The notes under the pieces are model-generated. The model was not told the DNA's origin. It saw nothing but the letters and a program-made list of their open reading frames with translations, and ran no database searches. Shown here one piece after another: positions 1-64,000 of a DNA stretch of 64,000 nt. The DNA comes from an uncultured Bacteroidales bacterium. Its GTDB lineage: Bacteria > Bacteroidota > Bacteroidia > Bacteroidales > Muribaculaceae. How positions within the stretch are numbered: the first letter of the stretch is position 1; every line of letters starts with the position of its first letter. Location: positions 6,513 through 70,512 of the forward strand of contig CAMWHE010000004.1 of NCBI GenBank assembly GCA_947173955.1, written 5' to 3'. The position numbers and the translations under genes were made by a program.

Positions 1-2
1 CG

Positions 3-1109
3 ATCTTCCTTGATGCAGAATACACCGAAGAAACATCATATACCGTGGAAGGGCTGACCGTCGGCAACTTCTACTCCTATGAAGTAACTGCTACCAACGG
101 GTCATTCACAACTGCTCCCTCCAATACAATATTTGTCTGCGAGCTTGTGTCTCCCACTGGGTTGGAGATTACCCCATCTTCCGACCATAAATCTCTCAAC
201 TTCACTTGGGAAGCATCGCAGAGTGCCAATTATTATGTCCTTAACGTTTCTGCCGTCCACGACGTCACTGCCAACGAAGAGGTTACGCTGGCTGATGCCG
301 ACTTTTCTGCAATTGAAAGCACAGGCACAGTTGCTGCACCCGTAGAGTCAGAGTACTGGTATGACTCATTAAGCGAACTCCCCGGATGGCAGTTCAGTCT
401 CGGATGCTCTGCCGAAGGTGCCTATGGCTTTATGGACAATAGCCTTTATACTTATTATACAGGGCTCTATGCCTCACTGGAGTCAATGGATTACGACCTC
501 TCAAACATCAAAGACGGTAAGGTAAGCGTCAGCGTAGAGGCCGCTTCTCCCGGTAACGGTATGTTGGTCGGACTCCTTTCTTTCAATAAAGATGAAGATA
601 AGTATGAGGTTGGATCAGCTTATGCAACTCCCGACGATGTTCCCGAAGACTTTGAGACTTACAATTTCACTCTCACCGGTGCTTCCGCCCAGTCTCGCTT
701 CATATTCATGACACGTACTGCCGACAATGCTGACGGTTCGATTCTTATCCGTACGCTTAAGCTCACAGGCGTAGCTGCTGAAAATGGCACTGTTAAACTT
801 CCACTCGGCGAGATAGAGACTGAAGAGACACAAGAAAGCGTGGAGTGTGAAATAGAAGAGGGTGTCACATATTGCGCTTATGTCGTTCCATATCTCGTGG
901 ATGATGACGGTTATATTTTAGCAATCGGCGCCCCATCAGATACAGCCACCTACAAGGCAGAAAGCAGTGGTGTTGATTCTGTCATAGCTTCCGATAACGA
1001 CTCAGTTACAAGCTATTATAATCTTCAGGGACAGAAGATTGACCGCCCCGTAAAAGGCTCTGTTGTCATCAAGGTAAATAACACAGAAGCGACCAAGATT
1101 GTACTCTAA
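3..1109 (+). CDS. Secreted protein with FN3-like repeats and a T9SS C-terminal sorting domain (5' partial, continues upstream of the window)
   Basis: The frame is open from base 3, and the listed start at 45 is an internal GTG. The repeated 'Y.V.A.N' pattern and 'LNFTWEASQSANYYVLNV' look FN3-like. The C-terminus 'YYNLQGQKIDRPVKGSVVIKV...KIVL' is typical of Por/T9SS CTDs. Confidence 0.7.
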   Translation: MFLDAEYTEETSYTVEGLTVGNFYSYEVTATNGSFTTAPSNTIFVCELVSPTGLEITPSSDHKSLNFTWEASQSANYYVLNVSAVHDVTANEEVTLADADFSAIESTGTVAAPVESEYWYDSLSELPGWQFSLGCSAEGAYGFMDNSLYTYYTGLYASLESMDYDLSNIKDGKVSVSVEAASPGNGMLVGLLSFNKDEDKYEVGSAYATPDDVPEDFETYNFTLTGASAQSRFIFMTRTADNADGSILIRTLKLTGVAAENGTVKLPLGEIETEETQESVECEIEEGVTYCAYVVPYLVDDDGYILAIGAPSDTATYKAESSGVDSVIASDNDSVTSYYNLQGQKIDRPVKGSVVIKVNNTEATKIVL

Positions 1110-1149
1110 GTCATAGTCCTACGCCGCTTGGCGCAGCTTAAGATTTTTA

Positions 1150-1187
1150 GGGAGGCACTGAATCAAAGGGTGCCTCCCTATATTTTT
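1150..1187 (+). terminator. Rho-independent terminator of the T9SS cargo gene
   Basis: Perfect 9-bp stem GGGAGGCAC (1150-1158) / GTGCCTCCC (1170-1178), followed by TATATTTTTG. Confidence 0.75.
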
Positions 1188-1234
1188 GTTTAACAAAAAT
1201 CCCCTGTTTATAACTAAAGTTCAAAAATTACTGT

Positions 1235-1242
1235 TAATTTTG
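1235..1242 (+). promoter_or_regulatory. Bacteroides-type -7 promoter element (TAATTTTG)
   Basis: Exact match to the TAnnTTTG consensus, just upstream of the riboswitch core. Confidence 0.45.
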
Positions 1243-1380
1243 CATCGGAAATATAAGAAATCAAACGGGAACCATGTGAAAATCATGGACTGTCGCGCAA
1301 CCGTAAGGCTTTCAATGCAGATAAAGCCGAAGTCGGGAACCGGGGTGGTTGGAATTCCACCATTAGTTATATCCTCGCAT
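1243..1380 (+). promoter_or_regulatory. Cobalamin (B12) riboswitch
   Basis: The core at 1267-1308, GGGAACCAUGUGAAAAUCAUGGACUGUCGCGCAACCGUAAGG, closely parallels the E. coli btuB leader core GGGAAUCCAGUGCGAAUCUGGAGCUGACGCGCAGCGGUAAGG, including the CCAUG/CAUGG hairpin. A B12-box-like AAGCCGAAGUCGGGAACC lies at 1324-1341. The element sits directly 5' of a lipoprotein gene. The outer boundaries are approximate. Confidence 0.75.
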
Positions 1381-1408
1381 GAAAGAACTAACTAAACACA
1401 ATATCACA

Positions 1409-2194
1409 ATGAAACATCTGCATTTTTTTGCGGCAGGAGCTATAGCAGCACTTGCCTTAGTGACTACATCCTGCAGCGACTCCGACGAGCCGGCAACCGA
1501 CATGACTCAAACCGTCAAATTTGAATTTGATAAGGCTGACTTCTCGGAGACAGGCGAATGGGAATACTGCTATGACGCAGCCTACGACAACGCTCTGACT
1601 GTCGACGGCCTGACATTCTCACGCTCGGCACTGGCAACGGAATGGGGCGGCGTCACCTACTACTCATGGAAGGGATTCACACCCTCGGTATCGACCGACA
1701 AGAGCAATCACGCCGGCGACTGGGTGACCTACCAGTGGGGTGCAATCACGGGGCAGCCCGTAGCAGGCAACGGATATATGCTCGGATGCTGGGACGCTCA
1801 GGAAGAGCTGACGGCGGCTCCCGACTTCACCGTACCGTCGTCGCCCTCGGTCAAGATCGTAGCCAAAGCCCCGTTTACCCCGGCTTATGCCTACATCACC
1901 AACGCATGCTACTCTTACTACACGATGCTCGACGGCGATGACTTCTGCCACAAATTCACATCCGAAGACTGGCTGACCCTCTACATCCACGGCCTGCGCA
2001 ACGGCGACCTGACCTCGACGGTAGAAGTCAAGCTCGCCACAGGCACTAACCTACTCTCAGCCTGGCAGAAAGTCGACCTCTCGACTCTCGGAACTGTCGA
2101 CACAGTCTACTTCCAGATGGCCTCAAGCGACAGCGGCCAGTGGGGTATGAACACTCCGGCCTACTTCTGTCTGGGCTCACTCGCACTGAAATAA
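1409..2194 (+). CDS. Lipoprotein, possibly DUF4465-like, under B12-riboswitch control (candidate corrinoid-binding surface protein)
   Basis: The N-terminus MKHLHFFAAGAIAALALVTTSC is a lipoprotein signal with a lipobox Cys. I chose the start at the internal ATG at 1409 because the listed 1379 start lies inside the riboswitch. The family assignment is from memory only. Confidence 0.75.
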   Translation: MKHLHFFAAGAIAALALVTTSCSDSDEPATDMTQTVKFEFDKADFSETGEWEYCYDAAYDNALTVDGLTFSRSALATEWGGVTYYSWKGFTPSVSTDKSNHAGDWVTYQWGAITGQPVAGNGYMLGCWDAQEELTAAPDFTVPSSPSVKIVAKAPFTPAYAYITNACYSYYTMLDGDDFCHKFTSEDWLTLYIHGLRNGDLTSTVEVKLATGTNLLSAWQKVDLSTLGTVDTVYFQMASSDSGQWGMNTPAYFCLGSLALK

Positions 2195-2215
2195 TCACCC
2201 TTACAATATTACAGC

Positions 2216-2249
2216 AAAACCGACCGAGATCGCCTCAGTCGGTTTTTTT
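2216..2249. terminator. Bidirectional hairpin terminator between convergent genes
   Basis: AAAACCGAC...GTCGGTTTTTTT, with an A-run on the 5' side and a T-run on the 3' side. It overlaps the last codons of the minus-strand GrpB gene. Confidence 0.6.
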
Positions 2250-2801
2250 GTCACTGTCCAGCTTTGCGATGGCGGTGTAGCGGGTAACGAAGTCGGTTTT
2301 GGCGGCAGTGTAGCCGTCGCGTTCGTGCTCAAAGGGTTTCCAAAGTGACAGCTTCAGCGCTTCATAGTCTTTGGCAACATCAGGATGTGAGTTAAGATAG
2401 TCGCGGAACGCGACCTCGTCGGCATCTCCTGACTGACGAAGGTGTATATGGAAGACTCGCTTGGCATAGCCCTCGGGAGTATAGCCCTTATTGAGACTCG
2501 CCCGCGACGCGGATTCGGACATGAGCAGGTAGCCTGCGGAGATGAGCCGTCTTTTCGCCGCAACAAGCGCCTCCCGGCCGGGCAATTCGACGATTATGTC
2601 GACAATCGGCTTCGCCCATATGCCGGGGACGGCTGTGCTACCGATATGATGGTATGAGGCATAGGGAATGGCAAGCAATTCTTTGAGTTGTGAGATTTCT
2701 TCCCGCGCCCAATCCGCCCAAACAGGATTGTGAGGCACAAGAATTATGGGGAACAGCTTCCACAGCTCAGTGAGCGACATTTCTTCCAACCGCTTCATCA
2801 C
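2235..2801 (-). CDS. GrpB family protein
   Basis: The motifs HHIGSTAVPG..KPIVDI and HIHLR...FRDYLNSHPDVAKDYEALK are typical of GrpB. Confidence 0.8.
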   Translation of the reverse strand: MMKRLEEMSLTELWKLFPIILVPHNPVWADWAREEISQLKELLAIPYASYHHIGSTAVPGIWAKPIVDIIVELPGREALVAAKRRLISAGYLLMSESASRASLNKGYTPEGYAKRVFHIHLRQSGDADEVAFRDYLNSHPDVAKDYEALKLSLWKPFEHERDGYTAAKTDFVTRYTAIAKLDSDKKTD

Positions 2802-2807
2802 GCAAAA

Positions 2808-3668
2808 TCACCACCATGGGTTCTTATAGTGAACCTTAAATTCACCGTCATTCGAAAAATAGACCTCTTCCCCGGATATATAGCTCTCCCATTCGGGACT
2901 AGAATATATTTCATTTGGAAATAGACCGCCACTACCGACATCAAAGTCAAAAGTAAAAGGTAAGCGCCCGTCACCCCATATACATAACTTTGGAGAACTA
3001 GAATCTCCATCCTTTTTCCAAACGCCTACAAATGTACGGTTTCGATAGCCATCTGCCACACCATCTCTATCATCTACACGCAAAACATTATCATTTCCGT
3101 CAATATAGGCATCAGCCGACCATACCCCCCGGAAGATTCCACTAATTTCGGGACGTCCATTTTCCACAAAATAATATTCTCCTATTATTTTATATAAGTC
3201 TTCGGTATAAAATTCCTTTTCACTTTCAAGATAATAAGTGAAGTCAAAATAGTGAATATCTGTCACCCTGATTATCCCGTAAAAATCGCATATATTACTC
3301 TTAACTTTAGAACGTCCTCTGACAAAATAGAAAGTTTTTCCCAGTCGCACATATCCGGGATAAAAGTACATATCAATACGTTTATAGTTTTTACCCAGCA
3401 CACCGACAGCGGGAATTACCCGAAAGAAAAAAGCACTATCAATCTTTAACTCTCCGGAACGGAACATCGGCATGCGATCCTTAGATTGAACTCCGCCTAT
3501 TGACTTAATACTTTCAAGCTTTTTAAATTCATCTCCAAAATATACTTGATCAGATGAAATTTTATCGCGACCTACTATGTCATAATAACTGTCATGACAC
3601 AATTCCTCTGCATGACAAACGCCAAACGATAAAAATATACCTGTCAGAAATTTTATAAAAGTCTTCAT
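2808..3668 (-). CDS. Hypothetical secreted protein (low-GC orphan)
   Basis: Long ORF. The internal start gives MKTFIKFLTGIFLSFGVCHAEE, which reads as a signal peptide. The gene is visibly AT-rich. I recognise no family. Confidence 0.6.
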   Translation of the reverse strand: MKTFIKFLTGIFLSFGVCHAEELCHDSYYDIVGRDKISSDQVYFGDEFKKLESIKSIGGVQSKDRMPMFRSGELKIDSAFFFRVIPAVGVLGKNYKRIDMYFYPGYVRLGKTFYFVRGRSKVKSNICDFYGIIRVTDIHYFDFTYYLESEKEFYTEDLYKIIGEYYFVENGRPEISGIFRGVWSADAYIDGNDNVLRVDDRDGVADGYRNRTFVGVWKKDGDSSSPKLCIWGDGRLPFTFDFDVGSGGLFPNEIYSSPEWESYISGEEVYFSNDGEFKVHYKNPWW

Positions 3669-3805
3669 AGAGCAAATATACAACAAAATACTACGACATG
3701 ACAGCATAATAGTCACTTTCAGTACGGATATTTTCAAAAGATTGCCTCATATTTCGGATTAAAAGGGCATTTTACTAACTTTGTACCTAATATTATGCAT
3801 CGAAT

Positions 3806-4480
3806 ATGGAAGTTGTCTACGAGGATAATCACATCATAATCGTCAATAAGGCTCCGGGCGAGATAGTGCAGGGAGACAAGACCGGCGACACTCCGCTGAG
3901 CGAGACTGTTGCTCAATGGATCAAAGAGAAATACGGTAAACCGGGAAATGTGTTTCTCGGAGTGGTACACCGCCTGGACCGACCGGTAGGTGGCCTGGTA
4001 GTATTTGCCAAGACATCGAAAGCACTGACAAGGCTAAACGAGATGTTCCGCAACGGGGATGTTCATAAAACCTACTGGGCCATCAGCCGTAACAAGCCGC
4101 CGAAAGAGGAGGACACGCTGACCCACTACATCACGACGACCGAGAAGAACAATAAATCGTATGCATCGGCGACTCCACGCGCCGGAGCGAAGGAGGCCCG
4201 GCTACACTACAGGCATCTGTCGTCGACAGACCGTTACCATCTGATCGAGGTCAACCTGCTGACCGGCCGCAAACACCAGATTCGCGTACAGCTGGCGGCT
4301 ATAGGGTGTCCGATCAAAGGAGATCTGAAATATGGCGACAAGCGGAGTAATCCGGACGGCAGCATATCGCTGCTGGCACGGCATATCGAGTTTATTCACC
4401 CTGTTTCGGGCAAGGAGATTTCGGTAACAGCACCTGTACCGGCCGACGACAATTTGTGGAACGCACTTTCAGCTCAATAA
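3806..4480 (+). CDS. RluA-family RNA pseudouridine synthase
   Basis: Contains the catalytic motif HRLDRPVGGLVVFAKT and GRKHQIRVQLA. Confidence 0.85.
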   Translation: MEVVYEDNHIIIVNKAPGEIVQGDKTGDTPLSETVAQWIKEKYGKPGNVFLGVVHRLDRPVGGLVVFAKTSKALTRLNEMFRNGDVHKTYWAISRNKPPKEEDTLTHYITTTEKNNKSYASATPRAGAKEARLHYRHLSSTDRYHLIEVNLLTGRKHQIRVQLAAIGCPIKGDLKYGDKRSNPDGSISLLARHIEFIHPVSGKEISVTAPVPADDNLWNALSAQ

Positions 4481-4482
4481 TA

Positions 4483-5445
4483 ATGGATAAGAAAGATCTG
4501 AGAATAGTTTTTCTGGGTACACCGGAATTTGCAGTAGAGAGCCTGGATGCGCTCGTAAAGGCCGACTACAATATAGTCGGAGTAGTCACTATGCCCGACA
4601 AGCCGGCGGGGCGAGGCCATAAGCTGCTCCACTCGCCGGTAAAGCAATATGCACTGGAACACGGGTTGAGACTGATGCAGCCGGTCAGCCTGAAAGACCC
4701 GTCGTTTGTCGACGAGCTCCGCTCGCTGAATGCCGATCTGTTCATAGTAATTGCGTTCAGAATGCTTCCGGAGATAGTATGGCAGATGCCGCCTCTGGGG
4801 ACATTCAACCTCCATGCCTCCCTGCTGCCTCGATACCGAGGGGCTGCTCCGATCAACTGGGCTGTCATCAACGGCGACAGGGAGACCGGCGTGACAACAT
4901 TCTTTCTCAAACATGAAATAGATACGGGCGATATCCTGCGACAGGAGCGAGTAGAGATAGGAGAGGATGAGTGTGTGGGCGATATCCATGACAAGCTGAT
5001 GCATCTCGGGGCGGAACTTACTCTTGACACCGTAGGGCACATACTTGCCGGCGACCTTAAGCCGATACCTCAGGATGAACTTCTGCAAGGGGAAGAGGCT
5101 ACTCCTGCACCCAAGATATTCAAGGAGACCTGCAGGATAGACTGGACACAGCCGGCCGAGAAGGTCAGAAACCTCGTCAGAGGTCTGTCGCCCTACCCTG
5201 CCGCATGGACTACAATCTCCATAGACGGAGGAGAATCTGTGACGGCAAAAATACTCAAAGCAACTGTGTGCAAAGACGTTGTATCGCGCAACCCAGGACA
5301 CGTCACAGTAGCTAAAGACCGATTGTTGACTGACTGCGGTGACTGCGCTATCGCCATCGAGAGGCTGCAGCCCGCCGGGAAGCGGCCGATGGATGCCGGC
5401 GAGTTTATACGCGGGCTCAACGGCCGCAGCGTCACCGTGGAATAG
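4483..5445 (+). CDS. fmt: Methionyl-tRNA formyltransferase
   Basis: Contains RIVFLGTPEFAV, NLHASLLPRYRGAAPI and a C-terminal Fmt domain. The start is the ATG at 4483, right after the rluA-like stop codon. Confidence 0.9.
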   Translation: MDKKDLRIVFLGTPEFAVESLDALVKADYNIVGVVTMPDKPAGRGHKLLHSPVKQYALEHGLRLMQPVSLKDPSFVDELRSLNADLFIVIAFRMLPEIVWQMPPLGTFNLHASLLPRYRGAAPINWAVINGDRETGVTTFFLKHEIDTGDILRQERVEIGEDECVGDIHDKLMHLGAELTLDTVGHILAGDLKPIPQDELLQGEEATPAPKIFKETCRIDWTQPAEKVRNLVRGLSPYPAAWTTISIDGGESVTAKILKATVCKDVVSRNPGHVTVAKDRLLTDCGDCAIAIERLQPAGKRPMDAGEFIRGLNGRSVTVE

Positions 5446-5454
5446 GCCATATAA

Positions 5455-5497
5455 AGAAATAAAAATGAGCGCGGCTTCCATCCCGGAGGTCGCGCTC
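5455..5497 (-). terminator. Terminator of the outer-membrane barrel gene
   Basis: Hairpin GAGCGCG...CGCGCTC (5467-5497) with an inner CTTCC/GGAGG pairing, followed on the minus strand by ATTTTTATTTC. Confidence 0.6.
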
Positions 5498-5531
5498 TGA
5501 TGTTGAGAGTATGTCTTAGTATGATGCTGTC

Positions 5532-8015
5532 TTAATTGCCATTACCTCCTCCGGCAGCGGGACGAGAAGTATCGAGGTCGTCGTTGGATGCCGCACGGGA
5601 GGCCTTCTTCACATAGGCGTTGAGTGAGCCGAAACGATAGTTGATGGATATGCCGACCATAAAGCGGTTATAGCTGTAATTGACAGATTTACCGGTGCGG
5701 CCGCCATTCATGTACTCCGACTTCCATGTTGTCGTATAGGGACCGAACGGATTGCTGATAAATAGGGTCGTTGTCAGGCGATCCTCCTTAAGGAAGTTGC
5801 GGGTAAGCTGAAGTCCGTGGTTGATATTTGAGGGGGTGAAGATATTTTTACTGTAAAGGCTGCTGAACCCGTTGTACCATCCATAGACAGTCAGTCCGAG
5901 CGTCAGCTTCCAGGGAAGCTCCTGTGAAAAACGGGTGTACATATTCGCGCCCCATCCGGACTCGCTCAGTTCGGGATTAAGAGCATCGGCGGCATACCGG
6001 ATAGAGCTATGAGATACGCCGAAATTCATCATCCAGTTGGTCTTCTGGCTGATCATCCAGCGAAAATAACCGTTAAGATTGAACCGACGGCTCTGGCCTA
6101 TATTTTCAGATGTCGAATACATGATGTCATCCTGGATCCAGTTGACGGAGTGTACGCCTGTATTGCTCATGCGGTAAGACATCGAGAAATCGGCATTGAA
6201 TTTCGGCTTGATTATATTATAATTGAGCGAGATAGTGTGGTAAAGGGCGCTTGACAAGTTGGGATTACCATAGCTGACTGAAGTAGGAGTCTCAACAACA
6301 GTAGGATTGAGTTCGTCAATGCCCGGGCGGCTGATACGTGTGTTGTAGGACAGCTTGATTGTGTTGGCGTCATTTATAGTATAGTTGACGGCAGCCATCG
6401 GCACCCAGTCGCTGAGATTGGAAGCGAAATTGTTGCCGGCCTCTACCTTATCCTTTGATGTAAGACGGGAGAACTCATAACGGAGACCTGCGCGGAGAGT
6501 GACCTTTCCGAACTTAGAACGCCAGTCGAAGTAGGCGGCGCCGATAGATGTGCGGTGGGTATATTTTGTGGGAATGAGCGAATCTTCGGGCTTACCCACA
6601 TATTCGCGCTCACCTTTGGCATTGTTGTCGCGGAATATGAATTTACCGCCGAGGTCGAATTTATGATTGTCGTTGATAGGGCGCGTCCAGTCGAGCTGAC
6701 CGGTATGCTCCATAAATCGGGAGTGATCCCAGGCATTGATACCGGAGTAGTCGAACAGTGGATTTATCATATTCTCATACTCCGATTCAGAATCATTGTC
6801 AGAGCCGTTGGTGGAAATCATGTAGGAGAGTGTGATCATTTCGTTGGGACGGCGTGTAAGACGCTGATAATTGAATGACCCGTTGAAATCCATATAGCTA
6901 TATTTCGACTTAAAGTCATTGTTATCAAACGAATATATTAGATTACCGGCAGGATCATACATGGCTGATGTGCTCTTGGAGGGATTGTCGGAGCCATAAG
7001 TATAGCCACCGAACTCAGCCGTAAACAGGTTGAGGGAGTCCATCTCATAGCTCATCTCAAACTGGACGTAGCCGCCATTGCCGGATGACCGGCGCCAGTT
7101 GGTCTCAGATGACGAGACAAGACGATTGCCGTTGCTGTCATAGGTCATGTCGGACTCCGTGCGGCTCTTGTAGACGCGCCCGGTATTGCCGAAATAACCG
7201 CCGTTGACAGAGAAAGTCACCTTGTCAATCTGCGATGTGATCCAGACAAACGGCTGAGGGATAGGATTGTTTGTACCCATCCATAACCCCACCGAGCCCA
7301 TGACACCGCGGATAGCCGTATTCTGCATCGTAACAATATTGAGAATAGCACCGACACCCTCGGCATCCTCGCGGGCTCCGGGATCGGTGATAACTTCAAT
7401 TTTCTTAATAGTAGAAGCGGGAATAGCCTTGAATATATCCTTGGCATTATTGGTAAACGAACTGTTGGGACGGCCGTTCTTATAGATTTTGAAGTCGGAA
7501 GATCCGTTGACCTTGATTGTGCCGTCGGCCTCAACAGATACGAGAGGTACTTTCCTGAGAATCTCGTTGACAGTCGATGTCTTTGAATCATTGTCGGCCT
7601 GCACATCATATCCGATGCGGTCAATTTCCTTAGTCACAAGCGGACGCTGAGCCGAGACAGTCACTTCCGCCAGCATATTTTCAGCATCTGAAATGATTAT
7701 ATCGCCGAGGGAGGCGACGGGGGAGGCGACACTAACTGAAAAATCGACAACCGATACGGACTTTCCGACCGCCACGGCAGAAAGCCGGTAGCTACCTGCC
7801 GAAGGAAGCGTAAGGGAGAAATCGCCTTCATCGGAGGATGTAGCGAGGACTACAGGTTTTATAGTATCAGTTTCTGTAAAAATGCGGAGAGTGGCAAAGG
7901 GTTCTGTCTCGCCTGTCTGAGATATCAGCCGGCCGTTGACGCTAAAGTCGTCGGCCAGCATCAGGAGCGCCGAGAAAAGGTAGATCGATAACCAGAAAAT
8001 ACGCTTTAAAAACAT
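5532..8015 (-). CDS. Outer membrane beta-barrel family protein (TonB-dependent-receptor-like) with an N-terminal carboxypeptidase-regulatory-like domain
   Basis: 827 aa with a signal peptide, an N-terminal CarbopepD-like segment (FSVNGRL...TLRIF), a plug-like region (TVSAQRP..KEIDRIGYDV), and a barrel ending in an aromatic-rich terminal strand. Confidence 0.8.
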   Translation of the reverse strand: MFLKRIFWLSIYLFSALLMLADDFSVNGRLISQTGETEPFATLRIFTETDTIKPVVLATSSDEGDFSLTLPSAGSYRLSAVAVGKSVSVVDFSVSVASPVASLGDIIISDAENMLAEVTVSAQRPLVTKEIDRIGYDVQADNDSKTSTVNEILRKVPLVSVEADGTIKVNGSSDFKIYKNGRPNSSFTNNAKDIFKAIPASTIKKIEVITDPGAREDAEGVGAILNIVTMQNTAIRGVMGSVGLWMGTNNPIPQPFVWITSQIDKVTFSVNGGYFGNTGRVYKSRTESDMTYDSNGNRLVSSSETNWRRSSGNGGYVQFEMSYEMDSLNLFTAEFGGYTYGSDNPSKSTSAMYDPAGNLIYSFDNNDFKSKYSYMDFNGSFNYQRLTRRPNEMITLSYMISTNGSDNDSESEYENMINPLFDYSGINAWDHSRFMEHTGQLDWTRPINDNHKFDLGGKFIFRDNNAKGEREYVGKPEDSLIPTKYTHRTSIGAAYFDWRSKFGKVTLRAGLRYEFSRLTSKDKVEAGNNFASNLSDWVPMAAVNYTINDANTIKLSYNTRISRPGIDELNPTVVETPTSVSYGNPNLSSALYHTISLNYNIIKPKFNADFSMSYRMSNTGVHSVNWIQDDIMYSTSENIGQSRRFNLNGYFRWMISQKTNWMMNFGVSHSSIRYAADALNPELSESGWGANMYTRFSQELPWKLTLGLTVYGWYNGFSSLYSKNIFTPSNINHGLQLTRNFLKEDRLTTTLFISNPFGPYTTTWKSEYMNGGRTGKSVNYSYNRFMVGISINYRFGSLNAYVKKASRAASNDDLDTSRPAAGGGNGN

Positions 8016-8109
8016 GGAATGTCAAATAAATAGTTGAATGAATACACAAATTAGACGCAATAGAAGCCGATTTGTGTCAGTAGAGACAGCGTAATAACGT
8101 TTTTTAACG

Positions 8110-8652
8110 TTATTGATTGTAGACAAGAGTGTGCAGCATTATCACAAAGCGCACAGGATCAGGCAACTGACGGGTAGCCATCAGCATAAGGCGTACATCC
8201 GGCAAACCAGGAGCATACGGGGGCTGATAATACTCGAGATCGGTCATCGCGGTAAATCCATGCCGCTCATAGAAAGTGATACGACGTGGTGCCTCGGCAT
8301 TGGCATCAGGCAGCTCGACCTCAACGACAAGCGGTTGACCGCCGGCTAACTCCACCATTCTGCTGAGAATCCGGCCCCCAAAACCGCGAGAACGGCATGA
8401 ACCGGCAACAGCAAGATGCTCTATATAATATGTGTCAGGCAACTTCCATAAAGAGACGAAGCCCACGAAATCTCCGCAATCATCCGTAGCAGCCATCAAT
8501 GTAAAAAACGGTGAGCCGGAATCAATCAGCTGCACGACGCTTTCCCAAGGGCGGCGCTCCTTGGCGGGGAAAGCCGACATATATAGAGGATGTATCTGAG
8601 CTAATAATGGAGACGCGGAGTTTGTTATTTTTTCTAAATTCATTTCATTCAT
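8110..8652 (-). CDS. GNAT family N-acetyltransferase
   Basis: Contains the acetyl-CoA motif RSRGFGGRILSRM and the surrounding GNAT fold signature. Confidence 0.8.
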   Translation of the reverse strand: MNEMNLEKITNSASPLLAQIHPLYMSAFPAKERRPWESVVQLIDSGSPFFTLMAATDDCGDFVGFVSLWKLPDTYYIEHLAVAGSCRSRGFGGRILSRMVELAGGQPLVVEVELPDANAEAPRRITFYERHGFTAMTDLEYYQPPYAPGLPDVRLMLMATRQLPDPVRFVIMLHTLVYNQ

Positions 8653-10031
8653 TGTTTTTTACTAAATCGTGAATCGATAGGTCGGATGTTCCTCATAGCC
8701 GGAGCAGATTTCGATGATTGCCCTTCGGGGAACGTAAACCGTATGCTTTTTACCTTGAATCTATCGCTATCAAGGTCATTATATATATGTGTCTTATATA
8801 AAGAGCTACTCTCCCATCGATCATCCTCTTCTGTTACGACAAAAAGAGGAAGTAAATTATCGCATTGCAAAATTACTCCTGTCGATTCTATTTGCGCGTA
8901 GCCCGGATGTTTAGCATAGACCGAATGTACCTGTCGGCCATCAGCATATTCGATATAAGCATCAAAAGATTTTATCTCAGCTGTATCAATATCACATGCA
9001 ATCTCTGATATAAAGCAAGGCTTTCTAAAGTCCAGTGTTATACAATCCTTTCCATTCTTCATTCTATAATAATCTTCAGAAATACGAAATTCACTTATCA
9101 GTTTCTCAATATGTTCCTGCGAAAAATCGACATCACATCCAACACGCATATTAATTGGTTTAAAAGCAGATGCCCGACTATACTGACGGCGTTTAAGATG
9201 CGAAACATTACATTTATAATCATCTAACTGCACAGTCGGGTGATTGACCTTTGACAAGTCTATATCAATATTCAGTACATAGTCATTATCATCCCCAAAA
9301 TGTTTTGCCGGAGTAAAATCATACAGAATTGAAAAAGAAGAGCTTAGATACCTATCAAAAAAAGCACACCCTGTAAACTCCTCCTCGGTATTCCTCTCGC
9401 GGATATATGAGTAATTTGTTTTTAAGCTCTCCAAACTTACAGAACCTCCAGCATAGACTTTATACTGGACATTCAGATCGACCTGTGCTTTCGGACCGAT
9501 TGACAGTTCTGTATAAAACCATCGACGGTTCACACCTTCGATAGGAATTGTATCACAAACGGTTGTCCCATCCCACTCATAGCTCTCTACATCAAAACCC
9601 GCCTCCTTTACACTTTCTTTTGAGACTCTAAAGGGGAGCTCTCGTCCGTCAAGTGAAAACGAGACATCCTTTATAAGCATTTCATTCCAGCCCAATTCAA
9701 ATAATGACTGAACATAATAGTGTGAACGGGTGTCATAAATCTCCTGCTCGTCGGCCACGAGATAATCTATGGGAAAGCCATAGTGCAGCTCAGGAAAATC
9801 TTTATCTGATTTATTCTTCAGTCGATACGTCACGTCAAAGCTGTTATAGCCGTCAATGTGAGAAATTTTGATTTTTTCGTCTATAATTTCAATTTCCGAG
9901 ACATCAAGGGGCTCGGGAACCGCAACGCGGTTGATTGAAGAATAGCGCAACACCGGGTCGCCATTGGCAAAGGCAGACAGACAGATTATCTGACTGAGGA
10001 ATATGTACAGAACTGTAGTTTTCAGATTCAT
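8649..10031 (-). CDS. Hypothetical secreted protein (460 aa, low GC)
   Basis: The N-terminus MNLKTTVLYIFLSQIICLSAFA is a signal peptide. It is a long uninterrupted ORF whose stop overlaps the GNAT start (ATGA). I recognise no family with confidence. Confidence 0.65.
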   Translation of the reverse strand: MNLKTTVLYIFLSQIICLSAFANGDPVLRYSSINRVAVPEPLDVSEIEIIDEKIKISHIDGYNSFDVTYRLKNKSDKDFPELHYGFPIDYLVADEQEIYDTRSHYYVQSLFELGWNEMLIKDVSFSLDGRELPFRVSKESVKEAGFDVESYEWDGTTVCDTIPIEGVNRRWFYTELSIGPKAQVDLNVQYKVYAGGSVSLESLKTNYSYIRERNTEEEFTGCAFFDRYLSSSFSILYDFTPAKHFGDDNDYVLNIDIDLSKVNHPTVQLDDYKCNVSHLKRRQYSRASAFKPINMRVGCDVDFSQEHIEKLISEFRISEDYYRMKNGKDCITLDFRKPCFISEIACDIDTAEIKSFDAYIEYADGRQVHSVYAKHPGYAQIESTGVILQCDNLLPLFVVTEEDDRWESSSLYKTHIYNDLDSDRFKVKSIRFTFPEGQSSKSAPAMRNIRPIDSRFSKKQ

Positions 10032-10144
10032 TGTTAATAAAATAAGTATATCCGATTAATGAGTCAGAGTTACAAATTTACAAAATTTGAGTCCATTGAG
10101 ATGAATTAATGATATAAAATTAAGCGGTTCACGCTGTTTTTTAC

Positions 10145-10152
10145 TAATTTTG
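10145..10152 (+). promoter_or_regulatory. Bacteroides-type -7 element (TAATTTTG) upstream of the MFS gene
   Basis: Exact TAnnTTTG match, 26 nt upstream of the ATG at 10178. Confidence 0.45.
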
Positions 10153-10177
10153 CGGTCAAAATCAAACAATCATTATC

Positions 10178-11671
10178 ATGACAGAAACAGTAAAACAGTA
10201 TCTCAACGACAAGATATGGGCGCGCTGGACAGCGCTGATACTCATCGCCTCGATGATGTTCTTCGCCTATATGTTTGTCGATGTAATGGCTCCGCTTAAG
10301 AGCCTTCTCGATCCGCAACTCGGATGGGACTCAACCGCTTACGGCACATACCGCTCATCGGAATATATTCTGAACGTCTGCGGATTTCTGATCGTAGCCG
10401 GCTTTATCCTCGACAAGATGGGAATCCGCTTCACGGGTGTTCTGTCGGCATCACTGATGGTAGTCGGCGCAGGTATAAAATTGTACGGTATCAGCGACGC
10501 TTTCCAGGGAACAGGCCTTGAGCACTGGCTCAACTCATGGTGGATCTCGATGCCGGCGAGTGCGAAGATGGCATCACTCGGCTTCATGATATTCGGATGT
10601 GGCTGTGAAATGGCGGGTACTACCGTATCAAAAGCAATCGCCAAGTGGTTCAAGGGCAAGGAAATGGCTCTTGCGATGGGGCTCGAAATGGCTATCGCGC
10701 GTCTGGGCGTATTCGCCATCTTCTCTATTTCACCGCTGATCGCCGACAAATTCGGCTCGGTAGTAGCACCGGTGGCATTCTGCACGGTTCTGCTCCTTAT
10801 CGGCCTGATATGCTTCTGCGTATTCTGTGTGCTCGACACGAAATTCGACCGGGAGCTTGGAGCTGCGGCTACGGAAGGCTCATCGGAAGACGAATTCAAG
10901 GCAAAGGACATCACAAAGATATTCTCAAGCCATATCTTCTGGGTGGTAGCGCTCCTGTGCGTGCTCTATTACTCGGCAATCTTCCCCTTCCAGGCCTACG
11001 GCGCTGAAATGCTTCAGTGCAATATCGGAAATATCTCAGCCAAAGAGGCGTCCGACATCTTCCGCTGGTTCCCGATCGGAGCAGCCGTCATCACGGTGTT
11101 CCTCGGCAACTTCCTCGATCGCCGTGGCAAGGGAGCCACTATGCTGATCTTCGGCGCTCTGCTTCTCATTGCGTGTCATCTGGTATTCGCGTTCCTCCTG
11201 CCGGCGACACACAGCAAAGTACTTGCCTACGCCACAATCGTAGTGCTCGGCGTATCGTTCGCCCTCGTACCTGCCGCTCTGTGGCCAAGCGTCCCCAAGA
11301 TCATCGAGGAGAAGGTGCTCGGAAGCGCTTACTGCCTGATATTCTGGGTGCAGAACATCGGCCTTTGCGCCGTGCCTCTGCTGATCGGCTATGTGCTCGA
11401 CTCCGTAAACGCGTCTAATCCCGTAGTACAGGGCGAACTGGCACAACTCGAAGCCTGGAAAGCTGCCGGCGCGGAAGCTCCGGAAGGGTTCTTCATCCAC
11501 TACAATTACACTATTCCGATGCTTATTTTCGCCTGCTTCGGAGTAATGGCTCTTATGCTTGCAATCTATCTGAAGGGTCTTGACAGAAAGCACCACTACG
11601 GTCTCGAACTGCCCAATATCCAGCCCAACACCAAGGCGGAAGCTGCCGAGGTAGAGGCCGCAGAAGAATAA
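10178..11671 (+). CDS. MFS transporter
   Basis: 497 aa with about 12 hydrophobic spans arranged as two 6-TM halves joined by a charged central loop. Confidence 0.8.
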   Translation: MTETVKQYLNDKIWARWTALILIASMMFFAYMFVDVMAPLKSLLDPQLGWDSTAYGTYRSSEYILNVCGFLIVAGFILDKMGIRFTGVLSASLMVVGAGIKLYGISDAFQGTGLEHWLNSWWISMPASAKMASLGFMIFGCGCEMAGTTVSKAIAKWFKGKEMALAMGLEMAIARLGVFAIFSISPLIADKFGSVVAPVAFCTVLLLIGLICFCVFCVLDTKFDRELGAAATEGSSEDEFKAKDITKIFSSHIFWVVALLCVLYYSAIFPFQAYGAEMLQCNIGNISAKEASDIFRWFPIGAAVITVFLGNFLDRRGKGATMLIFGALLLIACHLVFAFLLPATHSKVLAYATIVVLGVSFALVPAALWPSVPKIIEEKVLGSAYCLIFWVQNIGLCAVPLLIGYVLDSVNASNPVVQGELAQLEAWKAAGAEAPEGFFIHYNYTIPMLIFACFGVMALMLAIYLKGLDRKHHYGLELPNIQPNTKAEAAEVEAAEE

Positions 11672-11697
11672 CATTCACGACACATAGTCGACATAAC

Positions 11698-11727
11698 GGA
11701 GGCTGTATCTATAAGGGTACAGCCTCC
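11698..11727 (+). terminator. Hairpin downstream of the MFS gene
   Basis: 10-bp stem GGAGGCTGTA / TACAGCCTCC. The following T-tract is weak. Confidence 0.45.
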
Positions 11728-11877
11728 TGTGTGTCTGATATGATTTGGTCTATAAGAATCCCCATCGCTCATTATTTTAGAGAGTGAAAATTGATACTAT
11801 ATAATATTTTCCTGCAATAATTTTCCTTATATGGAATATTTATTATAACTTTGTGATACGATTAGTATTTTTCCCAA

Positions 11878-12218
11878 ATGGAAATTCACAAGAAATTCAA
11901 AGTAATAATCTCAGAAGAGGTTGATAAATTCCTCGACAACATTCCCAATAAAGCTAAAGCCAAAATATTCTACAATATCAATTTAGTAGTGGCCGGACAC
12001 GTAAATAAGGATTTATTTAAAAAAATTGACGGAACTGACCTATTGAATTCCGAACTCTATTTTCAGGTATTGCCTATAGATTACTGTCATTTTTCGATCC
12101 GGACGAGCAGGCACTAATCATCACTACTCACGGATTTATCAAGAAAACACAAAAAACACCTCTTAAAGAGATTGAAAAAGCAAAAGCTATTAGAAAAGAA
12201 TATTTCAAACAAAAGTGA
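11878..12218 (+). pseudogene. RelE/HigB-type (phage Gp49-like) toxin gene disrupted by a frameshift near 12040
   Basis: Frame 1 gives MEIHKKFKVIISEEVDKFLDNIPNKAKAKIFYNINLVVAGHVNKDLFKKIDGTD, then nonsense and a stop at 12117. From 12042 the -1 frame reads IEFRTLFSGIAYRLLSFFDPDEQALIITTHGFIKKTQKTPLKEIEKAKAIRKEYFKQK*. Joined, the two parts give a typical toxin of about 113 aa. Confidence 0.7.
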
Positions 12219-12225
12219 TAAAGCT

Positions 12226-12546
12226 ATGAAATTTTACACATTGGAAGAGATGACCGATAAACATATCGGCAAACGAGGAACTCCTGAACGGGAAAACTTT
12301 GAAGCTGAGGTAGAAGCAGCCTTGATAGGAGCCTCAATCAAGGAAGCGAGAAAGGCTAAGAATCTCACTCAAAAAGAACTTGGAGACAGGGTCGGAGTAC
12401 AATCTGCCCAAATATCCAAAATTGAAAGTGGACGCAATCTAACGATTTCTACCATTGTAAGAGTGCTGAAAGCTCTCGGGCTATCTGCCGATTTTTCTAT
12501 TCAAGGGCTAAAACCGATTCACCTGGGAGCCGGTTCAAAATTATAA
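12226..12546 (+). CDS. XRE-family HTH antitoxin (HigA-like)
   Basis: Contains the HTH NLTQKELGDRVGVQSAQISKIESGRN. It starts 8 nt after the toxin remnant. I chose the internal ATG at 12226 rather than the listed TTG at 12172. Confidence 0.75.
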   Translation: MKFYTLEEMTDKHIGKRGTPERENFEAEVEAALIGASIKEARKAKNLTQKELGDRVGVQSAQISKIESGRNLTISTIVRVLKALGLSADFSIQGLKPIHLGAGSKL

Positions 12547-12564
12547 TCAACCCATTTGAACTTC

Positions 12565-14976
12565 TCAGAAGTCAATCGAGAGGCGGACGTTGAGTTGGCG
12601 ACGCGTCAGATAGTTGGGGACGGCATACTGGATATTGTTGACATCGGTAATCCAGTAGTAGGAGCTGACATTGCTGATATCCAACAGATTGAAGACATCG
12701 ACTCCGAGCCATATTTCCTTGAATATCTTTCCGAGCCCGGAGCGTGAAGCGCCCTCGGACGGCGGAGTGAGAAGCGCATAGCTGAGTCCTATATCTACAC
12801 GCTTATAGGCAGGAGCACGGAAATAGCCTTTGTCGCGGCTGCCACGCGGCGGAGTAGTCGGAAGTCCGTCGGAGAGTATGCCACGCAGGCTGAACTTCAG
12901 CCGGGGCACTTTCGGGAAATAGTCCGTAAAATAGACGGCGAGATTATAGCGGCGATCGGTGGGTCGGGGTACATGGACGCCATTGAGCAACTCGTCGGTC
13001 TTCATCAGAGAAAAGCTTATCCATGAGTCTGTACCTGGGACAAACTGACCGAACAGCTTCAGATCGAGCCCCATAGTATATCCGTTTGACAGATTCTCGC
13101 CTGCATAAGTCAGCTTAAGATTGTCGATTTCATACGGAATCAGCCGATTAAGCTTCTTATAATAAGCTTCACCGGAAAGACGGAACGGACGGTTGAATGC
13201 CCGGAATGTGTAGTCGGCGCCAAGAATGAAGTGAATGCTCTGCTGGGCCTTGATGTCGCGGTTAAGGCGGATTACGGCATTATTGTCGGCGTCAAGCTCG
13301 GCAAGCCGATATTCCTTGTAGAAAGGTGACTGATAGTAGACACCGGTAGCGGCGCGGAATGTCCAGTGATTGTTGCGGTCAGGAATGAAGGCCACATTGG
13401 CTCGCGGACTAACAAGAAACTCCTTGTTGAAATCCCAATATGACATTCGCAGGCCGGCATTGATTACCCACAGACCGGCGCCCGACTGCAGGCGCCACGC
13501 ATCCTGCGCGAAGAATGACAGCCGGTTGGAGGAAATATCATGGCGCGATGTCAGCGAGTAGATCATACGGACATTTTCGCCGTCAGACGGCAGGGTGTAG
13601 CCGGCAGAGTCGCGCAACTCCCACTCGCGGGTGCGGTCATGGATCTGCTCATGGTTGAATGTCAGACCGTAAGAAATATTGTGATTGCTGATACCGAGAT
13701 TGCCTCTGAGACCGAGCGCCATCACTGACATTTTCAGACGGTTGCGTGCATGCTCATGATAGCGCCCTACACCGAGCTCACCGCCGATGGCACTTCCGCT
13801 GTCGCCGCCGCCCGACGTGCCGGCCTGGTCAAGCCAATACTCTCCCTGTATGTCATAGGCAACCAGCTCGTTGGTCAGATAGCCGGAGGCGAGGAGCGAG
13901 AACTGGGATGCCCTCGAATGACGGTAGTCGATACTGAGCGCGCCGAAATAGGTCTCGAACTTGTCCTTTTCATGACCGTCGAAAAAGACCTTGAACTGCT
14001 TGGCATCGTTCATCGTGCCGAATGTCGTGGTACGGCTCGCAGGGGCAAACTTGTAATCATTGACGGCAATGTTGCCCAGCAGCGATATCTTCCACCGGTC
14101 GGTAAGGCGGAACGTCATAGATGTCTGGTAATCAAAGAACGATGGGTCATATTCGCCTTTAGTATCCATCGAGCTGAGGAGTGATGAGTTCTTCTTGTAG
14201 CGGAGCCCGTGGAGTTGCGTAAAACGCTTGGAGCCCGTACCCAAGGCAACTGACGCACCCATCAGACTGAGTCCGACAGAGCCTTCAAATGCCTCGGGCT
14301 CGCGATATGTGATGTCGAGTACTGACGACATTCTGTCGGCATACTCTGCACCGTAACCGCCGGTAGAGAAGCCGATCGCTCCGACCATATTGGGATTGAT
14401 GATACTGAGACCCTCCTGCTGACCGCTCGTCACAAGCTGCGGACGATAGACCTCTATTCCATTGATATACACGCTATTTTCATCGAACGTACCGCCACGG
14501 ACAGAATATTGCGACGACATCTCGTTGCCGCTGCTGACACCGGCCATAGTCGATATCAGGGACTCCACACTGCCTCCACTCGCATCGGCCGCCAGCTTAT
14601 AGCTGTCTGAGGCGACTGACTGCATCTGCGATGTCTGCTTGCGGAAATCGGTCACCTCTACTTCGGTAAGGTCTAGGGTCTTGGATGCAAGGCGCACGTT
14701 AAGGGCTACATCGCCTTTGGCATCAACGAGCTGCTTGCGCTCCTCTTTGTAGCCTATACATGAGAATATGACATCGAGAGTATCGCGCTCGGCGACGGTC
14801 AGACTGTAACGACCGTCGATACCGGTCGATGTGCCGATGGCAGTCCCGCCTACCCGTACTGTAGCAAACTCAATGGGCTTATTCTCCCTGTCAGTCACAA
14901 GGCCATGGATATTCACCTGGGCATCAAGCGAATATGCAAGAACAGCAAAAAGCAGAAGATGATAAATGCGTTTCAT
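12565..14976 (-). CDS. TonB-dependent receptor with a carboxypeptidase-regulatory-like N-domain
   Basis: Has a signal peptide, HGLVTDRENKPIEFATVRV, a plug region (SVESLISTMAGVSS...SVRGG), and a C-terminal barrel ending in ...RLSIDF. Confidence 0.85.
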   Translation of the reverse strand: MKRIYHLLLFAVLAYSLDAQVNIHGLVTDRENKPIEFATVRVGGTAIGTSTGIDGRYSLTVAERDTLDVIFSCIGYKEERKQLVDAKGDVALNVRLASKTLDLTEVEVTDFRKQTSQMQSVASDSYKLAADASGGSVESLISTMAGVSSGNEMSSQYSVRGGTFDENSVYINGIEVYRPQLVTSGQQEGLSIINPNMVGAIGFSTGGYGAEYADRMSSVLDITYREPEAFEGSVGLSLMGASVALGTGSKRFTQLHGLRYKKNSSLLSSMDTKGEYDPSFFDYQTSMTFRLTDRWKISLLGNIAVNDYKFAPASRTTTFGTMNDAKQFKVFFDGHEKDKFETYFGALSIDYRHSRASQFSLLASGYLTNELVAYDIQGEYWLDQAGTSGGGDSGSAIGGELGVGRYHEHARNRLKMSVMALGLRGNLGISNHNISYGLTFNHEQIHDRTREWELRDSAGYTLPSDGENVRMIYSLTSRHDISSNRLSFFAQDAWRLQSGAGLWVINAGLRMSYWDFNKEFLVSPRANVAFIPDRNNHWTFRAATGVYYQSPFYKEYRLAELDADNNAVIRLNRDIKAQQSIHFILGADYTFRAFNRPFRLSGEAYYKKLNRLIPYEIDNLKLTYAGENLSNGYTMGLDLKLFGQFVPGTDSWISFSLMKTDELLNGVHVPRPTDRRYNLAVYFTDYFPKVPRLKFSLRGILSDGLPTTPPRGSRDKGYFRAPAYKRVDIGLSYALLTPPSEGASRSGLGKIFKEIWLGVDVFNLLDISNVSSYYWITDVNNIQYAVPNYLTRRQLNVRLSIDF

Positions 14977-15043
14977 ATCGATTATATAACGTCACTTTAA
15001 TAATAAAATTGCTTAATTGCTTTTAATCAACATTGATTTTTAG

Positions 15044-15051
15044 TACATTTG
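15044..15051 (+). promoter_or_regulatory. Bacteroides-type -7 element (TACATTTG) upstream of purH
   Basis: Exact TAnnTTTG match, about 40 nt upstream of the purH ATG. Confidence 0.4.
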
Positions 15052-15089
15052 CAAATCAAAATTATTCCTAAAGTCCATTTAAACACATC

Positions 15090-16616
15090 ATGTCACAGGT
15101 GAAAAAGATAAAGACCGCTCTTGTATCCGTCTATCATAAGGACGGACTCGATGAAATACTGAAAATGCTCAACGCCGACGGGGTAGAATTTCTCTCCACA
15201 GGCGGCACACGTTCATTCATTGAAAGCCTCGGCTATCCTTGCCAGGCAGTAGAAGACCTCACAGGTTATCCCTCGATTCTCGGCGGCCGCGTCAAGACTC
15301 TACACCCGAAAGTCTTCGGCGGCATCCTTAGCCGTCGCTCGCTTGAAGAGGACTGCAAGCAGACAGCACAGTATGAGATTCCCGAAATTGATCTCGTCAT
15401 AGTCGATCTCTATCCCTTTACCCAGACAGTGGAATCCGGAGCTGACGAAGCTGCCATCATCGAAAAAATCGACATAGGCGGCATATCGCTCATACGCGCC
15501 GCCGCCAAGAATTTCAACGATGTCATCATCGTAGCCTCCAAAGCCCAGTATCCTGTGCTGGCTGAAATGCTCCGCTCTCATGGAGCCACTAGCACGCTCG
15601 ACGAGCGCAAATATCTCGCAAAGGAAGCTTTCGCCGTCTCTTCCGGCTATGATACAGCGATCTTCAACTATTTCGATGCAGCTGAGGGCCCGTCGGCAAT
15701 GCGTGTGGCTCTCGACGGCGAAAAGAAGATGCGCTATGGCGAGAATCCTCATCAGCCCGGCTACTTCTTCGGCGATTTTGAAGCGATGTTCACCCAGCTC
15801 CACGGCAAGGAGATCTCCTACAACAACCTGCTTGACATTGATGCTGCTGTAGCTCTGTGCGCCGAATTCGACGCTCCGACCGTAGCCATTCTCAAGCACA
15901 ACAATGCGTGTGGCCTCGCTTCACGCGACACCCTGCTCCAGGCATGGATCGACGCACTCGCAGGCGACCCCGTATCGGCTTTCGGTGGTGTCATCATCTG
16001 CAACCGCCCCGTCGATGCCGCAACAGCCGAGGAGATGAACAAGATCTTCTTTGAGGTAGTCATAGCTCCCGAGTATTCCGACGAAGCACTCGCCATACTC
16101 GCGCAGAAGAAAAACCGCATCATCCTCATACAGAAACAGCCACTGAAGACCACACGCCAGTTCCGTTCAGTACTCAATGGTGCGCTGATGCAGCAGCGTG
16201 ACACCAAGGTTGTCAGCGAGGCTGACCTGACTGTCGTCACCAAGCGCACTCCGACTCAGGCACAGATTGCCGATATGCTATTTGCAAACAAGATCGTCAA
16301 GCACAGCAAGAGCAACGCCATCGTCCTTGCACGCGACGGCCAGCTGCTCGCAAGCGGTGTAGGCCAGACATCGCGCGTCGACGCCCTGCGCCAGGCAATA
16401 GCCAAAGCCAAATCGTTCGGCTTTGACCTCAAGGGTGCCGCAATGGCCTCCGACGCATTCTTCCCCTTCGCCGACTGTGTCGAGATAGCCCATGAGGCAG
16501 GCATCGAAGCTGTCATCCACCCCGGAGGCTCCATCCGCGACAATGATTCAATCGAATTCTGCGACGCCCACGACATGACTATGGTCAAGAGCGGCTTCCG
16601 CCACTTCAAGCACTAA
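15090..16616 (+). CDS. purH: Bifunctional AICAR transformylase / IMP cyclohydrolase
   Basis: The N-terminus ALVSVYHKDGL...STGGT, GGRVKTLHPKV, and the C-terminus ending in GFRHFKH all read as full-length PurH. Confidence 0.95.
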   Translation: MSQVKKIKTALVSVYHKDGLDEILKMLNADGVEFLSTGGTRSFIESLGYPCQAVEDLTGYPSILGGRVKTLHPKVFGGILSRRSLEEDCKQTAQYEIPEIDLVIVDLYPFTQTVESGADEAAIIEKIDIGGISLIRAAAKNFNDVIIVASKAQYPVLAEMLRSHGATSTLDERKYLAKEAFAVSSGYDTAIFNYFDAAEGPSAMRVALDGEKKMRYGENPHQPGYFFGDFEAMFTQLHGKEISYNNLLDIDAAVALCAEFDAPTVAILKHNNACGLASRDTLLQAWIDALAGDPVSAFGGVIICNRPVDAATAEEMNKIFFEVVIAPEYSDEALAILAQKKNRIILIQKQPLKTTRQFRSVLNGALMQQRDTKVVSEADLTVVTKRTPTQAQIADMLFANKIVKHSKSNAIVLARDGQLLASGVGQTSRVDALRQAIAKAKSFGFDLKGAAMASDAFFPFADCVEIAHEAGIEAVIHPGGSIRDNDSIEFCDAHDMTMVKSGFRHFKH

Positions 16617-16677
16617 GTCCCCCTACCCCGACGAGACACCATCACACATTAAAATAAACAATTAGCAACCGAATACA

Positions 16678-17697
16678 ATGAGATTATTCTCTCTGACTAA
16701 AGAAATAGCAATCGACCTCGGTACAGCCAATACCATCATCATCCATAATGACAAGATCGTCATCAACGAGCCCTCGATTGTTGCCCTCGACAAACGCACG
16801 GACAAGCTTATCGCCGTAGGTAAAGAAGCCAAGCAGATGGAGGGCAAGGAGCCCGACGGCATCCGCACCGTGCGCCCGCTGCGCAAAGGCGTCATCGCCG
16901 ACTTCACAGCGGCCGAGCTGATGATACGCGGCCTCGTGAAGAAGGCGAGCTCGAAGAGCAACTGGTTTTCACCCTCGCTCCGTATGGTTGTCGGCATCCC
17001 CTCCGGCTCATCTGAGGTAGAGATCCGTGCCGTACGCGACTCATCCGAACACGCCGGCGGCCGCGACGTCTATATGATTTACGAGCCGATGGCCGCCGCC
17101 CTCGGCATAGGCCTCGATGTCGAAGCGGCCGAAGGCAACATGATCGTCGACATAGGTGGCGGTACTACCGAAATTGCCGTGATCTCGCTGGGTGGCATCG
17201 TCAGCAACAAGAGCATCCAGATAGCAGGCGACGACCTTACAGAAGACATCCAGAATCATATGCGTCGGGCTCACAATGTCAGGGTAGGTCTACGTACAGC
17301 CGAACTGATCAAGATGAACGTCGGCTCGGCTCTTACCGAACTGGCCAACCCGCCTGAGGACTATGTAGTACACGGACCCAACCAGATGACCGCACTTCCG
17401 ATGGAAATTCCGGTATCATATCAGGAAGTGTCCCATTGCATAGAGAAATCCATCTCGAAGATCGAGGCTGCCGTGCTGAGCGCACTCGAGGAGACTCCCC
17501 CGGAGCTGTATGCCGACATCGTACGCAATGGTATCTGGCTTGCAGGCGGCGGCGCTCTTCTCCGTGGGCTCGACAAGCGTCTGACCGACAAAATCGGAAT
17601 TCCGTTCCATGTTGCCGAAGACCCGCTGCTCTCAGTGGCCAAAGGTACAGGCGTGGCACTCAAGCATATCAACACGTTCTCATTCCTTATCCGCTGA
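16678..17697 (+). CDS. mreB: Rod shape-determining protein MreB
   Basis: Actin-fold motifs IAIDLGTANT and DIGGGTTEIAVISLGG are present. Confidence 0.95.
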   Translation: MRLFSLTKEIAIDLGTANTIIIHNDKIVINEPSIVALDKRTDKLIAVGKEAKQMEGKEPDGIRTVRPLRKGVIADFTAAELMIRGLVKKASSKSNWFSPSLRMVVGIPSGSSEVEIRAVRDSSEHAGGRDVYMIYEPMAAALGIGLDVEAAEGNMIVDIGGGTTEIAVISLGGIVSNKSIQIAGDDLTEDIQNHMRRAHNVRVGLRTAELIKMNVGSALTELANPPEDYVVHGPNQMTALPMEIPVSYQEVSHCIEKSISKIEAAVLSALEETPPELYADIVRNGIWLAGGGALLRGLDKRLTDKIGIPFHVAEDPLLSVAKGTGVALKHINTFSFLIR

Positions 17698-17728
17698 CGA
17701 GAGCAAACTCCGTACTGACTGACTGTCA

Positions 17729-18571
17729 ATGCGTACACTGCTTAATTTCCTGGTAAAACATCGGGCGTGGTTTCTGTTTATATTCTACGCCGTGATCAGT
17801 CTGGGGTTGCTGTTTAAAAACAACCCCTACCAGAGACATGTCTATCTGACATCGGCATCGCATGTGACAGGCTCAGTCTACAAACTCAGCAACTCCGTAA
17901 CCGGCTATTTCAATCTGCGCGCAATCAACGACGACCTGCAACGCCAAAACGCCGAACTGAGCTCCGAACTGCTCGCCCTGCGTGATCAGGTGGATAAACT
18001 GACCCTCAAGGTCTACGGTGATTCGGTGCCCGCCATCGAGCCTGTCAGAAAATATGATTTCATTCTGGCAAAAGTAATCAATAACTCGATCTCGCGTCCG
18101 CACAACTATATAACTATAGACAAGGGCAGTCTTGACGGAGTCAGGCCGGAGATGGGAGTCATAGACCAGAACGGAGTGATTGGAGTTGTCGAAATAGTCA
18201 ATGACCGCTTCGCGCGCATCATATCGTTGCTCAACCCTGACTTCCGCCTGTCATGCAAAGTCAAGGGCAACGACATAATCGGCTCGCTTGTCTGGGACGG
18301 GAAAGACTCGCGGACAGCCCTCGTCGAAGAGCTGCCGAAGCACACGGTATTCGCACCGGGCGACACAATCGTGACCAGTGGCTTCTCGGCCATGTTCCCG
18401 CCTGATATTCCCGTTGCAACCGTCATCGAGCGCGCCACGACTAACGACGACAATTTCTACACGCTCCGCGTCAGGTTGCTGACGGAATTCGCGCAGTTAT
18501 CGACTGTAAGAATCGTGGTCAACTCCGACCTTAATGATATCAAGGAGATCGAAGCCAATATGAAACAATAG
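17729..18571 (+). CDS. mreC: Rod shape-determining protein MreC
   Basis: It follows mreB and has an N-terminal TM segment, a coiled coil (NDDLQRQNAELSSELLALRDQ) and an MreC beta domain. Confidence 0.85.
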   Translation: MRTLLNFLVKHRAWFLFIFYAVISLGLLFKNNPYQRHVYLTSASHVTGSVYKLSNSVTGYFNLRAINDDLQRQNAELSSELLALRDQVDKLTLKVYGDSVPAIEPVRKYDFILAKVINNSISRPHNYITIDKGSLDGVRPEMGVIDQNGVIGVVEIVNDRFARIISLLNPDFRLSCKVKGNDIIGSLVWDGKDSRTALVEELPKHTVFAPGDTIVTSGFSAMFPPDIPVATVIERATTNDDNFYTLRVRLLTEFAQLSTVRIVVNSDLNDIKEIEANMKQ

Positions 18572-18575
18572 ACCT

Positions 18576-19097
18576 ATGGCTAAAACCGTGTTCTCATACA
18601 TATTGTTGTTTGTCGTTCTTGTAGCGGCACAGGCGGTTGTATTCAATCAAATCTGTCTGTTTGGTGTCGCAGTTCCTCTGGTCTTCATCTTCTTCATCCT
18701 TCGCCTGCCGGTCAACACCGGACCTAACACGCTTCTTACTCTCGGATTCATCCTCGGCCTTACCGTTGACGTCTTCAGCGATACTCCGGGCATGAACGCG
18801 CTCTGCTGTACCGTTCTCGCCGGCCTGCGGAATCCGATCCTACATCTTTACCTTCCACGCGAAGATAACATCTCCAACCCGATACCTTCAATGAAGTCGC
18901 TGACCGGAAGCGTCTATCTCAAGTATGTGATAACAGCCATCACGCTCTACTGCGCTCTCTATTTCATCCTTGAGTCATTCACATTCTTTGCCCTTCGGAT
19001 GCTGATCTTGCGCATCGCGGCAAGTACACTCCTTACCTTTATCATTATCATCTGCATCGACAGCCTAACATCCCTGAAAAGTGAGAAAAGACTATAA
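18576..19097 (+). CDS. mreD: Rod shape-determining protein MreD
   Basis: Small polytopic membrane protein lying between mreC and mrdA. Confidence 0.75.
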   Translation: MAKTVFSYILLFVVLVAAQAVVFNQICLFGVAVPLVFIFFILRLPVNTGPNTLLTLGFILGLTVDVFSDTPGMNALCCTVLAGLRNPILHLYLPREDNISNPIPSMKSLTGSVYLKYVITAITLYCALYFILESFTFFALRMLILRIAASTLLTFIIIICIDSLTSLKSEKRL

Positions 19098-20937
19098 ACT
19101 CGAAAAACGCAAATATGTCATCGCGGCATTCCTTATCATAATCGCCACAATCTACGCTTTCCGACTATACAACCTGCAGATTCGCGATACAAGATATAAG
19201 GACTTCGCCGATAACAACGCTTTCTTCAAGAAGACCATCTACCCCTCGCGCGGACTCATATTCGACCGCAACGGTGAGCTGATTGTCTTCAATGAGCCTG
19301 CTTACGACGTTATGATGATACCGCGCGACGTGGAGCCTTTCGACACCCTCGACTTCTGCAACACCGTCTCCCTCACACGCGAGCAATTTGACAAGCGACT
19401 GGACGATATGCGCCATGCCCCCGGATATTCGACCTACACGCCTCAGGTTCTGCTGACTCATCTGTCGGTAGAAGACTACGGACGTCTGCAGGAAAAGCTA
19501 TACCGCTTCCCCGGCTTCTTCATCCAGAAAAGGATTCTCAGGCAATACAATCACCTCACAGCCGCCAATGTACTGGGCAACATCAGGGAAGTGTCGCCGG
19601 CCGACATCGAGCGCGACCCATATTACTCTCCCGGCGACTATTGCGGCGACCTGGGCGTAGAGAAAAGCTACAACGATGCCCTGCGCGGACAAAAGGGTTT
19701 TGAGATTCTCGTACGCGACGCTCACGGCCGCATCCAGGGTCGCTATGAGGATGGAGCCCGTGACATACCCGCTATCTCCGGCCGTAATTTGACTCTCAGC
19801 CTCGACTATCGCCTGCAGGAATATGCCGAGAGCTTGATGGTCAACAAGATCGGTGCTGTTGTAGCAATCCAGCCGAAGACCGGCGAAATACTGGCGATGG
19901 TCTCCAGCCCCACCTACGATCCATCAAAACTGTCAGGCCGCCAGCGAGGTGCCAACTACCGTGAACTCGTCAATGACAAATTCAAGCCACTGTTTGACCG
20001 CTCGCTGATGGGTGTCTATCCTCCCGGATCGACATTTAAGCCCGGTCAGGGACTGATTCTTCTGCAGGAAGGTATAGTCAACCTGTCAACTGCCTATCCC
20101 TGCTATCACGGATTTGTCTCAGGCGGTCTGAAAGTAGGCTGTCATGGCCACGGATCCCCCATTCCGCTGAAGCCGGCTCTGCAGACCTCATGCAACGCCT
20201 ATTTCTGCTGGGGATTCAAGAGCCTTGTCGACAACCATCGATCAAAATACGGTTCTGCGGCTGAAGCCTTCGAGACCTGGAAGCGACATCTGGTGTCGAT
20301 GGGCTACGGCTACCCCCTCGGGACCGACCTCCCGAGCGAAGGACGCGGATTCCTGCCTAACGCGGAGTTTTACAATAAGATCTATGGCAAGAACCGCTGG
20401 AGCGCCAATACAATAATATCCGTATCCATCGGTCAGGGTGAGATCCTTGCCACACCGCTACAGATAGCCAACGTAGCCGCCACGATAGCCAACCGCGGAT
20501 GGTTTATCACGCCTCATGCAGTCAAAGAGATTCAGGATTCGACCATTGCCGAGAAATACACTACGCGCACTTATCCGACAGTCGATTCAAAGTGGTATCC
20601 TGAGATTGCGGAAGGTATGCGCATGGCTGTGCTCGGAGGCACATGCCGCCTGGCCAATCTCCCCGACATAGCTGTCGCAGGCAAAACAGGTACGGCTCAG
20701 AACCCCCACGGCCGCGACCACTCCGCATTCATCGGCTTCGCTCCTTATGACGATCCCGAAATAGCTGTCTGCGTGTATGTCGAGAACGCCGGTTTCGGCG
20801 CGGCATTCGGTGTGCCTATCGGAAGTCTCATTATTGAGAAATACCTTAAAGGCAAGATTTCGCCCGAACGGCAGTATATCGAAGACAATATGTTGAATTC
20901 CAATACCATAATATACAGTGGAGTTAAGAAGCACTAA
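19081..20937 (+). CDS. mrdA: Penicillin-binding protein 2 (peptidoglycan D,D-transpeptidase)
   Basis: Has a PBP dimerisation domain plus the transpeptidase motifs STFKP, SCN and KTGTA. It has a GTG start and overlaps mreD. Confidence 0.9.
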   Translation: MRKDYKLEKRKYVIAAFLIIIATIYAFRLYNLQIRDTRYKDFADNNAFFKKTIYPSRGLIFDRNGELIVFNEPAYDVMMIPRDVEPFDTLDFCNTVSLTREQFDKRLDDMRHAPGYSTYTPQVLLTHLSVEDYGRLQEKLYRFPGFFIQKRILRQYNHLTAANVLGNIREVSPADIERDPYYSPGDYCGDLGVEKSYNDALRGQKGFEILVRDAHGRIQGRYEDGARDIPAISGRNLTLSLDYRLQEYAESLMVNKIGAVVAIQPKTGEILAMVSSPTYDPSKLSGRQRGANYRELVNDKFKPLFDRSLMGVYPPGSTFKPGQGLILLQEGIVNLSTAYPCYHGFVSGGLKVGCHGHGSPIPLKPALQTSCNAYFCWGFKSLVDNHRSKYGSAAEAFETWKRHLVSMGYGYPLGTDLPSEGRGFLPNAEFYNKIYGKNRWSANTIISVSIGQGEILATPLQIANVAATIANRGWFITPHAVKEIQDSTIAEKYTTRTYPTVDSKWYPEIAEGMRMAVLGGTCRLANLPDIAVAGKTGTAQNPHGRDHSAFIGFAPYDDPEIAVCVYVENAGFGAAFGVPIGSLIIEKYLKGKISPERQYIEDNMLNSNTIIYSGVKKH

Positions 20938-22387
20938 TATCCGCCATCAGTCGCCTTTCAAGGATCTCGACTGGTTTACGGTCGTTCTCTATCTGCTCCT
21001 CGTCATCGGAGGAGTCATCAGCATCTATGCGGCCAGCTACAACTTTGACAAAGCCAGCATATTTGATTTCAGCGAGTTCTCCGGCAAACAGATCTACTGG
21101 ATAGGGCTGTCGCTCGTACTCGGCTTTATGATTCTGCTTATAGAAGAGCGCCTGTATGAGACCTACGCCTACCCTATCTATATCGCTATCCTTATTCTCC
21201 TCTTAGTGACAATATTCATTGCTCCGAACAGAAAAGGATCCCATTCCTGGCTCGTATTTGGCCCGGTGAGTCTTCAGCCGGCGGAATTTGCAAAATTCGC
21301 TACTGCGCTTGCTCTCGCCAAGCTATTCGGCGGCTACAACTTCAACCTTAATGCCAAAGCCTCCAACTATCTGAAAGCCCTGTGCATCATATTCCTTCCG
21401 ATCGTGCTGATTTTGGCGCAGCATGAGACCGGCTCGGCTCTCGTCTATCTCGGTCTGCTTTTCGTCCTCTATCGCGAAGGCATGTCCGGCCTCGTCCTCC
21501 TCGCAATGACAATGGCGGTTGCAATCTTCGTAGTCACGATCAAATACACCGAACATACTACGCTCAGTATCCCCGACGGAGAGTTTGTCGTCTATATCAT
21601 CCTGATGGTCGCTATGATATCGATGCTCATCTTTTACAGCAAGACGCTGACAGTCGCACGAAATATTCTTGTCGGATTTATATCGGCTTCAATCCTTATA
21701 TGGATGCTCGGTTGCCTCGGAATCCATGTCAACGGAACATATTTTTTCATGACGCTGATCGGAGCTGCTACGGTATACATACTGATCGAGCTGATGCATA
21801 CCCGCATAATGCGTCTGGCCGCGATCATTGCGATGACTGTGATGACTATCGGGTTCATGTATTCTGTCAACTATGTGTTTTCAAGTGTCCTCCAGCCTCA
21901 TCAGCAGCAGCGTATCAAGGTGTCGCTCGGCATCGAGAACGATCCGCTACGAGCCGGCTATAATGTCAATCAGTCAAAGATCGCCATAGGCTCAGGCGGA
22001 CTGACGGGCAAAGGATTCCTCATGGGAACGCAGACCAAACTTAAATACGTCCCGGAGCAACATACTGACTTCATTTTCTGCACGATAGGCGAAGAAGAGG
22101 GCTTCATCGGCACAACGGCCACTATGCTCCTTTTTGTCATACTGATTCTAAGGATAATCCACATTGCCGAGCGGCAACCTACCACTTTCGGCCGGGTATA
22201 TGCATACTGTGTCGCAAGCTACCTGATAGTCCATTTCTGCATCAACATCGGAATGGTCATCGGCCTATGCCCTGTCATAGGCATTCCTCTCCCTTTCTTT
22301 AGTTATGGAGGCTCATCGCTATGGGGATTCACATTCCTCATCTTCATCCTCCTCCGCATCGACGCCTCCCGTCGACTCCACCATTGA
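20918..22387 (+). CDS. rodA: Rod shape-determining protein RodA (SEDS family)
   Basis: FtsW/RodA/SpoVE signature, including EQHTDFIF...IGEE.G and PLPFFSYGGSS. It has a GTG start and overlaps the mrdA end. The exact start is uncertain. Confidence 0.88.
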   Translation: MELRSTNIRHQSPFKDLDWFTVVLYLLLVIGGVISIYAASYNFDKASIFDFSEFSGKQIYWIGLSLVLGFMILLIEERLYETYAYPIYIAILILLLVTIFIAPNRKGSHSWLVFGPVSLQPAEFAKFATALALAKLFGGYNFNLNAKASNYLKALCIIFLPIVLILAQHETGSALVYLGLLFVLYREGMSGLVLLAMTMAVAIFVVTIKYTEHTTLSIPDGEFVVYIILMVAMISMLIFYSKTLTVARNILVGFISASILIWMLGCLGIHVNGTYFFMTLIGAATVYILIELMHTRIMRLAAIIAMTVMTIGFMYSVNYVFSSVLQPHQQQRIKVSLGIENDPLRAGYNVNQSKIAIGSGGLTGKGFLMGTQTKLKYVPEQHTDFIFCTIGEEEGFIGTTATMLLFVILILRIIHIAERQPTTFGRVYAYCVASYLIVHFCINIGMVIGLCPVIGIPLPFFSYGGSSLWGFTFLIFILLRIDASRRLHH

Positions 22388-22440
22388 TCTATTTTATCTA
22401 TTTTTAGACTGATTCGTCCAATTCGACTTATTGAATGAAC

Positions 22441-22476
22441 GAAAAGAGATCGCATCATACGACGCAATCTCTTTTC
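22441..22476. terminator. Bidirectional terminator between rodA (+) and prs (-)
   Basis: GAAAAGAGAT...ATCTCTTTTC forms a 10-bp stem plus 2 further pairs. The A/T-rich arms give U-tracts in both directions. Confidence 0.6.
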
Positions 22477-22499
22477 TATATTACTCAGGTCAATTGATC

Positions 22500-23435
22500 T
22501 TACTTAATCAGATACTGTGAAGAGATGGACTGATTTTCGTGTACACGACGGATAGTGTCGGCGAAAAGCCGGGCGACGCTGATGATTGTAGCTTTCTTGC
22601 AATCCTTGCTGAAGGGGATTGAATTGGTGAAAATCATCTCAGTGAGACCACAGCTGTCGACACGCTCCGAAGCGGGATCGCTCATAATGGCGTGAGATGC
22701 AAGGGCTCGTACTGACTTGGCACCCTCTGCAAGCATAAGGTCCGCGGCTTTGGTGATTGTGCCGGCTGTATCAACCATGTCATCGACGAGAATTACGTTC
22801 TTATCCTTGACATCGCCGATAACGGTCATTGTGGCAACGACATTGGCCTTGGCACGCTGCTTGTGGCAGAGCACAAGGGGCACGTTGAGATATTTTGCGT
22901 AGTTGTTGGCTCGCTTGGCACCACCGACATCGGGAGTTGCGATGACCATATTATCGAGATTGAGCGACTGGATATAGGGTATGAACACCGAAGAAGCATA
23001 GAGGTGATCTACAGGAACGTCGAAGAAGCCCTGTATCTGGTCGGCGTGGAGATCCATGGTGATGACGCGGTTGACACCGGCGGCTGTCAGCAGATCGGCA
23101 ACAAGCTTGGCTGCGATAGATACGCGTGGCTTATCCTTGCGGTCCTGACGAGCCCAGCCGAAGTAGGGCATCACGGCGATAATGGAGTGAGCGGATGCAC
23201 GCTTTGCGGCGTCGATCATCAGAAGGAGCTCCATAAGATTGTCGCTGTTAGGGAATGTCGACTGCACGATATAGACTTCACATCCGCGAATCGATTCTTC
23301 AAACGAAACTTCAAACTCGCCATCGGCGAAGTGCTGAATGTTCATGTTTCCCAGGGGCACGCCCAGGTCTTTACAGATTTCTTCAGCCATATAGCGGGAA
23401 CGTGTTCCGGAAAAAATTTTGAACGGTGGTAACAT
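22500..23435 (-). CDS. prs: Ribose-phosphate pyrophosphokinase
   Basis: Contains the PRPP-binding loop VILVDDMVDTAGT and YFGWARQDRK. I chose the internal ATG (MLPPFKIFSG), since the longer N-terminal extension looks non-coding. Confidence 0.92.
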   Translation of the reverse strand: MLPPFKIFSGTRSRYMAEEICKDLGVPLGNMNIQHFADGEFEVSFEESIRGCEVYIVQSTFPNSDNLMELLLMIDAAKRASAHSIIAVMPYFGWARQDRKDKPRVSIAAKLVADLLTAAGVNRVITMDLHADQIQGFFDVPVDHLYASSVFIPYIQSLNLDNMVIATPDVGGAKRANNYAKYLNVPLVLCHKQRAKANVVATMTVIGDVKDKNVILVDDMVDTAGTITKAADLMLAEGAKSVRALASHAIMSDPASERVDSCGLTEMIFTNSIPFSKDCKKATIISVARLFADTIRRVHENQSISSQYLIK

Positions 23436-23509
23436 AATGTGTATGACTCTATATATAGTATAACTATTCTGATTGCAAAGGTAAGCATTTATTGCCAATC
23501 GGACGCATA

Positions 23510-25228
23510 CTATTCACTCTTTTTTTCCGCAGCTTTCGAAGCTGCCAGGGGGAGCTTCCAGATGACAGCCCCATGGGGAGCTACCTGAGTGGCGAATTTG
23601 CGGTCGCGGTCAAGTACTTTCTTCGCCTTCCGTCCGCTCAGCAGCTCGGTCATCTCAAAAGTACCTTCAGGCAGACCGAGCAGGTCAAACGCATGGGAAG
23701 GGATATTGATCTCCATATCTGCCTCCTGCTCGGAGAAATTCACGGCCATCAGCAGGAGGGAATCTCCGGGCATCATGCGCATGAACACATAATGGCGATG
23801 CGGGTCGAGGCCGGGATTGTCATAATTGACATACATCAGATCGAAGAAGCGGCCTTCACGGATTGCCGGTTCGGAATTGCAGAGCGACAGCACGCGGGAA
23901 TAGGTGTCGCGCAGAGCCCGCTCCTGAGCGGTAAGCTTCGCCGTATTCCATCGGCCGTCGTTGTTCCACCGGCGGAGGGTGTCAAGACTCCAGTAATCAA
24001 AGATGGTGGTACGCCCGTCAAGCCCGCTGTACCCCTCGGCATCGGCGGCTTGCTCGCCAATCTCCTGACCCATATAGATCATCATCGGGCCGGTACCGAT
24101 CATCGAGCTGACGACAAGCGACGGAAGCACTCTGCGAGGATCGCCCGCATACTGCTCGGAGCCGAAGCGCTGCTCATCGTGATTTTCGAGGAAATTGAGC
24201 ATATGGCGGTCGAGTCCGTCGACTGTCTGCCAGCAATTTGTGATCGTAGCCGCGGAGTGGTTGTGGCACTCTACAGCGCGGAGCGTATCGTAAAGATTTA
24301 TCTTGTCATAGAGATAGTCGAATCCTCCGCGGCAGATGTAGTCGCGATAAAGTCCGACATCATATAGCTCGGCGATAAATTCAACGCCGGGATAGCTGCT
24401 CTTGACGTTAGAAATAGCCCACTGCCAGAATTCCACCGGCACCATATGAGCCATATCGCAACGGAATGCATCGACACCTTTGGCCGCCCAGTAGCGCAGG
24501 ATGTGGAGCATCTTCAGCCATGTCGGCGGTATGGGATCGAAATGGCGGCTGCCGTTGGCCGGATCGACACCATAGTTGAGTTTGACAGTCTCATACCAGT
24601 CATATTTACCGGGGAAGGCTGTAAAGCAGTCGTTACCCGAGGCTTTGGCCGGGAACTCTACATAGGCTTCATCGCCCGCTCCAAGGTCGACCTCAACTGG
24701 AGCAAACTGCTGGCGGGTGATGTAATAAAAGTTGTTGGCAGGTGAGAAAAACATATCGGGATTATCGCCATACCCGAGATCCTGTATTCCCTCGGGAGCC
24801 TTGTCGCTGTGATAGCGGCGCGCAACATGGTTGGGGACAAAGTCTATGATGACTTTCATCCCGGCCTTGTGTGTACGCTCTACCAGAGCCTCAAACTCCT
24901 CTATGCGTCGATCTACATCCTCCGCTATATCAGGGTCGATATCGTAATAGTCGCTGATAGCGTAAGGTGAGCCGGCCTCACCTTTGACGATGTGCCGGTT
25001 GTCTCTTTCAATGCCATAGGCCGAATAGTCAGGACAATGGGCGTGCTCGATGACTCCGGTGTACCACACATGGGTCACGCCAAGCTCTCGGATAGCTTCA
25101 AGTGCCCGCGGTGTGATGTCGTTCATCTTGCCGGAGCCGTTCTCTTCTATAGTACCGCCGGGGCGGTTGGTGGCATTGGGGTTGCTCCATAAACGGGGGA
25201 GCATCTGATATATGACAGGTTTGGTCAT
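23510..25228 (-). CDS. Alpha-amylase family (GH13) glycoside hydrolase
   Basis: Conserved GH13 regions are present: DFVPNHV, GVDAFRCDMAHMV, EFIAE, and FLENHDEQR. Confidence 0.85.
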   Translation of the reverse strand: MTKPVIYQMLPRLWSNPNATNRPGGTIEENGSGKMNDITPRALEAIRELGVTHVWYTGVIEHAHCPDYSAYGIERDNRHIVKGEAGSPYAISDYYDIDPDIAEDVDRRIEEFEALVERTHKAGMKVIIDFVPNHVARRYHSDKAPEGIQDLGYGDNPDMFFSPANNFYYITRQQFAPVEVDLGAGDEAYVEFPAKASGNDCFTAFPGKYDWYETVKLNYGVDPANGSRHFDPIPPTWLKMLHILRYWAAKGVDAFRCDMAHMVPVEFWQWAISNVKSSYPGVEFIAELYDVGLYRDYICRGGFDYLYDKINLYDTLRAVECHNHSAATITNCWQTVDGLDRHMLNFLENHDEQRFGSEQYAGDPRRVLPSLVVSSMIGTGPMMIYMGQEIGEQAADAEGYSGLDGRTTIFDYWSLDTLRRWNNDGRWNTAKLTAQERALRDTYSRVLSLCNSEPAIREGRFFDLMYVNYDNPGLDPHRHYVFMRMMPGDSLLLMAVNFSEQEADMEINIPSHAFDLLGLPEGTFEMTELLSGRKAKKVLDRDRKFATQVAPHGAVIWKLPLAASKAAEKKSE

Positions 25229-26022
25229 TTTCTATTCTTAAGCAGGTTGATATCGATCTTCTTCAGCGCTGAGCGCATCTGAATGTAGCCGTCAAGGAAT
25301 ACGGTATTGATTTTCTTTAGATTGAATACTTTGTAATGAGCCAGTTCGGACATCTCGACCTGAAGGTCACAGAGCTTTATATCCTCGGCCTGCTGTCCTT
25401 TTGACATCAGCACGTAAGTGCGCATAGCAATATCTATCAGCGAGTTGCCGGGACGTTCGGTTTTCATGGGACTGCAGTTGAGGCCGATGAGGAAGTCGCA
25501 TTTGTCGCGCAGGATCCATGAGGGTAGATTATGGAGGACACCACCGTCTACATATTTCACACCGTTCATTTCCACCGGATGAAATATTATCGGCATACTG
25601 CACGAAGCCTGCATTATGTCGCCGATCGGACCTTCGTGAAACTCGACAGCGCAACCGTTGTCGATATCGGTCACTCCGATATAGGTCGGGATCTTCAGAT
25701 CCTCAAGCCGCTCGATGCCGTTGAGTTGCTTAAGGACATGCTGCTTGAAACGGTTGATACGGAAGAGGTCGCCTCCGCGCACACTCAAGCGGGCAAAGTC
25801 GCCAAACTTCCCTTCGCTGAACACTCGGATCATATCGTCCGGCCGTACTCCGGCGGAATACATTACGGCCACGACCGATCCGGCACTCACTCCGGCGATG
25901 ACATCGGGCCTCAGTCCCGCCTCCTCAAGAGCCTTGAGTGCGCCGGCATGCGCGAAGCCACGGGCTCCGCCTCCCGACAGGGCCACTCCAATACGATAGG
26001 GTTTGTTGCTTTCAGTCGCCAT
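25225..26022 (-). CDS. Patatin-like phospholipase family protein
   Basis: Contains the GGGARG oxyanion motif and the GVSAGS nucleophile elbow, with a DGG near the C-terminus. Confidence 0.88.
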   Translation of the reverse strand: MATESNKPYRIGVALSGGGARGFAHAGALKALEEAGLRPDVIAGVSAGSVVAVMYSAGVRPDDMIRVFSEGKFGDFARLSVRGGDLFRINRFKQHVLKQLNGIERLEDLKIPTYIGVTDIDNGCAVEFHEGPIGDIMQASCSMPIIFHPVEMNGVKYVDGGVLHNLPSWILRDKCDFLIGLNCSPMKTERPGNSLIDIAMRTYVLMSKGQQAEDIKLCDLQVEMSELAHYKVFNLKKINTVFLDGYIQMRSALKKIDINLLKNRK

Positions 26023-26025
26023 ATC

Positions 26026-26676
26026 TCAACTTTTCTTCTGAGCCTCGATGGAGGCTCTTACGGCCTCATCTATCTCTCTCAGCACATCCGGATCCATCGT
26101 CTTAGCCACGACATCCCTGGCATATTCCACCCGGGAGCGTGCCGCATCCGTGCGCAGATACTTAGGATCAAGTCCAAGACTGCCGAGACGCCATCGGTCG
26201 AGCGCATCCGCATCCTTGAAAATGGCATACAGAAGCTTTGCCTTCCGGCCTTCGGGGCTGTCAATGCCCCAGCGTTTTTCGATAGCCTTCACTCCGACGC
26301 TATCATCAAGATCATGATAGCGCATCATGTAAGCGGCACGCTCGTCAAAGTCAATATCTGCGTTATCAGCACAATATTGCGAGTAGTAGACCGCACCGCG
26401 CGCACCATGCCCCGTGTCGAGATACTCGTCAAGCCGTCTTGTATCATGAAATATTGCGGCATGGGCGAGCGCTTCTATCGCACGGGGATTGTCGGGCATA
26501 AGCTCATATCCCATCGACAGGGCATGGAGAAGTACACGCTCACAGTGAGCCATCGCGTGGATCCTGCTGTCGGGCATATTGAAGCGCACACGCTCGTAGA
26601 GATACGGCGCCCAGTGCAGAAACAGCTTTCTGACCGCTTCCGGCTGTGAATTAAGGATGTCGGCAGTTATTACCAT
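26026..26676 (-). CDS. HD domain-containing protein
   Basis: H...HD pattern: HAMAHCERV and AAIFHDTRR. Confidence 0.6.
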   Translation of the reverse strand: MVITADILNSQPEAVRKLFLHWAPYLYERVRFNMPDSRIHAMAHCERVLLHALSMGYELMPDNPRAIEALAHAAIFHDTRRLDEYLDTGHGARGAVYYSQYCADNADIDFDERAAYMMRYHDLDDSVGVKAIEKRWGIDSPEGRKAKLLYAIFKDADALDRWRLGSLGLDPKYLRTDAARSRVEYARDVVAKTMDPDVLREIDEAVRASIEAQKKS

Positions 26677-26682
26677 TTGTGG

Positions 26683-26719
26683 GGAATATAAAGGCGCGCC
26701 GGAAATATCAGCGCGCCTT
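26683..26719 (-). terminator. Terminator of the porin-like gene
   Basis: 9-bp GC-rich stem AAGGCGCGC / GCGCGCCTT, followed on the minus strand by TTATATTC. Confidence 0.6.
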
Positions 26720-26745
26720 ATATTAAATCATTATTTCATTGAAAA

Positions 26746-27324
26746 TCAGAACAGATAAGCGGCAGTAATTGTCCAGCAGCGGTTCTTGCCCTTGAAGAGG
26801 TGCTGCTCACTTGAACTTGCGCTCTTCAGTCCGAAGCCATATGTGGCACCGATCTGCACATGATTGACGAACTGTATGCCGGCACCTACTGTCCATGCGA
26901 CGTCAAACTTACGGTTGCTTACGGCATCCTTCATAGTCTTCTTTGAAACGAGGAACGAGAAGTCGGGACCCGTAGTGAGGAACGGAGCGACAAACTTGCC
27001 GATGATAGGCAGACCGATTTTATACTTGAAGTTGATAGGTATATCGATATAGCTGCGGTTGAACTTCTCATTGTCAAGCTCGATTGAGCGGTTGGCGTAG
27101 AGAACAGATGCGTCGAAGCCTACATTAATAATAGGTACGGTAAATTCAGCCATAAGACCGCCGGTAAAGCCGGCACGGTTGTCTGAATTGAATGTCTCTG
27201 TGTTCAGTTTGAGCGAGTTGACAGCAACACCGGCTTTGACACCCCATTTAAACTGAGCCTGAGCAGGCATGACGGCAGCCGTAGCGATCACAACGGCAGC
27301 GAGGACTTTTGTGAAAAATTTCAT
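26746..27324 (-). CDS. Outer membrane beta-barrel (porin family / OmpA-N-like) protein
   Basis: The N-terminus MKFFTKVLAAVVIATAAVMPAQAQ is a signal peptide. The body shows an alternating beta-strand pattern and ends in ...ITAAYLF. The start is taken at the internal ATG at 27324. Confidence 0.8.
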   Translation of the reverse strand: MKFFTKVLAAVVIATAAVMPAQAQFKWGVKAGVAVNSLKLNTETFNSDNRAGFTGGLMAEFTVPIINVGFDASVLYANRSIELDNEKFNRSYIDIPINFKYKIGLPIIGKFVAPFLTTGPDFSFLVSKKTMKDAVSNRKFDVAWTVGAGIQFVNHVQIGATYGFGLKSASSSEQHLFKGKNRCWTITAAYLF

Positions 27325-27468
27325 AACTGTTGGGTTTGGTTTGTTTTTGCAAAAATAACATTTTTTCCAAATACTAAACAAATTTTTCTCATTTCCTGTT
27401 CGCCATTTATAGTCTTTTCTTTCTCAAAATAGATTATCTTTGCATTTGAAATCCCATATAGCATCCTA

Positions 27469-27789
27469 ATGACTACTGAAAAGCGACTTGAACTGGAAGA
27501 GAAAGTTATCGCGATACTCCGCACGGTCTACGATCCGGAGGTGCCGGTCGACATCTATTCTCTCGGACTGATATATAAAATCGATATCGACGATGACGCA
27601 AACCTTACTGTCGACATGACCATGACGGCGCCCAACTGCCCGATGGCCGACTTCATAGTAGACGACGCGCGCTATAAGCTCGAATCGATCGAAGGTCTTA
27701 AAAGTGTCACCATCAATATCGTCTTTGAGCCTGTATGGACTCAGGACATGATGAGCGAGGAAGCCAAACTTGAACTCGGATTTCTTTAA
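27469..27789 (+). CDS. DUF59 / SufT-like Fe-S cluster assembly protein
   Basis: Contains VYDPEVPVDIYSLGLIY...TMTAPNCPMA, the typical DUF59 motif with its conserved Cys. Confidence 0.8.
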   Translation: MTTEKRLELEEKVIAILRTVYDPEVPVDIYSLGLIYKIDIDDDANLTVDMTMTAPNCPMADFIVDDARYKLESIEGLKSVTINIVFEPVWTQDMMSEEAKLELGFL

Positions 27790-28576
27790 CCATCCCTACC
27801 CCGCCGTAGCCGTGCGCAAAGCAGTCTATTTCATATCCGACCTCCATCTTGGGGCGACTTATCTCGACGATCCGCTGCAATATGAGCGCCGGGTAGTCAG
27901 ATGGTTGCGGTCGATCGAGGAGGATGCGGCCGAGCTATATCTGCTCGGCGACATCCTCGACTACTGGTATGAATACCGCACGGTAGTGCCCCGCGGCTAC
28001 ACACGATTTCTCGGTCAGCTCGGCATGATGGCCGACGCGGGGGTCAAAATCACATGGATAATCGGCAATCACGACATATGGATCAACGACTATCTGCCTG
28101 AGGAACTCGGCATAACGGTAGTCGACGGCACGATAATCAAAGAGATCCTCGGCAAGCGCTTTTTCCTTGCCCACGGAGACGCCCTCGGCAAGCTGCCGCG
28201 AGGATTCCGGTTTATCAGATGGATGTTCCGCAACAAATTCCTTCAGCACCTCTACTCGGCCGTACATCCCCGATGGACGGTGCCGTTCGCTCACCGCTGG
28301 TCAGCCCATTCGCGCAACTTTTCTGAGGAAATTCCACAATTTGCCGGTCCGGACAAAGAGCCTTTCGTAGCATTCTCAGAAGAGTATCAGCGCGACCACC
28401 CTGATCAGGCGATAGACTTCTTCGTCTTGGGACACAGGCACATACTGCTCGACTATCCCCTCACACACGGTGGCCGACTGATAGTGCTCGGCGACTGGAT
28501 CCATCATTTTTCCTACGGAAAATGGGACAGCAAAAATTTCATTTTGCAATGCTTCGATGACAAATTGAATCCGTAA
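27770..28576 (+). CDS. lpxH: UDP-2,3-diacylglucosamine diphosphatase
   Basis: Metallophosphoesterase motifs FISDLHLG, GDILD, GNHD and GHRH are present. The listed TTG start at 27770 overlaps the previous gene. An in-frame GTG at 27812 (MRKAVYFISDLHLG) is an equally plausible start. Confidence 0.85.
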   Translation: MNSDFFNHPYPAVAVRKAVYFISDLHLGATYLDDPLQYERRVVRWLRSIEEDAAELYLLGDILDYWYEYRTVVPRGYTRFLGQLGMMADAGVKITWIIGNHDIWINDYLPEELGITVVDGTIIKEILGKRFFLAHGDALGKLPRGFRFIRWMFRNKFLQHLYSAVHPRWTVPFAHRWSAHSRNFSEEIPQFAGPDKEPFVAFSEEYQRDHPDQAIDFFVLGHRHILLDYPLTHGGRLIVLGDWIHHFSYGKWDSKNFILQCFDDKLNP

Positions 28577-28810
28577 CTACTGATATTAACAATATTTCAC
28601 ATTTATCACTATCGCCCCACGAAAATTTTCATAATATTGATATATAGCATTTTAACCCACATACATAGATTAAAAACAGGTTGAGTGATTAAAAACTATG
28701 TTAGAAAACATGTTTTTTTATTTGGCAGCGTAAGAAAAAAGGGCAACCTTTGCATCACAAACCTATAACAATCTTTTTTACCTTAGAAATTGTACCTATT
28801 GGAAACCTAT

Positions 28811-28841
28811 AAAAAGGGACTTCGTGATGAAGTCCCTTTTT
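28811..28841. terminator. Strong bidirectional terminator hairpin
   Basis: 12-bp stem AAAAAGGGACTT / AAGTCCCTTTTT with a 7-nt loop and A/T runs on both sides. Confidence 0.7.
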
Positions 28842-28937
28842 ATGTTATCAGCCGGAAGAAGCTTCCTCATGTTCATATTCTGATGTGTATTGCTCGCACA
28901 TGCTCTGCAAGTGCGATAGGGGTAAGAAAAATGCAAC

Positions 28938-29279
28938 GTGGGGGCTCACCTTTGGCTTAACCGCCACGCTACTATGCCGACACCTGCCCGGCAGGTGTCT
29001 CTACTTTGTCTCCTCGCCCCTGGCGGATGGAAATGCGGAATAGCTATAATCGGCGTCCCGAAGAGGGACGCCCTGAGAGAGCTGCGACAGGTACCGGGCA
29101 CATCTCGCTACGCTCGATGTACCGCGGCTACTGTAAATCGGCGCTCTCTTCGGAGCGCCACATGGCGACTGAAAGATATCAGTAACTGCAATCGGATTGC
29201 ACGATATCGCGTTGCCGACGCTCATTTTCGCCATACTTCCCTGCTCCCCAGACACTGACGTACGCCTGAGGTTGCCCAC
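28938..29279 (+). other. GC-rich, hairpin-dense non-coding block (possible structured RNA or recombination-site arm), family unknown
   Basis: It contrasts sharply in composition with its AT-rich surroundings. Stems: 28979-28999 (9 bp), 29052-29072 (8 bp), 29080-29086/29123-29129 (7 bp with one U.G), 29140-29159 (7 bp), and a nested 29164-29216 stem with one G.U. The wobble pairs only work on the + strand. The two ORFs across it do not look like proteins. Confidence 0.35.
28977..29040 (+). repeat. 64-bp direct repeat, copy A
   Basis: Matches 31139-31202 at 56 of 64 positions with no indels. It contains the hairpin GACACCTGC-CCG-GCAGGTGTC. Confidence 0.9.
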
Positions 29280-29397
29280 AATAACGCGCCTTTATGACGT
29301 TTGACCTCATATTATTTTCGCAACCATCATCTTTTTACATCGACCCACTTTTTGCTTGTTGGGACAAAAATCGTATCTTTACGAAAATATAATCAAT

Positions 29398-29742
29398 ATG
29401 GAATCTCAGTATATCGAAATAGACCCGAACGATAAAATTATATGCGTGAATATCAGCAGCTCTTTTGATAAAAAAGAACGTGCAGATAATTATGATCGGG
29501 CACGGCATTATTGGAAAGTTTCACCTAAAAGAGCTAATAATGCTAATCTTGTATTGGCTACCGCACATGGAATAGTAATAGCTGTATTCAAGCCGTTCAA
29601 ATGGTATCAGACAAACTCCATCAAATACCCGGGAAGATATGAATTTGATGGCGAAGAAGTAAAAGATTCACCATATTTAGGAAAATGTATATGGAATGTA
29701 GTCAACAAACATACAGTCTCCATTGCTTATATAAACTTGTAA
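29398..29742 (+). CDS. Hypothetical small protein (114 aa) in the low-GC cassette
   Basis: The ORF starts MESQYIEIDPNDK.... The start is the ATG at 29398, preceded by the ATCTTTACGAAAA motif. I recognise no family. Confidence 0.55.
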   Translation: MESQYIEIDPNDKIICVNISSSFDKKERADNYDRARHYWKVSPKRANNANLVLATAHGIVIAVFKPFKWYQTNSIKYPGRYEFDGEEVKDSPYLGKCIWNVVNKHTVSIAYINL

Positions 29743-29956
29743 CAAGGAAAATTTCACCGTACTAAACACGTACTGTTAAGACACCAAACATGATAATATG
29801 AGTATGGTCTACGATCTTTACGAAAACTCCAATATGCCCAAGTGTTTGCTGTTATAAAAAATAGTGGAATTGGGATATCTATATCACACGATCAAAAATT
29901 AGCATTAGGGGCGATCGGGAAAAAGCTCCAAGCTGTTTTGGGCAAAAAAGAATAGT

Positions 29957-31069
29957 ATGACAAAAATTCTCTCTCAAAATTACAGCTATGCCAATAATTC
30001 GAGCAATGAACTTATAAAAGTTTCTACTGCTCAGCGTAATGAAAAATATTTTTGTCCTGTATGCGGCGAACTTATGATCCCTCATATGGGAAAAATTCGA
30101 CGTTGGCATTTCGTTCATAAAAACACAGAAAACTGTTCATATGAATCATATCTCCATCTGTTAGCGAAATTCAAGATAAGAGAGACTTTTCTTAAATCCG
30201 AGCATTTTCTGCTTTCATATAAAGCAAAAGCACTTTGTTCTCATGAGTGCCCTTTTATCACTTCTCCCAAATGCGAAGATGAAAAACCTGTTCAATTCGA
30301 TTTGCGTAGATACTATGATAAATGCGAGATAGAAGCTTCCTATTATCAATACCGAGCTGACTTACTATTATCCTCTTCTACAAACTCTAATCGACCACCT
30401 GTGTTAATTGAAATTAGGGTTACACATAAATGTACTGAAGACAAAATTAATAGTGGTGCTCGTATTATTGAAATCCCAATTCAATCTGAAGAACAAATTG
30501 ATCATATTGTTGAAAGCGGCAAATTAAAAGCAGTAAGAGCTAATCAATTTAGCCATTTAGACGAAAATAAAATAACCTTATACAATTTCAATAAAATAGA
30601 ATCTTTTGATCCGATTGGATCATTCGATGAAGACGAAGAGTATTTTAGTCGAAAGAATACAATTGTATTTTGGCTGAATCAACAAGGCAAATTCTGCTCA
30701 TTTGATTGTCACTGTTACGAAGTTCGTGACAAACTACCACCAAATGTTCATTATTATATAACCCAAATTGCGACCCCATTCAAAGAGATTTTTCAAGAAT
30801 TCTCTAAGCGAGGAGTAAAAATTCGTAATTGTTTCTTATGCAAGTTTAGTAAACAAGACTATTGGGGCGACTGGATTTGCATTCTATATAAGAGACTTAG
30901 TTTACCACGTAAGCCTTCTCCATATAGCGCTACATCATGTTCCAATTACATGGAAAATTTTATGACTTCGCAAAATGCGGTATCAATTGCACACCCTCAA
31001 AATACGGAACAATCTGATTCTACTCCCCCCTGTAAGTTCTATTACCATATATGTGAGGATATACTATGA
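29957..31069 (+). CDS. CoiA-like zinc-ribbon / PD-(D/E)xK-type nuclease family protein with a Cys-rich C-terminal extension
   Basis: The N-terminus YFCPVCGELMIPHMGKIRRWHFVHKNTENCSYESYLHLLAK parallels the CoiA pattern CPxCG...HFAH....C...SE.H. YRADLLL...VLIEIRVTH parallels the D...E.Q.S core. The C-terminal half has several Cys clusters of unknown family. Confidence 0.6.
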   Translation: MTKILSQNYSYANNSSNELIKVSTAQRNEKYFCPVCGELMIPHMGKIRRWHFVHKNTENCSYESYLHLLAKFKIRETFLKSEHFLLSYKAKALCSHECPFITSPKCEDEKPVQFDLRRYYDKCEIEASYYQYRADLLLSSSTNSNRPPVLIEIRVTHKCTEDKINSGARIIEIPIQSEEQIDHIVESGKLKAVRANQFSHLDENKITLYNFNKIESFDPIGSFDEDEEYFSRKNTIVFWLNQQGKFCSFDCHCYEVRDKLPPNVHYYITQIATPFKEIFQEFSKRGVKIRNCFLCKFSKQDYWGDWICILYKRLSLPRKPSPYSATSCSNYMENFMTSQNAVSIAHPQNTEQSDSTPPCKFYYHICEDIL

Positions 31070-31138
31070 AGTATTGGTAAAATCATGTTATACTCTCATT
31101 ACCATACAACATCATTATAAGCCAACAAATCAAGGAAC

Positions 31139-31202
31139 CCGACACCTGCCGAGCAGGTGTCTCTCCTCTGTCTCCTCTCCCGTGGGGGATGGAAATGCGA
31201 AA
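31139..31202 (+). repeat. 64-bp direct repeat, copy B, abutting the msrAB stop codon
   Basis: See copy A. The offset is exactly 2162 bp. The hairpin stem is conserved and two of the differences fall in its loop (CCG versus CGA). Confidence 0.9.
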
Positions 31203-31203
31203 A

Positions 31204-32154
31204 TTAGTGGGAGGGGGTGACGAGGGGGATGAAGGAGGCGTAGCCGGCGGAGGCCATTTCTTCGAGGGGAATGAACCGGAGGGCTGCGGAGTTGATACAG
31301 TAGCGGAGGCCACCGGTCTCGACGGGGCCGTCGGGGAATACATGACCGAGATGGGAGTCGGCGCGGGCTGAGCGTACCTCGGTGCGATGGCGCCCATAGC
31401 TGTGATCGTCGTGCTCGGTCAGCAGAGACGTGTCGATCGGACGGCTGAATGCGGGCCATCCGCACCCGGAATCATATTTGTCGGATGAGACAAAGAGAGG
31501 GGTGCCGTCAACGATATCGACGTAGATGCCGGGACGGAATTCATGGTCATATTCGTTGATAAACGGTCGTTCGGTGGCACTGTTCTGTGTCACCTCCCAC
31601 TGAAGCGGGGTCAGACGTTGACGCAGCTGCTCGCGGCTTTCGGTTTTGGCAGACTTTTTCATCTCTCTGACCTCCTTGAAAAGAGCCGGATTGACATGGC
31701 AGTAGCCGTCGGGATTCTTTACGAGATAGTCCTGATGATAGTCCTCGGCAGGATAAAAGTTTTTCAAGGGGAGAAATTCGACAGCGAGCGGTTCGGTGTG
31801 GCGACGCTGCAGGGTAGCGAGCTCGGCCTCAATGACCGGGACATCGGTAGGGTCAGTATAGTAGATGCCTGTGCGATACTGCGTACCGGTATCATTGCCC
31901 TGACGGTTGAGTGACAGTGGATCGATGCTACGGAAATAGATGCGCAGGATTGTCGACAATCCGATTTCCTCAGGGTCATAATCGACTTTGACAGTCTCGG
32001 CCGCGTGGGTCAGCCCGGTGCAGACTTGCTGATATGTGGGCGAGGGAATCAGGCTGTTGGCATAGCCCGCAGTGGCTTTGTCGACTCCGGGAATCAGCGA
32101 CATCAGGTGAGCGGTACCCCAGAAGCATCCGCCGGCAAGGTATATCGTCTTCAT
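31204..32154 (-). CDS. msrAB: Bifunctional peptide-methionine (S)/(R)-S-oxide reductase MsrA-MsrB fusion
   Basis: The N-terminus carries GGCFWG (MsrA). The C-terminus carries CGWPAF and [11 protein letters not shown] (MsrB). Confidence 0.92.
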
Positions 32155-32157
32155 TTG

Positions 32158-33339
32158 TTAAATCTTTATGTAAATCTTACGTCGATAGAGGAAGTAGCCA
32201 GGAATCCAGTTGACAAACACGAACAGGATAGCCCACAGGCATGAAGCGAGCTGAGCGTCACCGCCTGTCAGCGGATTGAGAACTGTATAATAGAAAGCCC
32301 CTTTGAGCGAGGTGACTCCGCCGGGAGCAGCACCGCATCCGACGATGATATCCGACAAAAGATAGGCGAGGACTGCACTCTGAACGTAGAGGTAGAGCGG
32401 ATTGACGCCGAAAGCATGGAAGAACGGAGTCCAGCGCTTCCATCCCTTGACATCGATTATCCAAATAAGGAGGGCGAGGAGACTTGAGGCCATACCACAG
32501 GTAGTGAGTACGAATGTCGGCGACCATACCTTCTTGTTTAGGGGCAGACCATAGCAGAGAAGGAGTCCGCAGAAGGTCATGACGGCGCCGATAATGAAGA
32601 GCTTGTTGAGCATCTCGTCCCGGGAAGCGGCTTTACAGATGATACCACCGCAAAGGAAACCGATGAGCATATGAGCGATAGAGGGAAGAGTGCTGACGAG
32701 TCCTTCCGGATCGAATATAAACGGTTCGCCGAAAGCGCGGTCGGTGTACATATGGGCATCGCCGATGACGCTGCGGTCGATACGGGCAAGTATGTTGGTG
32801 TCACCATAGACAAATCCATCGCCGAATATCAGCAGCAGAGCATACCCGACAAGGAATGTCGCAATAAGCCACGGAAGGACACGATGCTTTACGGTCACGG
32901 CAAGGAGCGCTCCGATACCATAGCAGATACCCAGGCGGGGAAACACGCCGAGGATACGGATTCGGTCGAATGTCATTGTGGCCTCGGCAAGCGTCTTGCC
33001 ATCGACCAACAGGCCTTTGAGCCACATTGAAAACCATGCCAGACCGAGACCGATAAGCCATATAAGCAGGGCCCGGCGGATTATCTTCGTGACAACAGGA
33101 CGCGTGGGACGAAACTCGGTCTTGCGTAGCGACAGATAGGTCGACACACCCATGATAAACATGAAGAATGGAAAGACCAGATCGGTCGGCGTAAGGCCGT
33201 TCCATGCGGCATGACGCAGAGGCGTATAGGCCTTGGCCCATGTGCCCGCATTGTTGACAAGAATCATGCCGGCAATAGTCAAGCCGCGCATAATGTCGAG
33301 AGCCAACAGGCGCTGATTAGTTTTGGCGATAGATGTCAT
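32158..33339 (-). CDS. Heparan-alpha-glucosaminide N-acetyltransferase-like membrane acyltransferase (DUF1624/DUF5009)
   Basis: The N-terminus RLLALDIMRGLTIAGMILVNN is typical of this family, and the protein is polytopic. Confidence 0.7.
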   Translation of the reverse strand: MTSIAKTNQRLLALDIMRGLTIAGMILVNNAGTWAKAYTPLRHAAWNGLTPTDLVFPFFMFIMGVSTYLSLRKTEFRPTRPVVTKIIRRALLIWLIGLGLAWFSMWLKGLLVDGKTLAEATMTFDRIRILGVFPRLGICYGIGALLAVTVKHRVLPWLIATFLVGYALLLIFGDGFVYGDTNILARIDRSVIGDAHMYTDRAFGEPFIFDPEGLVSTLPSIAHMLIGFLCGGIICKAASRDEMLNKLFIIGAVMTFCGLLLCYGLPLNKKVWSPTFVLTTCGMASSLLALLIWIIDVKGWKRWTPFFHAFGVNPLYLYVQSAVLAYLLSDIIVGCGAAPGGVTSLKGAFYYTVLNPLTGGDAQLASCLWAILFVFVNWIPGYFLYRRKIYIKI

Positions 33340-34664
33340 TGATATAATAATGTAAGATTTGAACCGGGGAAATAGTGTGATAATATATCTTCATATGAAT
33401 AGCCCTGACTGCCCATTACAGCGGCTCCGATCTGGCAGAGCCCTACCCCATGGCCCCAGCCGGCGCCATGCAGAGTTATGACGGCATCTGAGTCGTCTCC
33501 GTCGATGGCAACTGTAAATGCAGAACTATACAGATGCGTGGGAGAAAGGGAGCGCCGTATCTCCAGCTCTTTTCCGATGATAAGGCTGTCTTCGCTTCCG
33601 ACGACCATCAGACGAGTAATACGGCCGGACTTACCACGCTGCAGGGGACGGAGATCCCTGATATAGCCGAGATGACGACCGGTACGTCGCTCAAAGAGCG
33701 CACCGAGAGAATCGGCACGATAGATCACTGTCCACCGATAAAAGTCAGTAGTAGCGCGGTCATAACTGTTAAGCACCGCGGCGAGCACGTCAGTAGATGG
33801 ATTGGCGCAGAAGGCATCAGGGCGACTTTCAATCCACTCCGCAGCTATTGTACTGTCTGTCAGATCGGGAACGGGAAGAGGCTCAGGCGAATCGCAGCAC
33901 GCTTCGAGATAGCTTTTATGAACAGGCTCCCAGCAATTCTCAAACTCTTCGGTGACACCACCGCAACATTTGGAAAAGCGTGCATCGCAGACTTCGCCCC
34001 CGGAAGTGAGCACAAGTCCGCGGGTAGACTTCACGGCATCGGCTACAGCCGGATTGGTACGGCGCGTCACTCCCTGATAACGCTGACAATGGTCGTCGGC
34101 ACAGACATCGAAAAGGTCATGGTCGTCGCGGTCATACCAGACTGTCACTTCGCCGGGAAGCTCCGCCCTAACCTCGGCCTTGCGGCCGCGACGCTCAAGC
34201 TGCGACAACAGCCATGAACGGGAAATAACGGCGTGAGCCTTCAGCAACGCCTCCGATGAGTTGGCACTCATTTCGCTTGAAATGACGCTCTCGAGATAGC
34301 GTTCTATGTCGATTTCATTTATGACGACCAACTGATCTCCTTTACGGAGAAGTTTTATATCGCCCTCGAAAGCCTGAGTCTCCTGCTGCTCCCAATGGAA
34401 ACCGACACCGATAGTGACGTCGACAATCTCTATCACACCGCCGGCAGGAGCAGACAACGTCATGCAGGAATCGACATCGCAGGTCGCAATACGTAATGTA
34501 TCTGACACTGAAGAGGCAGAATCATTAATGACAAGCGTGACTTCAGGGACTGTCATCAGTCCGACAGATATCATGGGAACAGTCCCGACCTGCCGACTCC
34601 CACCGCGACAGGACGACAGCAACAGGACAGATGCATAAAGGGATAAAGCTCTGAGTAATTTCAT
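33336..34664 (-). CDS. SpoIID/LytB domain-containing protein
   Basis: Has a lipoprotein-type signal (LLLSSC) and the motifs DHCQRYQG, SKCCGG and GHGVGLCQIGA. Confidence 0.8.
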   Translation of the reverse strand: MKLLRALSLYASVLLLSSCRGGSRQVGTVPMISVGLMTVPEVTLVINDSASSVSDTLRIATCDVDSCMTLSAPAGGVIEIVDVTIGVGFHWEQQETQAFEGDIKLLRKGDQLVVINEIDIERYLESVISSEMSANSSEALLKAHAVISRSWLLSQLERRGRKAEVRAELPGEVTVWYDRDDHDLFDVCADDHCQRYQGVTRRTNPAVADAVKSTRGLVLTSGGEVCDARFSKCCGGVTEEFENCWEPVHKSYLEACCDSPEPLPVPDLTDSTIAAEWIESRPDAFCANPSTDVLAAVLNSYDRATTDFYRWTVIYRADSLGALFERRTGRHLGYIRDLRPLQRGKSGRITRLMVVGSEDSLIIGKELEIRRSLSPTHLYSSAFTVAIDGDDSDAVITLHGAGWGHGVGLCQIGAAVMGSQGYSYEDILSHYFPGSNLTLLYQ

Positions 34665-34739
34665 TCTACAAATTTAGACTCTTTTATCCGAAAAATCAAT
34701 ACCTGCACAGGAGAAAGACTCCGTATGAGCGTATATGGC

Positions 34740-37700
34740 TCAACGGGCAAGATTCAGATTGAGTGACAGACCGTAAGAGGTATTAGTTGTCGGGTAAGAA
34801 GAGGTCGTGACAAGCGGAGTGTTGACCTGGTGGTCGAAATAAGCGGCGAGTGTAAGACGACGCGAGAGTACGTATTTGGCCGAGAAATTGATACCGAAGG
34901 TTTCCGTGCCCGAAGTAGGCTGAGTGTATGCGGTCTCGATACGGCGGATAAGAGCCTGAGTAGAATTAAAGTTGAGGTCAAGGTTAAGGGTAAGATCGTT
35001 GCTGACGGATGTACCCGAACCTTTCATCTTAAGGATTGTATTGAACCCTACGATCTTATACCCAGCTCCAATAGTCAGACCCTTCGTGGTTGCTTCCACA
35101 ATCTGTCCGGCTCCGGGATTAAGAGTAAGAGTACGCTGATCGCGATACTCGGCATTGAACGTGACTTCATTTTTCATAGTCACCGAGGCACCAATAAGCG
35201 GAGCGAATCGCTCGGTAATGGCAACGGTAGTGATATTGTAGGGGGACGAGGGAACGGGGCGACCGGTCAGCTCGTCGAGCGTAAAGCCGCGGTTTCCGTC
35301 GGCAGAAATCCAGTTGAGGAATGATGAGTAGTTGCCTACCGAATATGTGCACTGATAAGCGTGGTTGAGGGAAAATGACTTGAAGTATGATTTAGCAGAG
35401 GGGAGAATCTGGAGGGCATCATAGGTTATTCGCCAGTTGGGCAATACGGACTTGAATGACGGGAAGAGGTCAAGAGTGACCTTAGATGGATCGGATCCAC
35501 TGTAAGCGGCGAGGAATGCCGGAATGAGGACATCGGAAGAAGTAGCCGACGATGTACCTACGGCCGGGTCAAACGGCAGCCCGGCCCAGGGGGTATCACT
35601 TAGAAATCCTGCATCCGGATAATTCAGCCCCTGATATGAATTTTCGACACGCTGAGCTATTACCGGGATATTGCGCAGGAACGCATCGAAGGCAGCCGAG
35701 GCATATCCGTCAGCAGCCTTTGAACTGGAAAGCGCTGTGCCGATAGCACAGTGGGTACGCGTGTAGGAGCCGGTCAGTGATACAGGCATATCGGCATACA
35801 TGAACTGCATCTGCTTGGAGCGGTTGTCAGTACGATTCATCGTCAGCTGTATCTTCAGACCCTTAATCGGCTCCAGATTCAACTCTACATTCAATTCATC
35901 GGTAGAGGAAATCAGTGCCGGAGATGTCTGGCCGTCGTTGGTTATGAGCCATCCACGTTCCTTGGCACGCGTGACATAGCTTTCATCAGCAAAACCGAAA
36001 GCAAAGTCGAGACCGGGCGACATCGGACCGTATGAGTTAGACTGTCCGAATATATTGCCGATGTCGTTGCGGAAAAGCGGAAGCGTCAGTCCGCGCGAAC
36101 GTTTCCAGCGCACGGAGGCAGTTCGAGGCGATATTATCAGTCGCGTGGTATATGCAAGGATCTCCTTGAATACCGGTTTATCAACCTTCTGCACCTCGAC
36201 AATCGTAAATTTCAGATTCTGGTCTCCTCGGTCAAGCACTTCGATGGAGTTGGCATCGACAATCTTGAATTTGACCGGGAATGGCGCACCGTCGGTAGTG
36301 GCAGCCGTAACTGAAACTTTTGGAACACGAAGGTTGTGCTTTATAAGAAGCGTCGTATCGGATTTGAGCTTGAACGTACGCTCAAATCGCTTGGGTTTCT
36401 TAGCCGTAGTTTTAGCGCGGGTAGCGGAGAATCGCTTGTGAACATCCTTGACATAGGGCAATTTGTTATAGAGCGACTCAAAGTTGAGACGGCCGTCGGC
36501 ACTTAGTGTCGACTGGCTTGCAATCGTATTACCCATTGAGATGTCATCGATCGTAGCTCCGCGATCCCATCGGTAGGTGGCGTTATAGGACGCATTGGCC
36601 GTCAGGAAGTCGAGAACAGGAATGCGGTTGAACGGAGCCTTATAGTTGGCAACAAAAGACTGATTGTAAGCCCAGGGGGTACCCATGCTGAGGATACTTG
36701 ACCAGACTGTATCCTGCCATTCCTTATATTTATCGGGGAAGAGTTTCCGATTGACCGCGCCGGCAGTCTCCTCGATTCGTGCCGAGGTGTTGGAATTGAA
36801 TGTCACAGACAGCGAGCGGGTAATATTCCATGTCAGGCTGAACTGACGGTCCCACAGGAAATTCTTGCTTACGGATACGGGGAGCTGGAACATCTGGTCG
36901 GTCTCCGACCGGGTCTGCTGCTCATAGTAGTAGCGCGACATCGTGGTCAGGAACGAGATGTTGTCAGGCGCCCAGCGCAGCTCCCAGTCCTTGACAAATT
37001 TCAGATTCTTATTTTTGCTCTTGATGAATGAGAACGGCTTGAACGCCTTGATATAAGGCGCATAGGAATAAGCGAGAGAACCACGGTAGTCGTTGGTATT
37101 CTCGTACTCGGTAGTCGGGTCATTTTTAGACTGACGTGAGAACGAGAAATTGATTGTGAAGTTGGCAGGATCCCAGGGCATCGGACGCTTGCTCTTTATG
37201 TCGAACTTGAGTGCCGACAGGGAAAAATTCTCCGTACTGGAGCGTTCGACAGCGTATGCACGTATTGAGTCGCGCTCGGCCGGGGTAGCCACATCAAGAG
37301 CGTCCTTGAGGAGTACGTCCTGGTCAAGCGGGTTGTAACGCGGAGTAGTGGTCTCGCGTGACATCGAGTAGAAAATCGGGGCACGGAGCTTGACGGACTC
37401 TGGCAGGAGACGGCCAACATCACCGGAGACAGCGACATTATATTGTTCATAATCGTCGAGGCGGCGCTCATTGAGCGATTGATCGACACCTCCGAAACCG
37501 GCAGTCTCGATATGTGCGCCGAAATTGATAGTGGCGATATCCGACATCGACAAATTGGCATTGACTTTACCGGCCCAGCCACCTTCCTCATTGAAATCAG
37601 TGACTTTCAACTCATTGATCCAGACTGTACCGGCCTTGACAACAGAAGCGTTGTTGCGTACACCGATGAGAATGACACGCACGTCGCTCAGAGAGGGATT

Positions 37701-40700
37701 GCCCATAACGGAAATTCGGTTGCGCTCATAGTTAGGGTCGCGTCCTGAATAGAGGGTAGTGAATCCGACGTTCGATCCCTCTTCATTTTTAGTGCGGTTG
37801 CGCTCCTTTTTCAGATTGACAAGCGACTGGAGGGTAAGATCCATGAAGTTATTGGCCGGCCAAACGATCTGACGGTCAGAAGGATTGTCCTGATAACGGC
37901 CCGGAGGAGTGAGTTCGAGCGGAATCTCATACTCATAGAAGTTGTTCTTGACATCGGTACCCAGACGTACAAAAAGCGAGAGCTCACCGCTGCGCAGATT
38001 GGTCAGATTGTCAATCAACGCCTCGGCGTGGACATGCATCTGCAGCGAACGGTAGTTGCGCAGGTCAAGCATGGTATTGCGATAGATGCCGCGGCCGTCG
38101 GAAGGTTGCAGATCGCGAACAGTCAGCGACAGCGACTGCTCGTTGAGCTGGACGATCTGAGACTGACCGGGATCGGTTATACGTGTGACACCTGGAGGTA
38201 GTACATAGTTGACCGGTTCACGCTGAGCGTTTTCTTCAATATTGACTACGGTAATATCGAGTTTGCCCTCCGCGGGGGAATCACCACGCTTGTTGAGATT
38301 GAAGTCGTAGGTACGCCACTCTCCGCGCACAAGTTCAAGCGTAGCGAATCGGAGATGGGTTACCTCCTTGAAGCCGGTCATGAAAATACGGGCAAAACGT
38401 ATCGTGGAGAAATCGGAAATAGATCCGACAACTTTCTCATAATCAGCCAACGGAATCTTGAACTGATACCATTCGACCTCGCCTTTCGTACCGTCAGGGA
38501 GCGGAACGATGGAGACCTGCTTATCCGTTATATAGTTCTGCCCTACTACAAAGTCCTCGGGACGGATGGAGACATGATATTGGAAATAACGCTCATACTC
38601 ATTGAGAGTATTGTCCTGATTGATATCTTCGACATCGGGGGTGCTTCGCGAAGACTGATATAGAGGATCGGGAGCCTCATCGGGCGACAGAGAGTTACCC
38701 TCGACACCATTATATCGTTTGTACCTCTCCAGAATGGAAAGTCGTTCTTCATCGTAGTCGTACCCACGGAAAAAGTGATAATTATCACCGGCGGGGTCAT
38801 TGAAAGGAGAGAATTTGTCTTCCTGCATACGTGCTATGGTCGTAGCAGGGAGGCGACGTGAAAGCGCCGACAGATAGTTCTGATAGGTGTTGAATGTATA
38901 TTCGTCGTCATTTTTCAATCCGTCAAGACCCACGTCCTGGATGGGGCGCGACGTATTGTTGTTATCGAACGAATAGGTCAGCGATGCCTGACGGGAAACA
39001 CGACCCCAGACGGTAGAATCCATAAATTGAAAATTACCGTCGAGAGGTATGCCGTTCTCATAACTTTTCAGACCATCCTTGAGGATATCTTCCGATATTT
39101 CGCCAAAATTGAAATAAAGGTCGCCGCCTTCATAGTTTGGATTCTCGGGATCAAGGAACGGGTTCATCAGCCAGAACTGGATATATTCGATGTTTGACTG
39201 TTCGAAGTTGGTATTATCCATCTTACGCATGATCCCCCCCCAGCGGGATTCGGGCCGGGTCAGGTTGCCGTCGTCGTCGATATCCGTATCATCAAGGTTG
39301 TAAGGACCTCGCTCGGTAGGATAGAATGAAAGATTGAGGGTCTGCAGAGTCGATGATTCGCCATAATTGAGCTGGCGTCCGGGAAAAATCTCGCGATAGG
39401 TGACTTCACGGACGTAAGGATTGGATAACTGCTTGAGGTCGCTACGGATGTAGCCGGGACAAAGAGACGAGTTGCGCTGAGTGAACATCCGGTCGATGTA
39501 GTACCAGTTGAGCAGAGCTCGATTCTTGCCATAGGCGGTATTATTGGAAAGAGAGGCTTCAGGGAAGAGCGCATCGGGCGAGGGGTCGTATGGAGTCGAC
39601 GCAAGCACCCAGGCATATGGGGAACGCAAATCAACACCGATCTGGGATGACTCGAAATCGTCAATGTAAGCAGATCCCTGATTAGAGCCTGACTTCTGGC
39701 TGTGAGGCATAAGTCGAGCCACTTCGGCCGTAAGGCTCAGCTTGGACGGCTGGGTGGCATTGATAGTGGGAACCTTGTTGAGCAGATTGGTCAGCCAATA
39801 AAACTCTGTATTGTAACTGAGGTTGAGTCCCATCATCGTGTTGTTGACCACTTCATCACCGATGTTGACCTTTTCGATCAGAGCTTTTTCAGAAAAATGG
39901 AGGATGGTAGCTCCGATGTTGAAGTTCTTATTAAATGCATATTGCAGATCAAGGCCGAGAAGCGACTTACGCTGGAGGGAGAAGAGCGACTGATTCTCAA
40001 GGGTTACGCTGATATTCTGTCCTGAGTCGATAATGGACTGGTTGGTAATGGTCACTATACCCATCGCATAGTCGACGGTATAGTCGCTATTCTCGGTAAG
40101 TGTCACTCCACCGGCAGTCACCACGACCGATCCGCGAGGTACATTCATGGCATTCAGTCGGATCTGAGAACCGCCGGATGATTGGTATTCACCGACAAGC
40201 GAGAATTTGTTCTTATCCGCAAACTGCCGGGCAACCACCTGAGTCGAATCATAAAGCTCCTTGTAGACATATCGCTCCGCAAGGGCCGGATTATTGATTT
40301 TTGACTCAAGATGAGAGCCGAACGGCTCTGCTACAGGAAAGATAATCTTACCGCTCTGGGAAAGGACGGTGTATCCCTCGATAAAGTCAAAGAATCCGTC
40401 CGGATTGCTCTGCTCATTGGAGTCTATGCGGTCGAGATTCATGACCTGAAGCAAGGGCTGATTGCTAAGTCCGGGAACGGGCAAATAGTTGATTTCTATA
40501 CCGGTAGTATCGCTCAGATACTTGATATTCAGCTTAAACTTAGCTTTCTGAACCTGATAAGCACCGAGCGAATAGACATTTTTCATCATCAGACGCCACA
40601 TAGGCAGGCGCGGTGCTACTGTCGTACCCTTAAGCATCTTGACAAAAAGAGACTGGTCGGTTGTCGGAATGTCGCTGGAAAATTCGCCGACCTGATAGAC

Positions 40701-42185
40701 ACGGCCGTTATAGGTGTATTCGAATGCGACGCCGAGCACCTCATCACTTGAAAGAGCGCCTTTCAAGGAGATATAGCCGAGAGTAGAGTTGAGTGTATAT
40801 TCCGACGACGAGAGCAAACGCGCACTCTCGACTTTCTCGAAGTCACGTCCGCCTTCGATGCCATAAGCGCGCAATGGCTCGAGAGCCTGAGTCACGGTAT
40901 TGATATTACGTGCGCCCGGGAATTGCTCCTTGATGGTCGACAGAAGGTCATTACTCTGGTTGGTTGGGAACGGATAGGCCGAGTTGCCTACCCAATAATC
41001 GCCTGCAATGACCTGGCTTTCGCCGAGATCCTGAAAAGCAACGATATTGCGTGACTGATTGTAGTTATTGCTTTTATTCGTAACCCACACCTCAATGCGG
41101 GTAATCTGGATACCGGAGGATACGAACGGCAGATTTTTGGCAAACCGGTCGTAGTTCTGATAAAAATACTGAGCCAGGAAGAAGTGACGGTTCTGATCAT
41201 AATTGTCAACCGTGATGGAGAATGGAGTCAGCTGTGCCCCACCCTTCGTATTGACCGTCTTTGACTCGGAGTTTTGCTGTGAGACGAGAGCGGTGGCCGT
41301 CAGCTTGCCGAACTGAAGCTGAGTCTTGACACCGAAAAGAGCCGTAGAACCGCGTATAAGCGACGACCCTGTAGTCATGGAGACATTACCGGCCTCGATC
41401 AGTTTGACGATGTCGTCTTCCTTACCCTCATAAGCCAGCTTAAGGTTTTTAGAGTCGAAATCGAAAGTGGCATCAGTATTGTAGGTCATGTTGAATTTCA
41501 TGCGGTCACCGACTGACGCGCTGATCGTAGCCTGAATTTTCTGTTCGAAATCGAAATATGTCTTGCGGCGTGCTGTAAGCGAAAGCGACGGATTATCAGT
41601 CTTATTACTCTTGATACCCATCTTGAGCTGAACGGATCCCTGAGTCGTCAGCTGCACACCTCCTGGGCCGAAAATCTTCTCAAGCGGCCCGATGGCAAAG
41701 TGCATATCAAGCGGATTGAAAGGATTTTTCTCATTACCGAGAAATGCCTCTGAATTGCGTTTCTGATAATATTGCTGCATCGACTGCTTGAGCTGCATAT
41801 TATTATACTGCTTCTCAGAAAGCATGAAGGGTGTGGCGATGTCAAAATTACCGACTTTAGTACGGATGACATACATTCCTGTCTCGGGATCAAATTCAGT
41901 TACCGTCTTGATATTGGATGGAGTAGCCAGATCGGCGGCAAACTGGTCAGACATAAGCTGCTCATAGGACTGCGGAACAGTCTGCTGAACCGGGAACGGC
42001 ATCATTACAGAATCGACAAAAGCCGGGGAGGGTGCAAATGCGGGATTATAGGGAGGAGCCATCGTCGCCGTCGATGACGAGGCCGGCTGCTGAGCCGAAG
42101 CCGATAAAGCGACAGCCGTCATAGCCACTATTGCGACTATACGACAGAGTGATGTGATATGTCTGGATAACTGACCGGCTTTCAT
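34740..42185 (-). CDS. sprA: T9SS translocon / cell surface protein SprA
   Basis: 2481-aa outer-membrane protein with a signal peptide and the size and sequence character of SprA (Sov). It sits next to ruvA, as in many Bacteroidota. Confidence 0.9.
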   Translation of the reverse strand: MKAGQLSRHITSLCRIVAIVAMTAVALSASAQQPASSSTATMAPPYNPAFAPSPAFVDSVMMPFPVQQTVPQSYEQLMSDQFAADLATPSNIKTVTEFDPETGMYVIRTKVGNFDIATPFMLSEKQYNNMQLKQSMQQYYQKRNSEAFLGNEKNPFNPLDMHFAIGPLEKIFGPGGVQLTTQGSVQLKMGIKSNKTDNPSLSLTARRKTYFDFEQKIQATISASVGDRMKFNMTYNTDATFDFDSKNLKLAYEGKEDDIVKLIEAGNVSMTTGSSLIRGSTALFGVKTQLQFGKLTATALVSQQNSESKTVNTKGGAQLTPFSITVDNYDQNRHFFLAQYFYQNYDRFAKNLPFVSSGIQITRIEVWVTNKSNNYNQSRNIVAFQDLGESQVIAGDYWVGNSAYPFPTNQSNDLLSTIKEQFPGARNINTVTQALEPLRAYGIEGGRDFEKVESARLLSSSEYTLNSTLGYISLKGALSSDEVLGVAFEYTYNGRVYQVGEFSSDIPTTDQSLFVKMLKGTTVAPRLPMWRLMMKNVYSLGAYQVQKAKFKLNIKYLSDTTGIEINYLPVPGLSNQPLLQVMNLDRIDSNEQSNPDGFFDFIEGYTVLSQSGKIIFPVAEPFGSHLESKINNPALAERYVYKELYDSTQVVARQFADKNKFSLVGEYQSSGGSQIRLNAMNVPRGSVVVTAGGVTLTENSDYTVDYAMGIVTITNQSIIDSGQNISVTLENQSLFSLQRKSLLGLDLQYAFNKNFNIGATILHFSEKALIEKVNIGDEVVNNTMMGLNLSYNTEFYWLTNLLNKVPTINATQPSKLSLTAEVARLMPHSQKSGSNQGSAYIDDFESSQIGVDLRSPYAWVLASTPYDPSPDALFPEASLSNNTAYGKNRALLNWYYIDRMFTQRNSSLCPGYIRSDLKQLSNPYVREVTYREIFPGRQLNYGESSTLQTLNLSFYPTERGPYNLDDTDIDDDGNLTRPESRWGGIMRKMDNTNFEQSNIEYIQFWLMNPFLDPENPNYEGGDLYFNFGEISEDILKDGLKSYENGIPLDGNFQFMDSTVWGRVSRQASLTYSFDNNNTSRPIQDVGLDGLKNDDEYTFNTYQNYLSALSRRLPATTIARMQEDKFSPFNDPAGDNYHFFRGYDYDEERLSILERYKRYNGVEGNSLSPDEAPDPLYQSSRSTPDVEDINQDNTLNEYERYFQYHVSIRPEDFVVGQNYITDKQVSIVPLPDGTKGEVEWYQFKIPLADYEKVVGSISDFSTIRFARIFMTGFKEVTHLRFATLELVRGEWRTYDFNLNKRGDSPAEGKLDITVVNIEENAQREPVNYVLPPGVTRITDPGQSQIVQLNEQSLSLTVRDLQPSDGRGIYRNTMLDLRNYRSLQMHVHAEALIDNLTNLRSGELSLFVRLGTDVKNNFYEYEIPLELTPPGRYQDNPSDRQIVWPANNFMDLTLQSLVNLKKERNRTKNEEGSNVGFTTLYSGRDPNYERNRISVMGNPSLSDVRVILIGVRNNASVVKAGTVWINELKVTDFNEEGGWAGKVNANLSMSDIATINFGAHIETAGFGGVDQSLNERRLDDYEQYNVAVSGDVGRLLPESVKLRAPIFYSMSRETTTPRYNPLDQDVLLKDALDVATPAERDSIRAYAVERSSTENFSLSALKFDIKSKRPMPWDPANFTINFSFSRQSKNDPTTEYENTNDYRGSLAYSYAPYIKAFKPFSFIKSKNKNLKFVKDWELRWAPDNISFLTTMSRYYYEQQTRSETDQMFQLPVSVSKNFLWDRQFSLTWNITRSLSVTFNSNTSARIEETAGAVNRKLFPDKYKEWQDTVWSSILSMGTPWAYNQSFVANYKAPFNRIPVLDFLTANASYNATYRWDRGATIDDISMGNTIASQSTLSADGRLNFESLYNKLPYVKDVHKRFSATRAKTTAKKPKRFERTFKLKSDTTLLIKHNLRVPKVSVTAATTDGAPFPVKFKIVDANSIEVLDRGDQNLKFTIVEVQKVDKPVFKEILAYTTRLIISPRTASVRWKRSRGLTLPLFRNDIGNIFGQSNSYGPMSPGLDFAFGFADESYVTRAKERGWLITNDGQTSPALISSTDELNVELNLEPIKGLKIQLTMNRTDNRSKQMQFMYADMPVSLTGSYTRTHCAIGTALSSSKAADGYASAAFDAFLRNIPVIAQRVENSYQGLNYPDAGFLSDTPWAGLPFDPAVGTSSATSSDVLIPAFLAAYSGSDPSKVTLDLFPSFKSVLPNWRITYDALQILPSAKSYFKSFSLNHAYQCTYSVGNYSSFLNWISADGNRGFTLDELTGRPVPSSPYNITTVAITERFAPLIGASVTMKNEVTFNAEYRDQRTLTLNPGAGQIVEATTKGLTIGAGYKIVGFNTILKMKGSGTSVSNDLTLNLDLNFNSTQALIRRIETAYTQPTSGTETFGINFSAKYVLSRRLTLAAYFDHQVNTPLVTTSSYPTTNTSYGLSLNLNLAR

Positions 42186-42308
42186 CGACTAAGAGCCTGA
42201 TTGATCCTGTAAGGCCGATACACGGGGAGGCTCACACGAAGCCACCCCTGACAGGTCCGTCTTCCGGGATGCTGTTTCAGGGTTCTGTTCTATTTGTTAC
42301 AGCCGACA

Positions 42309-42893
42309 TCACATCATCGTCAAAGCCTTCTTGATAGCGCCTTCTACTGTCAGCGAACTGTCAGCATCAAACAGTTTCTTAAGAGCCTTCTGCGACTGAG
42401 GCCTCGGGAAACCGAGCATGACGAGTGCTGCAAGTGCTTCATCAAAGGTGTCGGATGAAATCTGCGGCTGAATAATTAACGTATCATCAAGCGGTTTTAT
42501 TTTATCCTTGAGGTCTACAATTATGCGCTGAGCCGTTTTTACACCGACACCCTTGACTGCTTTGAGGGGAGCTACATCACCATTCGAGATTACTACCTCC
42601 AATTCCGGAGCCGGGACTGACGAAAGTATCATGCGCGCAGTATTGGCGCCAACACCCGACACTCCGATCAGAGCCCGGAATATCGCACGCTCCTGCTCGG
42701 TCGTAAAGCCGAACAGAATCCAGGCGTCTTCCCTGATAACTTCATGAACGAGCAACTTGGTCTGCTCTACGCCCTCGAGAGCCGAATATGTGGAAAGAGT
42801 GATATTCAGAAGATATCCCAGACCGCCCTGTGTCTCAACAGTCACCGTGGCGGGGGTCAGTTCGGTCACATTACCGCGTATATATTCTATCAT
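42309..42893 (-). CDS. ruvA: Holliday junction branch migration protein RuvA
   Basis: Starts MIEYIRG and contains the HhH motifs GVSGVGANTA and VKGVGVKTAQRI. Confidence 0.93.
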   Translation of the reverse strand: MIEYIRGNVTELTPATVTVETQGGLGYLLNITLSTYSALEGVEQTKLLVHEVIREDAWILFGFTTEQERAIFRALIGVSGVGANTARMILSSVPAPELEVVISNGDVAPLKAVKGVGVKTAQRIIVDLKDKIKPLDDTLIIQPQISSDTFDEALAALVMLGFPRPQSQKALKKLFDADSSLTVEGAIKKALTMM

Positions 42894-43093
42894 TTTTCTG
42901 CTGTTTGATTTACGATTTCAAAATTACTAAATAATTGTGAATTCTAATGTTCGCGCGCGCAAGAGAAATGCAAAAATATGTAATATATTTATAGCTAACA
43001 GGTTAAAATATGTTGCAATTTAAAACCATTTCAAGGATGATTTGTCTAAGACTATGAAAACTGAAAATAATAACCGCTTAAAAATTTACATCT

Positions 43094-43597
43094 ATGAAAA
43101 TGAACAAGAAAGTTTTAGCACTCGCACTCGCTGCATTCGTAGCCGCCGGCTCCGCAACCATCAGCGCAGCCAACGATAACGACACCCGTAAACCCTGTAC
43201 CGAACAGTCAAAATGCGCTAAAGGAGATAAGAAATCCGACAAAAAAGGCGAAAAGGGTATGCGCGGACGCAAGGATCACAAAGGACATGCAAATATCTTT
43301 CAGGGAGTAGAGCTTACTGCCGAACAGCAATCGGCAATCAAAGATCTCCGCGAAAAGCAGATGGCAGCCGAAAAAGCCGCACGCCAACAGAATCGCGAAA
43401 CATTCATGACCGAACTTAAGGGCATCCTTACTCCCGAACAGTATCAGCAGGTCGAGCAGAATGCGGCCAAGATGAAGGAAGCACGCGCGGAACGTCAGGA
43501 CAAGGATGGCAAAGCCGTTAAAGGTCAGCACGGTGAAAGACGTCACCATCAGAAAGATGGCAAACAGATGAACCAACAGCGCGCTCCCCGCTCATAA
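43094..43597 (+). CDS. Spy/CpxP-like periplasmic protein (LTXXQ motifs)
   Basis: Has a signal peptide, two LTxxQ motifs (LTAEQQ and LTPEQY), and a highly charged K/R/E/Q-rich helical sequence. Confidence 0.65.
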   Translation: MKMNKKVLALALAAFVAAGSATISAANDNDTRKPCTEQSKCAKGDKKSDKKGEKGMRGRKDHKGHANIFQGVELTAEQQSAIKDLREKQMAAEKAARQQNRETFMTELKGILTPEQYQQVEQNAAKMKEARAERQDKDGKAVKGQHGERRHHQKDGKQMNQQRAPRS

Positions 43598-43628
43598 AAA
43601 CTAAGAAAAAACACACAAGCAAAAGAAG

Positions 43629-43661
43629 TAGCAGGCACACTGATGCCTGCTGCTCTTTTTT
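43629..43661. terminator. Bidirectional terminator between the Spy-like gene and the TolC gene
   Basis: Stem GCAGGCA / TGCCTGC, followed by CTCTTTTTT on the + strand and CTTCTTTT on the - strand. Confidence 0.65.
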
Positions 43662-43664
43662 ATA

Positions 43665-44993
43665 CTACCTGTCAATATCCGACTGCTCGGTAAGTGTACC
43701 GGTAGCACGGCGGTATTCGGTCACATATATGCGATATTGAGCCCTCGCCTCGATATAATTGCTGTATGACTGCTGCCATTGCGCCTCGGCATCCAGCACA
43801 TCGGTAATAGTGACTTTGCTGACACTGAAACGCTCGCGAACGGCCTCCAGATTAGCTTCAGCCTGACGTAGCGCAAGCGCGGCCGTCTCGATCATAGCAT
43901 ATCCGCTTGAAAGATTGCTGATAGCCTGCCGGATCTCAAGGTCGAGCAACCGTGTATTCTTTTCCATTTCCAGACGTGCATTGGTCGCTTCGATACGTGC
44001 CTTCTTTACTTTTTTTATTCCCTCGCCCCAGTGAAACAGCGGAATCTTGACTCCCACCATGGCAGTAAGGCCGTTATTAAAGATATTCTCATTCAGATAG
44101 ACACTGTTGCCTTCCGATACCGGAAGATTTCCTTTAAGACGGATATTGCCGTAATGGGAATATCCTAAAGAAAGTCCGATGGAGGGCAGAAATTCGCCTT
44201 TTGCGAGATCAATTTTGTGATGACTGGCTTCAACGTTAAGGCTCATCAGTTTGTACTCCGGACGCTCTGCGACTGAATAGTCGAATGAGTCAAGCCTGTC
44301 AACATCAATGACGGTATCCGTCGGGATAATGTCAGTGTCATAAGCCACACCGATAATACGACATAGCGCCATACGGCAAAGGTCAGCGCCATTATGACAT
44401 TTCTGCAACTGGTATTCTATCTCACTTCTCTTGGCCTCGACACGCAGCATGTCGGATTTTGTCAGAAATCCTTTAAGTCGTCGCAGATCCATTACTTCAT
44501 AAAGATTGTTCATCTGAGCCATGTATGACTCAACCATTTTAACTTTCTGAAGAACGGCGACATATGTCCAATATGCATTGTCTGCATCCGCGATTGTCTG
44601 CATCCGCGTCATACGGTATTGTTCCTCTGAGGCTTTTGCGCCTATCTTAGCCAGTTTGTTGGCGGCAGAAATGCGTCCGCCGGCATATATGGGCTGAGTG
44701 AGATTAAGACCTGCAAGGTAAGTGCCTTTTGTAATCAGTTTCACATCGCCGACCTGATAGTCGAAAGGATTGTAGATAGCAGTAGCGTTTCCGTCAAGTT
44801 TGGGCAAATAAGCGGTCTTGGCTATTGCAACGTCAAGCTTCGACGTCTCAATGGTATTCTCGGCACGCTTTATATCCTCGCTTGACTCGACAGCCATTAT
44901 CCGGCATTCGTAGCCGGACAGCTGCAGTGGAGCATTGGCACGGACCGTCAGCACCGCGACAGAAAGAACGAGTGCAGAAATATAATGTTTCAT
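43665..44993 (-). CDS. TolC-family outer membrane efflux protein
   Basis: 442 aa with two OEP repeats. It is the last gene of the adaptor-permease-OMP operon. Confidence 0.85.
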   Translation of the reverse strand: MKHYISALVLSVAVLTVRANAPLQLSGYECRIMAVESSEDIKRAENTIETSKLDVAIAKTAYLPKLDGNATAIYNPFDYQVGDVKLITKGTYLAGLNLTQPIYAGGRISAANKLAKIGAKASEEQYRMTRMQTIADADNAYWTYVAVLQKVKMVESYMAQMNNLYEVMDLRRLKGFLTKSDMLRVEAKRSEIEYQLQKCHNGADLCRMALCRIIGVAYDTDIIPTDTVIDVDRLDSFDYSVAERPEYKLMSLNVEASHHKIDLAKGEFLPSIGLSLGYSHYGNIRLKGNLPVSEGNSVYLNENIFNNGLTAMVGVKIPLFHWGEGIKKVKKARIEATNARLEMEKNTRLLDLEIRQAISNLSSGYAMIETAALALRQAEANLEAVRERFSVSKVTITDVLDAEAQWQQSYSNYIEARAQYRIYVTEYRRATGTLTEQSDIDR

Positions 44994-47900
44994 TGCTTTA
45001 CGCGGAAAAAGATTGAATAAAAGAGCGGCAGAAGCATCAGGGTCACTATCGTACCGACTGCCAGACCGCCGATGATCGTCACGGCAAGCGAGCCATACAT
45101 CGGATCGCCCATTAGCGGTATCATACCGACAATAGTCGTTATCGAGGCAAGAAGCACGGGACGTACGCGGGATACCGTAGCATTAATAAGAGCCTGATAT
45201 TCAGGCTGACCATCTTCGTTGCGCAGACGGTTTATCTCGTCCACAAGCACTATTGAGTTCTTGACCATCATGCCTATCAGCCCCATGAATCCCAAAATAG
45301 CCATGAAGGTAAACGGGGTATCTGTAATTAGCAGCATCGGAGCGATACCACATATCACAAACGGGAAACAAATCAGGATGAGTATGACTTTGCGCCAGTT
45401 ATTGAACAGCAGCAGAAGGACAAGCAGGATCAGAATCATTGTCATCGGCATCATCTCGGCGAGCATTTGCTTGCTCTCTCCTGACATTTCGCCCTCGCCT
45501 ACCCAGCGAAAAGTATATCCGGCAGGAAGGTGGATGCTCTCGATAGCCTCGCGGATATCCGCTTCGACGCTTGCCGGAGTGGCATACTTGTTTTCCGGGT
45601 CGGGATCACACTCGGCTTCGATGACACGCCGGCTGTTCAGGCGCAGTATCTTTCCTTCCGACCAACCGACACTGACACTGTCGACGACATTCCCGACAGT
45701 AGTTGTCCTGAACATATTGCGTGTAAGCTGCTCATTATCGACAGCTCCCGTCAGGAGCGACCTGGCATCCACATCGACCGAATTAATGTTAAGCATACTC
45801 CAGACCGGAATGGATGCGATATTGTCTATATGGCTTCCATCGGTATTACGCATCCTTAGATTGATGGGTAGTATCTTTTCCTGCTCATATATCACGCCTA
45901 CAGGATAGCCTTCTCCGGCCGCCTTGACTGCATTCCCGATATCGCCGCGGCTGACTCCCGCACGGCGCGCATCTTCCTGCGAGAATTCAAAGACCAACTC
46001 CTTATGCACCGGGTTCCAGTTGTTCTGGACTGAATACGGGTCGACAAGCGGTGAGGATACCATAATGCTTTCTGCCTGAGCCGCCAGCCGACGTAAAACA
46101 GCAGGATCGGGACCACCGAACTCCACCTCGACCATGTGTGATGTAGAAATCGAGAAATTGTATTTGCGGATGCGGATATAAGCGTCAGGATATGTCTCGC
46201 GCAGCTGCTTGCGTATCTGCGGAATAACTTCGACGACCCGCTCATAGTCCTCGCAGTCGATGATCAGCTCACCATAGCGGTCGCCGCCAGATGTCATCGG
46301 GCGAACGAAGCAATACCGAGCCGGAGCACCTCCCATGCTGGCAGCCACACGCTCGATCAACGGATTCTGCGCTGCCAGCTCGCCCATTTCTATCAGTTGC
46401 TCACGCACGCTCTCGGGATTCGACTGGGGCGAGAAAAAGCATTCCACGACAAACTGTTTGTAGTCAAAATCCGGGAAGAAGATCTGACGGACTTTCGTCA
46501 TACTCCAGCAGCACAAAGCGAAGACTGCAACAGCCACAGGAAGGGCTATCTTCTTGTAGCGAACAAGCCGTTCAATGACACCGCGAATCGTTCTGTGGAC
46601 GCTGCTTTCCCGGCCTGAAGCCACTTTATCGGGTCTGACTGCGGGAAGCCATGCCCGCGCGCAAACAGGCACTTGAACCAGAGCCAGCAACCAGCTGACA
46701 AGAAGACTGACACAGATAACGAGGAACAGATCGCCGGCAAATTCGCCTACCGATCCGGGGGTAAGATATATGGGAAGAAATGTCGCAGCAGCTATCATTG
46801 TCGCACCGAGAAGCGGCAGAGCCGTGTTCCGTCCTATCCGATACAGATATTCCTCTTCTCTCAATCCCCGATTTTTATCGACCAGGATTCCGTCCATGAT
46901 TACTACGGCATTGTCGACCAACATGCCCATGGCGACGATAAAGGCTCCCAAAGAGATTCGCTGTAATGTCGTTCCGCAGACCGAAAGGATGGGGAACGAT
47001 AGCGCGACTGTCAGTACAAGGCCGAATCCGATAATCAGGCCGCTGCGCCACCCCATCGAGAATACTAATACAATGACGACGATAAGAACCGATTCAAGTA
47101 AATTAATCATGAATGACGACATCGCATCGCTGACCTTATCGGGCTGGAAAAAAATCTTTTCTGTAGTAATGCCGACAGGCATACCTGCCATTACCTCCGC
47201 CACCTTTGCATCGACAGCCTTGCCTACATCCGGGACTATGGCGTCATTTTCAAGTGTGATACAAATAGCCAGAGCTGGCTCAGAATTGACAAAGAATCCA
47301 CCCGACTGTGGTGTCGAGTATGCTCGCTCGATATCGGCAAGGTCACCGAGGCGTACTTTTTTGCCCTCGGGAGTCGCAATCAGAAGATTGCGTATATCAT
47401 CCACAGTCTTGACACCTTCTGTTACACGGACAGACAGCCTGTCGTCTCCTTCATTTACGAGTCCGCCATCGACCACCTGTGTAGCGCCCTGAAGTGCCAA
47501 CATGATCTGTACAGGCAAAAGGCCATTGCGCTGAAGCTGATCGGGAGTGAATGTAATATTTATGACCTCGCCGCGCGTGCCTGCGATATTTACGCGTTTT
47601 ACCCCATTGACAGTCAGAAGCTCACGGCGCAGCAGGCGGGCATACTTGTCGAGCTCAGCATATGTGTAGCCATCACCCATGAATGCGTAAAAAAGGCCGT
47701 AGACATCCATCATGTCGTCGACGACTATCGGAGACATACACCCCTGCGGCAACTTCATAGCCGCCGTACTTACTTTGCGTCGCACAAGATCATACTGCTG
47801 CTCGACTTCATCTTTAGGCAACTCTTTCACAAACTTGATAGTGAATGTAGCCCGTCCGGCGATGCACTCGGTATTGATATCATCGACATTGGGAAGTGTC

Positions 47901-48118
47901 TGCAGTTCGGCTTCCATTACCTGAGCCACATCCAGCTCTAAGGTATAAGCGTCGGCACCCGGATAGACCACAACTACCATCGCCTGCTTGATAGGCACGG
48001 CAGGATCTTCAAGCTTGGGCATTTTCAGATAAGAAAGCGTACCTATAAGGAGGATACCTACCATGAGCGACCAGAACAGCGTCGGCCGCTTCATAAAGAA
48101 TTTGGTAATAGGAGTCAT
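44990..48118 (-). CDS. RND efflux transporter permease (AcrB/HAE1-like)
   Basis: 1042 aa with 12-TM RND architecture and two large periplasmic loops. Confidence 0.9.
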   Translation of the reverse strand: MTPITKFFMKRPTLFWSLMVGILLIGTLSYLKMPKLEDPAVPIKQAMVVVVYPGADAYTLELDVAQVMEAELQTLPNVDDINTECIAGRATFTIKFVKELPKDEVEQQYDLVRRKVSTAAMKLPQGCMSPIVVDDMMDVYGLFYAFMGDGYTYAELDKYARLLRRELLTVNGVKRVNIAGTRGEVINITFTPDQLQRNGLLPVQIMLALQGATQVVDGGLVNEGDDRLSVRVTEGVKTVDDIRNLLIATPEGKKVRLGDLADIERAYSTPQSGGFFVNSEPALAICITLENDAIVPDVGKAVDAKVAEVMAGMPVGITTEKIFFQPDKVSDAMSSFMINLLESVLIVVIVLVFSMGWRSGLIIGFGLVLTVALSFPILSVCGTTLQRISLGAFIVAMGMLVDNAVVIMDGILVDKNRGLREEEYLYRIGRNTALPLLGATMIAAATFLPIYLTPGSVGEFAGDLFLVICVSLLVSWLLALVQVPVCARAWLPAVRPDKVASGRESSVHRTIRGVIERLVRYKKIALPVAVAVFALCCWSMTKVRQIFFPDFDYKQFVVECFFSPQSNPESVREQLIEMGELAAQNPLIERVAASMGGAPARYCFVRPMTSGGDRYGELIIDCEDYERVVEVIPQIRKQLRETYPDAYIRIRKYNFSISTSHMVEVEFGGPDPAVLRRLAAQAESIMVSSPLVDPYSVQNNWNPVHKELVFEFSQEDARRAGVSRGDIGNAVKAAGEGYPVGVIYEQEKILPINLRMRNTDGSHIDNIASIPVWSMLNINSVDVDARSLLTGAVDNEQLTRNMFRTTTVGNVVDSVSVGWSEGKILRLNSRRVIEAECDPDPENKYATPASVEADIREAIESIHLPAGYTFRWVGEGEMSGESKQMLAEMMPMTMILILLVLLLLFNNWRKVILILICFPFVICGIAPMLLITDTPFTFMAILGFMGLIGMMVKNSIVLVDEINRLRNEDGQPEYQALINATVSRVRPVLLASITTIVGMIPLMGDPMYGSLAVTIIGGLAVGTIVTLMLLPLFYSIFFRVKQ

Positions 48119-49188
48119 AATAAGTTACCGATATTAGTATCCGACTCCGTATTCAATACGTTGACTTTTTCACGATCGTGAAGAGAATTGACTCCGGCTC
48201 TGACTACTTGCTCAGAGCCATCGAGGCCGCCTGTGATGAAAGCTTCGCCTGCCACGGTTTCCCGGACCTCCACGTTACGACGGCTTATCGTCGAGTCTGC
48301 TTCAAGAACCCATACACAACTGTGCCCGTCATGATTGAACACCGAGCGCAAGGGAACTTTGCAGGCAGCCTCTCCGCCTACTGCATCTGACGATACGGCA
48401 ACAGTGACCGTCATACCAGGAGTAAGCGATCCTCGCTCTCCATCCGGCACACGAAGCCGCATAAGATACAGCTGATTATTATCTGCCTTGGGCGTGATAC
48501 TCATCAGTTGCAATGGCTTTTCAACACTATTTTTATCTAGTGACGAGAATGATTTAAACTGATCACGGCGCGCATATTCCCTGACAGGAAGATCCACTAT
48601 GACTTCGAGCGAGCCGTCGTCCATGATTTCCATTACGGGAGTTCCGGCATCGACGATTTCCCCCTTTTCAAAATTGACTTTGGTAACATAGCCCGATACC
48701 GGAGCGAAGAGCTTTGTATATTCAAACTTTTTCTTGCTGCGCTGCAACTCAAGTGATAGTTGCTCAAATCCGGCGGATGCAGCTTCCCATTCACTCTTTG
48801 AGATATTGTCATGCTCATACAGATACTTGACCCTCTCTATTTCCGAAGCTGTCTGGTCATATTTTACCTGCAGCTGCTGAAGAGCCAGAGAATATTCCTC
48901 GTCGTCCAGTTGAGCCAGTAACTGGCCGGCCTGAACCCGATCCCCCTCCTTAACCATGATTTTAGCGATCTCGCCCGGAGTCTTGAAAGCCACACTGACC
49001 GATCTGCACTCTTCGACGATGCCGACGAACTGACGCACACCTTGGCCTCCTATAGTCTCGACCGGAGTTACAAAAACATTATGAACTGGTATTGCCGGAT
49101 TGTCAGCAATTTTATTGTGATTGCCGCAGCTGCATAATGCGGCGAGCAGCGACAGGGACAGACCCGCGTTAAGACGTGAGATATACAT
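48115..49188 (-). CDS. RND efflux periplasmic adaptor (membrane fusion protein)
   Basis: Has a lipoprotein-type signal (LLAALCSC), a biotinyl-lipoyl-like hairpin (VKEGDRVQAGQLLAQLD), and a coiled coil. Confidence 0.85.
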   Translation of the reverse strand: MYISRLNAGLSLSLLAALCSCGNHNKIADNPAIPVHNVFVTPVETIGGQGVRQFVGIVEECRSVSVAFKTPGEIAKIMVKEGDRVQAGQLLAQLDDEEYSLALQQLQVKYDQTASEIERVKYLYEHDNISKSEWEAASAGFEQLSLELQRSKKKFEYTKLFAPVSGYVTKVNFEKGEIVDAGTPVMEIMDDGSLEVIVDLPVREYARRDQFKSFSSLDKNSVEKPLQLMSITPKADNNQLYLMRLRVPDGERGSLTPGMTVTVAVSSDAVGGEAACKVPLRSVFNHDGHSCVWVLEADSTISRRNVEVRETVAGEAFITGGLDGSEQVVRAGVNSLHDREKVNVLNTESDTNIGNLL

Positions 49189-49310
49189 TAATATATATTA
49201 GAGACGAACAGGAGAAATATTCGTAGTTTCAAAATTAAGCCACAAAATTATCACTTATATCTGAAAAATAGAAGTTTTCACATATAAATCTATGGCACGA
49301 CATGAAATAT

Positions 49311-49350
49311 ACTGAAAAAGAAAGTGCCCTGACTCTCTCAGGACACTTTC
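49311..49350 (-). terminator. Terminator of dcp
   Basis: Hairpin at 49320-49350 (GAAAGTG..CCTGA / TCAGG..CACTTTC), followed on the minus strand by TTTTTCAGT. Confidence 0.65.
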
Positions 49351-49361
49351 TAAGGATGAGA

Positions 49362-51449
49362 TTATTTCTTTATTCCATCGCGCTCAAGCAACGCGTCAAT
49401 AGTAGCATCATGACCACGGAAACGTCGATACAGCTCGGCCGGATTCTCCGTACCTCCGCGACTAAGGATGTTGTAGCGGAAACTGCGGGCTGTATCCTGA
49501 TTGAATATTCCGTCCTCTTTGAATTTCGCGAAGGCATCAGCGTCAAGCACTTCAGCCCACTTATAGCTGTAGTAGCCGGCTGCATATCCTCCGGAGAAGA
49601 TATGCGAGAACTGAGGTGACATGAGCGTTCCTTCCACAGGTGCGAATACCTGTACAGGCTCCATCACGGTCGCTTCAAAAGCTACTGCATCCTCTACGGG
49701 GGCAGTGGTCGTATGCCATGCCATGTCAGTATATCCGAAGCCGAGCTGACGCATGCACTGGTAGGCAGCTCCATGCTGCGCCGAGGCAATGATCTTGTCT
49801 ACATATTCCTGCGGTATAGGTTCGCCGGTAATGTAATGTTTAGCCCATCCGTCGAGGAATTCTTTCTCTGTCAGGTAGTTTTCATTAAACTGCGAGGGAA
49901 GTTCCACGAAGTCGCGATAGACGGCCGTACCGGAAAGCGATTCGTATTTGCAATGGGTCAGCAGTCCGTGGAGCGAATGTCCGAATTCATGCAGGAATGT
50001 CTCAACCTCATAGGGAGTAAGCAGCGAAGGCTTGTCGGCTGTCGGCTTCGTGAAATTCATGACGATAGAAACCAGCGGACGAACGTCATTGCCATCAGCG
50101 TCAATTTTCTGATCACGGAATGATGTCATCCACGCGCCCGGGCGCTTTGATGCCCGCGGGAAGAAATCGGTATATAGCACGCCAAGATAGGCTCCGTCGG
50201 CATCATTGACCTGATAAGCCTTGACATCGGGATGATAGCCTTCGATATCCGGACGGAGTGTAAATGTAACACCGTAAAGCTTGGTTGCGAGCCCGAACAC
50301 GCCGTCAATCACATTATTGAGCTCAAAATAGGGACGGAGAGCCTCTTCATCATAGGCATACTTGGCATTTTTAAGCTTCGTATTATAATATGAGTAATCC
50401 CAGGGATTGATGGTCACGGGGCGGCCTTCAAGCTCGGAGGCGAACTGAGTCAGTTCGGCCATCTCGGCTTCAAGAGCCGGGCGGTAGGCATCGCGGAGCT
50501 GATCGAGGAGCTTATAGACATTGGCGGGATTACCGGCCATCGTACGCTTAAGAGACTGATCGGCATAAGTGGCTGATCCAAGCAGGTTGGCTATCTGGCG
50601 ACGAACCTCAGCTATGCGGGTCATCACCTCGATATTATTGTACTCACCTTTCATATTACGTCCGGAATACAGGCGATACATTTTTTCGCGAAGATCAGGC
50701 CGGTCACTGTACTTCATAAAGGAAATATAAGTGGGGGCGGCGAGAGTAAACAGATACTCGCCCTCACGACCCTTTGCAGTGGCTTCGGCAGCAGCCTCGG
50801 CGATAAGGTCGGCAGGAAGACCGGTAAGATCATCGGCCGTAAGCCATATTTCATAGGTATTGAGCTCCTTGAGCACATTCTGACCGAAGCGTGTGGTCAG
50901 CTGCGAAAGTTCCTGCTGAAGCTCCTTAAACTTTTCGCGGGCGTCACCTTTCAGATCGGCTCCGGAAAGGGCGAACGACTCATAGGTCTTGGTGAGAAGC
51001 ATCTCGTCTTCTGCATCAAGATTGAACATATCACGATTTTCATACACCTGCTTGATACGATTCCATAGCGGCTCGTTGAGAATGATGTCGGTAGAGTAGT
51101 CGGCAAGCTTGGGAGATACGCGCATCGACAACTCCATCATCTCGTCGCTGCCATTGGCAGATACCAGATTGAAGAAGATGTTGACGGCACGATTCAGGTC
51201 GGCACCGGCCCGGTCAAGTGCTACGATTGTATTCTCAAAGTCAGGCATAGAACGCTGAACAGTGATAGCGTTTATCTCCTGTCTGGCTTCCTCAATACCA
51301 CGGTCGATAGCTTCTTCATAGTCGGCTACTGTAAATTCGTGAAACGGAGGTGTGTCCAATGGAGTATTAAAAGGCGTTAGCAATGGATTCTGAGCGGTTG
51401 TCATAAGAGCTGCAAATGCTGTAAAAAGTGTTAGAACTGATTTTTTCAT
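49362..51449 (-). CDS. dcp: M3 family peptidyl-dipeptidase
   Basis: Has the HEFGH zinc motif and M3 length and architecture, with a signal peptide. Confidence 0.88.
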   Translation of the reverse strand: MKKSVLTLFTAFAALMTTAQNPLLTPFNTPLDTPPFHEFTVADYEEAIDRGIEEARQEINAITVQRSMPDFENTIVALDRAGADLNRAVNIFFNLVSANGSDEMMELSMRVSPKLADYSTDIILNEPLWNRIKQVYENRDMFNLDAEDEMLLTKTYESFALSGADLKGDAREKFKELQQELSQLTTRFGQNVLKELNTYEIWLTADDLTGLPADLIAEAAAEATAKGREGEYLFTLAAPTYISFMKYSDRPDLREKMYRLYSGRNMKGEYNNIEVMTRIAEVRRQIANLLGSATYADQSLKRTMAGNPANVYKLLDQLRDAYRPALEAEMAELTQFASELEGRPVTINPWDYSYYNTKLKNAKYAYDEEALRPYFELNNVIDGVFGLATKLYGVTFTLRPDIEGYHPDVKAYQVNDADGAYLGVLYTDFFPRASKRPGAWMTSFRDQKIDADGNDVRPLVSIVMNFTKPTADKPSLLTPYEVETFLHEFGHSLHGLLTHCKYESLSGTAVYRDFVELPSQFNENYLTEKEFLDGWAKHYITGEPIPQEYVDKIIASAQHGAAYQCMRQLGFGYTDMAWHTTTAPVEDAVAFEATVMEPVQVFAPVEGTLMSPQFSHIFSGGYAAGYYSYKWAEVLDADAFAKFKEDGIFNQDTARSFRYNILSRGGTENPAELYRRFRGHDATIDALLERDGIKK

Positions 51450-51771
51450 GAGATGGATTGGTTTGAGACCGTAAAGTTACAAAAAAATATATCACCTATA
51501 ATAATAAGGACAGGCTGATATGCGTTATAAGAATGTAATTCATCACAAAATATCATAAACTATCCTGCCTATGGATAAAACTTCTACTCCCCAACTCTTA
51601 CCATCCGTTACTTTGTCCGACAATAAAAAAATGCGTCCGTCAGCGCTTACACTTGCGATAATACGTCAGTTTGCGCGCAACTATCATGTTGAACAGCGGC
51701 TCAATCGGACAATTAACAGCATCGTCCTCAACTAATTGTCACATACCGCTTCATAACGTGTGCGAAAAAAA

Positions 51772-51803
51772 TTTGCATACGAGCGGTAAAATATGTATCT
51801 TTG
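51772..51803 (+). promoter_or_regulatory. Bacteroides-type promoter of the rpsF operon (-33 TTTG, -7 TATCTTTG)
   Basis: TTTG at 51772-51775 and TATCTTTG at 51796-51803, with a 20-nt spacer. It lies about 37 nt upstream of the rpsF ATG. Confidence 0.55.
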
Positions 51804-51839
51804 TGGCCGATTTAACAAATAACCAATTTACTAACAACA

Positions 51840-52208
51840 ATGAATCACTACGAAACCGTTTTCATTTTAACTCCCGTTTTGTCTGATGCTCAGATGAAGG
51901 AAGCGGTAGAAAAGTTCACAAAAGTGCTGACAGATGCCGGCGCAACTATCGTGAACGAAGAACAGTGGGGTCTTCGTAAGCTCGCCTATCCCATCCAGAA
52001 AAAGTCAACCGGCTTTTACACACTGGTAGAATTCGATGGCGACCCGACCCTTGTAAAGAAACTCGAAACCGCATTCCGTCGCGACGAGCGCGTACTTCGC
52101 TTCCTCGTTTTCCGCAACGACAAGTTTGCCGCTGAATATGCAGCTAAACGCCGCAGCCTCAAGGCATCCAAAACTAACGCACCTAAAGAAGAAGTAAAGG
52201 AGGACTAA
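51840..52208 (+). CDS. rpsF: 30S ribosomal protein S6
   Basis: Starts [12 protein letters not shown] and contains [10 protein letters not shown]. Confidence 0.95.
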
Positions 52209-52211
52209 GAC

Positions 52212-52481
52212 ATGGCACAGGCACAATCAGAAATACGTTACCTCACTCCGCTGTCAGTTGACGTTAAAAAGAAAAAATATTGCCGTTTCAAACGTAGCGG
52301 CATCAAATATATCGACTACAAGGATCCCGAATTCCTCAAGAAATTCCTCAACGAGCAGGGTAAGATTCTTCCCCGCCGTATCACCGGAACTTCTCTGAAA
52401 TTCCAGCGTCGCGTGGCTCAGGCTGTTAAGCGTGCCCGTCACCTCGCTCTTCTCCCCTATGTAACCGACTTGATGAAATAA
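52212..52481 (+). CDS. rpsR: 30S ribosomal protein S18
   Basis: Contains IDYKD...[15 protein letters not shown] and [13 protein letters not shown]. Confidence 0.95.
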
Positions 52482-52504
52482 ACCCGAAATCCAAGGAATA
52501 AGTT

Positions 52505-52948
52505 ATGAAGATTATACTTAAAGAAGACGTTCATGGCCTTGGATACAAGGACGACGTTGTCGAAGTGAAGAATGGCTACGGCCGCAACTTCCTGATTCCC
52601 ACAGGCAAAGCAGTTATTGCTTCTGAGTCTGCACTCAAAGTTCTTGCTGAGAACCAGCGCCAGCGCGCTCACAAGCTCGCTCAACTCAAAGCTGAGGCTG
52701 AAGCTCTCGCAGCTTCTTTAGCCGATGTAGCTCTTACTATCGGTGCTAAAGCAAGCTCTACCGGCACAATCTTTGGCTCTGTCAACAACATTCAGATTGC
52801 CGAAGCCCTCGAAAAAGCAGGTCACAAAGTTGACCGCAAGGTCATCGTACTCAAGCAGCCCGTCAAGGAGCTCGGCCAGTACGTTGCTACACTGAAGCTC
52901 CACAAGGATGTTTCTGTAGAAATACCTTTCGAGGTTGTTGCTGAATAA
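52505..52948 (+). CDS. rplI: 50S ribosomal protein L9
   Basis: Starts MKIILKEDV..LGYKDDVVEVKNGYGRNFLIP. Confidence 0.95.
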   Translation: MKIILKEDVHGLGYKDDVVEVKNGYGRNFLIPTGKAVIASESALKVLAENQRQRAHKLAQLKAEAEALAASLADVALTIGAKASSTGTIFGSVNNIQIAEALEKAGHKVDRKVIVLKQPVKELGQYVATLKLHKDVSVEIPFEVVAE

Positions 52949-53002
52949 CTAGCCCCTTTTTCATCCCTAAATCCACCTTTAGGGATATCCAAATCCCCTC
53001 CA

Positions 53003-53038
53003 GAGTTGCTGTGCGTGAGCATAGCAACTCATTTTTTT
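53003..53038 (+). terminator. Terminator of the rpsF-rpsR-rplI operon
   Basis: Stem GAGTTGCT / AGCAACTC, followed by ATTTTTTT. Confidence 0.7.
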
Positions 53039-53119
53039 GTTGCTATGTAATACAAAAGCGCCTTGAACCGGCAGCCCGGCCAAGGCGTAAACATTGAGCA
53101 TGATCAGAAATCCGGAGGA

Positions 53120-53590
53120 TCAGAAACTTATCAGCGGTATATTGGTATAGTTGCTGACTTCGTCGGGCGTGATTGACCCTTGCAGAAGCACTACCGTCAG
53201 TTCATCCGATTCATTAATTATAATCAGATATTCATTAAGCCCGGAAGGATCGCTGTTGAGATAGAGATTAATTCGCTCTTCATCATCGGTCATCGACAGC
53301 AGCTCTTCATAGCCGGAATTGTTTTTCAAATATTTCTTGACACAAGTCTCGATCCCAGCTACCTGAGAGGGATCCGTTACATTGACAATCTCTACCTGAT
53401 TCAATTTGCCAGCCAACGAGGCAAAATCAAACTGAGAGGATTGCATCTTGGAGAGAAATCCCATCATCTGCTTGGTTATCGTAATAGCCGTCACGCCATC
53501 CACCGCCGAACACATCTTTGCAAGTCCGACAGCCCCGGCTGAGAATGCGGAAATCAATGTCAATACGATTATTAGCGAAATCTTTTTCAT
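53120..53590 (-). CDS. DUF4252-like secreted protein (ECF sigma module partner)
   Basis: Has a signal peptide and is small. Its position downstream of an ECF sigma and a single-TM protein is typical of Bacteroidales modules. Confidence 0.6.
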   Translation of the reverse strand: MKKISLIIVLTLISAFSAGAVGLAKMCSAVDGVTAITITKQMMGFLSKMQSSQFDFASLAGKLNQVEIVNVTDPSQVAGIETCVKKYLKNNSGYEELLSMTDDEERINLYLNSDPSGLNEYLIIINESDELTVVLLQGSITPDEVSNYTNIPLISF

Positions 53591-53602
53591 AGAGGCAAGA
53601 AT

Positions 53603-54082
53603 TTATCGTGTGGATTCCGATTCACCCATCTGAAGGGTACGTGCAAGGAGCTGTACGGCAGCAAGTGTCTGCTTCTCAACCTGCTCAGGCGAAAGATCAG
53701 ATCCGGTCAGATGTGAGTAATATTGATTTGATTCATGTGGCGCTGAAATCCGTGGCGTCTCATAATGCAACGCCGTGACTACCGTCCCGATACCGAAACC
53801 TACCACAGCAACCGCAGCCACCATTTTTACCCACCGGCGCAATGGCGACAGCCTTGGTCGGGCTGCCTCACGATCGATCATGCTGATGAGAGACTGCTCG
53901 ATGTCATCAGGGAATGCAGCTTCATCAAGCGACAGAAACAACTCCCGATCCGGCTCCAGCTCTGCAGGGACATCAGGCGTATCAGCGAAAAATGCAGATA
54001 TTTCTCGCTCCTGTCTGGGAGATGTCTCGCCACGGTAGTAAGCTTCAAGGAGCTGTTTAATATGTGATATATCGTTATTCAT
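53603..54082 (-). CDS. Putative anti-sigma factor-like single-pass membrane protein
   Basis: Has a 4-nt overlap with the sigma gene and one TM segment (VKMVAAVAVVGFGIGTVVTAL). Confidence 0.5.
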   Translation of the reverse strand: MNNDISHIKQLLEAYYRGETSPRQEREISAFFADTPDVPAELEPDRELFLSLDEAAFPDDIEQSLISMIDREAARPRLSPLRRWVKMVAAVAVVGFGIGTVVTALHYETPRISAPHESNQYYSHLTGSDLSPEQVEKQTLAAVQLLARTLQMGESESTR

Positions 54083-54573
54083 AACTTACAGTTTTCAAAA
54101 TGTTTTCTTAGTGCGGTACGTGCTCGAGAGAGAATCGTGCGGGCGTTGGATGATGAGATCTTAAGCACATCCTCTATCTCGCTCATCTCGCATCCCTGAA
54201 GATCGCGCATCATCAGAGCTTCGCGCTGAGTCGGTGGCAAGGTCTCGATAAATTTGACGAGATAGGACATACGGTCACGCGATTCTATTGCTGCCGACAG
54301 GTCTTCTCCGGAGGTCTGAAGAGCCTGATCCAAATCCACCGACTGCTTCCGCGAACGCAACTGAGACACACAATGATTGCGCATTGACATTGAGAGAAAA
54401 CCAGACAGACTGTCATTGATTTCTATCGTGTCACGCTTCTCCCATAGCCGCATATACAGATCCTGTACGGCATCCTGTGCCTCGTCGCGGTCGCCGAGTA
54501 TCCGCAAGGCCAGCAGATACAGTCGGCGATGATGCGGTATTAATACTTGTTTGAATGTTGATGCGTCAAGCAT
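54079..54573 (-). CDS. ECF (sigma-70 family) RNA polymerase sigma factor
   Basis: Region 2 reads DAVQDLYMRLW. Region 4 reads the HTH CEMSEIEDVLKISSSNARTILSRAR. Confidence 0.85.
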   Translation of the reverse strand: MLDASTFKQVLIPHHRRLYLLALRILGDRDEAQDAVQDLYMRLWEKRDTIEINDSLSGFLSMSMRNHCVSQLRSRKQSVDLDQALQTSGEDLSAAIESRDRMSYLVKFIETLPPTQREALMMRDLQGCEMSEIEDVLKISSSNARTILSRARTALRKHFENCKL

Positions 54574-54650
54574 TATTAAGTTTGTTTACTATTATAATGA
54601 CGCAACTGACATCGACAATGTTACAACCGACACTCCATTTTTTCAATTTT

Positions 54651-55781
54651 CTATATCTTTTTCAAGTCTTCCACCAGCAGGCGGGCAGCCGTCGGAGCAG
54701 CCGGAGATGCACCGAGAGCTGACTTCATACGTTTATAGCCCTTCAGCATCTCTTCGCGTCCTGATCCTCCCGGCAAAATCTTGCAAAGCTCGGCGTCGAC
54801 TGTATCGACCGTACACAAGTGCATGAGCATCTCCGGAACGATAGACTCGCCGGCAATCAGATTGGGGAGCGAGACATAAGGAATCTTGAGCAGTTTCTTA
54901 TACATATTATATACAAGCCGCGAGCCTCCATGCCTGAAACACACCACCTGAGGGGTCTCAAGCAGGGCAGCCTCAAGAGTTGCGGTTCCGCTTGTTACGA
55001 GCGCCGCATCTGCTACTCCGACAAGTTCAAAAGTAGCGCCATGTACTACCGGGAGATCTGTAATCTGCGAATACATCTGATCCGATATATTGGGAGCGCC
55101 GGCTATGACTGCCTGGAAATCCTTATGACGTGCCGCAACTTCCGACATTATAGCCAGATTGTTTTTAATCTCGCTGACACGGCTTCCCGGCACAAGAGCC
55201 AGAATAGGTTTTTCTGGATCAAGACCATGCTGACAGGCAAATTCCGCACGGGTTGGGAGTGTCTTGCGTTTCATTTCGACCTCCTCTGCCGACGGATTAC
55301 CGACATAGTCTACCTGATAATCGTGACGCTTACGATAGAACTCAACCTCAAACGGCAGAATAGAATACATCTTTCTGACCCATTTTTTGATTTTCTTTAC
55401 ACGCCCCTCTTTCCAGGCCCAGACTTTGGGTGAAATATAATAATATACCGGAATTCCAAGCTTGTGGGCATGCGCGGCCAGACGAAGATTAAATGACGGA
55501 TAATCGACTAATATTACAGCGTCGGGACGAGTCTCATCTATCGCCTTAATGGCTGTCGACAGGTTGTGGCGAACCGCACCAAGATGCTTTACCACATCTA
55601 CAAACCCCATAAATGCCATATCCTTATAGTGAATGAGCGGTTTATGTCCGGTCGCCTCAGCCATCATCTCACCTCCAAGAAACGAAAATTCAGCTGCCGG
55701 ATCTTCATGCTTTATGGCCGTAAGGAGATGCGAGGCATGCAGATCGCCTGACGCTTCACCTGCACATACGAAATACTTCAT
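54651..55781 (-). CDS. lpxB: Lipid-A-disaccharide synthase
   Basis: The N-terminus is MKYFVCAGEASGDLHASHL, and length and overall similarity fit LpxB. Confidence 0.9.
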   Translation of the reverse strand: MKYFVCAGEASGDLHASHLLTAIKHEDPAAEFSFLGGEMMAEATGHKPLIHYKDMAFMGFVDVVKHLGAVRHNLSTAIKAIDETRPDAVILVDYPSFNLRLAAHAHKLGIPVYYYISPKVWAWKEGRVKKIKKWVRKMYSILPFEVEFYRKRHDYQVDYVGNPSAEEVEMKRKTLPTRAEFACQHGLDPEKPILALVPGSRVSEIKNNLAIMSEVAARHKDFQAVIAGAPNISDQMYSQITDLPVVHGATFELVGVADAALVTSGTATLEAALLETPQVVCFRHGGSRLVYNMYKKLLKIPYVSLPNLIAGESIVPEMLMHLCTVDTVDAELCKILPGGSGREEMLKGYKRMKSALGASPAAPTAARLLVEDLKKI

Positions 55782-58027
55782 TTCACTTCTACGATTTTAA
55801 CAGCATCGATCAGAGCATGATTGGTCGACAGATTCATGTTTTCATTCTCCGGTTCAAAGGAGATCGTCAGCAGATGCGGACCTTTATCAAGATTGATCCT
55901 ATGCGAGGTGGAATATCCCCAGTCATTCCAGTTGCCGACACCGCGCTGAGGCATAACCACAGCTCCGACGCGTTGTCCGTCGACACTGAGAGTACGGATG
56001 GCAGCCTTGTTCTCAGTATTGACCGAGCCATTGCCATTTGCATAGCGGAGACTGACAATATATTCACCATCATGATCTACAGTAACAGGTACATTTATGC
56101 TGCCGGTCTTATGATCGGTCTCTATAAAGCCGTCACCGGTAAAACCCTCGATAACGCCGTCGGCAGGATAGGCCACTTCCGCAGAAGCCATGACTGTTGT
56201 TTCGTCAGGCATATCGGTCATTGTGTATTTACGGTTTGACAGAGGCTCTGAGGCAAATGATTCCGTACCGTCCTCATCCACAGCAATCAGCTGATACTCT
56301 CCCGGCTGAGATGCGTCGAAGGATGTGGTACGGGTCGTTGCCACCCGTTCCCCGTCGACAAGGACTACATAATGGTCTACATATTCTATCGGATTCCACT
56401 CAAATATCGAACCGCTCAGACGGGTAACGGGAGTCAGCGGCGCCTTCTTATTGGCGACGCGATTCACCTTCATCTCAGGCAGATCATTGTCAGCCATGAC
56501 AATATCAATTTTGAGATGGCCTTTAGCATTAGCCGGTATAAACGGCGTTGCTTCCTTTCCATTAATTTTAAATGACTTGATCTTATTGCCGTAACCCGAT
56601 ATCGAAATATCAAGGACTGCATCACGATACCTGAATCCTGTGAGCGAGCGGCTGGCTGCCAGAGCTTTCGGTACAAACGGATGGAAAGCCAGACCGTCTT
56701 TTTCAAAATCAATACCGAAAAGGATCTTATGAGTAAGCGCTATATTGCCGGCAAGACACCATAGCATATTGCTTGAATTGAGCTGAGTGGCAATATCGCC
56801 GTTATCGAGTACGAAATTCTCTTTATTCGTGCAGAAAAGCGCCGCCGGACGCACTACCGAGCCAATTGCTTCCATCACTCCCTGTTCATTGCCGACTTTC
56901 GCATTGGCAAGCGCCCACCATGATGCTACCCATGGCCACAGAGCATTGTTATGATACGGGGGCATATCAGCTATCTGCGGATAAAAGATTGCCACACCGA
57001 AAGGTGTTGTCGGGTTATTCTCAGTAATGGTTTTAGCTCGCTCCGGGGAAGCTATATTCCACAGGATAGCCAGCGATTCTCCGAGCGTCTCGGCTCGCGG
57101 ATTCAGTATCTTATGGTCGCGGCCATAGCGATACATCGCGTAATAGCCTTTATCATCCATCCAGAGATATTTATTGATTGCATCGGCTATGGACTGGGCT
57201 CGTTCCGCATAGGTCTTCGCCTCTTGTTTATGACCAAGCTCTTCAGCTATTTCTGCAAGTACCTGCAACGCTTTCACATGTACAATAGATGTATTGAGCG
57301 TTTCGCTGGCAGCGATATCGGCCGTCTGCATCCAGCGCGGATGGCTCTGCTCACGCCAGTCGATAAACGAAGTCTCCCCTTTGACCAGACCGGTCGTCTC
57401 ATCAATAGCGACAAGTGCATCATCGTCGAGCGAGCGCTTGATTACCGGGTAGATGTATTCGAGCCACTGACGGTCGCCGGTAGCCTTATATACTTCGTAA
57501 GCGGCAACAGCCCATATTTCGCGGTCAGTCGATATCGGCCATGCCCCGCCACTGCCCGTATCCTGTATGATACGTCCTTCCGAATCAACCTTCTTCATCA
57601 GTGAAATGCGTGAGGCCTCAGGCTGCATATACGCCATGGAAAGCAATATCGAATAGCTGACATCACGGGTCCAAACGCCCCCCCATGCCTTACCGGTACG
57701 CAGAGTCGTGTCCGGCTCCACAGCATTGACCATCTCATCAAGACCAAGATTATATATAGCCTGATGCATCACATTCGGGGTTAATAAAGCCGGATATTCA
57801 GAAATATCATTCTGAAGAGTCCATTCCGGCTCGATCCCCATATAATAACCGGGCTGAGCACGATATGTAGAAACAATATGACCGGGAGAAACGGCTATCG
57901 CCTCATATTCGCCCTGTGTGACGGTATCGCCATGCCATGTGTAAGTGTCTGTCTTCACAATCACTTGCGCGGCTACGCCTGCCGGCACCGCGAGTGCCAG
58001 ACCGATAATCATTACCTGATATTTCAT
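55778..58027 (-). CDS. Secreted (alpha/alpha)6-barrel glycoside-hydrolase-like protein with a C-terminal CBM6/CBM35-like module
   Basis: Has a signal peptide and a central six-hairpin-glycosidase-like region (WGGVWTRDVSY, GGAWPISTDREIWAVAAYEVY). The C-terminus reads like a CBM6/35 (GDGFIE...YANGNG...GNWNDW). The GH family is not assigned. Confidence 0.65.
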   Translation of the reverse strand: MKYQVMIIGLALAVPAGVAAQVIVKTDTYTWHGDTVTQGEYEAIAVSPGHIVSTYRAQPGYYMGIEPEWTLQNDISEYPALLTPNVMHQAIYNLGLDEMVNAVEPDTTLRTGKAWGGVWTRDVSYSILLSMAYMQPEASRISLMKKVDSEGRIIQDTGSGGAWPISTDREIWAVAAYEVYKATGDRQWLEYIYPVIKRSLDDDALVAIDETTGLVKGETSFIDWREQSHPRWMQTADIAASETLNTSIVHVKALQVLAEIAEELGHKQEAKTYAERAQSIADAINKYLWMDDKGYYAMYRYGRDHKILNPRAETLGESLAILWNIASPERAKTITENNPTTPFGVAIFYPQIADMPPYHNNALWPWVASWWALANAKVGNEQGVMEAIGSVVRPAALFCTNKENFVLDNGDIATQLNSSNMLWCLAGNIALTHKILFGIDFEKDGLAFHPFVPKALAASRSLTGFRYRDAVLDISISGYGNKIKSFKINGKEATPFIPANAKGHLKIDIVMADNDLPEMKVNRVANKKAPLTPVTRLSGSIFEWNPIEYVDHYVVLVDGERVATTRTTSFDASQPGEYQLIAVDEDGTESFASEPLSNRKYTMTDMPDETTVMASAEVAYPADGVIEGFTGDGFIETDHKTGSINVPVTVDHDGEYIVSLRYANGNGSVNTENKAAIRTLSVDGQRVGAVVMPQRGVGNWNDWGYSTSHRINLDKGPHLLTISFEPENENMNLSTNHALIDAVKIVEVK

Positions 58028-58109
58028 ATTATTGTCGGATTTTTATATCTTTGTATCTTCAAAGTTACTGTAAATCACAATAAGTCAATAATCACAGCAC
58101 AATTAAAAT

Positions 58110-59750
58110 ATGTTAAAACGATTCTCATCCATATTGTTCTCGATATCGACAGGAGCATTGTCCTCATTTGCCTGCACGAGCCTCATCGCAGCACGAGGTA
58201 CAACGACCGACGGTTCGGTAATGATAACCTATGCCGCCGACAGCCACAATCTCTTCGGCGAACTCTATTCACAGCCGGCCGCAAAACACAAAAAGGGAGA
58301 TATGCGTAAAATCTACGAATGGGATACCAACAAATATCTTGGCGAGATCCCTGAAGTTGAGCAGACTTACGCCACTATCGGCAATATGAATGAGCACGCG
58401 CTCACCATATCCGAGAGCACATGGGGAGGACGTTCCGAGCTTGAAGGCTCAGGGCTGATCGACTACGGTTCGCTAATTTACATCACCTTACAACGCGCAA
58501 AGACAGCCCGCGAGGCCATCGATGTAATGACCGACCTCGTCAACCGCTACGGATATGCTTCGAGCGGAGAATCATTCTCTATTGCTGATCCGGACGAAGT
58601 ATGGATTATGGAGCTTATCGGCAAAGGTAAGGATGATCCGGGAGCTGTATGGGTCGCACGTCGCGTTCCTGACGACTGCATATCAGGCCATGCCAACCAT
58701 TCCCGTATTCACACTTTTCCGCTCGACGACCCCGAAAACACGCTTTACTCGCCTGATGTCATTGACTTTGCCCGCTCCAAAGGCTACTTCAATGGCGATG
58801 ACAAAGACTTCAGCTTCTCACGCGCCTACGCCGACTATGACTTTGGCGCCTTAAGGGGATGTGACGCGCGTGTATGGTCCTACTTCAACCGTTTTTCACC
58901 GGATATGGACAAATGGCTTCCATGGATCAATAATGCCGACGGAGAGCCTATGCCCCTATGGATCAAGCCTGACAAGAAACTGACAGCGGATGATCTTAAA
59001 TGGATGATGCGCGATCACTTCGAAGGTACACCGTTCGACATGACCAAAGATGTCGGCGCCGGTCCTTATGCAGTCCCCTACCGCTGGCGTCCGATGACAT
59101 TCAAGGTAGACAGCACGGAATACACCCACGAACGCGCGATCGCTACCCAGCAGACCGGATTTTCATTCGTCTCATCCATGAATAAAAATCTTCCCGAACA
59201 GCTACGCGGCCTTCTCTGGTTCGGCACAGACGACGCCAATACATGCGTCTATATACCTGTATTTTGCTCCGTCACACGCGTACCCGAGCAATTAGGCCAC
59301 GGTGACACTAATACACTCGATTGGAACCGCAACTTCTGGGTCAACAGCTATGTGGCAAATCAGGCTTACAACCGCTACTCGCAGATGATACCTGACATAC
59401 GCCGTGTCCAGTCATCCCTTGAAGACAGTTTCAGCAAAGAGGTATCTGCCATTGAGAAAGACGCAGCCTCGATGAAGCCCCGCGCTATAGCCAAAGCCGC
59501 TCAGCAGCTTGCCGACGCATCGGCGGCAAAAGCGACCGCCGACTATAAGGCGCTCGGAGATTTCCTCTTCGTAAAATTCATGGACGGAAACATAAAGAAG
59601 CAGAATCCTGACGGGTCGTTCTTGCGTACTGAAGAAGGAATACCGGCTTACCCGACCTATGGCGGGTATGATGATCCGCGCTACTTTGAGAATATAGTCC
59701 GCGAGACAGGCGATCACTTCAAAATCCACCCGGTCAACCAAGGAAATTAA
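58110..59750 (+). CDS. C69 family dipeptidase
   Basis: The signal peptide is followed by the nucleophile Cys (FACTSLIA), and the length and motifs are typical of C69. Confidence 0.85.
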
Positions 59751-59755
59751 TACAG

Positions 59756-60226
59756 ATGCGCACAGAAGAACAATTGTCCGGAGTCACCCTGTTGGGCAAT
59801 ACGGGCACAAAATACCCTACCGAATACTCGCCGGAAGTCCTTGAGACTTTTATCAACAAGCATCCCGACCGCGAATACGTTGTCACATTCACTTGTCCGG
59901 AATTCACATCACTCTGCCCGAAAACAGGCCAGCCCGACTTTGCAAAAATCATAATCAACTATATCCCCAGAGAGAGAATGGTGGAGAGCAAGAGCCTCAA
60001 GCTCTATCTTTTCTCGTTCCGCAATCATGGTGATTTCCACGAGGACTGCATCAATATCATTCTGAATGATCTGTGGGATCTGATGTCACCCCGATATATT
60101 GAAGTGAAAGGCATATTCACCCCACGCGGAGGTATCGCGATCTATCCATTCGCCGCCCGCGGCGACGAAGATCATCAGTGGCTTGTCAAAGACCGTCTTA
60201 AATCCGCTCTTCTTGACTCGTTTTAA
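59756..60226 (+). CDS. queF: NADPH-dependent 7-cyano-7-deazaguanine (preQ0) reductase
   Basis: Contains [14 protein letters not shown] and the QueF motif [14 protein letters not shown]. Confidence 0.92.
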
Positions 60227-61232
60227 GTACATATTGATTGCAGCCCTTCTGGCCGGCGCAGCCGCACCGTCGATTCGTCCGTGTACATCGTGCATATCGA
60301 CACGCGGCAACGCCATACTGTGGAAACACCGCGACACCGGTGCCCCCCACAACTTCCTGGCACATCATCCCGCCACCGACTCGACCTACGAATATATCGC
60401 CCTTCACAATCAGGGTGACACCCTCGGGCTCGAGGCATGGATAGGAATGAACAGAGCCGGACTGGCTATCATGAATACAGCGTCGTACAACCTTGCTCCG
60501 GACACAACTGTGCTAAAAGACCGGGAGGGATTCATAATGTCCAAGGCACTGCAACACTGTGCGACCGTCGATGATTTCGCCCATATGCTCGACGCGCTTC
60601 CCCACCCGCTGGGAGTGCAGGCCAATTTCGGCGTGATCGACGCAAATGGCGGAGCCGTCTATTTCGAGACATCCGATCACACCGCGACTCGCTACGACAT
60701 AGCGGAACAGACAACAGTAGTCCGCACAAACTACTCACACTCAGGAATGAGCTCGCACAGGTTAGGGCTATCTCGCGAAAAGGTCGCACGCCACTTCCTT
60801 GACAATCGCATATCCGTTTCCCCACGATACCTGACCGACACACTGTCAAGCTGCTTCTACGATATCAATGCGGGCTCCGACTTACTGAGCCTGAAAGATT
60901 CCGTCGTAGCAGACCGTGGAGAGTTCATCCCCAGATATATATCCACGGCATCCATCGCCATAGAGGCTGTTCCGTCACAAAGTGGAGACGGGTCGGAATA
61001 TATCATGTGGACACGCCTCGGCTACCCGCCTACATCCGAGACCTACGCCGTCAGATTCGACTCTATTCCTTCCGATGTGCTGCCCGACGGCAATGGCATC
61101 ACGCCGGCGGAGCGAAAAGCTGACAAAGGCAAATCCGCAATCTATCACCGCGGTAAAACCGGAAAATACCACACCATAGACACCCGTCAACTTAAGAAAG
61201 TACTTAACAATAATCAGATATGTCTCCCGTAA
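60183..61232 (+). CDS. Cys-Ntn-hydrolase-like protein (C45 / choloylglycine-hydrolase-like)
   Basis: The hydrophobic leader ends in ...SIRPCTSC, giving a candidate N-terminal nucleophile Cys. It has a non-ATG (TTG) start at either 60183 or 60213, and both overlap the queF end. The family call is tentative. Confidence 0.55.
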
Positions 61233-61591
61233 TATCCACCCTCATACTGTTGGTAATCTCCAATGTATTCATGACCTGCGCATGGTATGGTCATCTGTCG
61301 CTCCAGAACCGCGGGATATCGACATCATGGCCGCTTTATGCAGTCATACTGTTTTCCTGGGGAATTGCTCTTCTGGAATACTGCTGCCAGGTGCCGGCCA
61401 ACCGTATCGGTTTCGAAGGCAACGGAGGTCCCTTCTCGCTTATGCAGCTGAAAGTCATGCAGGAAGTCATCACCCTTGTTGTTTTTGTAATCTTCAGTAT
61501 GCTTGTATTCGAAGGATTCGCGATACGCTGGAATCACATCGTTGCATTCATCCTGCTGATTGCCGCAGTATGGCTGATATTCATGAAATAA
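61220..61591 (+). CDS. DMT-superfamily small membrane protein (DUF486)
   Basis: 123 aa with 4 TM segments. The N-terminus ...NVFMTCAWYGHL is typical of DUF486. Confidence 0.75.
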   Translation: MSPVISTLILLVISNVFMTCAWYGHLSLQNRGISTSWPLYAVILFSWGIALLEYCCQVPANRIGFEGNGGPFSLMQLKVMQEVITLVVFVIFSMLVFEGFAIRWNHIVAFILLIAAVWLIFMK

Positions 61592-61639
61592 GTCAGCTCA
61601 CTATCATATTACTCATAATCTATTCAACACAAGCCATAT

Positions 61640-62845
61640 ATGCCAAAACTGTCACAACGCGGCGAAATAATGCCCGCATCACCCATACGGAAACTCGTTC
61701 CACTGGCTAATGCCGCAATGGCTCGCGGAGTAAAAGTCTATAAGCTCAATATCGGACAGCCTGACGTCCCGACGCCGCCCGAAGCATTTGAAGCGCTTGC
61801 AAAAATTGACCGTAAAGTACTTGAATACAGTCCGTCGGAAGGTATCCGCTCGCTGCGACAGAAGCTTGAACAATATTATCACAAATTCAACATCAACGTA
61901 GGTGCCGATGATATTATCGTCACAACCGGAGGCTCCGAAGCCGTGCTGTTTGCCTTCATGGCCTGCCTTGATCCGGGCGATGAAATCATTGTGCCGGAAC
62001 CGGCCTATGCCAACTATATGGCTTTCGCGATATCTGCAGGCGCAAAAATCATCACCGTTCCATCTTCAATCGACGATGGATTCTCCCTCCCCCCAATCGA
62101 GGAATTTGAGAAACTGATCACACCGCGTACCAAAGGCATCCTGATCTGCAATCCCAACAACCCGACCGGGTATCTGTACACACGCCGCGAGATGATGCAG
62201 ATACGTGATCTTGTAAAAAAATACGACCTGTTTCTGTTCAGCGACGAGGTTTATCGCGAATTCTGCTATACGGGAGCCCCATATATCTCAGCCTTTCATC
62301 TTGACGGTATTGAGGAGCAGGTAGTACTGATTGACTCGGTATCAAAGCGATACAATGAGTGCGGCATACGTATCGGCGCACTCATAACAAAGAATAAAGC
62401 CCTGCGCGACAACGTTATGAAATTCTGTCAGGCGCGCCTGAGTCCGCCACTTCTGGGTCAACTTGTCGCCGAAGCCTCCATCGACGCCTCGGTTGAATAT
62501 ATGCAGGACACCTACAATGAGTATGTCGAACGCCGTAAATTCCTGATCGATGGACTTAACCGCATTCCCGGCTGCTACACCCCCATCCCTATGGGCGCCT
62601 TCTATACCGTCGTCAGTCTGCCGATCGATGATGCCGACAGATTCTGCGCCTGGTGTCTGCGCGATTTCGAATATGACGGGGCTACCATATTCATGGCTCC
62701 CGCATCCGGATTCTACACGACACCGGGCAAAGGTCGCAATGAGGTGCGCATGGCCTATGTCCTCAATAAAGACGAGCTGGCTAAGGCGCTCGAAATATTA
62801 CGCGAAGCTCTCAAAGCCTATCCGGGCCGCACGATGCCGCAATGA
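61640..62845 (+). CDS. PLP-dependent aminotransferase (class I, aspartate aminotransferase-like)
   Basis: Contains NPNNPTG and the PLP-lysine region SVSKRY, with a length typical of the fold. Confidence 0.88.
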   Translation: MPKLSQRGEIMPASPIRKLVPLANAAMARGVKVYKLNIGQPDVPTPPEAFEALAKIDRKVLEYSPSEGIRSLRQKLEQYYHKFNINVGADDIIVTTGGSEAVLFAFMACLDPGDEIIVPEPAYANYMAFAISAGAKIITVPSSIDDGFSLPPIEEFEKLITPRTKGILICNPNNPTGYLYTRREMMQIRDLVKKYDLFLFSDEVYREFCYTGAPYISAFHLDGIEEQVVLIDSVSKRYNECGIRIGALITKNKALRDNVMKFCQARLSPPLLGQLVAEASIDASVEYMQDTYNEYVERRKFLIDGLNRIPGCYTPIPMGAFYTVVSLPIDDADRFCAWCLRDFEYDGATIFMAPASGFYTTPGKGRNEVRMAYVLNKDELAKALEILREALKAYPGRTMPQ

Positions 62846-64000
62846 ACACCGCGCTATTCATTTCCCGACGGCTCTCACTGAAGCGTAATACTTCCGGCGA
62901 GAAGCACTCTCCGGCTGTGACGATTGCCACAATCGGCATAGCCCTTGCTGTCGCGGTCATGATGCTGACCCTCTCCATAGTTCCGGGCTTTAAGAATGAG
63001 ATCACAAGAAAAGTGATGAGTTTCGACGCCCAACTGACTATCCTGCCGGTTGAACCGCTGACAATTGATAATCCCGCCGCTACGCCGGTCGTGCTTAACG
63101 AACCTCTGCTGGATCTTATTTCCGGGACATTGCCTGAAGGTGATATCACCCTCAACATAAAGCTACCGGGAATACTGAAAACGTCGGATCAATTCATGGG
63201 GCTTATTTTTCAGGCCTACAGCAATCCGGCAACCCTCGACTTCATTTCAGAGGATGTCATAGCCGGCAGCATACCGGATTACTCGGCTGACTCCGCGCGC
63301 TATGACATAGTGGTATCCCGCCACACCGCGCGTTTGCTTGACCTGAACGTCGGAGACAGAATCGACGGCTACTTCTTTACCAATGACAACCTACGTGCCC
63401 GCAAATTCAGTATTGCAGCGATATACGACTCTCATTTTGACGATTTCGACCGGCTTATATGTTTTATGTCATACCCGGCAGCTTGCAGGCTTGCCGAATT
63501 TAGCGACAATGAAGGCAGCTCAATCCAGATTCGTGCTCTTGACAACAATGACATTCCGGAGACACACCGGCTCATGATCTCAACCCTCTCAGACGCTTTT
63601 CACTCTGACATCACGCAGCAGTTTCTGGAAACTACCGACGTATATCAGCAGAATCCCATGTACTTCAACTGGCTTGATCTTCTTGACACAAATGTCGCCG
63701 TAATAATCTCACTCATGGGTGCCGTAGGAGCTATCACCCTGATATCATGCCTGTTCATCATTATCCTCGAGCGGATCAAGCTTATAGGCACGCTCAAGGC
63801 TCTCGGCACGACCAATTCCATGCTCAGAAGGATATTCCTTTACATGGCCGAGCGCATTGTCCTCCGAGGGATCATCATCGGGGACATCATAGCACTTATA
63901 ATAATCACCTTGCAATTACGATTCAATCTCCTGCCGCTCGACCCGGAGTCCTATTATCTCAGCTCAGTGCCTATGGAATACAACTGGGTAGGCTTCATTG
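62842..64000 (+). CDS. LolC/E-like FtsX-family ABC transporter permease (3' partial, runs off the window)
   Basis: This ORF is not in the supplied track. The ATG at 62842 overlaps the aminotransferase stop (ATGA). The translation starts MNTALFISRRLSLKRNTSGEKHSPAVTIATIGIALAVAVMMLTLSIV... and later reads ...ERIKLIGTLKALGTTN..., matching the FtsX/MacB-like domain order. Confidence 0.8.
   Translation, partial: MNTALFISRRLSLKRNTSGEKHSPAVTIATIGIALAVAVMMLTLSIVPGFKNEITRKVMSFDAQLTILPVEPLTIDNPAATPVVLNEPLLDLISGTLPEGDITLNIKLPGILKTSDQFMGLIFQAYSNPATLDFISEDVIAGSIPDYSADSARYDIVVSRHTARLLDLNVGDRIDGYFFTNDNLRARKFSIAAIYDSHFDDFDRLICFMSYPAACRLAEFSDNEGSSIQIRALDNNDIPETHRLMISTLSDAFHSDITQQFLETTDVYQQNPMYFNWLDLLDTNVAVIISLMGAVGAITLISCLFIIILERIKLIGTLKALGTTNSMLRRIFLYMAERIVLRGIIIGDIIALIIITLQLRFNLLPLDPESYYLSSVPMEYNWVGFI

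Follow-up and report, generated by a model that had tools for sequence, protein, structure and literature searches.

A recombinase-less, repeat-bracketed unit at the 3' end of msrAB in a Bacteroidales genome resembles the remnant of an integrated element

How did a short piece of AT-rich DNA with no recombinase of its own come to lie between two direct repeats at the 3' end of a host gene? The question is raised by the lpxH/msrAB junction in the 64-kb stretch of an uncultured gut Bacteroidales (Muribaculaceae) genome analysed here (the window). The first-pass annotation had described 64-bp imperfect direct repeats containing a hairpin with an intact stem, and our alignment agreed with this. 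Copy A (28977..29040, + strand) and copy B (31139..31202, + strand) are 56/64 identical (88%) without gaps at an offset of 2162 (BLAST E 4e-18), and both contain the hairpin GACACCTGC-loop-GCAGGTGTC, with two of the eight differences falling in its 3-nt loop. The eight mismatches are scattered across the whole 64 nt and single out no core, similarity is confined to these 64 nt with none beyond on either side, and the pair is the sole direct repeat of at least 35 nt above chance within the window. At 12% divergence the longest identical run is 13 nt, and since this is shorter than any assembler k-mer an assembly artefact is unlikely. The 26-nt hairpin part of the 64-mer occurs exactly twice in the window, with 0 occurrences expected from shuffles. 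A dispersed repeat was rejected, as the window holds the 64-mer just twice, and it was found neither in any fetched locus nor, with 0 matches, among IMG/VR viral contigs. Inverted repeats at the unit were limited to hairpin self-matches, and no tRNA or tmRNA target was found within the window.

The att-like copy A of this host-like segment has its 9-bp hairpin at 28979-28999 (MFE -25.9 kcal/mol). Copy B (MFE -27.4 and -27.6 kcal/mol) is terminator-like on the - strand at 31154-31137, and judged from its sequence its hairpin is a candidate terminator for both ORF2 on the + strand and msrAB on the - strand. The host gene msrAB (31204..32154, - strand; Pfam PMSR and SelR) abuts the unit with its 3' end, and copy B, as had been annotated, ends at 31202, 1 nt before the msrAB stop codon at 31204-31206.

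The unit can be written as 29041-31202 or, equivalently, as 28977-31138. It is AT-rich, with a GC content of about 35-37% as compared to a 54%-GC genome and to 0.48-0.55 outside the unit. Along the sequence, GC was 0.28-0.37 over ~29300-31100, 0.55-0.59 in 28900-29300 and ~0.54 in the genes on either side. On the msrAB side, the low-GC DNA ends where copy B starts; the left composition break lies at ~29290, 250 nt inside copy A and away from the edge of that copy. The deviant composition, together with ORF2 homologues spread over dozens of unrelated contexts, indicates that the unit is foreign, in agreement with the AT-rich insert proposed earlier. That proposal also spoke of a two-gene cassette, and the coding content between the repeats is indeed two + strand ORFs (29398-29742 and 29957-31069); what the term understates is a mosaic of a GC-rich, hairpin-dense non-coding block adjoining copy A inside the unit (29041..29290), ORF1, a truncated lipoprotein gene and ORF2. 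From the ORF2 stop codon to copy B runs an AT-rich tail of 69 nt (31070..31138), which is unique to the window locus, homology to other ORF2 loci ending at 31070-31073. The claimed absence of a recombinase was also correct for the unit, as neither ORF1 nor ORF2 contains a recombinase domain. There was no int, prm or mob gene, nor a recognisable remnant of one, in the unit, and no transposase, IntI, IS110, TnpB, RT-type or HUH gene at it. A heuristic tyrosine-recombinase motif scan, which is not conclusive, gave no hit in the window or in the ~5-kb flanks that it covered.

ORF1 (29398..29742, + strand; 114 aa) resembles the C-terminal, non-nuclease region of the defence protein PD-T4-3, matching the PADLOC PD-T4-3 profile at positions 130-208 of 256 (E 3e-12) and phrog_5356 at positions 133-207 of 255 (E 4e-12). 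It is not a PD-T4-3 member, since the first ~130 of the 256 profile positions are uncovered; the GIY-YIG nuclease domain presumably lies in this N-terminal part. A 48%-identical pseudogene adjoins an ORF2-like gene at locus L176. ORF1 is followed by a lipoprotein gene remnant (29815..29955, + strand), the last 46 codons and stop of a 155-aa gene that precedes ORF2 in intact modules. It is 70% identical to L152 3370-3837 (tblastn, E 4e-15), and DNA homology of the window to other ORF2 loci begins at 29838-29846. ORF2 (29957..31069, + strand; 370 aa) is intact and combines a CoiA_N zinc ribbon (Pfam, E 1e-11) and a CoiA-like PD-(D/E)xK-type core with Cys residues clustered at the C-terminus; plasmid genes of the 'CoiA family' match it over residues 19-169. 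The invariant residues of its family are C33, C36, H51, H54, E126, D135, E152, H157, K163, C292, C295 and C328, and CoiA_N is the only Pfam CoiA domain above threshold, in 33/33 members. The AlphaFold model of ORF2 is confident (pLDDT 83); searched against the PDB with Foldseek and PDB sequences it gave nothing significant, with weak hints of SfsA, RecU and Can2, and ORF2 had no significant match in PADLOC. The family is unnamed and comprises ~100 clusters, and ORF2 is absent from isolate phage genomes. We infer a role in defence for both ORF1 and ORF2.

The usual context of the ORF2 family is a four-gene module encoding a lipoprotein, the CoiA_N protein, a WG-repeat protein and AbiH, and in relatives with intact modules the AbiH gene closes the module (Pfam E 1e-42). 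In the window, ORF2 is intact and the last 46 lipoprotein codons are left, while the WG-repeat and AbiH genes are absent; because the module is reduced in this way, we regard the unit as decayed. The module is found at many different loci in relatives. One module, at 92-96% identity, is common to 7 genomes; it carries a DUF2795 3' fragment and in every case stops exactly at the stop codon of this fragment, after which the local DNA differs, and this constant end points to a defined crossover point. At L143, at the DUF2795 site, the module stands directly after DUF5906 (primase-like) and Mob_Pre genes, which is where an NBU-type element has its cargo. Distant ORF2 homologues were found near the ends of prophage-like viral contigs, and related viral contigs share an AbiH+CoiA_N cassette at 98.7-99.5% identity between flanks that are different or 85-95% identical. 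In the same viral contigs the upstream repeat appears gene-converted. The module, unnamed and widespread in gut Bacteroidales and their phages, travels between genomes as a sharply bounded unit at 92-99% identity; it is a good candidate for an anti-phage system not yet characterised.

The att-like duplication suggested by the first-pass annotation was supported by other members of the family. Same-strand flanking repeats were found at 19/124 ORF2-family loci, with only hairpin self-matches in the opposite-strand control; at 8/81 loci as compared to 0/56 shifted-interval controls; and, for repeats of at least 35 nt at E<1e-6, at 13/121 loci. The bracketed architecture occurs at at least 8 independent sites among ~50 contexts, always as low-GC units in higher-GC hosts, with imperfect flanking repeats of 49-146 nt (18-146 nt over all sites) and typically 83-89% identity. 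These repeats are local target sequence, either a tRNA-Ser 3' end, gene 3' ends with terminators or a promoter. At L089 the repeat is the tRNA-Ser(GCU) 3' end and its terminator, at L144, L145, L146 and L162 it is the last 22 nt of a DUF2795 gene and the terminator, at L152 it begins 2 nt past the dcm stop codon and in the phage case L127 it is a duplicated promoter and ATG. The bracketed unit holds ORF2 alone at L089, L154 and L166. At L146, four repeat copies delimit three defence-type cassettes (PDC-S01, the CoiA_N/WG/AbiH module and PDC-S01), two of which, the PDC-S01 cassettes, lack ORF2 and have the same repeat borders. Because the same family is bracketed alike at at least 8 other sites, the window repeats behave as att-type target duplications. 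No integrase lay between the repeats in any of the at least 8 bracketed units, the units had no conserved inner termini, and the targets had neither a sequence nor a hairpin position in common. Among 78 flanking proteins scanned with Pfam, the best 25 of 115 matched families included no integrase, which does not exclude one.

On the host side, an intact ancestral lpxH/msrAB junction had been proposed, and this was seen in no relative. The strong bidirectional terminator annotated there is present (28809-28843, with inverted 15-bp arms that are 100% complementary) and forms the 3' end of a BTnc060-like sRNA (28637..28843, + strand), whose Rfam RF04184 match of 57 bits (E 4e-7) falls short of the gathering score. 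The sRNA is host DNA conserved 3' of lpxH in relatives; its identity is 68-77% in L221-L223, and the contigs of all three break off within it. Between terminator and copy A lies a host-like spacer (28844..28976; GC 0.49-0.58) with small hairpins, for example at 28894-28916; the sequence left of copy B does not resemble it. The check for an empty site found none: the homology of relatives ends at msrAB, and the lpxH contigs of five relatives all end 220-250 nt past lpxH, in the sRNA terminator. MsrAB relatives at 86-90% identity (78% nucleotide) have the upstream genes in common, their homology stops at the msrAB 3' end (31218) and other DNA follows. One MsrAB relative (L103) has prs after msrAB, which indicates that the prs..lpxH block is inverted between lineages, and L101/L102 have other cargo and an IS1595 element at the msrAB junction. 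GTDB MsrAB relatives (at most 74% identity) are not syntenic, and neither the exact MsrAB nor the exact ORF2 protein was found outside the source contig.

The explanation that we place first, with about even confidence, is that the unit is a decayed, recombinase-less remnant of an integrated mobile element with defence-type cargo, a CIME-like islet whose repeats would be att sites. A circular element, probably NBU-like integrative mobilizable or prophage-type, would have borne the lipoprotein/CoiA_N/WG/AbiH module at its attR-proximal end. Immediately downstream of msrAB, a site-specific recombinase, either supplied in trans or lost since then, would have integrated this circle by a single crossover. 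As the element brought its own diverged copy of the 64-nt segment, two imperfect direct repeats would have resulted, attL and attR, both retaining the hairpin that terminates msrAB and ORF2. Internal deletions or replacements would then have removed the recombinase, mobilization, WG-repeat and AbiH genes and most of the lipoprotein gene, and ORF1 would be a later addition. Today the unit would be unable to move by itself and at most be excised or co-mobilised by a same-site element.

This explanation is favoured by a repeat that is real, unique, sharp-edged and coincident with the composition break on the msrAB side, and by repeat targets of the classical integrase type (the 3' ends of tRNAs and genes). 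Stretches of identity that never exceed 13 nt are too short for efficient homologous recombination and sufficient for a site-specific core. Against it stand the integrase-free bracketed units, the lack of an empty site in the uninformative relatives, the absence of any integrase-bearing element with the 64-mer among the viral contigs, the scattered mismatches, which single out no core, and the GC-rich block, which falls outside its account. Two suggestions made earlier, mobilisation in trans and a recombination-exchanged defence islet, both fit. Most likely, the unit is a known sort of element and not a new way of moving; the feature in the window is on its own ordinary, a repeat-flanked, recombinase-less remnant of horizontally acquired DNA.

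CIMEs have been defined, and their tandem accretion described, in the ICESt1/ICESt3 family of Streptococcus thermophilus (PMC5704250). Like them, the window unit is a cargo-only islet with attL/attR-like repeats that include the target end, and without integration or transfer genes; the putative attL and attR are kept, int and mob are lost and the partner gene is truncated. At the related locus L146 tandem arrays are separated by repeat copies, and the four-repeat, three-cassette array there suggests the tandem accretion described for CIMEs. The unit differs from CIMEs in its Bacteroidales host, in an intergenic target 1 nt after a stop codon, in repeats that are 12% diverged and in that no cognate integrase-bearing element is known for the 64-mer. 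Seen as an att island, it has repeats flanking DNA of deviant composition and no element-encoded integrase. The NBU-type mobilizable transposons of Bacteroides have the order int-prm-mob-cargo and integrate at tRNA 3' ends, NBU2 at tRNA-Ser. The likeness to these elements is one of gene context, with the module after DUF5906 and Mob_Pre at L143 and the single-gene unit at the tRNA-Ser(GCU) 3' end at L089; int, prm and mob are all missing from the window unit.

Several other classes of element were rejected. A transposon, IS or MITE was ruled out by the lack of terminal inverted repeats, conserved ends and a transposase and by duplications of 18-146 nt, and IS200/IS605-like ends, with the same hairpin in direct orientation at both ends, were rejected as the sister repeats are host sequence and there is no HUH gene. 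Integrons and the integrase-less attC clusters known as CALINs likewise have promoter-poor defence cassettes with imperfect hairpin repeats, and in the L146 array, too, there is no adjoining integrase. In contrast to attC, the repeats here copy the target gene's end and have no R''/L''-L'/R' organisation; the repeat is one simple 9-bp hairpin without GTTRRRY, IntI is missing, and an integron cassette or CALIN was therefore ruled out.

An alternative that we consider unlikely, but that survives better than the others, needs no recombinase at all: general recombination, by host or phage, would have acted on short duplicated regulatory segments, and mini-circles would have re-inserted by Campbell-type crossover. 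PeSL, regulatory cassettes of T4-type phages (PMC2839356, PMC4122927), form such mini-circles without a dedicated recombinase (PMC2839356). Both systems have ORF cassettes between duplicated promoter or terminator motifs, module-wise exchange in close genomes and no recombinase in the unit; they differ in that PeSL is one conserved motif with many copies per genome, for which circles are known, and the repeat here is local to its site and present twice. The spread of repeat lengths and the duplicated phage promoter at L127 fit recombinase-free recombination too, and so do the missing inner termini and integrases, repeats that are regulatory elements (terminator hairpins, or promoter and ATG) and viral cassettes that are nearly identical between divergent flanks, with a repeat that looks gene-converted. 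However, window repeats with no more than 13 consecutive identical bases, and an identity of 83-89% elsewhere, make a poor RecA-type substrate, and the tRNA and gene 3' ends typical of integrase targets, the sharply bounded DUF2795 fragment and the NBU-like mob/primase linkage at L143 also argue against recombinase-free shuffling.

Somewhat less probable again is that the duplicated 64-mer is not an insertion border, and that the low-GC DNA at ~29291-31138 came separately, for example when the intergenic region was replaced by homologous exchange in the flanking genes, or by illegitimate insertion. A second, terminator-bearing copy would have arisen or been kept since msrAB and ORF2 both need a terminator. 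The left composition break inside copy A and the host-like composition of the GC-rich block are in line with this, and the junction is a rearrangement endpoint in the genus, as seen from the prs..lpxH inversion relative to L103 and from the cargo and IS1595 of L101/L102. Separate arrival does not agree with the sharp repeat edges, with a low-GC right edge that coincides with the start of copy B, or with the same bracketing at at least 8 unrelated targets as compared to none of the 56 control intervals.

We give a low probability, slightly lower still, to an integron-like stockpiling of defence cassettes in gut Bacteroidales that needs a recombinase neither within the cassette nor next to the array. 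Cassettes would be captured at particular gene 3' ends (DUF2795, tRNA-Ser, msrAB), each event duplicating 20-150 nt of the target and giving arrays separated by target copies, as at L146. A trans-acting enzyme or recombination between short regulatory repeats would do this, perhaps with the aid of structured elements like the 29041-29290 block, and the window unit would then be a captured cassette and not a decayed larger element. Bacteroidales defence cassettes do accumulate at specific gene 3' ends with target copies between them, and a trans-acting capture mechanism, if true, would help to explain how Bacteroidales immunity diversifies without classical integrons.

The first-pass annotation had also considered homing by the CoiA-like nuclease, in which ORF2 would cut the target, be copied in a homing-like way and leave the duplication as a by-product of repair; we find this very unlikely. 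ORF2 is the constant gene of all units, stands alone in three of the bracketed ones and has a conserved core predicted to be of nuclease type, and genuine CoiA, which is restricted to Bacillota, is a structure-specific D-loop resolvase in recombination (bioRxiv 10.1101/2024.02.06.579203). On the other hand, the PDC-S01 cassettes at L146 share their repeat borders without ORF2, ORF2 is normally embedded in the four-gene AbiH module, and a part in phage defence has been demonstrated for a CoiA-domain protein (Vassallo et al. 2022, PMC9519451). Homing yields no duplications of 64-146 nt, the targets are unrelated and the element termini are not conserved, and a free-standing homing endonuclease gene was rejected on these grounds. 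ORF2 shares the N-terminal CoiA_N zinc ribbon, the PD-(D/E)xK-type core and conserved acidic residues with CoiA of Bacillota and with the Vassallo et al. protein; it differs in a distinct, Cys-rich C-terminal half and in its AbiH-linked occurrence in Bacteroidales and their phages. Identity with the CoiA competence protein was rejected, as only CoiA_N passes in Pfam and the context is the AbiH module. The likeness of the unit to AbiH and PD-T4-3 defence lies in the AbiH gene of the intact relatives and in the ORF1 match, and the unit itself differs by the missing AbiH gene and by the missing N-terminal part of PD-T4-3.

That the GC-rich block functions as RNA or DNA (for instance as a regulatory RNA, a guide or bridge-type RNA, or an oriT) and aids movement of the unit is barely credible: it folds better than shuffled sequence (z-score -3.6 for the minus strand, -2.8 for the plus strand) and lies beside copy A inside the repeat-bounded unit, but this is evidence from a single sequence with no covariation in it, the block was not found beside any other ORF2-family member, Rfam gave it no match, and no IS110, TnpB or RT-type gene accompanies it. 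It has no 8-nt identity or complementarity to repeats or junctions, and a guide or bridge RNA was rejected for lack of a common 8-mer. In no frame did the block show a Pfam or protein-family signal, and it has no similarity to neighbouring sequence, to any fetched locus or to plasmids. Over 26000-34000, Rfam 15 gave no match at E<=1 except BTnc060 and one chance match. The block is host-like in composition, with an origin outside the account of a decayed integrated element, and folded together with its flanks it reached a z-score of -5.2 on the minus strand.

Copies A (28977-29040) and B (31139-31202) of the 64-nt repeated segment align without gaps at an offset of 2162 nt, with 56 of 64 positions identical (BLAST E 4e-18). 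The 9-bp stem GACACCTGC/GCAGGTGTC is intact in both copies, two of the eight differences fall in its loop, and copy B ends 1 base short of the msrAB stop codon (31204-31206). GC content between the copies is 0.28-0.37 across ~29300-31100, as compared to ~0.54 in the flanking genes, and domain searches found no recombinase domain in the unit. All of these features had been claimed in the first-pass annotation and were borne out. The similarity between the copies breaks off sharply at either end; the first 26 nt of the segment, hairpin included, occur exactly twice in the window vs. 0 times in 100 shuffles, and a repeat scan of the 64 kb found no second repeat of comparable length. At no point are more than 13 nt in a row identical between the copies, which makes a misjoin of the assembly across the repeat implausible.

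The unit has a mosaic make-up and is more than a simple two-gene cassette: both plus-strand genes described at first, ORF1 and ORF2, are present, together with a GC-rich block, a truncated lipoprotein gene and a 69-nt tail. The leftmost part is the GC-rich, hairpin-dense block of 250 nt (29041-29290; GC is 0.55-0.59 in 28900-29300), which is more stably folded than shuffles (z -3.6 on the minus strand, -2.8 on the plus strand). The block gave no Rfam match and no protein-family signal in any frame, and similarity to neighbouring DNA, to ~225 fetched loci or to plasmids was not found. ORF1 (29398-29742, 114 aa) follows; it matches phrog_5356 and the PD-T4-3 defence protein, the latter in its C-terminal region only (E 3e-12). 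Next to it lie the last 46 codons of the lipoprotein gene (29815-29955, 70% identical, E 4e-15), which in relatives is complete and immediately upstream of ORF2, then the intact ORF2 (29957-31069, 370 aa) with its CoiA_N zinc ribbon, and the tail (31070-31138). DNA homology to other loci of the ORF2 family is restricted to 29838-31073.

At the cluster level ORF2 has ~100 relatives, which are 26-75% identical and without exception unnamed or annotated as 'hypothetical' or 'CoiA family', and we compared 136 loci fetched from assemblies, metagenomes and viral contigs (~50 flank contexts). Family comparison showed a conserved core (E126/D135/E152/H157/K163) and a C-terminal CxxC...C cluster; the AlphaFold model is confident (pLDDT 83), and neither model nor sequence had a significant match in the PDB. 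The usual module order is lipoprotein (155 aa), CoiA_N protein (372), WG-repeat protein (254) and AbiH (304; Pfam E 1e-42, PADLOC E 4e-21). A distant two-gene form, AbiH+CoiA_N, is found in Bacteroides-phage-like contigs, and prophage-like contigs carry distant ORF2 homologues close to their ends. Phage-defence activity of a CoiA-domain protein has been shown by experiment (PMC9519451). By association with AbiH, PD-T4-3 and this protein, ORF1 and ORF2 would most likely serve in defence. The CoiA_N/AbiH module is uncharacterised and, with the cassette arrays at gene 3' ends described below and the structured block, forms the main source of interest. In a plasmid collection, genes labelled hypothetical or 'CoiA family' on 787 plasmids resemble the N-terminal region of ORF2 (residues 19-169). 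Most of these are conjugative plasmids from Enterobacter, Salmonella, Escherichia and Klebsiella, so CoiA-like nucleases are frequently carried by plasmids outside Bacillota.

No relative showed the intact ancestral lpxH/msrAB junction proposed in the first-pass annotation. The exact MsrAB and ORF2 proteins did not occur beyond the source contig, JAIDLL010000025 of the Muribaculaceae MAG GCA_029051115.1, and synteny was lacking in GTDB representatives, whose MsrAB is ≤74% identical. Three closer loci, L101 and L102 (MsrAB 90% identical) and L103 (86%), have SpoIID-HGSNAT-msrAB in common with the window at 78% nucleotide identity. Their homology stops ~12 nt ahead of the msrAB stop codon, and the 64-nt segment was not found in any of them. 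Other low-GC genes lie downstream of msrAB in L101 and L102, the latter also with an IS1595 element; in L103 (7650-8318) msrAB is convergent with prs, not with lpxH. In the window prs is the gene of the prs..lpxH block that lies farthest from msrAB, which implies that this block is inverted between lineages. It spans ~7 kb (prs-amylase-patatin-OMP-FeS-lpxH, window ~22-28.6 kb), with one endpoint at the msrAB junction. The lpxH contigs of relatives (L221-L225) all end, five of five, inside the terminator of a BTnc060-like sRNA, which suggests that either the sRNA is multi-copy or the junction hypervariable. In the window this sRNA lies downstream of lpxH (28637-28843) and scores below the Rfam gathering threshold. 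Since relatives carry differing DNA at msrAB and contigs break there, we regard the junction as a plastic spot; no empty site was found among these relatives. The MsrAB C-terminus (31204-31218) reads ...IPLVTPSH in the window vs. ...IPLVN or ...IPLVKP in the closest relatives, so the last four codons fall outside the homology.

A same-strand comparison of the DNA on either side of every family gene found flanking direct repeats at 19 of 124 loci; a control on the opposite strand gave hairpin self-matches only. With equal flank lengths, repeats occurred in 8/81 loci vs. 0/56 intervals shifted by 3.6 kb, and a wider scan found repeats ≥35 nt at E<1e-6 in 13 of 121 loci. Independent cases were listed for repeats ≥49 nt. 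In the window (64 nt, 88%) the repeated segment begins 1 nt past the msrAB stop, in L152 (78 nt, 83%) 2 nt past the dcm stop, and in L154 (136 nt, 85%) it is intergenic. L089 (70 nt, 89%) duplicates the 3' end and terminator of tRNA-Ser(GCU), with ORF2 as sole gene of the unit. L144 (112 nt, 87%) and L145/L146 (109-146 nt) repeat the final 22 nt of a DUF2795 gene together with the terminator; L162 (105 nt, 81%), with no DUF2795 gene in the locus, repeats DNA downstream of a DUF2795 3' fragment, and its flank is similar to the DNA that follows DUF2795 in L148, itself with a 21-nt repeat. In the phage-like L127-L132 (49-74 nt, 84-93%) the repeat is the promoter and ATG of the next gene. Two distant family members, with units of 30-34% GC in hosts of 50-60% GC, have shorter borders: a perfect 18-nt repeat abutting start and stop codons (L166, 4983-6116) and a 24-nt duplication of codons 1-7 of the host gene that lies downstream (L177, 1690-3606). 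Interiors are low in GC (0.30-0.39) relative to flanks in every bracketed case, and the inner ends have nothing in common between sites. The L089 insertion is identical in at least 11 public samples; 1.5-kb contigs that might have been circles were rejected, as they break in the repeat's identical 30 nt, an assembly effect.

The unit is an object of known type, a recombinase-less repeat-flanked islet, here in a new case. We give about even credence to its being what remains of an integrated element, flanked by att sites and devoid of a recombinase. On this reading, the element would have brought along a diverged 64-nt target copy of its own, inserted by a single crossover and then decayed. Signs of decay are the truncation of the lipoprotein gene, the missing WG-repeat and AbiH genes, the gain of ORF1 and the 12% divergence of the repeats; identical runs of ≤13 nt fit a site-specific core more readily than exchange of RecA type. 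Neither a circle nor a cognate integrase was found for the unit; heuristic motif scans for integrases were negative in the window and in loci spanning 5-6 kb of flank, and a Pfam scan of 78 flanking proteins showed no integrase among the top 25 of 115 matched families. A module with 92-96% identity is common to seven genomes, exactly from L146 4987 to 8018-8022, and ends at the stop codon of the carried DUF2795 fragment, with differing local DNA thereafter, which points to crossover at a defined position, the 3' end of the gene. In L143 this module is preceded by DUF5906 (primase-like) and Mob_Pre genes, which in the gene order of NBU-type mobilizable elements is where cargo sits. NBU2 targets tRNA-Ser.

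The main rival, recombinase-free shuffling via duplicated regulatory segments, is in our view unlikely; in its favour, repeat length varies between sites, the phage repeat is of promoter type and an integrase is consistently absent from bracketed units. Such shuffling has been demonstrated for PeSL cassettes of T4-type phages and their mini-circles (PMC2839356). An analogous arrangement is seen in L127-L135 (IMG/VR; e.g. L127 4999-7239), where the AbiH+CoiA_N cassette sits inside a duplicated promoter and ATG. Among related viral contigs this cassette is 98.7-99.5% identical and flanks differ or are 85-95% identical, which shows recent module exchange. Somewhat less probable still is that the duplication is not the insertion border; the left composition break does sit 250 nt inward of copy A.

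Self-homing by ORF2 is improbable. L146 (3029-9775, ERZ779799 NODE-343) holds four copies of a ~100-120-nt repeat at the DUF2795 end, with three defence-type cassettes between them: a PDC-S01 ATPase (E 3e-113), a CoiA_N/WG/AbiH module and a second PDC-S01 ATPase. Because the cassettes without ORF2 have the same borders, ORF2 is not needed for these in cis. The first-pass interpretation was thus partly right: a foreign, repeat-bordered, recombinase-less unit stands, and its movement would be in trans or by exchange and probably not by homing. The L146 repeat, the gene's last 22 nt plus two hairpins, has relatives in L145, L144, L148 and L162; no integrase was found in the 11-kb locus, and the arrangement is array-like, as in an integron, at a gene 3' end in Bacteroidales. 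That the structured block takes part in movement is very improbable, since it has no Rfam match and no 8-mer in common with repeats or junctions.

Directly downstream of the ORF2 cassette in L088 (7570-8420) we observed an array of at least six GC-rich (64-70%) units, each 'GGTATACCCC...GGCTC' followed by a short palindrome, with stems that change compensatingly (CCGCCACTGGCGG, CACGCACTGCGTG, CCGGCACTGCCGG); this looks like a REP-like repeat family.

Follow-up and report, generated by a model that had tools for sequence, protein, structure and literature searches.

REP sequences are defined by their many dispersed copies per genome, and REP families are usually species-specific. In the IS200/IS605 elements and their miniature derivatives (PATEs), the DNA is recognised in single-stranded form, on one specific strand, through a subterminal hairpin and its 5' guide tetranucleotide. 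The GTAG REPs, BIMEs and REPINs of E. coli and Pseudomonas are mobilised by RAYT/TnpA_REP Y1 transposases (PMC3733652, PMC6006769). In the canonical REP, GT[AG]G stands 0-2 nt from a GC-rich foot (PMC6006769, PMC3733652), and GTAG REPs typically have G.T pairs in the stem, form clusters and head-to-head dimers, and occupy sites downstream of convergent genes (PMC3733652). In a 2013 survey the CGTC type was the only one seen in Bacteroidetes (PMC3733652), and RAYT subclasses 2.4 and 2.6, with REPs, have been reported in Bacteroidetes (PMC6006769).

The block described here lies in a 64,000-nt stretch of an uncultured Muribaculaceae genome, analysed as a whole and called the window below. It sits between lpxH and an sRNA gene on the plus strand and msrAB on the minus strand, the two sides being convergent. 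The features of this gap, in order along the plus strand, are:

28637-28843, plus: BTnc060-like sRNA gene that follows lpxH and includes a terminator hairpin; the block starts beyond it
28937-28972, minus: weak tagged hairpin, GTAG at 28972-28969 followed by the stem CGTGG/CCACG (28968-64/28941-37) and two pairs
28977-29040, minus: left copy of a 64-nt repeat, holding the 9-bp hairpin 28979-28999
29052-29072, minus: 8-bp hairpin, H2'
29090-29173, minus: conserved core H2-linker-H1, as matched by a covariance model from which the window sequence was left out
29094-29127, minus: conserved hairpin H1, from covariance-model alignment, RNAalifold, pair counts and a strict descriptor scan
29128-29139, minus: conserved linker, CTACTGTAAATC on the plus strand, from alignments
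29140-29159, minus: 7-bp hairpin H2, conserved in structure and not in sequence
29164-29216, plus: long nested hairpin of 6+6+6 bp with one G.U on the plus strand, window-specific
29248-29290, plus: possibly half of an H1-like unit, decayed and oppositely oriented, bordering the AT-rich cassette
29291-31138, plus: AT-rich two-gene cassette
31139-31202, minus: right copy of the 64-nt repeat, with hairpin 31141-31161, directly 3' of the msrAB stop codon (31204)

An earlier note, made from the letters alone, had picked out a GC-rich, hairpin-dense block in AT-rich surroundings, and this picture of a real, unassigned element is supported. The GC content is 0.57 over 28900-29290, against 0.325 over 28577-28899 and 0.344 over 29291-31138. 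The neighbouring coding genes, at 0.535-0.57, have the same GC as the block, which is conspicuous only because both flanks are AT-rich, the left one being the sRNA gene and the right one a foreign cassette. Every stem that had been named could be paired, namely the 9-bp stem 28979-87/28991-99, the 8-bp stem 29052-59/29065-72, the 7-bp stem 29080-86/29123-29 with its one G.U, the inner stem 29100-04/29116-20, the 7-bp stem 29140-46/29153-59, and the nested stem 29164-69/29211-16 with GATATC/GATATC and TGCAAT/ATTGCA. The suggested closing helix (GTGGG/CCCAC plus CTCA/TGAG) pairs as sequence and appears in the plus-strand minimum-energy fold, but comparison with homologues gave it no support. When perfect GC-rich hairpins are defined by a stem of at least 7 and a loop of 3-8, three of the nine distinct ones in the whole 64 kb fall within 28979-29159 (Poisson P ~9e-6), and a fourth is the right copy of the repeat; the hairpins of the block other than H1 have 7-9 perfect pairs. 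Folding of 28930-29290 gave -135.4 kcal/mol (z -3.28) on the plus strand and a better -156.0 kcal/mol (z -4.44) on the minus strand, energies that none of 100 shuffled controls reached on either strand. No family of Rfam 15 matches 28900-29290, whether at the gathering score or at E <= 10, and none matches the homologues of the block; ARAGORN found no tRNA or tmRNA in it. A likeness of H1 to group II intron domain 5 was also considered and rejected, the bulge being on the wrong strand, with no AGC triad and no Rfam match.

The comparison covered 42 loci with an ORF2 homologue, 80 lpxH loci and the msrAB-side contigs L125-127. With the whole block as query, neither blastn nor nhmmer found a match in the 42 ORF2 or the 80 lpxH loci; homology first became visible through L125-127 and then through a covariance model, which was built from L125, L126, L114, L110, L104 and L118 only. 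The top match of this model in the 64 kb is 29090-29173 on the minus strand (27.1 bits, E 5.8e-6), with no non-standard pair; a second match, at 57660-57737, lies inside a 749-aa ORF and was set aside as chance. On the model-fitted alignment 94.9% of the pairing cells are paired, against 76.9% in shuffles, and pair counts show 13 of the 18 core pairs changed on both sides (11-13 across the counts and RNAalifold). RNAalifold independently recovers both core helices. In H2 the pair counts show six of the seven pairs changed on both sides across homologues, in agreement with the model alignment and RNAalifold. Where the earlier note had proposed to judge the block by covariation among its homologues, two helices do covary, within 29090-29173, the part of the block that has homologues in other Muribaculaceae.

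Read on the minus strand, the core consists of H2, a single-stranded CGAUUUAC(C)AGUAR linker and the 11-bp H1 with an invariant U.G. H1 runs GTAG, CCG(c)GG U ACAUC, loop, GAUGU G CCCGG, that is, 11 pairs with one bulged C, one U.G wobble and a 5-bp foot of C and G only. The U.G pair exists on the minus strand only and is invariant in all seven sequences of the RNAalifold alignment. The loops of the homologues are GNRA on the minus strand, with GACA in H2 of L114/L118 and a change from GAAA to GACA in the H1 apex loop of L125/L126, and the minus strand folds better by 4.7-12.4 kcal/mol in all four lineages (z -3.7 to -5.6). The plus strand that the earlier note had inferred for an RNA is not supported by this comparison: both G.U pairs cited for it lie in helices without comparative support, and the conserved helix 29094-29127 competes with one of these, 29080-86/29123-29. 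Between genomes whose LpxH is just 54% identical, the single-stranded linker still shows 80-90% conservation. A pseudoknot in which the linker would pair with the 3' segment was considered and, judged by eye, is not conserved. Outside the core, 29038-29119 aligns to positions 55-134 of the L125 tail (68.6% over 86 nt; E 6e-4 in a small database), and the half unit at 29248-29290 gives a weak match to the linker and H1 of L114 (78.6% over 28 nt, E 0.24) that is a hint only. No homologue was found for hairpin 28937-28972, which forms the 3' terminal stem in the minus-strand minimum-energy fold, and the nested hairpin 29164-29216 has no counterpart in the homologues.

The reading we favour, with about as much confidence as doubt, is that the block is a REP/BIME-like mosaic of small GTAG-tagged palindromes in a variable intergenic gap. 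Three GTAG tags stand 0-1 nt 5' of minus-strand hairpins, at 29131-28 before H1, at 29004-01 before 28999-28979 (with a 1-nt spacer) and at 28972-69 before 28968-37. As in GTAG REPs, the tag is unpaired and adjoins a GC-rich foot, within the 0-2 nt of the canonical GT[AG]G; the hairpins rise from GC-rich basal stems and are short or, where long, interrupted by a bulge or mismatch (stems of 7-11 bp that include a G.T pair or bulge, under variable loops), and sub-variants differ by complementary stem changes. The units are extragenic, clustered between convergent transcription units, and arranged both in tandem and head-to-head as inverted dimers, and their presence varies among related genomes. 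The linker combines the minus-strand GTAG foot tag of H1 with a plus-strand GTAA(ATC) before H2, which places the two hairpins head-to-head, and H2' with the adjacent GATTATAGCTATTCCGC (minus strand) is a tandem paralogue of H2 and linker. The two 64-nt repeats (28977-29040 and 31139-31202) are 88% identical with sharp boundaries; the tag of the right copy has degenerated to GGAG, and this copy is terminator-like on the minus strand. They would be two copies of one unit, and neither a target-site duplication nor att sites.

Similar units occur in the relatives. Head-to-head doublets of the form GTAG-CCGCGGTT..AACCGCGG were found at no fewer than three intergenic sites within ~10 kb of L104/L110/L114, and L104/L110 have one doublet more than L114, within a 216-nt insertion. 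These doublets share with the window the tag, the CCGCG(G) foot of H1 (of the window and of L114), the head-to-head order and the intergenic position. They are short (8-bp stem, 3-nt loop), amount to 5-6 units at 3-4 sites in ~10 kb, and are polymorphic between samples, whereas the window has longer units that differ from one another and lie in one gap only. Another family, GTAG-GGTCGCGAC, is present in L063. Of the 216 distinct GC-rich hairpins counted overall, 25 have a GTA[AG] tag before them, where 10.3 would be expected.

If the block is such a mosaic, the relevant strand would be the window minus strand, i.e. that of msrAB, on which each unit, a GC-rich hairpin at whose foot a GTAG (GTAA in relatives) stays unpaired, set in tandem or head-to-head, would fold as single-stranded DNA. 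A Y1 HUH transposase of the RAYT type would then recognise the tag and the hairpin foot, and we propose that such recognition constrains the foot and tag but lets the upper stems and loops drift, with compensation. Units would be duplicated and reshuffled locally, and when transcribed from the msrAB side they may serve as 3' stem-loops that end transcription or stabilise the mRNA between the convergent units. We further propose that the repeated sequence makes the gap prone to recombination, which may explain the AT-rich, defence-like cassette beside the block. Strand-specific recognition of a hairpin together with a 5' tetranucleotide, as proposed for the block, is also what likens it to IS200/IS605 ends and PATEs; unlike these, the block lacks tnpA and tnpB, a matching pair of left-end and right-end hairpins, and defined ends. 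Should the reading hold, GTAG-tagged palindromic repeats exist in the Muribaculaceae, a dominant and little-studied gut family, and they would build mosaic, recombination-prone gaps beside conserved genes, which would help to explain metagenomic assembly breaks and foreign, defence-like cassettes at such gaps.

The block also departs from GTAG REPs. The window shows one core (by the model), the 64-nt unit twice and no tagged hairpin beyond 28979-29004, which is the only GTA[AG]-tagged hairpin with at least eight pairs in the 64 kb, so a high-copy REP is ruled out for this stretch. No Y1 (RAYT) transposase gene was seen in the window or the loci by tblastn with two approximate query sequences, a result of value as a lead only. 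H2 lacks a canonical tag, and the relatives have GTAA instead of the canonical GT[AG]G. Finally, conservation of the core at a single orthologous locus extends across genera, and its fixed position together with the unusually conserved linker, set against the usual species-specificity of REP families, is a pattern that fits a locus-specific functional RNA.

This leads to the strongest of the alternatives, which we hold to be possible though a good deal less than probable: that the core (29173-29090, minus) is a new trans-acting or protein-binding sRNA of Muribaculaceae, convergent with the BTnc060-like sRNA and possibly extending to a shared bidirectional terminator (28843-28809), with the remaining block as lineage-specific decoration. 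The neighbouring sRNA matches RF04184 (57.4 bits, E 1.5e-7, under the gathering score) and is conserved behind lpxH in ~30 Muribaculaceae lpxH loci (25 distinct downstream sequences). Conserved structure with covariation, as looked for in an sRNA gene, was found in the core, and RNAalifold recovered the two helices, with their many compensatory changes, unaided. The covariation, the U.G invariant on one strand only and the GNRA loops fit an RNA equally well, and the minus strand folds better in all four lineages; covariation is also expected for REP sub-families. The linker is conserved despite the diverged LpxH, and the core keeps its genomic position, after lpxH and the sRNA, in deeply diverged genomes. 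Like the Bacteroides BTnc sRNAs of Rfam, the block is a short structured intergenic Bacteroidales element, here convergent with a neighbouring sRNA gene, but it differs from them in having neither an Rfam match nor a recognisable promoter and in being sporadic and variable in orientation; since no Rfam family matches, a core sRNA would be new.

Several observations weigh against the sRNA. The core is present in L104/110/114, L118, L120, L124 and L070 and absent in most loci with lpxH and the sRNA (e.g. L046, L068, L077, L133), so that it is sporadic even among close relatives of its carriers. It lies on the plus strand in L124 and on the minus strand in most others, and two loci contain inverted pairs: L025, at 3991-4079 (plus) and 4210-4296 (minus), and L120, at 5873-5905 (plus) and 6020-6050 (minus). 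Its neighbours are wholly different, being the msrAB 3' end in L125, the ispD promoter in L114/L118 and the GC-rich block in the window; the upstream sequences of window, L125 and L114 are unrelated, neither strand has a conserved promoter upstream of the core, and no match to TTTG..TAnnTTTG lies in the vicinity of the block. The L125 core is 86% identical to that of L114 over 44 nt and much less like the window core, even though the msrAB of L125 falls in the same 90%-identity cluster as that of the window and the L114 LpxH is 54% identical to the window's; core similarity thus does not track species relatedness. The GTAG or GTAA foot tags of the homologues and the dispersed tagged palindromes suggest repeat DNA rather than a gene. 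Among the closest lpxH relatives (72-86% identity), nearly all contigs end in the conserved 3' half of the sRNA, so no close full-length homologue of the block was recovered, and the only such contig to pass the sRNA, L133 (72% LpxH identity), is without the block. Plasmid and phage collections held no match to it, and three pattern scans of viral contigs gave chance matches in coding DNA or nothing.

The two readings might be combined, a version we hold slightly more loosely than the sRNA itself: the ~85-nt core would be an undescribed structured sRNA family, tail-to-tail with the BTnc060-like sRNA and perhaps a recruited REP doublet, and would mark a gap that repeatedly takes defence-like cassettes. 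If an sRNA it is, a new conserved small RNA is paired with the BTnc060 family.

We think it improbable that the block is a recombination arm, with the 64-nt repeats as attL/attR-like sites left by an integrated circular element that carried 29041-31138. The integration would have been site-specific or homologous and the insert would comprise part of the block and the two ORFs. Sharp-edged direct repeats do bracket the AT-rich cassette; in the sister lineage L125-127, whose msrAB belongs to the 90%-identity cluster of the window's, this gene is followed directly by block-like sequence with no cassette, and in L025 the same hairpin family abuts another AT-rich cassette with an ORF2 homologue. 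On the other hand, no gene for an integrase or recombinase lies between the repeats or next to them, and these are just 88% identical. The sequence by msrAB in L125-127 matches 29038-29127, inside the supposed insert, with no copy like the right repeat, so the empty site is unlike a flank, one repeat and msrAB; a single repeat copy joining the flanks was not seen in these contigs, which end ~220 nt past msrAB. Six of the closest ORF2-homologue loci (L001, L002, L004, L005, L006, L008) are without flanking direct repeats, and the DNA common to ORF2-homologue loci is limited to 29846-31070. Much the same holds for a comparison with integron attC and att sites, which the block resembles in its imperfect palindromes beside a cassette and its direct repeats around foreign DNA, but from which it differs in having no integrase, no R''/R' core sites (by eye) and repeats of 88% identity, while cassette-free relatives lack a single-copy site. 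Of the recombination site that the earlier note had offered as an option, a role at the DNA level is favoured, and the att-like behaviour is not borne out.

The same note had preferred, as an RNA, a plus-strand leader or non-coding partner of ORF1 and ORF2, modelled on retron-like or toxin-antitoxin-like RNA-protein defence modules, which from our analysis would be very unlikely. ORF1 (29398-29742) is partly PD-T4-3-like (E 3e-12), thus resembling part of a defence protein, and ORF2 (29957-31069) has a CoiA_N domain; the block lies directly upstream of both in the same orientation, and its plus strand, too, folds better than shuffles. However, the block does not co-occur with ORF2 homologues, blastn matching none of the 42 loci and the covariance model one (L025, on both strands), and ORF1 accompanies an ORF2 homologue in one locus only, so they are not a conserved pair. 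The conserved core favours the minus strand, cores without any cassette occur in L114, L118 and L125-127, and the likely ORF1 promoter (29351-29381) is downstream of the block, a near-consensus Bacteroidetes promoter read from the sequence as TTTG at 29351-54, 19 nt, and TATCTTTA at 29374-81. The comparative data appear to have largely refuted this reading; the AT-rich cassette is without functional tie to the block, and a tempting 'structured RNA' link to the two adjacent ORFs is removed from the annotation as unsupported.

That the block is a decayed protein-coding fragment, e.g. the remaining 3' end of a former gene that converged on lpxH, deserves hardly any credence: its GC equals that of coding DNA of the genome, it is spanned by an ORF on each strand (106 aa on the plus, 92 aa on the minus strand), and a 50-aa gene is annotated in the MAG at 29033-29185, but the protein homologue by which the earlier note would have recognised such a gene was found neither by Pfam for any of eight block ORFs nor for the 92-aa ORF by an exhaustive HMMER search of 1.84 billion representative proteins, the called 50-aa protein is a singleton cluster, and the homologues show compensatory stem changes and loop indels that are not multiples of three. 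A six-frame concatenated protein query returned 8000 candidates without a match and missed even the MAG's own 50-aa protein, the search being saturated and uninformative. The call of a 50-aa gene within the block is probably spurious.

The GC-rich block downstream of lpxH proves to be a genuine structured element, conserved in part and without a database match, and it lies among the following features of the window.

27812-28576, + strand: lpxH
28637-28843, + strand: BTnc060-like small RNA with terminator hairpin (Rfam RF04184)
~28900-29290: GC-rich, hairpin-dense block
29398-29742, + strand: ORF1 of the AT-rich cassette
29957-31069, + strand: ORF2 of the AT-rich cassette, with a CoiA_N domain
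31139-31202: 64-nt sequence, 88% identical to 28977-29040 within the block
31204-32154, - strand: msrAB

All the stems paired by eye in the earlier note were confirmed, as was the contrast in composition, the block having 57% GC and the two flanks 33% and 34%. Since this GC content is that of the neighbouring coding genes, the block is host-like DNA between two AT-rich stretches. It holds three of the nine distinct perfect GC-rich hairpins of the entire 64 kb (Poisson P ~9e-6), and when 28930-29290 was folded on both strands, no shuffled control equalled either the plus strand (-135.4 kcal/mol, z -3.28) or the minus strand (-156.0 kcal/mol, z -4.44). In agreement with its description as unassigned, a scan against all of Rfam gave no family within the block even at E = 10, and ARAGORN found nothing in it. 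The only Rfam match of the window above its gathering score was a cobalamin riboswitch at 1219-1362 (+) (RF00174, 43.6 bits). The small RNA was matched by RF04184 at 57.4 bits (E 1.5e-7), far under the gathering score of 228.9; BTnc060 is expressed in B. thetaiotaomicron and its function is uncharacterised (bioRxiv 10.1101/2025.09.08.672848).

Relatives were sought in 80 metagenome lpxH loci, with LpxH identities to that of the window of at most 72%. The small RNA follows lpxH throughout the family, its 3' half (TTTGCATCACAAACCTAWAACAATCTTTTTTACCTTAGAAATTGTACCTATTGGAAACC and the terminator) being near-invariant in ~30 lpxH loci of Muribaculaceae, which represent 25 distinct downstream sequences, while the gene beyond it varies, often being ispD and never msrAB. 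Whole-block searches of the 80 loci gave no match. Three Logan contigs (L125-L127), with msrAB in the same 90% cluster as that of the window, lack the cassette and have a different GC-rich, hairpin-dense tail directly after msrAB, part of which matches a piece of DNA flanked by the small RNA and the ispD promoter in the lpxH-side loci L104, L110, L114 and L118. Because the contigs of the closest lpxH relatives (MAG and Logan; L128-L132) all terminate within the small RNA, in its conserved 3' half, a close full-length homologue of the block could not be recovered; L125-L127 terminate at hairpin H1, ~220 nt past msrAB. It appears that sequence shared across species or repeated breaks metagenome assemblies at this gap.

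A two-helix covariance model, built from an alignment (A7) of relatives only with the window left out and run unfiltered over the window, placed its best match on the minus strand, over 29090-29173 (27.1 bits, E 5.8e-6), the second-best match falling within a 749-aa ORF. In this match all pairs of the window are standard, with one bulged C. On the minus strand, this core runs from H2 (29140-29159; 7 bp) through the linker GAUUUACAGUAG to H1 (29094-29127; CCG(c)GG-U-ACAUC ... GAUGU-G-CCCGG). RNAalifold independently gave the same two helices, with double changes preserving 11 of 20 pairs. Another alignment was fitted to the model, and in some of its rows the same hairpins are read from the opposite strand; in it 94.9% of cells pair, compared with 76.9% after shuffling and 31-53% with partners slid, and both sides vary in 13 of 18 pairs. 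The earlier note had placed the structure, if an RNA, on the plus strand; for the core, the one part with comparative support, the call is reversed, since its U.G pair, invariant in 7/7 sequences, turns into a C.A mismatch on the plus strand, the minus-strand loops of relatives are GNRA, and the minus-strand fold is the more stable by 4.7-12.4 kcal/mol in 4/4 lineages.

The core is sporadic at its site, being absent from L046, L068, L077 and L133, where the next gene directly follows the small RNA. It is found in either orientation, with inverted pairs in L025 and L120, and its similarity is discordant with relatedness, the L125 core being far closer to that of the distant L114 than to that of the window. 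Within the window, H2' (29052-29072) and its trailing sequence form a tandem paralogue of H2 plus linker, and 29038-29119 aligns not with the best core copy of L125 but with a second module in the tail of that contig, so the region consists of modules arrayed in reshuffled form. All H1-type hairpins come after the tag (G/T)TA(A/G). A strict H1 descriptor (five G/C pairs, T.G and at least 3 further pairs), scanned over both strands of 1.16 Mb, returned 12 distinct matches, of which 9 are family members bearing this tag. Three minus-strand GTAG tags in the window abut hairpins, one of them within the 64-nt repeat, and over all loci GTA[AG] stands on 25 of 216 distinct GC-rich hairpins (10.3 expected).

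These features are best explained if the block is a mosaic of palindromes like REPs and their clusters (BIMEs), read on the minus strand and without a link to the ORFs beside it. Canonical REPs have a GC-rich foot with GT[AG]G at a distance of 0-2 nt, have stems with bulges or G.T pairs, and occur in clusters and head-to-head dimers downstream of convergent genes, with sub-families differing by complementary stem changes (PMC3733652, PMC6006769); the block matches this definition in tag, foot, bulge or G.T pair, clustering, head-to-head arrangement, convergent-gene site and complementary stem changes. Two subclasses of RAYT, the Y1 transposases by which REPs are mobilised, are known from Bacteroidetes (2.4 and 2.6; PMC6006769). 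However, the hallmark of REPs is many dispersed copies per genome, whereas the 64 kb of the window show a single core and two copies of one unit, and a search of the window and loci with approximate Y1 transposase queries saw none. That the core is instead a new minus-strand small RNA is possible, if on the doubtful side: a locus-specific RNA would equally account for its well-conserved linker and for its fixed position beside the small RNA across deeply diverged genomes, and the covariation, the U.G pair and the GNRA loops are compatible with RNA and with single-stranded DNA recognition alike. Given that dispersed copies are not visible in these 64 kb, the Y1 result, the fixed site and this non-discriminating covariation, we hold the REP-like reading with evenly balanced confidence.

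It is unlikely that the block is an att-like recombination arm. The 64-nt repeats have sharp boundaries, but L125-L127 have block-like sequence beside msrAB with no repeat copy, the locus has no recombinase gene, and flanking repeats are missing from six of the closest ORF2 loci. In our reading, a GTAG-tagged unit is present here in two copies, and the right-hand copy now forms the stem-loop that follows msrAB. The match of ORF1 (114 aa) to the PADLOC model PD-T4-3 (E 3e-12) covers the C-terminal half of the model, and ORF2 (370 aa), with many invariant cysteines, has a recognisable domain only at its N-terminus, a CoiA_N zinc ribbon; together they are probably a foreign, defence-like cassette (34% GC). 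The cassette stands at the edge of the hairpin mosaic, and in L025 the same hairpin family lies beside a distant ORF2 homologue, which suggests that mosaics of this kind may be prone to insertion.

That the block is a leader or partner RNA of the adjacent ORFs, an option of the earlier note, is very improbable. Homologues of ORF2 number 106 in Bacteroidales, and their contexts are unrelated; blastn of the block against the 42 loci fetched gave no match, the DNA shared with the window is confined to 29846-31070, and ORF1 adjoins an ORF2 homologue in one locus only. A putative near-consensus Bacteroidetes promoter (TTTG at 29351-54, 19 nt, TATCTTTA at 29374-81) lies between block and ORF1. A pseudogene is hardly credible, with no Pfam match to any of the eight ORFs of the block and no relative of its 92-aa minus-strand ORF among 1.84 billion representative proteins. 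The 50-aa hypothetical protein MDE5607901.1, annotated at 29033-29185 (+) inside the hairpin block in a public MAG (GCA_029051115.1, contig JAIDLL010000025.1), forms a cluster of its own in a collection of 15 billion proteins and is probably a spurious call.

Dispersed tagged palindromes in related contigs also favour the repeat-DNA reading. GTAG-CCGCGGTT..AACCGCGG doublets occupy at least three intergenic sites within ~10 kb of L104, L110 and L114, and L104 and L110 have one doublet more than L114, in a 216-nt insertion. This insertion (L104 ~6100-6315), flanked by the direct repeat CAAAAACTC, contains two GTAG-CCGCGGTT palindromes in inverted orientation, and samples of one species differ in its presence or absence. 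Elsewhere these palindromes form head-to-head doublets (L104 2911-2987 and 3694-3775) and a single unit (L114 7067-7083). A second species-specific family, GTAG-GGTCGCGAC..GTCGCGACC, has several copies in the 10.7-kb locus L063 (1425-1517, 4406-4425 and after the small RNA). In L025, 3660-4290 holds a ~270-nt near-perfect palindrome in which an inverted pair of H2-linker-H1 modules is combined with an inverted pair of GGTGTCT..AGACACC hairpins. On one side of it is a minus-strand gene of 196 aa (3066-3656), which from its translation by eye we take to be FKBP/SlyD-like, and on the other an AT-rich cassette opening with an HTH-like ORF and the distant ORF2 homologue; a GTAG-A-GACGCC hairpin at 3021-3044 is similar to the GTAG-A-GACACC unit of the window. 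After lpxH in L124 (5870-6290) and L120 (5840-6100), GC-rich hairpin blocks alternate with AT-rich repeats (TTAATTGCCGCGAATTATTCATTAAT...), and L124 has a 26-nt inverted repeat, GGTAACCCCCGGCTTTAGCCGTGGGG / CCCCACGGCTGAAGCCGGGGGTTACC, around ~100 nt.

Follow-up and report, generated by a model that had tools for sequence, protein, structure and literature searches.

A 2.16-kb islet in a Muribaculaceae genome combines a free-standing homologue of the CMoRE sensing domain with a candidate nuclease of a large CoiA_N family

Described systems and anatomy of the islet

CMoRE/PD-T4-3 is a type IV restriction enzyme whose activity requires 5hmC or glucosyl-5hmC in the DNA (PMC12923530; PDB 9U7U, 9U7Z, 9U75). 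Its C-terminal domain is the recognition domain and binds 5hm-dCTP; the systems described there (274/274) are single-component, and no homologues of the C-terminal domain were reported by the authors (PMC12923530). Stand-alone EVE/ASCH (PUA-like) readers are encoded beside restriction systems and are predicted to supply specificity (PMC7641849). CoiA, which is characteristic of Bacillota, consists of PF25164, PF06054 and a C-terminal region (10.1101/2024.02.06.579203). The CoiA zinc ribbon (HHpred, residues 1-66) is the only recognisable feature of PD-lambda-4B, a validated component of a two-gene anti-phage system of E. coli; in the supplement of the same study, the entries just before PD-lambda-4B, presumed to be PD-lambda-4A, include AAA_19 matches (PMC9519451).

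We analyzed a stretch of 64,000 nt, hereafter the window, from an uncultured Bacteroidales bacterium (Muribaculaceae; assembly GCA_947173955.1, contig CAMWHE010000004.1, positions 6,513-70,512 of the forward strand). It contained a 2,162-bp AT-rich unit, bounded by 64-nt direct repeats and located in intergenic DNA past the 3' end of msrAB (Table 1). The two genes of the unit, ORF A and ORF B, had a G+C content of 0.31-0.36, against 0.53-0.59 on either side of it. The 2.16-kb unit is best read as a mini defence islet gained by horizontal transfer, the two genes of which come from two separately mobile families. The preferred account of the pair itself, to which we assign a probability of about 0.4, is a recently assembled split type IV-like defence module, consisting of a sensor and a nuclease.

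Table 1. Features of the islet and its right flank (positions in the window)
Feature	Position	Strand	Description
Left 64-nt direct repeat	28977-29040		Left edge of the 2,162-bp unit; hairpin GACACCTGCCCGGCAGGTGTC inside
GC-rich non-coding block	29041-29300		GC ~0.50-0.53; strong predicted secondary structure
Candidate Bacteroidetes-type -7 promoter box	29374-29381	+	TATCTTTA; weak, from pattern search; 24 nt 5' of the ORF A start codon
ORF A	29398-29742	+	114 aa, intact, AT-rich; free-standing CMoRE/PD-T4-3 sensing-domain homologue by sequence and predicted fold
Lipoprotein-gene relic	29839-29955	+	Last 38 codons and stop; intact gene ~150 aa in close relatives
ORF B	29957-31069	+	370 aa, intact; large CoiA_N zinc-ribbon family, candidate nuclease
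ORF B, CoiA-type C2H2 zinc ribbon	30023-30142	+	Residues 23-62; ligands C33, C36, H51, H54
ORF B, putative PD-(D/E)xK-like core	30143-30481	+	Residues 63-175
ORF B, C-terminal 4-Cys module	30827-30940	+	Residues 291-328; C292, C295, C308, C328
Right 64-nt direct repeat	31139-31202		Adjoins the msrAB stop codon
msrAB	31204-32154	-	Right flank of the islet

The two repeat copies were 88% identical, and no third copy was found in the 64-kb window (chance expectation 0). A genome-wide REP-like element was ruled out as their identity, only two copies being present in 64 kb. The GC-rich block had a predicted folding energy of -148.7 kcal/mol on the minus strand (z -4.4), with z -2.7 on the plus strand, which agrees with the first-pass annotation of two AT-rich reading frames lying between direct repeats beside a structured block. 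The block matched no Rfam family at E<=1, and similar DNA was absent from the fetched loci, plasmids and viral contigs, with the exception of a near-identical locus (L078). By these sequence comparisons, the block is part of the inserted unit, yet unlinked to the ORF A or ORF B family elsewhere. The consensus of the Bacteroidetes -7 box is TAnnTTTG, and the candidate upstream of ORF A was found with this pattern; a sigma-70 promoter scan of the locus is uninformative for Bacteroidota. Methyltransferase genes were absent from the gene content of the islet, and competence genes were absent from its vicinity.

A selfish homing cassette, in which ORF B would be a homing endonuclease copying itself and ORF A into cognate sites, had been proposed in the first pass. 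The small nuclease gene, the AT-rich insert with its direct-repeat flanks and the occurrence of ORF B genes at many unrelated genomic positions would suit such an element; however, the insertion is intergenic, outside any intron, intein or conserved host gene, and relatives of ORF B reside in operons with regulators, helicases and lipoproteins, on MobV elements and beside AbiH. A search with the exact msrAB protein, the only occurrence of which was the source contig, revealed no empty/occupied allele pair, and viral contigs harbored no close relatives (none of either ORF in IMG/VR). The homing proposal thus found no support and is very improbable.

ORF A and its relatives

The product of ORF A had been described as unrecognised in the first pass. 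It matched the PADLOC PD-T4-3 profile with an E value of 3e-12 (residues 7-88 on profile positions 130-208 of 256) and PHROG 5356 with an E value of 4e-12, and the ORF A profile matched the sequences of PDB 9u7u/9u7z (E 7.5e-12). In Foldseek, the AF2 model of ORF A (pLDDT 92.7) matched PDB 9u7z, 9u75 and 9u7u with E ~1e-6, TM 0.73-0.75 and a probability of 1.0. The motif YD.[AV]R..W[KR]....RA..A..[VI]LAT..GIV..V[FY]...W was common to ORF A and CMoRE. Second-tier structural matches were to EVE (VcaM4I), YTH, ASCH and SRA domains, all below significance (E>=0.1). Judged by sequence and predicted fold, ORF A encodes, as a protein of its own, a homologue of the domain that senses modification at the C terminus of CMoRE/PD-T4-3, and its product may bind modified DNA. 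A GIY-YIG nuclease domain was not matched in ORF A, and the DNA upstream of it was non-coding and GC-rich; no HTH was found in the protein.

The ORF A family comprised 119 clusters of 109-132 aa, almost all of them free-standing. Ratios of dN/dS against homologues were 0.09-0.13 for ORF A and ~0.10 for ORF B; both ORFs are under purifying selection and are real genes. The uniform length of the homologues, together with purifying selection, ruled out that ORF A is a decayed piece of a full-length CMoRE gene.

Relatives of ORF A mostly overlapped or almost abutted a downstream partner gene. A PLD nuclease gene or, in another case, EEP nuclease and RecD2-like helicase genes adjoined them on the same strand at close or overlapping positions, and a PDDEXK_4 nuclease, which is also the PADLOC candidate PDC-S26, was the same-strand partner in at least 10 contigs. 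Other neighbours were PAD_porph with SIR2_2, two radical-SAM genes and nrdDG; such non-nuclease neighbours of some relatives count against a split module. Defence islands are rich in nucleases, so adjacency to a nuclease is by itself a weak argument for such a module, and a single sensor would need to couple physically with nucleases of four or five unrelated folds. Two neighbours of ORF A relatives, the 310-aa protein of L010 and the PDDEXK_4 nuclease, were also considered as relatives of ORF B and were rejected by hhalign (probabilities of 0.1% and 0.2%, respectively).

ORF B and its family

Both reading frames called in the first pass were present, and all the motifs then quoted for ORF B were found in its translation, including C33-P-V-C36-G, H51-F-V-H54, C60-S-Y-E63-S-Y-L-H67, D135 and E152-I-R-V-T-H157. 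Residues 23-62 matched Pfam CoiA_N (PF25164) with an E value of 1.2e-11 and 44.4 bits (threshold 26.3 bits). All four zinc-ribbon ligands were invariant in 48 distant relatives of ORF B, and CoiA_N was matched by 48/48 of them. The CoiA nuclease domain PF06054 was unmatched in ORF B even at E<=10, as well as in the 48 relatives, and no Pfam nuclease domain of any kind was found in ORF B. Therefore, the earlier assignment to the CoiA family is valid for the zinc ribbon, but ORF B is not a strict CoiA member.

These data also bear on the possibility that CoiA has its Bacteroidota counterpart in ORF B, which would resolve D-loops in natural transformation. The N-terminal zinc ribbon is common to both, and some relatives of ORF B are labelled 'competence protein CoiA family protein' by NCBI; however, the plasmid genes named 'CoiA family' by PGAP matched CoiA_N only and lacked PF06054, as ORF B and its relatives did, and E-I-x-V-T-H takes the place of the PD-EXQ of CoiA (PMC1189080). 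Furthermore, ORF B is located in an acquired AT-rich islet with no competence genes nearby, the spread of its family is patchy and tied to mobile elements and plasmids, and CoiA is characteristic of Bacillota (10.1101/2024.02.06.579203). A role in transformation is hardly credible.

The putative core of ORF B contained E63, E126, D135, E152, H157, K163 and E172, as well as conserved C60, C94 and C106; among these, E63, E126, D135, E152 and K163 were invariant among the relatives. In the AF2 model, the core was composed of a helix (62-80), five strands (85-94, 107-115, 122-129, 132-139 and 149-154), a second helix (161-164) and a final strand (169-174), and the invariant acidic and lysine residues mapped onto an alpha-beta-beta-beta-alpha-beta order. 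The characteristic motif was D135...E152-I-x-V-T-H157, variable in its third position, with invariant K163 downstream. Comparison of the full-length model with PDB yielded zero matches at E<=1e-3: the best was SfsA (E 0.02), followed by weaker matches to Can2, SwaI and NucC. Among the BFVD matches of the model were a 'Competence protein' from a phage (E 1.1e-5) and PD-(D/E)XK proteins (E 0.03-0.6). The ORF B profile gave only chance zinc-finger matches against PDB sequences. A PD-(D/E)xK assignment with no significant solved-structure match (best E 0.02) is a point against the split module.

The restriction-endonuclease-like fold suggested in the first pass is consistent with the order of secondary structures and with the invariant residues, but structural matches were weak and profile matches absent. 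Judged by its sequence and model, ORF B is plausibly a nuclease candidate that combines a CoiA-type zinc ribbon with a putative PD-(D/E)xK-like core, and its product may have nuclease activity. The C-terminal domain (approximately residues 200-370), unplaceable in the first pass, had no Pfam or PDB sequence match. Its cysteines were arranged in clusters (C248/C251/C253, C292/C295...C308, C328 and C359/C366); across distant relatives, C292, C295 and C328 never varied and C308 rarely did. The resulting 4-Cys module, which presumably binds zinc, was also present in L058 and in a 391-aa protein of L009.

Homologues of ORF B formed 106 clusters in a word search, and 7,951 representatives were found by an exhaustive profile search; the family thus amounts to ~8,000 clusters at 50% identity. 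Its habit is a two-gene unit with a variable partner encoded directly upstream or downstream; the usual partners are XRE-HTH proteins, small lipoproteins and UvrD-like helicases. In six loci, 1-4 nt separated an intact lipoprotein gene from the ORF B homologue downstream of it; in a further one, the distance was 87 nt. Family members were encoded on ~800 enterobacterial plasmids and were common on conjugative ones; pairs with UvrD-like helicase genes were also found on plasmids. Relatives were also found on mobilisable elements with MobV relaxases, beside AbiH, and at many unrelated genomic positions. Mobile elements and defence islands are among the contexts of relatives, which makes a defence role for ORF A and ORF B plausible, as had been proposed. 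This very large, uncharacterised family, linked to mobile elements, is by its context a good candidate for a new family of defence effectors. Against PADLOC v2, ORF B matched only DruB of Druantia (E 0.01, over zinc ribbon residues 13-56), and its relatives had either no match or the same weak one.

A small HTH or ImmA/IrrE-like gene tightly upstream is a typical antitoxin or controller arrangement. Three groups of loci showed it: a gene for an XRE-type HTH protein (~160 aa) preceded the ORF B homologue by 1-15 nt in 14 Bacteroidota loci, a 136-aa HTH_17-like gene overlapped the homologue by 8 nt in three loci, and a gene with Mrr_cat and Peptidase_M78 (ImmA/IrrE-like) domains preceded a relative in two loci. 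They would support a toxin-antitoxin or abortive-infection system with ORF B as a toxic nuclease and ORF A in the position of the antitoxin or regulator. ORF A, however, has no HTH and resembles a DNA-modification sensor, not an antitoxin; the upstream XRE gene would equally fit a transcriptional controller of a restriction nuclease; and a lipoprotein, the partner found in the closest relatives, is not likely to serve as an antitoxin. In the islet, the upstream gene is a sensor homologue 214 nt away, and the original partner gene is destroyed while ORF B is intact, which argues against strict dependence on an antitoxin. We consider such a system unlikely.

Pairing of the two genes

ORF A and ORF B were encoded on the same strand, 214 nt apart, and no terminator was predicted between them. 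What remains of a lipoprotein gene was recognised in the spacer by tblastn (68% identity, E 7e-11); the intact counterpart of this gene is located directly upstream of ORF B in close relatives. DNA homology to 11 other ORF B loci started at 29846, and homology to other ORF A loci was limited to the ORF itself (29392-29743); thus, the islet is a mosaic. The upstream edge of homology varied among ORF B loci (29846, 29898, 29913 and 29951), a sign that the DNA immediately 5' of ORF B has been rearranged more than once. Elsewhere, ORF A relatives are usually tightly spaced from their partners, and the 214-nt gap with its relic, in contrast to the usual overlap, speaks against a split module; adjacency could be a by-product of rearrangement.

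L078 proved to be the same locus from a second sample, near-identical and therefore not an independent occurrence; both genes were intact in it, and a 78-nt deletion (29780-29857) had worn the relic down further. An independent case was found in L009. Its 391-aa protein shares the zinc ribbon, the core and the Cys module of the C terminus with ORF B and was a distant homologue of it (hhalign probability 95%, E 2e-8). The gene lies 97 nt 5' of a homologue of ORF A, so that the order of the two genes is opposite to that in the islet. Among the genes flanking the fetched loci, several hundred in number, there were no others of the CoiA_N type. Two adjacent cases in ~16 neighbour slots of ORF A correspond to a roughly estimated chance P of ~0.003, and since the only two CoiA_N-type cases were both adjacent to ORF A or its homologue, chance adjacency is unlikely. 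At profile sensitivity, 0/~60 other ORF B-family loci had an ORF A relative, so ORF B can clearly do without ORF A. The A+B pair is rare and not generally conserved: the two-gene module proposed in the first pass has a distant parallel in L009, but the ~60 other loci, the identity of L078 with the same locus and the relic in the spacer do not agree with a conserved cassette.

The same observations allow a different account, in which two independent defence-type or selfish genes were joined by deletion or recombination. ORF B would then act alone or have lost its partner, and ORF A would be an orphan sensor whose partner was lost, or would work solo, for example by binding and blocking modified DNA. 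Such a juxtaposition would explain the lipoprotein-gene relic between the genes, the mosaic homology on the two sides of the spacer (29392-29743 and from 29846), the differing homology edges, the absence of ORF A from other ORF B loci and the high diversity of ORF A neighbours. It is less easily reconciled with the second, independent adjacency of distant homologues in L009, with the retention of both intact genes in L078 while the spacer shrinks, and with the common strand and absence of a predicted terminator. We regard chance juxtaposition as the main rival account, somewhat less probable than the split module.

The split sensor-plus-nuclease module nevertheless remains our preferred reading. 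What the data show are the homologies, the anatomy of the islet, the contexts of the relatives and the purifying selection on both genes. According to this reading, ORF A would bind hypermodified invading DNA and, once bound, would direct or license its cleavage by ORF B; unmodified host DNA would be spared, making a methyltransferase unnecessary. The module would have been assembled recently, when ORF A with its promoter region took the place of most of the lipoprotein gene before ORF B, so that ORF A would fill the usual position of ORF B's partner. By analogy with L009 and with the other nuclease neighbours of ORF A relatives, the two products may be coupled physically or functionally.

Sensors of the ORF A family might in general be trans-acting specificity subunits that combine with unrelated nucleases (PLD, PDDEXK_4, EEP and CoiA_N-type) into modular two-component type IV systems, with the islet as a recent de novo pair and the CoiA_N family as unrecognised partner-swapping defence effectors; we put forward this extension as tentative and rather doubtful. 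What is new is the CMoRE sensing domain as an independent small protein (a family of ~119 clusters), the gene of which recurs next to nucleases of different folds. If the pairs cooperate, modification-dependent restriction could be assembled from interchangeable genes for sensors and effectors; type IV systems could then be sought more widely, and compact modified-DNA readers would become available as tools.

Comparison with known systems

No named defence system of PADLOC v2 was matched by the pair of ORF A and ORF B, in line with the first-pass statement that the pair corresponds to no described system. From that overall reading, the motifs, the zinc ribbon and the absence of a named system for the pair were retained, whereas an unplaceable ORF A, a conserved cassette and homing were not.

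In CoiA, as in ORF B, the CoiA_N ribbon is followed by a predicted PD-(D/E)xK-type core and a long C-terminal region. ORF B differs from CoiA in the absence of PF06054, in the E-I-x-V-T-H motif with invariant K163 instead of PD-EXQ (PMC1189080), in an extra conserved 4-Cys C-terminal module, and in its occurrence in Bacteroidota and on mobile elements, unlinked to competence. The pairs of plasmid ORF B-family genes with UvrD-like helicase genes recall PD-lambda-4, with its CoiA zinc ribbon and presumed AAA_19 partner; however, the PADLOC models of PD-lambda-4 were unmatched by ORF B and its relatives, and the homology seen covers the zinc ribbon.

Stand-alone EVE readers share with ORF A the concept of a small free-standing reader of modified bases encoded beside nuclease genes and offer a precedent for a split module, but the lineage of ORF A is that of the CMoRE sensor, its resemblance to PUA-like domains is below significance, and the partner nucleases differ. 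PDC-S26, as a partner of ORF A relatives, supports the pattern of sensor plus nuclease, although it is unrelated to ORF B and absent from the 64-kb window. With CMoRE, ORF A shares the C-terminal sensing domain, both in sequence and in predicted fold. In CMoRE, however, a GIYxY-YIG nuclease occupies the N terminus of the same polypeptide, whereas ORF A is a nuclease-free protein of 114 aa and the nuclease candidate beside it has an unrelated fold. With regard to type IV restriction, the islet, which is free of methyltransferase genes, places a reader homologue and a candidate nuclease next to each other on the same strand, where the two may act as a coupled pair.

Organization of the AT-rich islet

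The window derives from a Muribaculaceae metagenome-assembled genome. An AT-rich stretch with a G+C content of 0.31-0.36, against 0.53-0.59 in the flanks, was found between an lpxH-like gene and msrAB and contained two genes, ORF A and ORF B. A protein from GCA_029051115.1 (contig JAIDLL010000025.1) was 100% identical to ORF B. The 64-nt direct repeats bracketing the stretch were present in only two copies in the 64-kb window, with none expected by chance, and the right copy abutted the msrAB stop codon. No recombinase was encoded inside the repeat-bracketed unit, and a search for the insertion site without the islet retrieved none.

Features of the islet, its flanks and the neighbours of related genes (islet and flank positions are those of the window; L numbers denote loci carrying homologues of ORF A or ORF B)
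Feature	Position	Strand	Remarks
lpxH-like gene	27770-28576		left flank
RF04184 match	28637-28843	+	terminator-like hairpin at 28809-28843
64-nt direct repeats	28977-29040 and 31139-31202		88% identical
GC-rich non-coding block	29041-29300		260 nt, between left repeat and ORF A
13-nt repeat ATCTTTACGAAAA	29375 and 29814		
ORF A	29398-29742	+	114 aa
Lipoprotein-gene relic	29839-29955		last 38 codons, in the 214-nt A-B spacer; 68% identity, E 7e-11
ORF B	29957-31069	+	370 aa
msrAB	31204-32154	-	right flank
HGSNAT-like acyltransferase	32158-33339		
PLD nuclease	neighbour of ORF A relatives		L068, L069, L073, L077
PDDEXK_4 nuclease	neighbour of ORF A relatives		at least 10 contigs; strong PADLOC PDC-S26 match
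EEP nuclease and RecD2-like helicase	neighbours of ORF A relatives		L007, L008
310-aa protein, weak HNH match	neighbour of ORF A relatives		L010-L012
PAD_porph-like gene and SIR2_2 protein	directly after ORF A relative		L074 (2614-5952)
Two radical-SAM genes	directly after ORF A relatives		L075, L076 (3998-6521 in L076)
XRE-HTH protein, ~160 aa	1-15 nt upstream of ORF B relatives		14 loci, Bacteroidota: L029, L030, L034, L035, L038-L044, L047, L050, L055
Lipoprotein gene	mostly 1-4 nt upstream of ORF B relatives		11 loci
UvrD/GajB-like helicase	downstream of ORF B relatives, mostly 4-nt overlap		8 loci

The GC-rich block folded far better than shuffled controls (z -4.4 for the minus strand and -2.7 for the plus strand), with hairpins carrying CUUCGG and GAAG loops; read on the minus strand, it would have the 64-nt repeat (the left copy) as its 3' end. 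An Rfam search gave no match to the block, and similar DNA was absent from everything searched except the near-identical locus L078. The block may function in recombination, as a site, or encode an ncRNA carried by the element.

Close to the left end of the islet, a match to RF04184 (BTnc060, a Bacteroides sRNA family; E 3e-7), scoring 57 bits, far under the gathering score of 229, terminated in a perfect 15-bp terminator-like hairpin. In two other Muribaculaceae loci (L041 and L047), an orthologue of the acyltransferase (52-53% identity, 7952-9125) was located ~2 kb downstream of distant ORF B homologues (~30% identity); this region of the chromosome may have served as a landing zone more than once. 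An arrangement echoing the repeat-flanked islet was found in locus L005, where 300-nt direct repeats (4000-4299 and 7270-7569, 93% identical), each within a full-length Exo_endo_phos gene, bracketed a unit in which a Mrr_cat/Peptidase_M78 gene accompanies an ORF B homologue. The arrangement looks like either an insertion between target-gene copies or a target-gene duplication.

ORF A and its relatives

ORF A, which had matched nothing recognizable in the first-pass annotation, was placed as a homologue of the sensing domain of CMoRE/PD-T4-3 by PADLOC, PHROG, PDB-profile and Foldseek searches. The PADLOC PD-T4-3 profile matched with E 3e-12, over profile positions 130-208 of 256 only; PHROG 5356 gave a similar match, and the profile of ORF A homologues matched the PDB chains of PD-T4-3/CMoRE with E 7.5e-12. 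The AlphaFold2 model (pLDDT 92.7) aligned with 9U7Z, 9U75 and 9U7U (TM 0.73-0.75, E ~1e-6, probability 1.0), while the next-ranked structural matches, namely EVE (VcaM4I), YTH, ASCH and SRA readers, were not significant. The GIY-YIG domain was absent from ORF A. CMoRE is a type IV restriction enzyme whose C-terminal domain binds 5hm-dCTP and recognizes DNA containing 5hmC and glucosyl-5hmC (PMC12923530); a homologue from Capnocytophaga is active on the DNA of phage Mu as well, in which adenine is modified (PMC12366544).

A profile search (protein families P0107-P0372) revealed 119 clusters of ORF A relatives in Bacteroidota and some Proteobacteria. Since nearly all are 109-132 aa long, free-standing and under purifying selection, ORF A represents a stand-alone sensor and not a gene fragment. 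By comparison, all systems described in the CMoRE structure paper were single-component, and no sensing-domain homologues were reported there (PMC12923530).

The tabulated neighbours of the ORF A relatives were on the same strand as these and usually 0-100 nt away. The loci represent mobile elements and defence islands, with integrases, relaxases, restriction-modification genes, GmrSD and Schlafen-like ATPases. The PDDEXK_4 partner (L082-L091; e.g., L082 4001-5671) consisted of 413 aa and matched PDC-S26 with E 9e-88, and the PLD-family partner was a 387-aa RE_NgoFVII-like protein; both pairs recur and look like split sensor-plus-nuclease modules. Judging from the PAD_porph, SIR2_2 and radical-SAM neighbours, an ORF A-type sensor may also feed effectors other than nucleases.

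ORF B and its relatives

All motifs quoted in the first-pass annotation were found, which confirms its observation. PF25164, the N-terminal zinc ribbon of CoiA, was the only Pfam domain identified in ORF B (E 1.2e-11, over the curated cut-off); the CoiA nuclease domain PF06054 was found neither in ORF B (no match at E<=10) nor in 48 diverse relatives, nor in five further relatives, four of which are plasmid genes named "competence protein CoiA family protein" by NCBI. A word-indexed search returned 106 clusters, mainly of 360-390 aa, and an exhaustive profile search 7,951 representatives at E<=1e-3 (1,047 at E<=1e-30), the best 150 of which were mostly 330-370 aa long and aligned over almost the full length.

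Invariant or nearly invariant among distant members were the zinc-ribbon residues C33, C36, H51 and H54, as well as C60, E63, Y65, H67, K71, C94, C106, E126, D135, E152, H157, K163, E172, C292, C295, C308 and C328. We take the last four to be a putative zinc module; these alone among the C-terminal cysteine clusters noted earlier were family-wide, CSFDCHC and CKFYYHIC being kept in close relatives only. In the AlphaFold2 model (pLDDT 82.9, pTM 0.71), E63 was located in a long helix, D135 and E152 in successive strands and K163 in the next short helix, which is the order expected of a PD-(D/E)xK core. Position three of the "E-I-x" motif was not constant across the family, which would imply that the lysine has migrated. 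A Foldseek search of the PDB returned no match at E<=1e-3 (best match SfsA, E 0.02, with Can2, SwaI and NucC lower); against viral models there were nine matches at E<=1e-3, including a phage "Competence protein" (E 1.1e-5), and several PD-(D/E)XK proteins at E 0.03-0.6. Although not a strict member of the CoiA family, ORF B very probably encodes a CoiA-related nuclease with a zinc ribbon. Its location, its gene contexts and the missing PF06054 domain speak against a competence CoiA, the least probable of the readings considered.

ORF B relatives usually occurred in two-gene units. The XRE-HTH partner, a conserved protein with a C-terminal XRE-type HTH and an uncharacterized N-terminal half, forms with the ORF B homologue a recurrent regulator-plus-nuclease pair. 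Such partners underlie the reading of the islet as a toxin-antitoxin or abortive-infection module, which we consider unlikely. In the helicase-paired loci (L079, L057-L063), the ORF B-family gene encoded 284-325 aa and preceded a helicase gene of ~690 aa, with a 4-nt overlap in most; the pair is present in Escherichia coli plasmid pKH457-3-BE (L079 5076-7966) and in marine gammaproteobacteria, in some of which type I restriction-modification genes adjoin. The N-terminal half of ORF B was found by tblastn in 797 plasmids, mostly conjugative and enterobacterial. The nuclease of the helicase operon matched none of the PADLOC systems, and the pair is a candidate for an uncharacterized two-gene system carried by plasmids, which may be related to PD-lambda-4. 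MobV-type relaxases and AbiH adjoined close Muribaculaceae relatives of ORF B; no close relatives of ORF A or ORF B were found in viral contigs. A homing cassette, also proposed earlier, is opposed by location and gene contexts and is highly improbable.

Association of ORF A with ORF B and comparison with known systems

An intact lipoprotein gene of ~150 aa was located directly upstream of ORF B in its closest relatives. DNA homology to the islet began at 29846 in other ORF B loci and was limited to 29392-29743 in other ORF A loci; this marks the islet as a mosaic, most of the lipoprotein gene having given way to ORF A. Neither tblastn nor an HMM scan of six-frame translations detected ORF A relatives in ~60 other ORF B-family loci. 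The main rival explanation, that the adjacency is a rearrangement accident and each gene acts alone or not at all, is a serious possibility.

A second association was found in locus L009, where a 391-aa protein was encoded 97 nt upstream of an ORF A homologue (71% identical). It matched CoiA_N with E 2.5e-4, and hhalign linked it to the ORF B profile with a probability of 95% (E 2e-8); its zinc ribbon, E/D/E/K positions and C-terminal cysteine module aligned with those of ORF B; judged by these alignments, it is a distant ORF B relative. We treat this association as independent of that in the window because the gene order is reversed and the nucleases are at most 25% identical. Since no other CoiA_N-type gene was found in the flanks of any retrieved locus, two adjacent cases among ~16 ORF A neighbour slots are unlikely by chance (P ~0.003, a rough estimate). 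The same locus as in the window, with both genes intact, was present at 98.5% identity in L078, from a different sample (ERZ14208426). Its spacer was 78 nt shorter owing to a deletion (window 29780-29857) between CTGTTA microhomologies, by which the 13-nt repeat copy at 29814 was lost and the lipoprotein relic was shortened.

The best-supported reading, to which we assign a probability of about 0.4, is that ORF A and ORF B form a split, type IV-like module. By ligand binding, ORF A would recognize hypermodified foreign DNA, and ORF B, coupled to it, would catalyse the cutting of that DNA; host DNA would be spared because it is unmodified. No methyltransferase was encoded in the islet. The homologies, the anatomy of the islet and the gene contexts are observed; the cutting, the binding and the A-B coupling are inferred.

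Among the closest known systems, CMoRE/PD-T4-3 has the same sensor as ORF A, but a single polypeptide there combines it with a GIY-YIG nuclease. CoiA shares the zinc ribbon of ORF B and differs in nuclease signature and biology. PD-lambda-4B, a validated defence protein, has only the CoiA N-terminal match, and no PADLOC model ties it to ORF B. Stand-alone EVE readers adjoining restriction systems (PMC7641849) are among the closest known parallels. The combination of a free-standing CMoRE-type sensor with a CoiA_N nuclease matched no named system; this composition is best filed under modification-dependent restriction.
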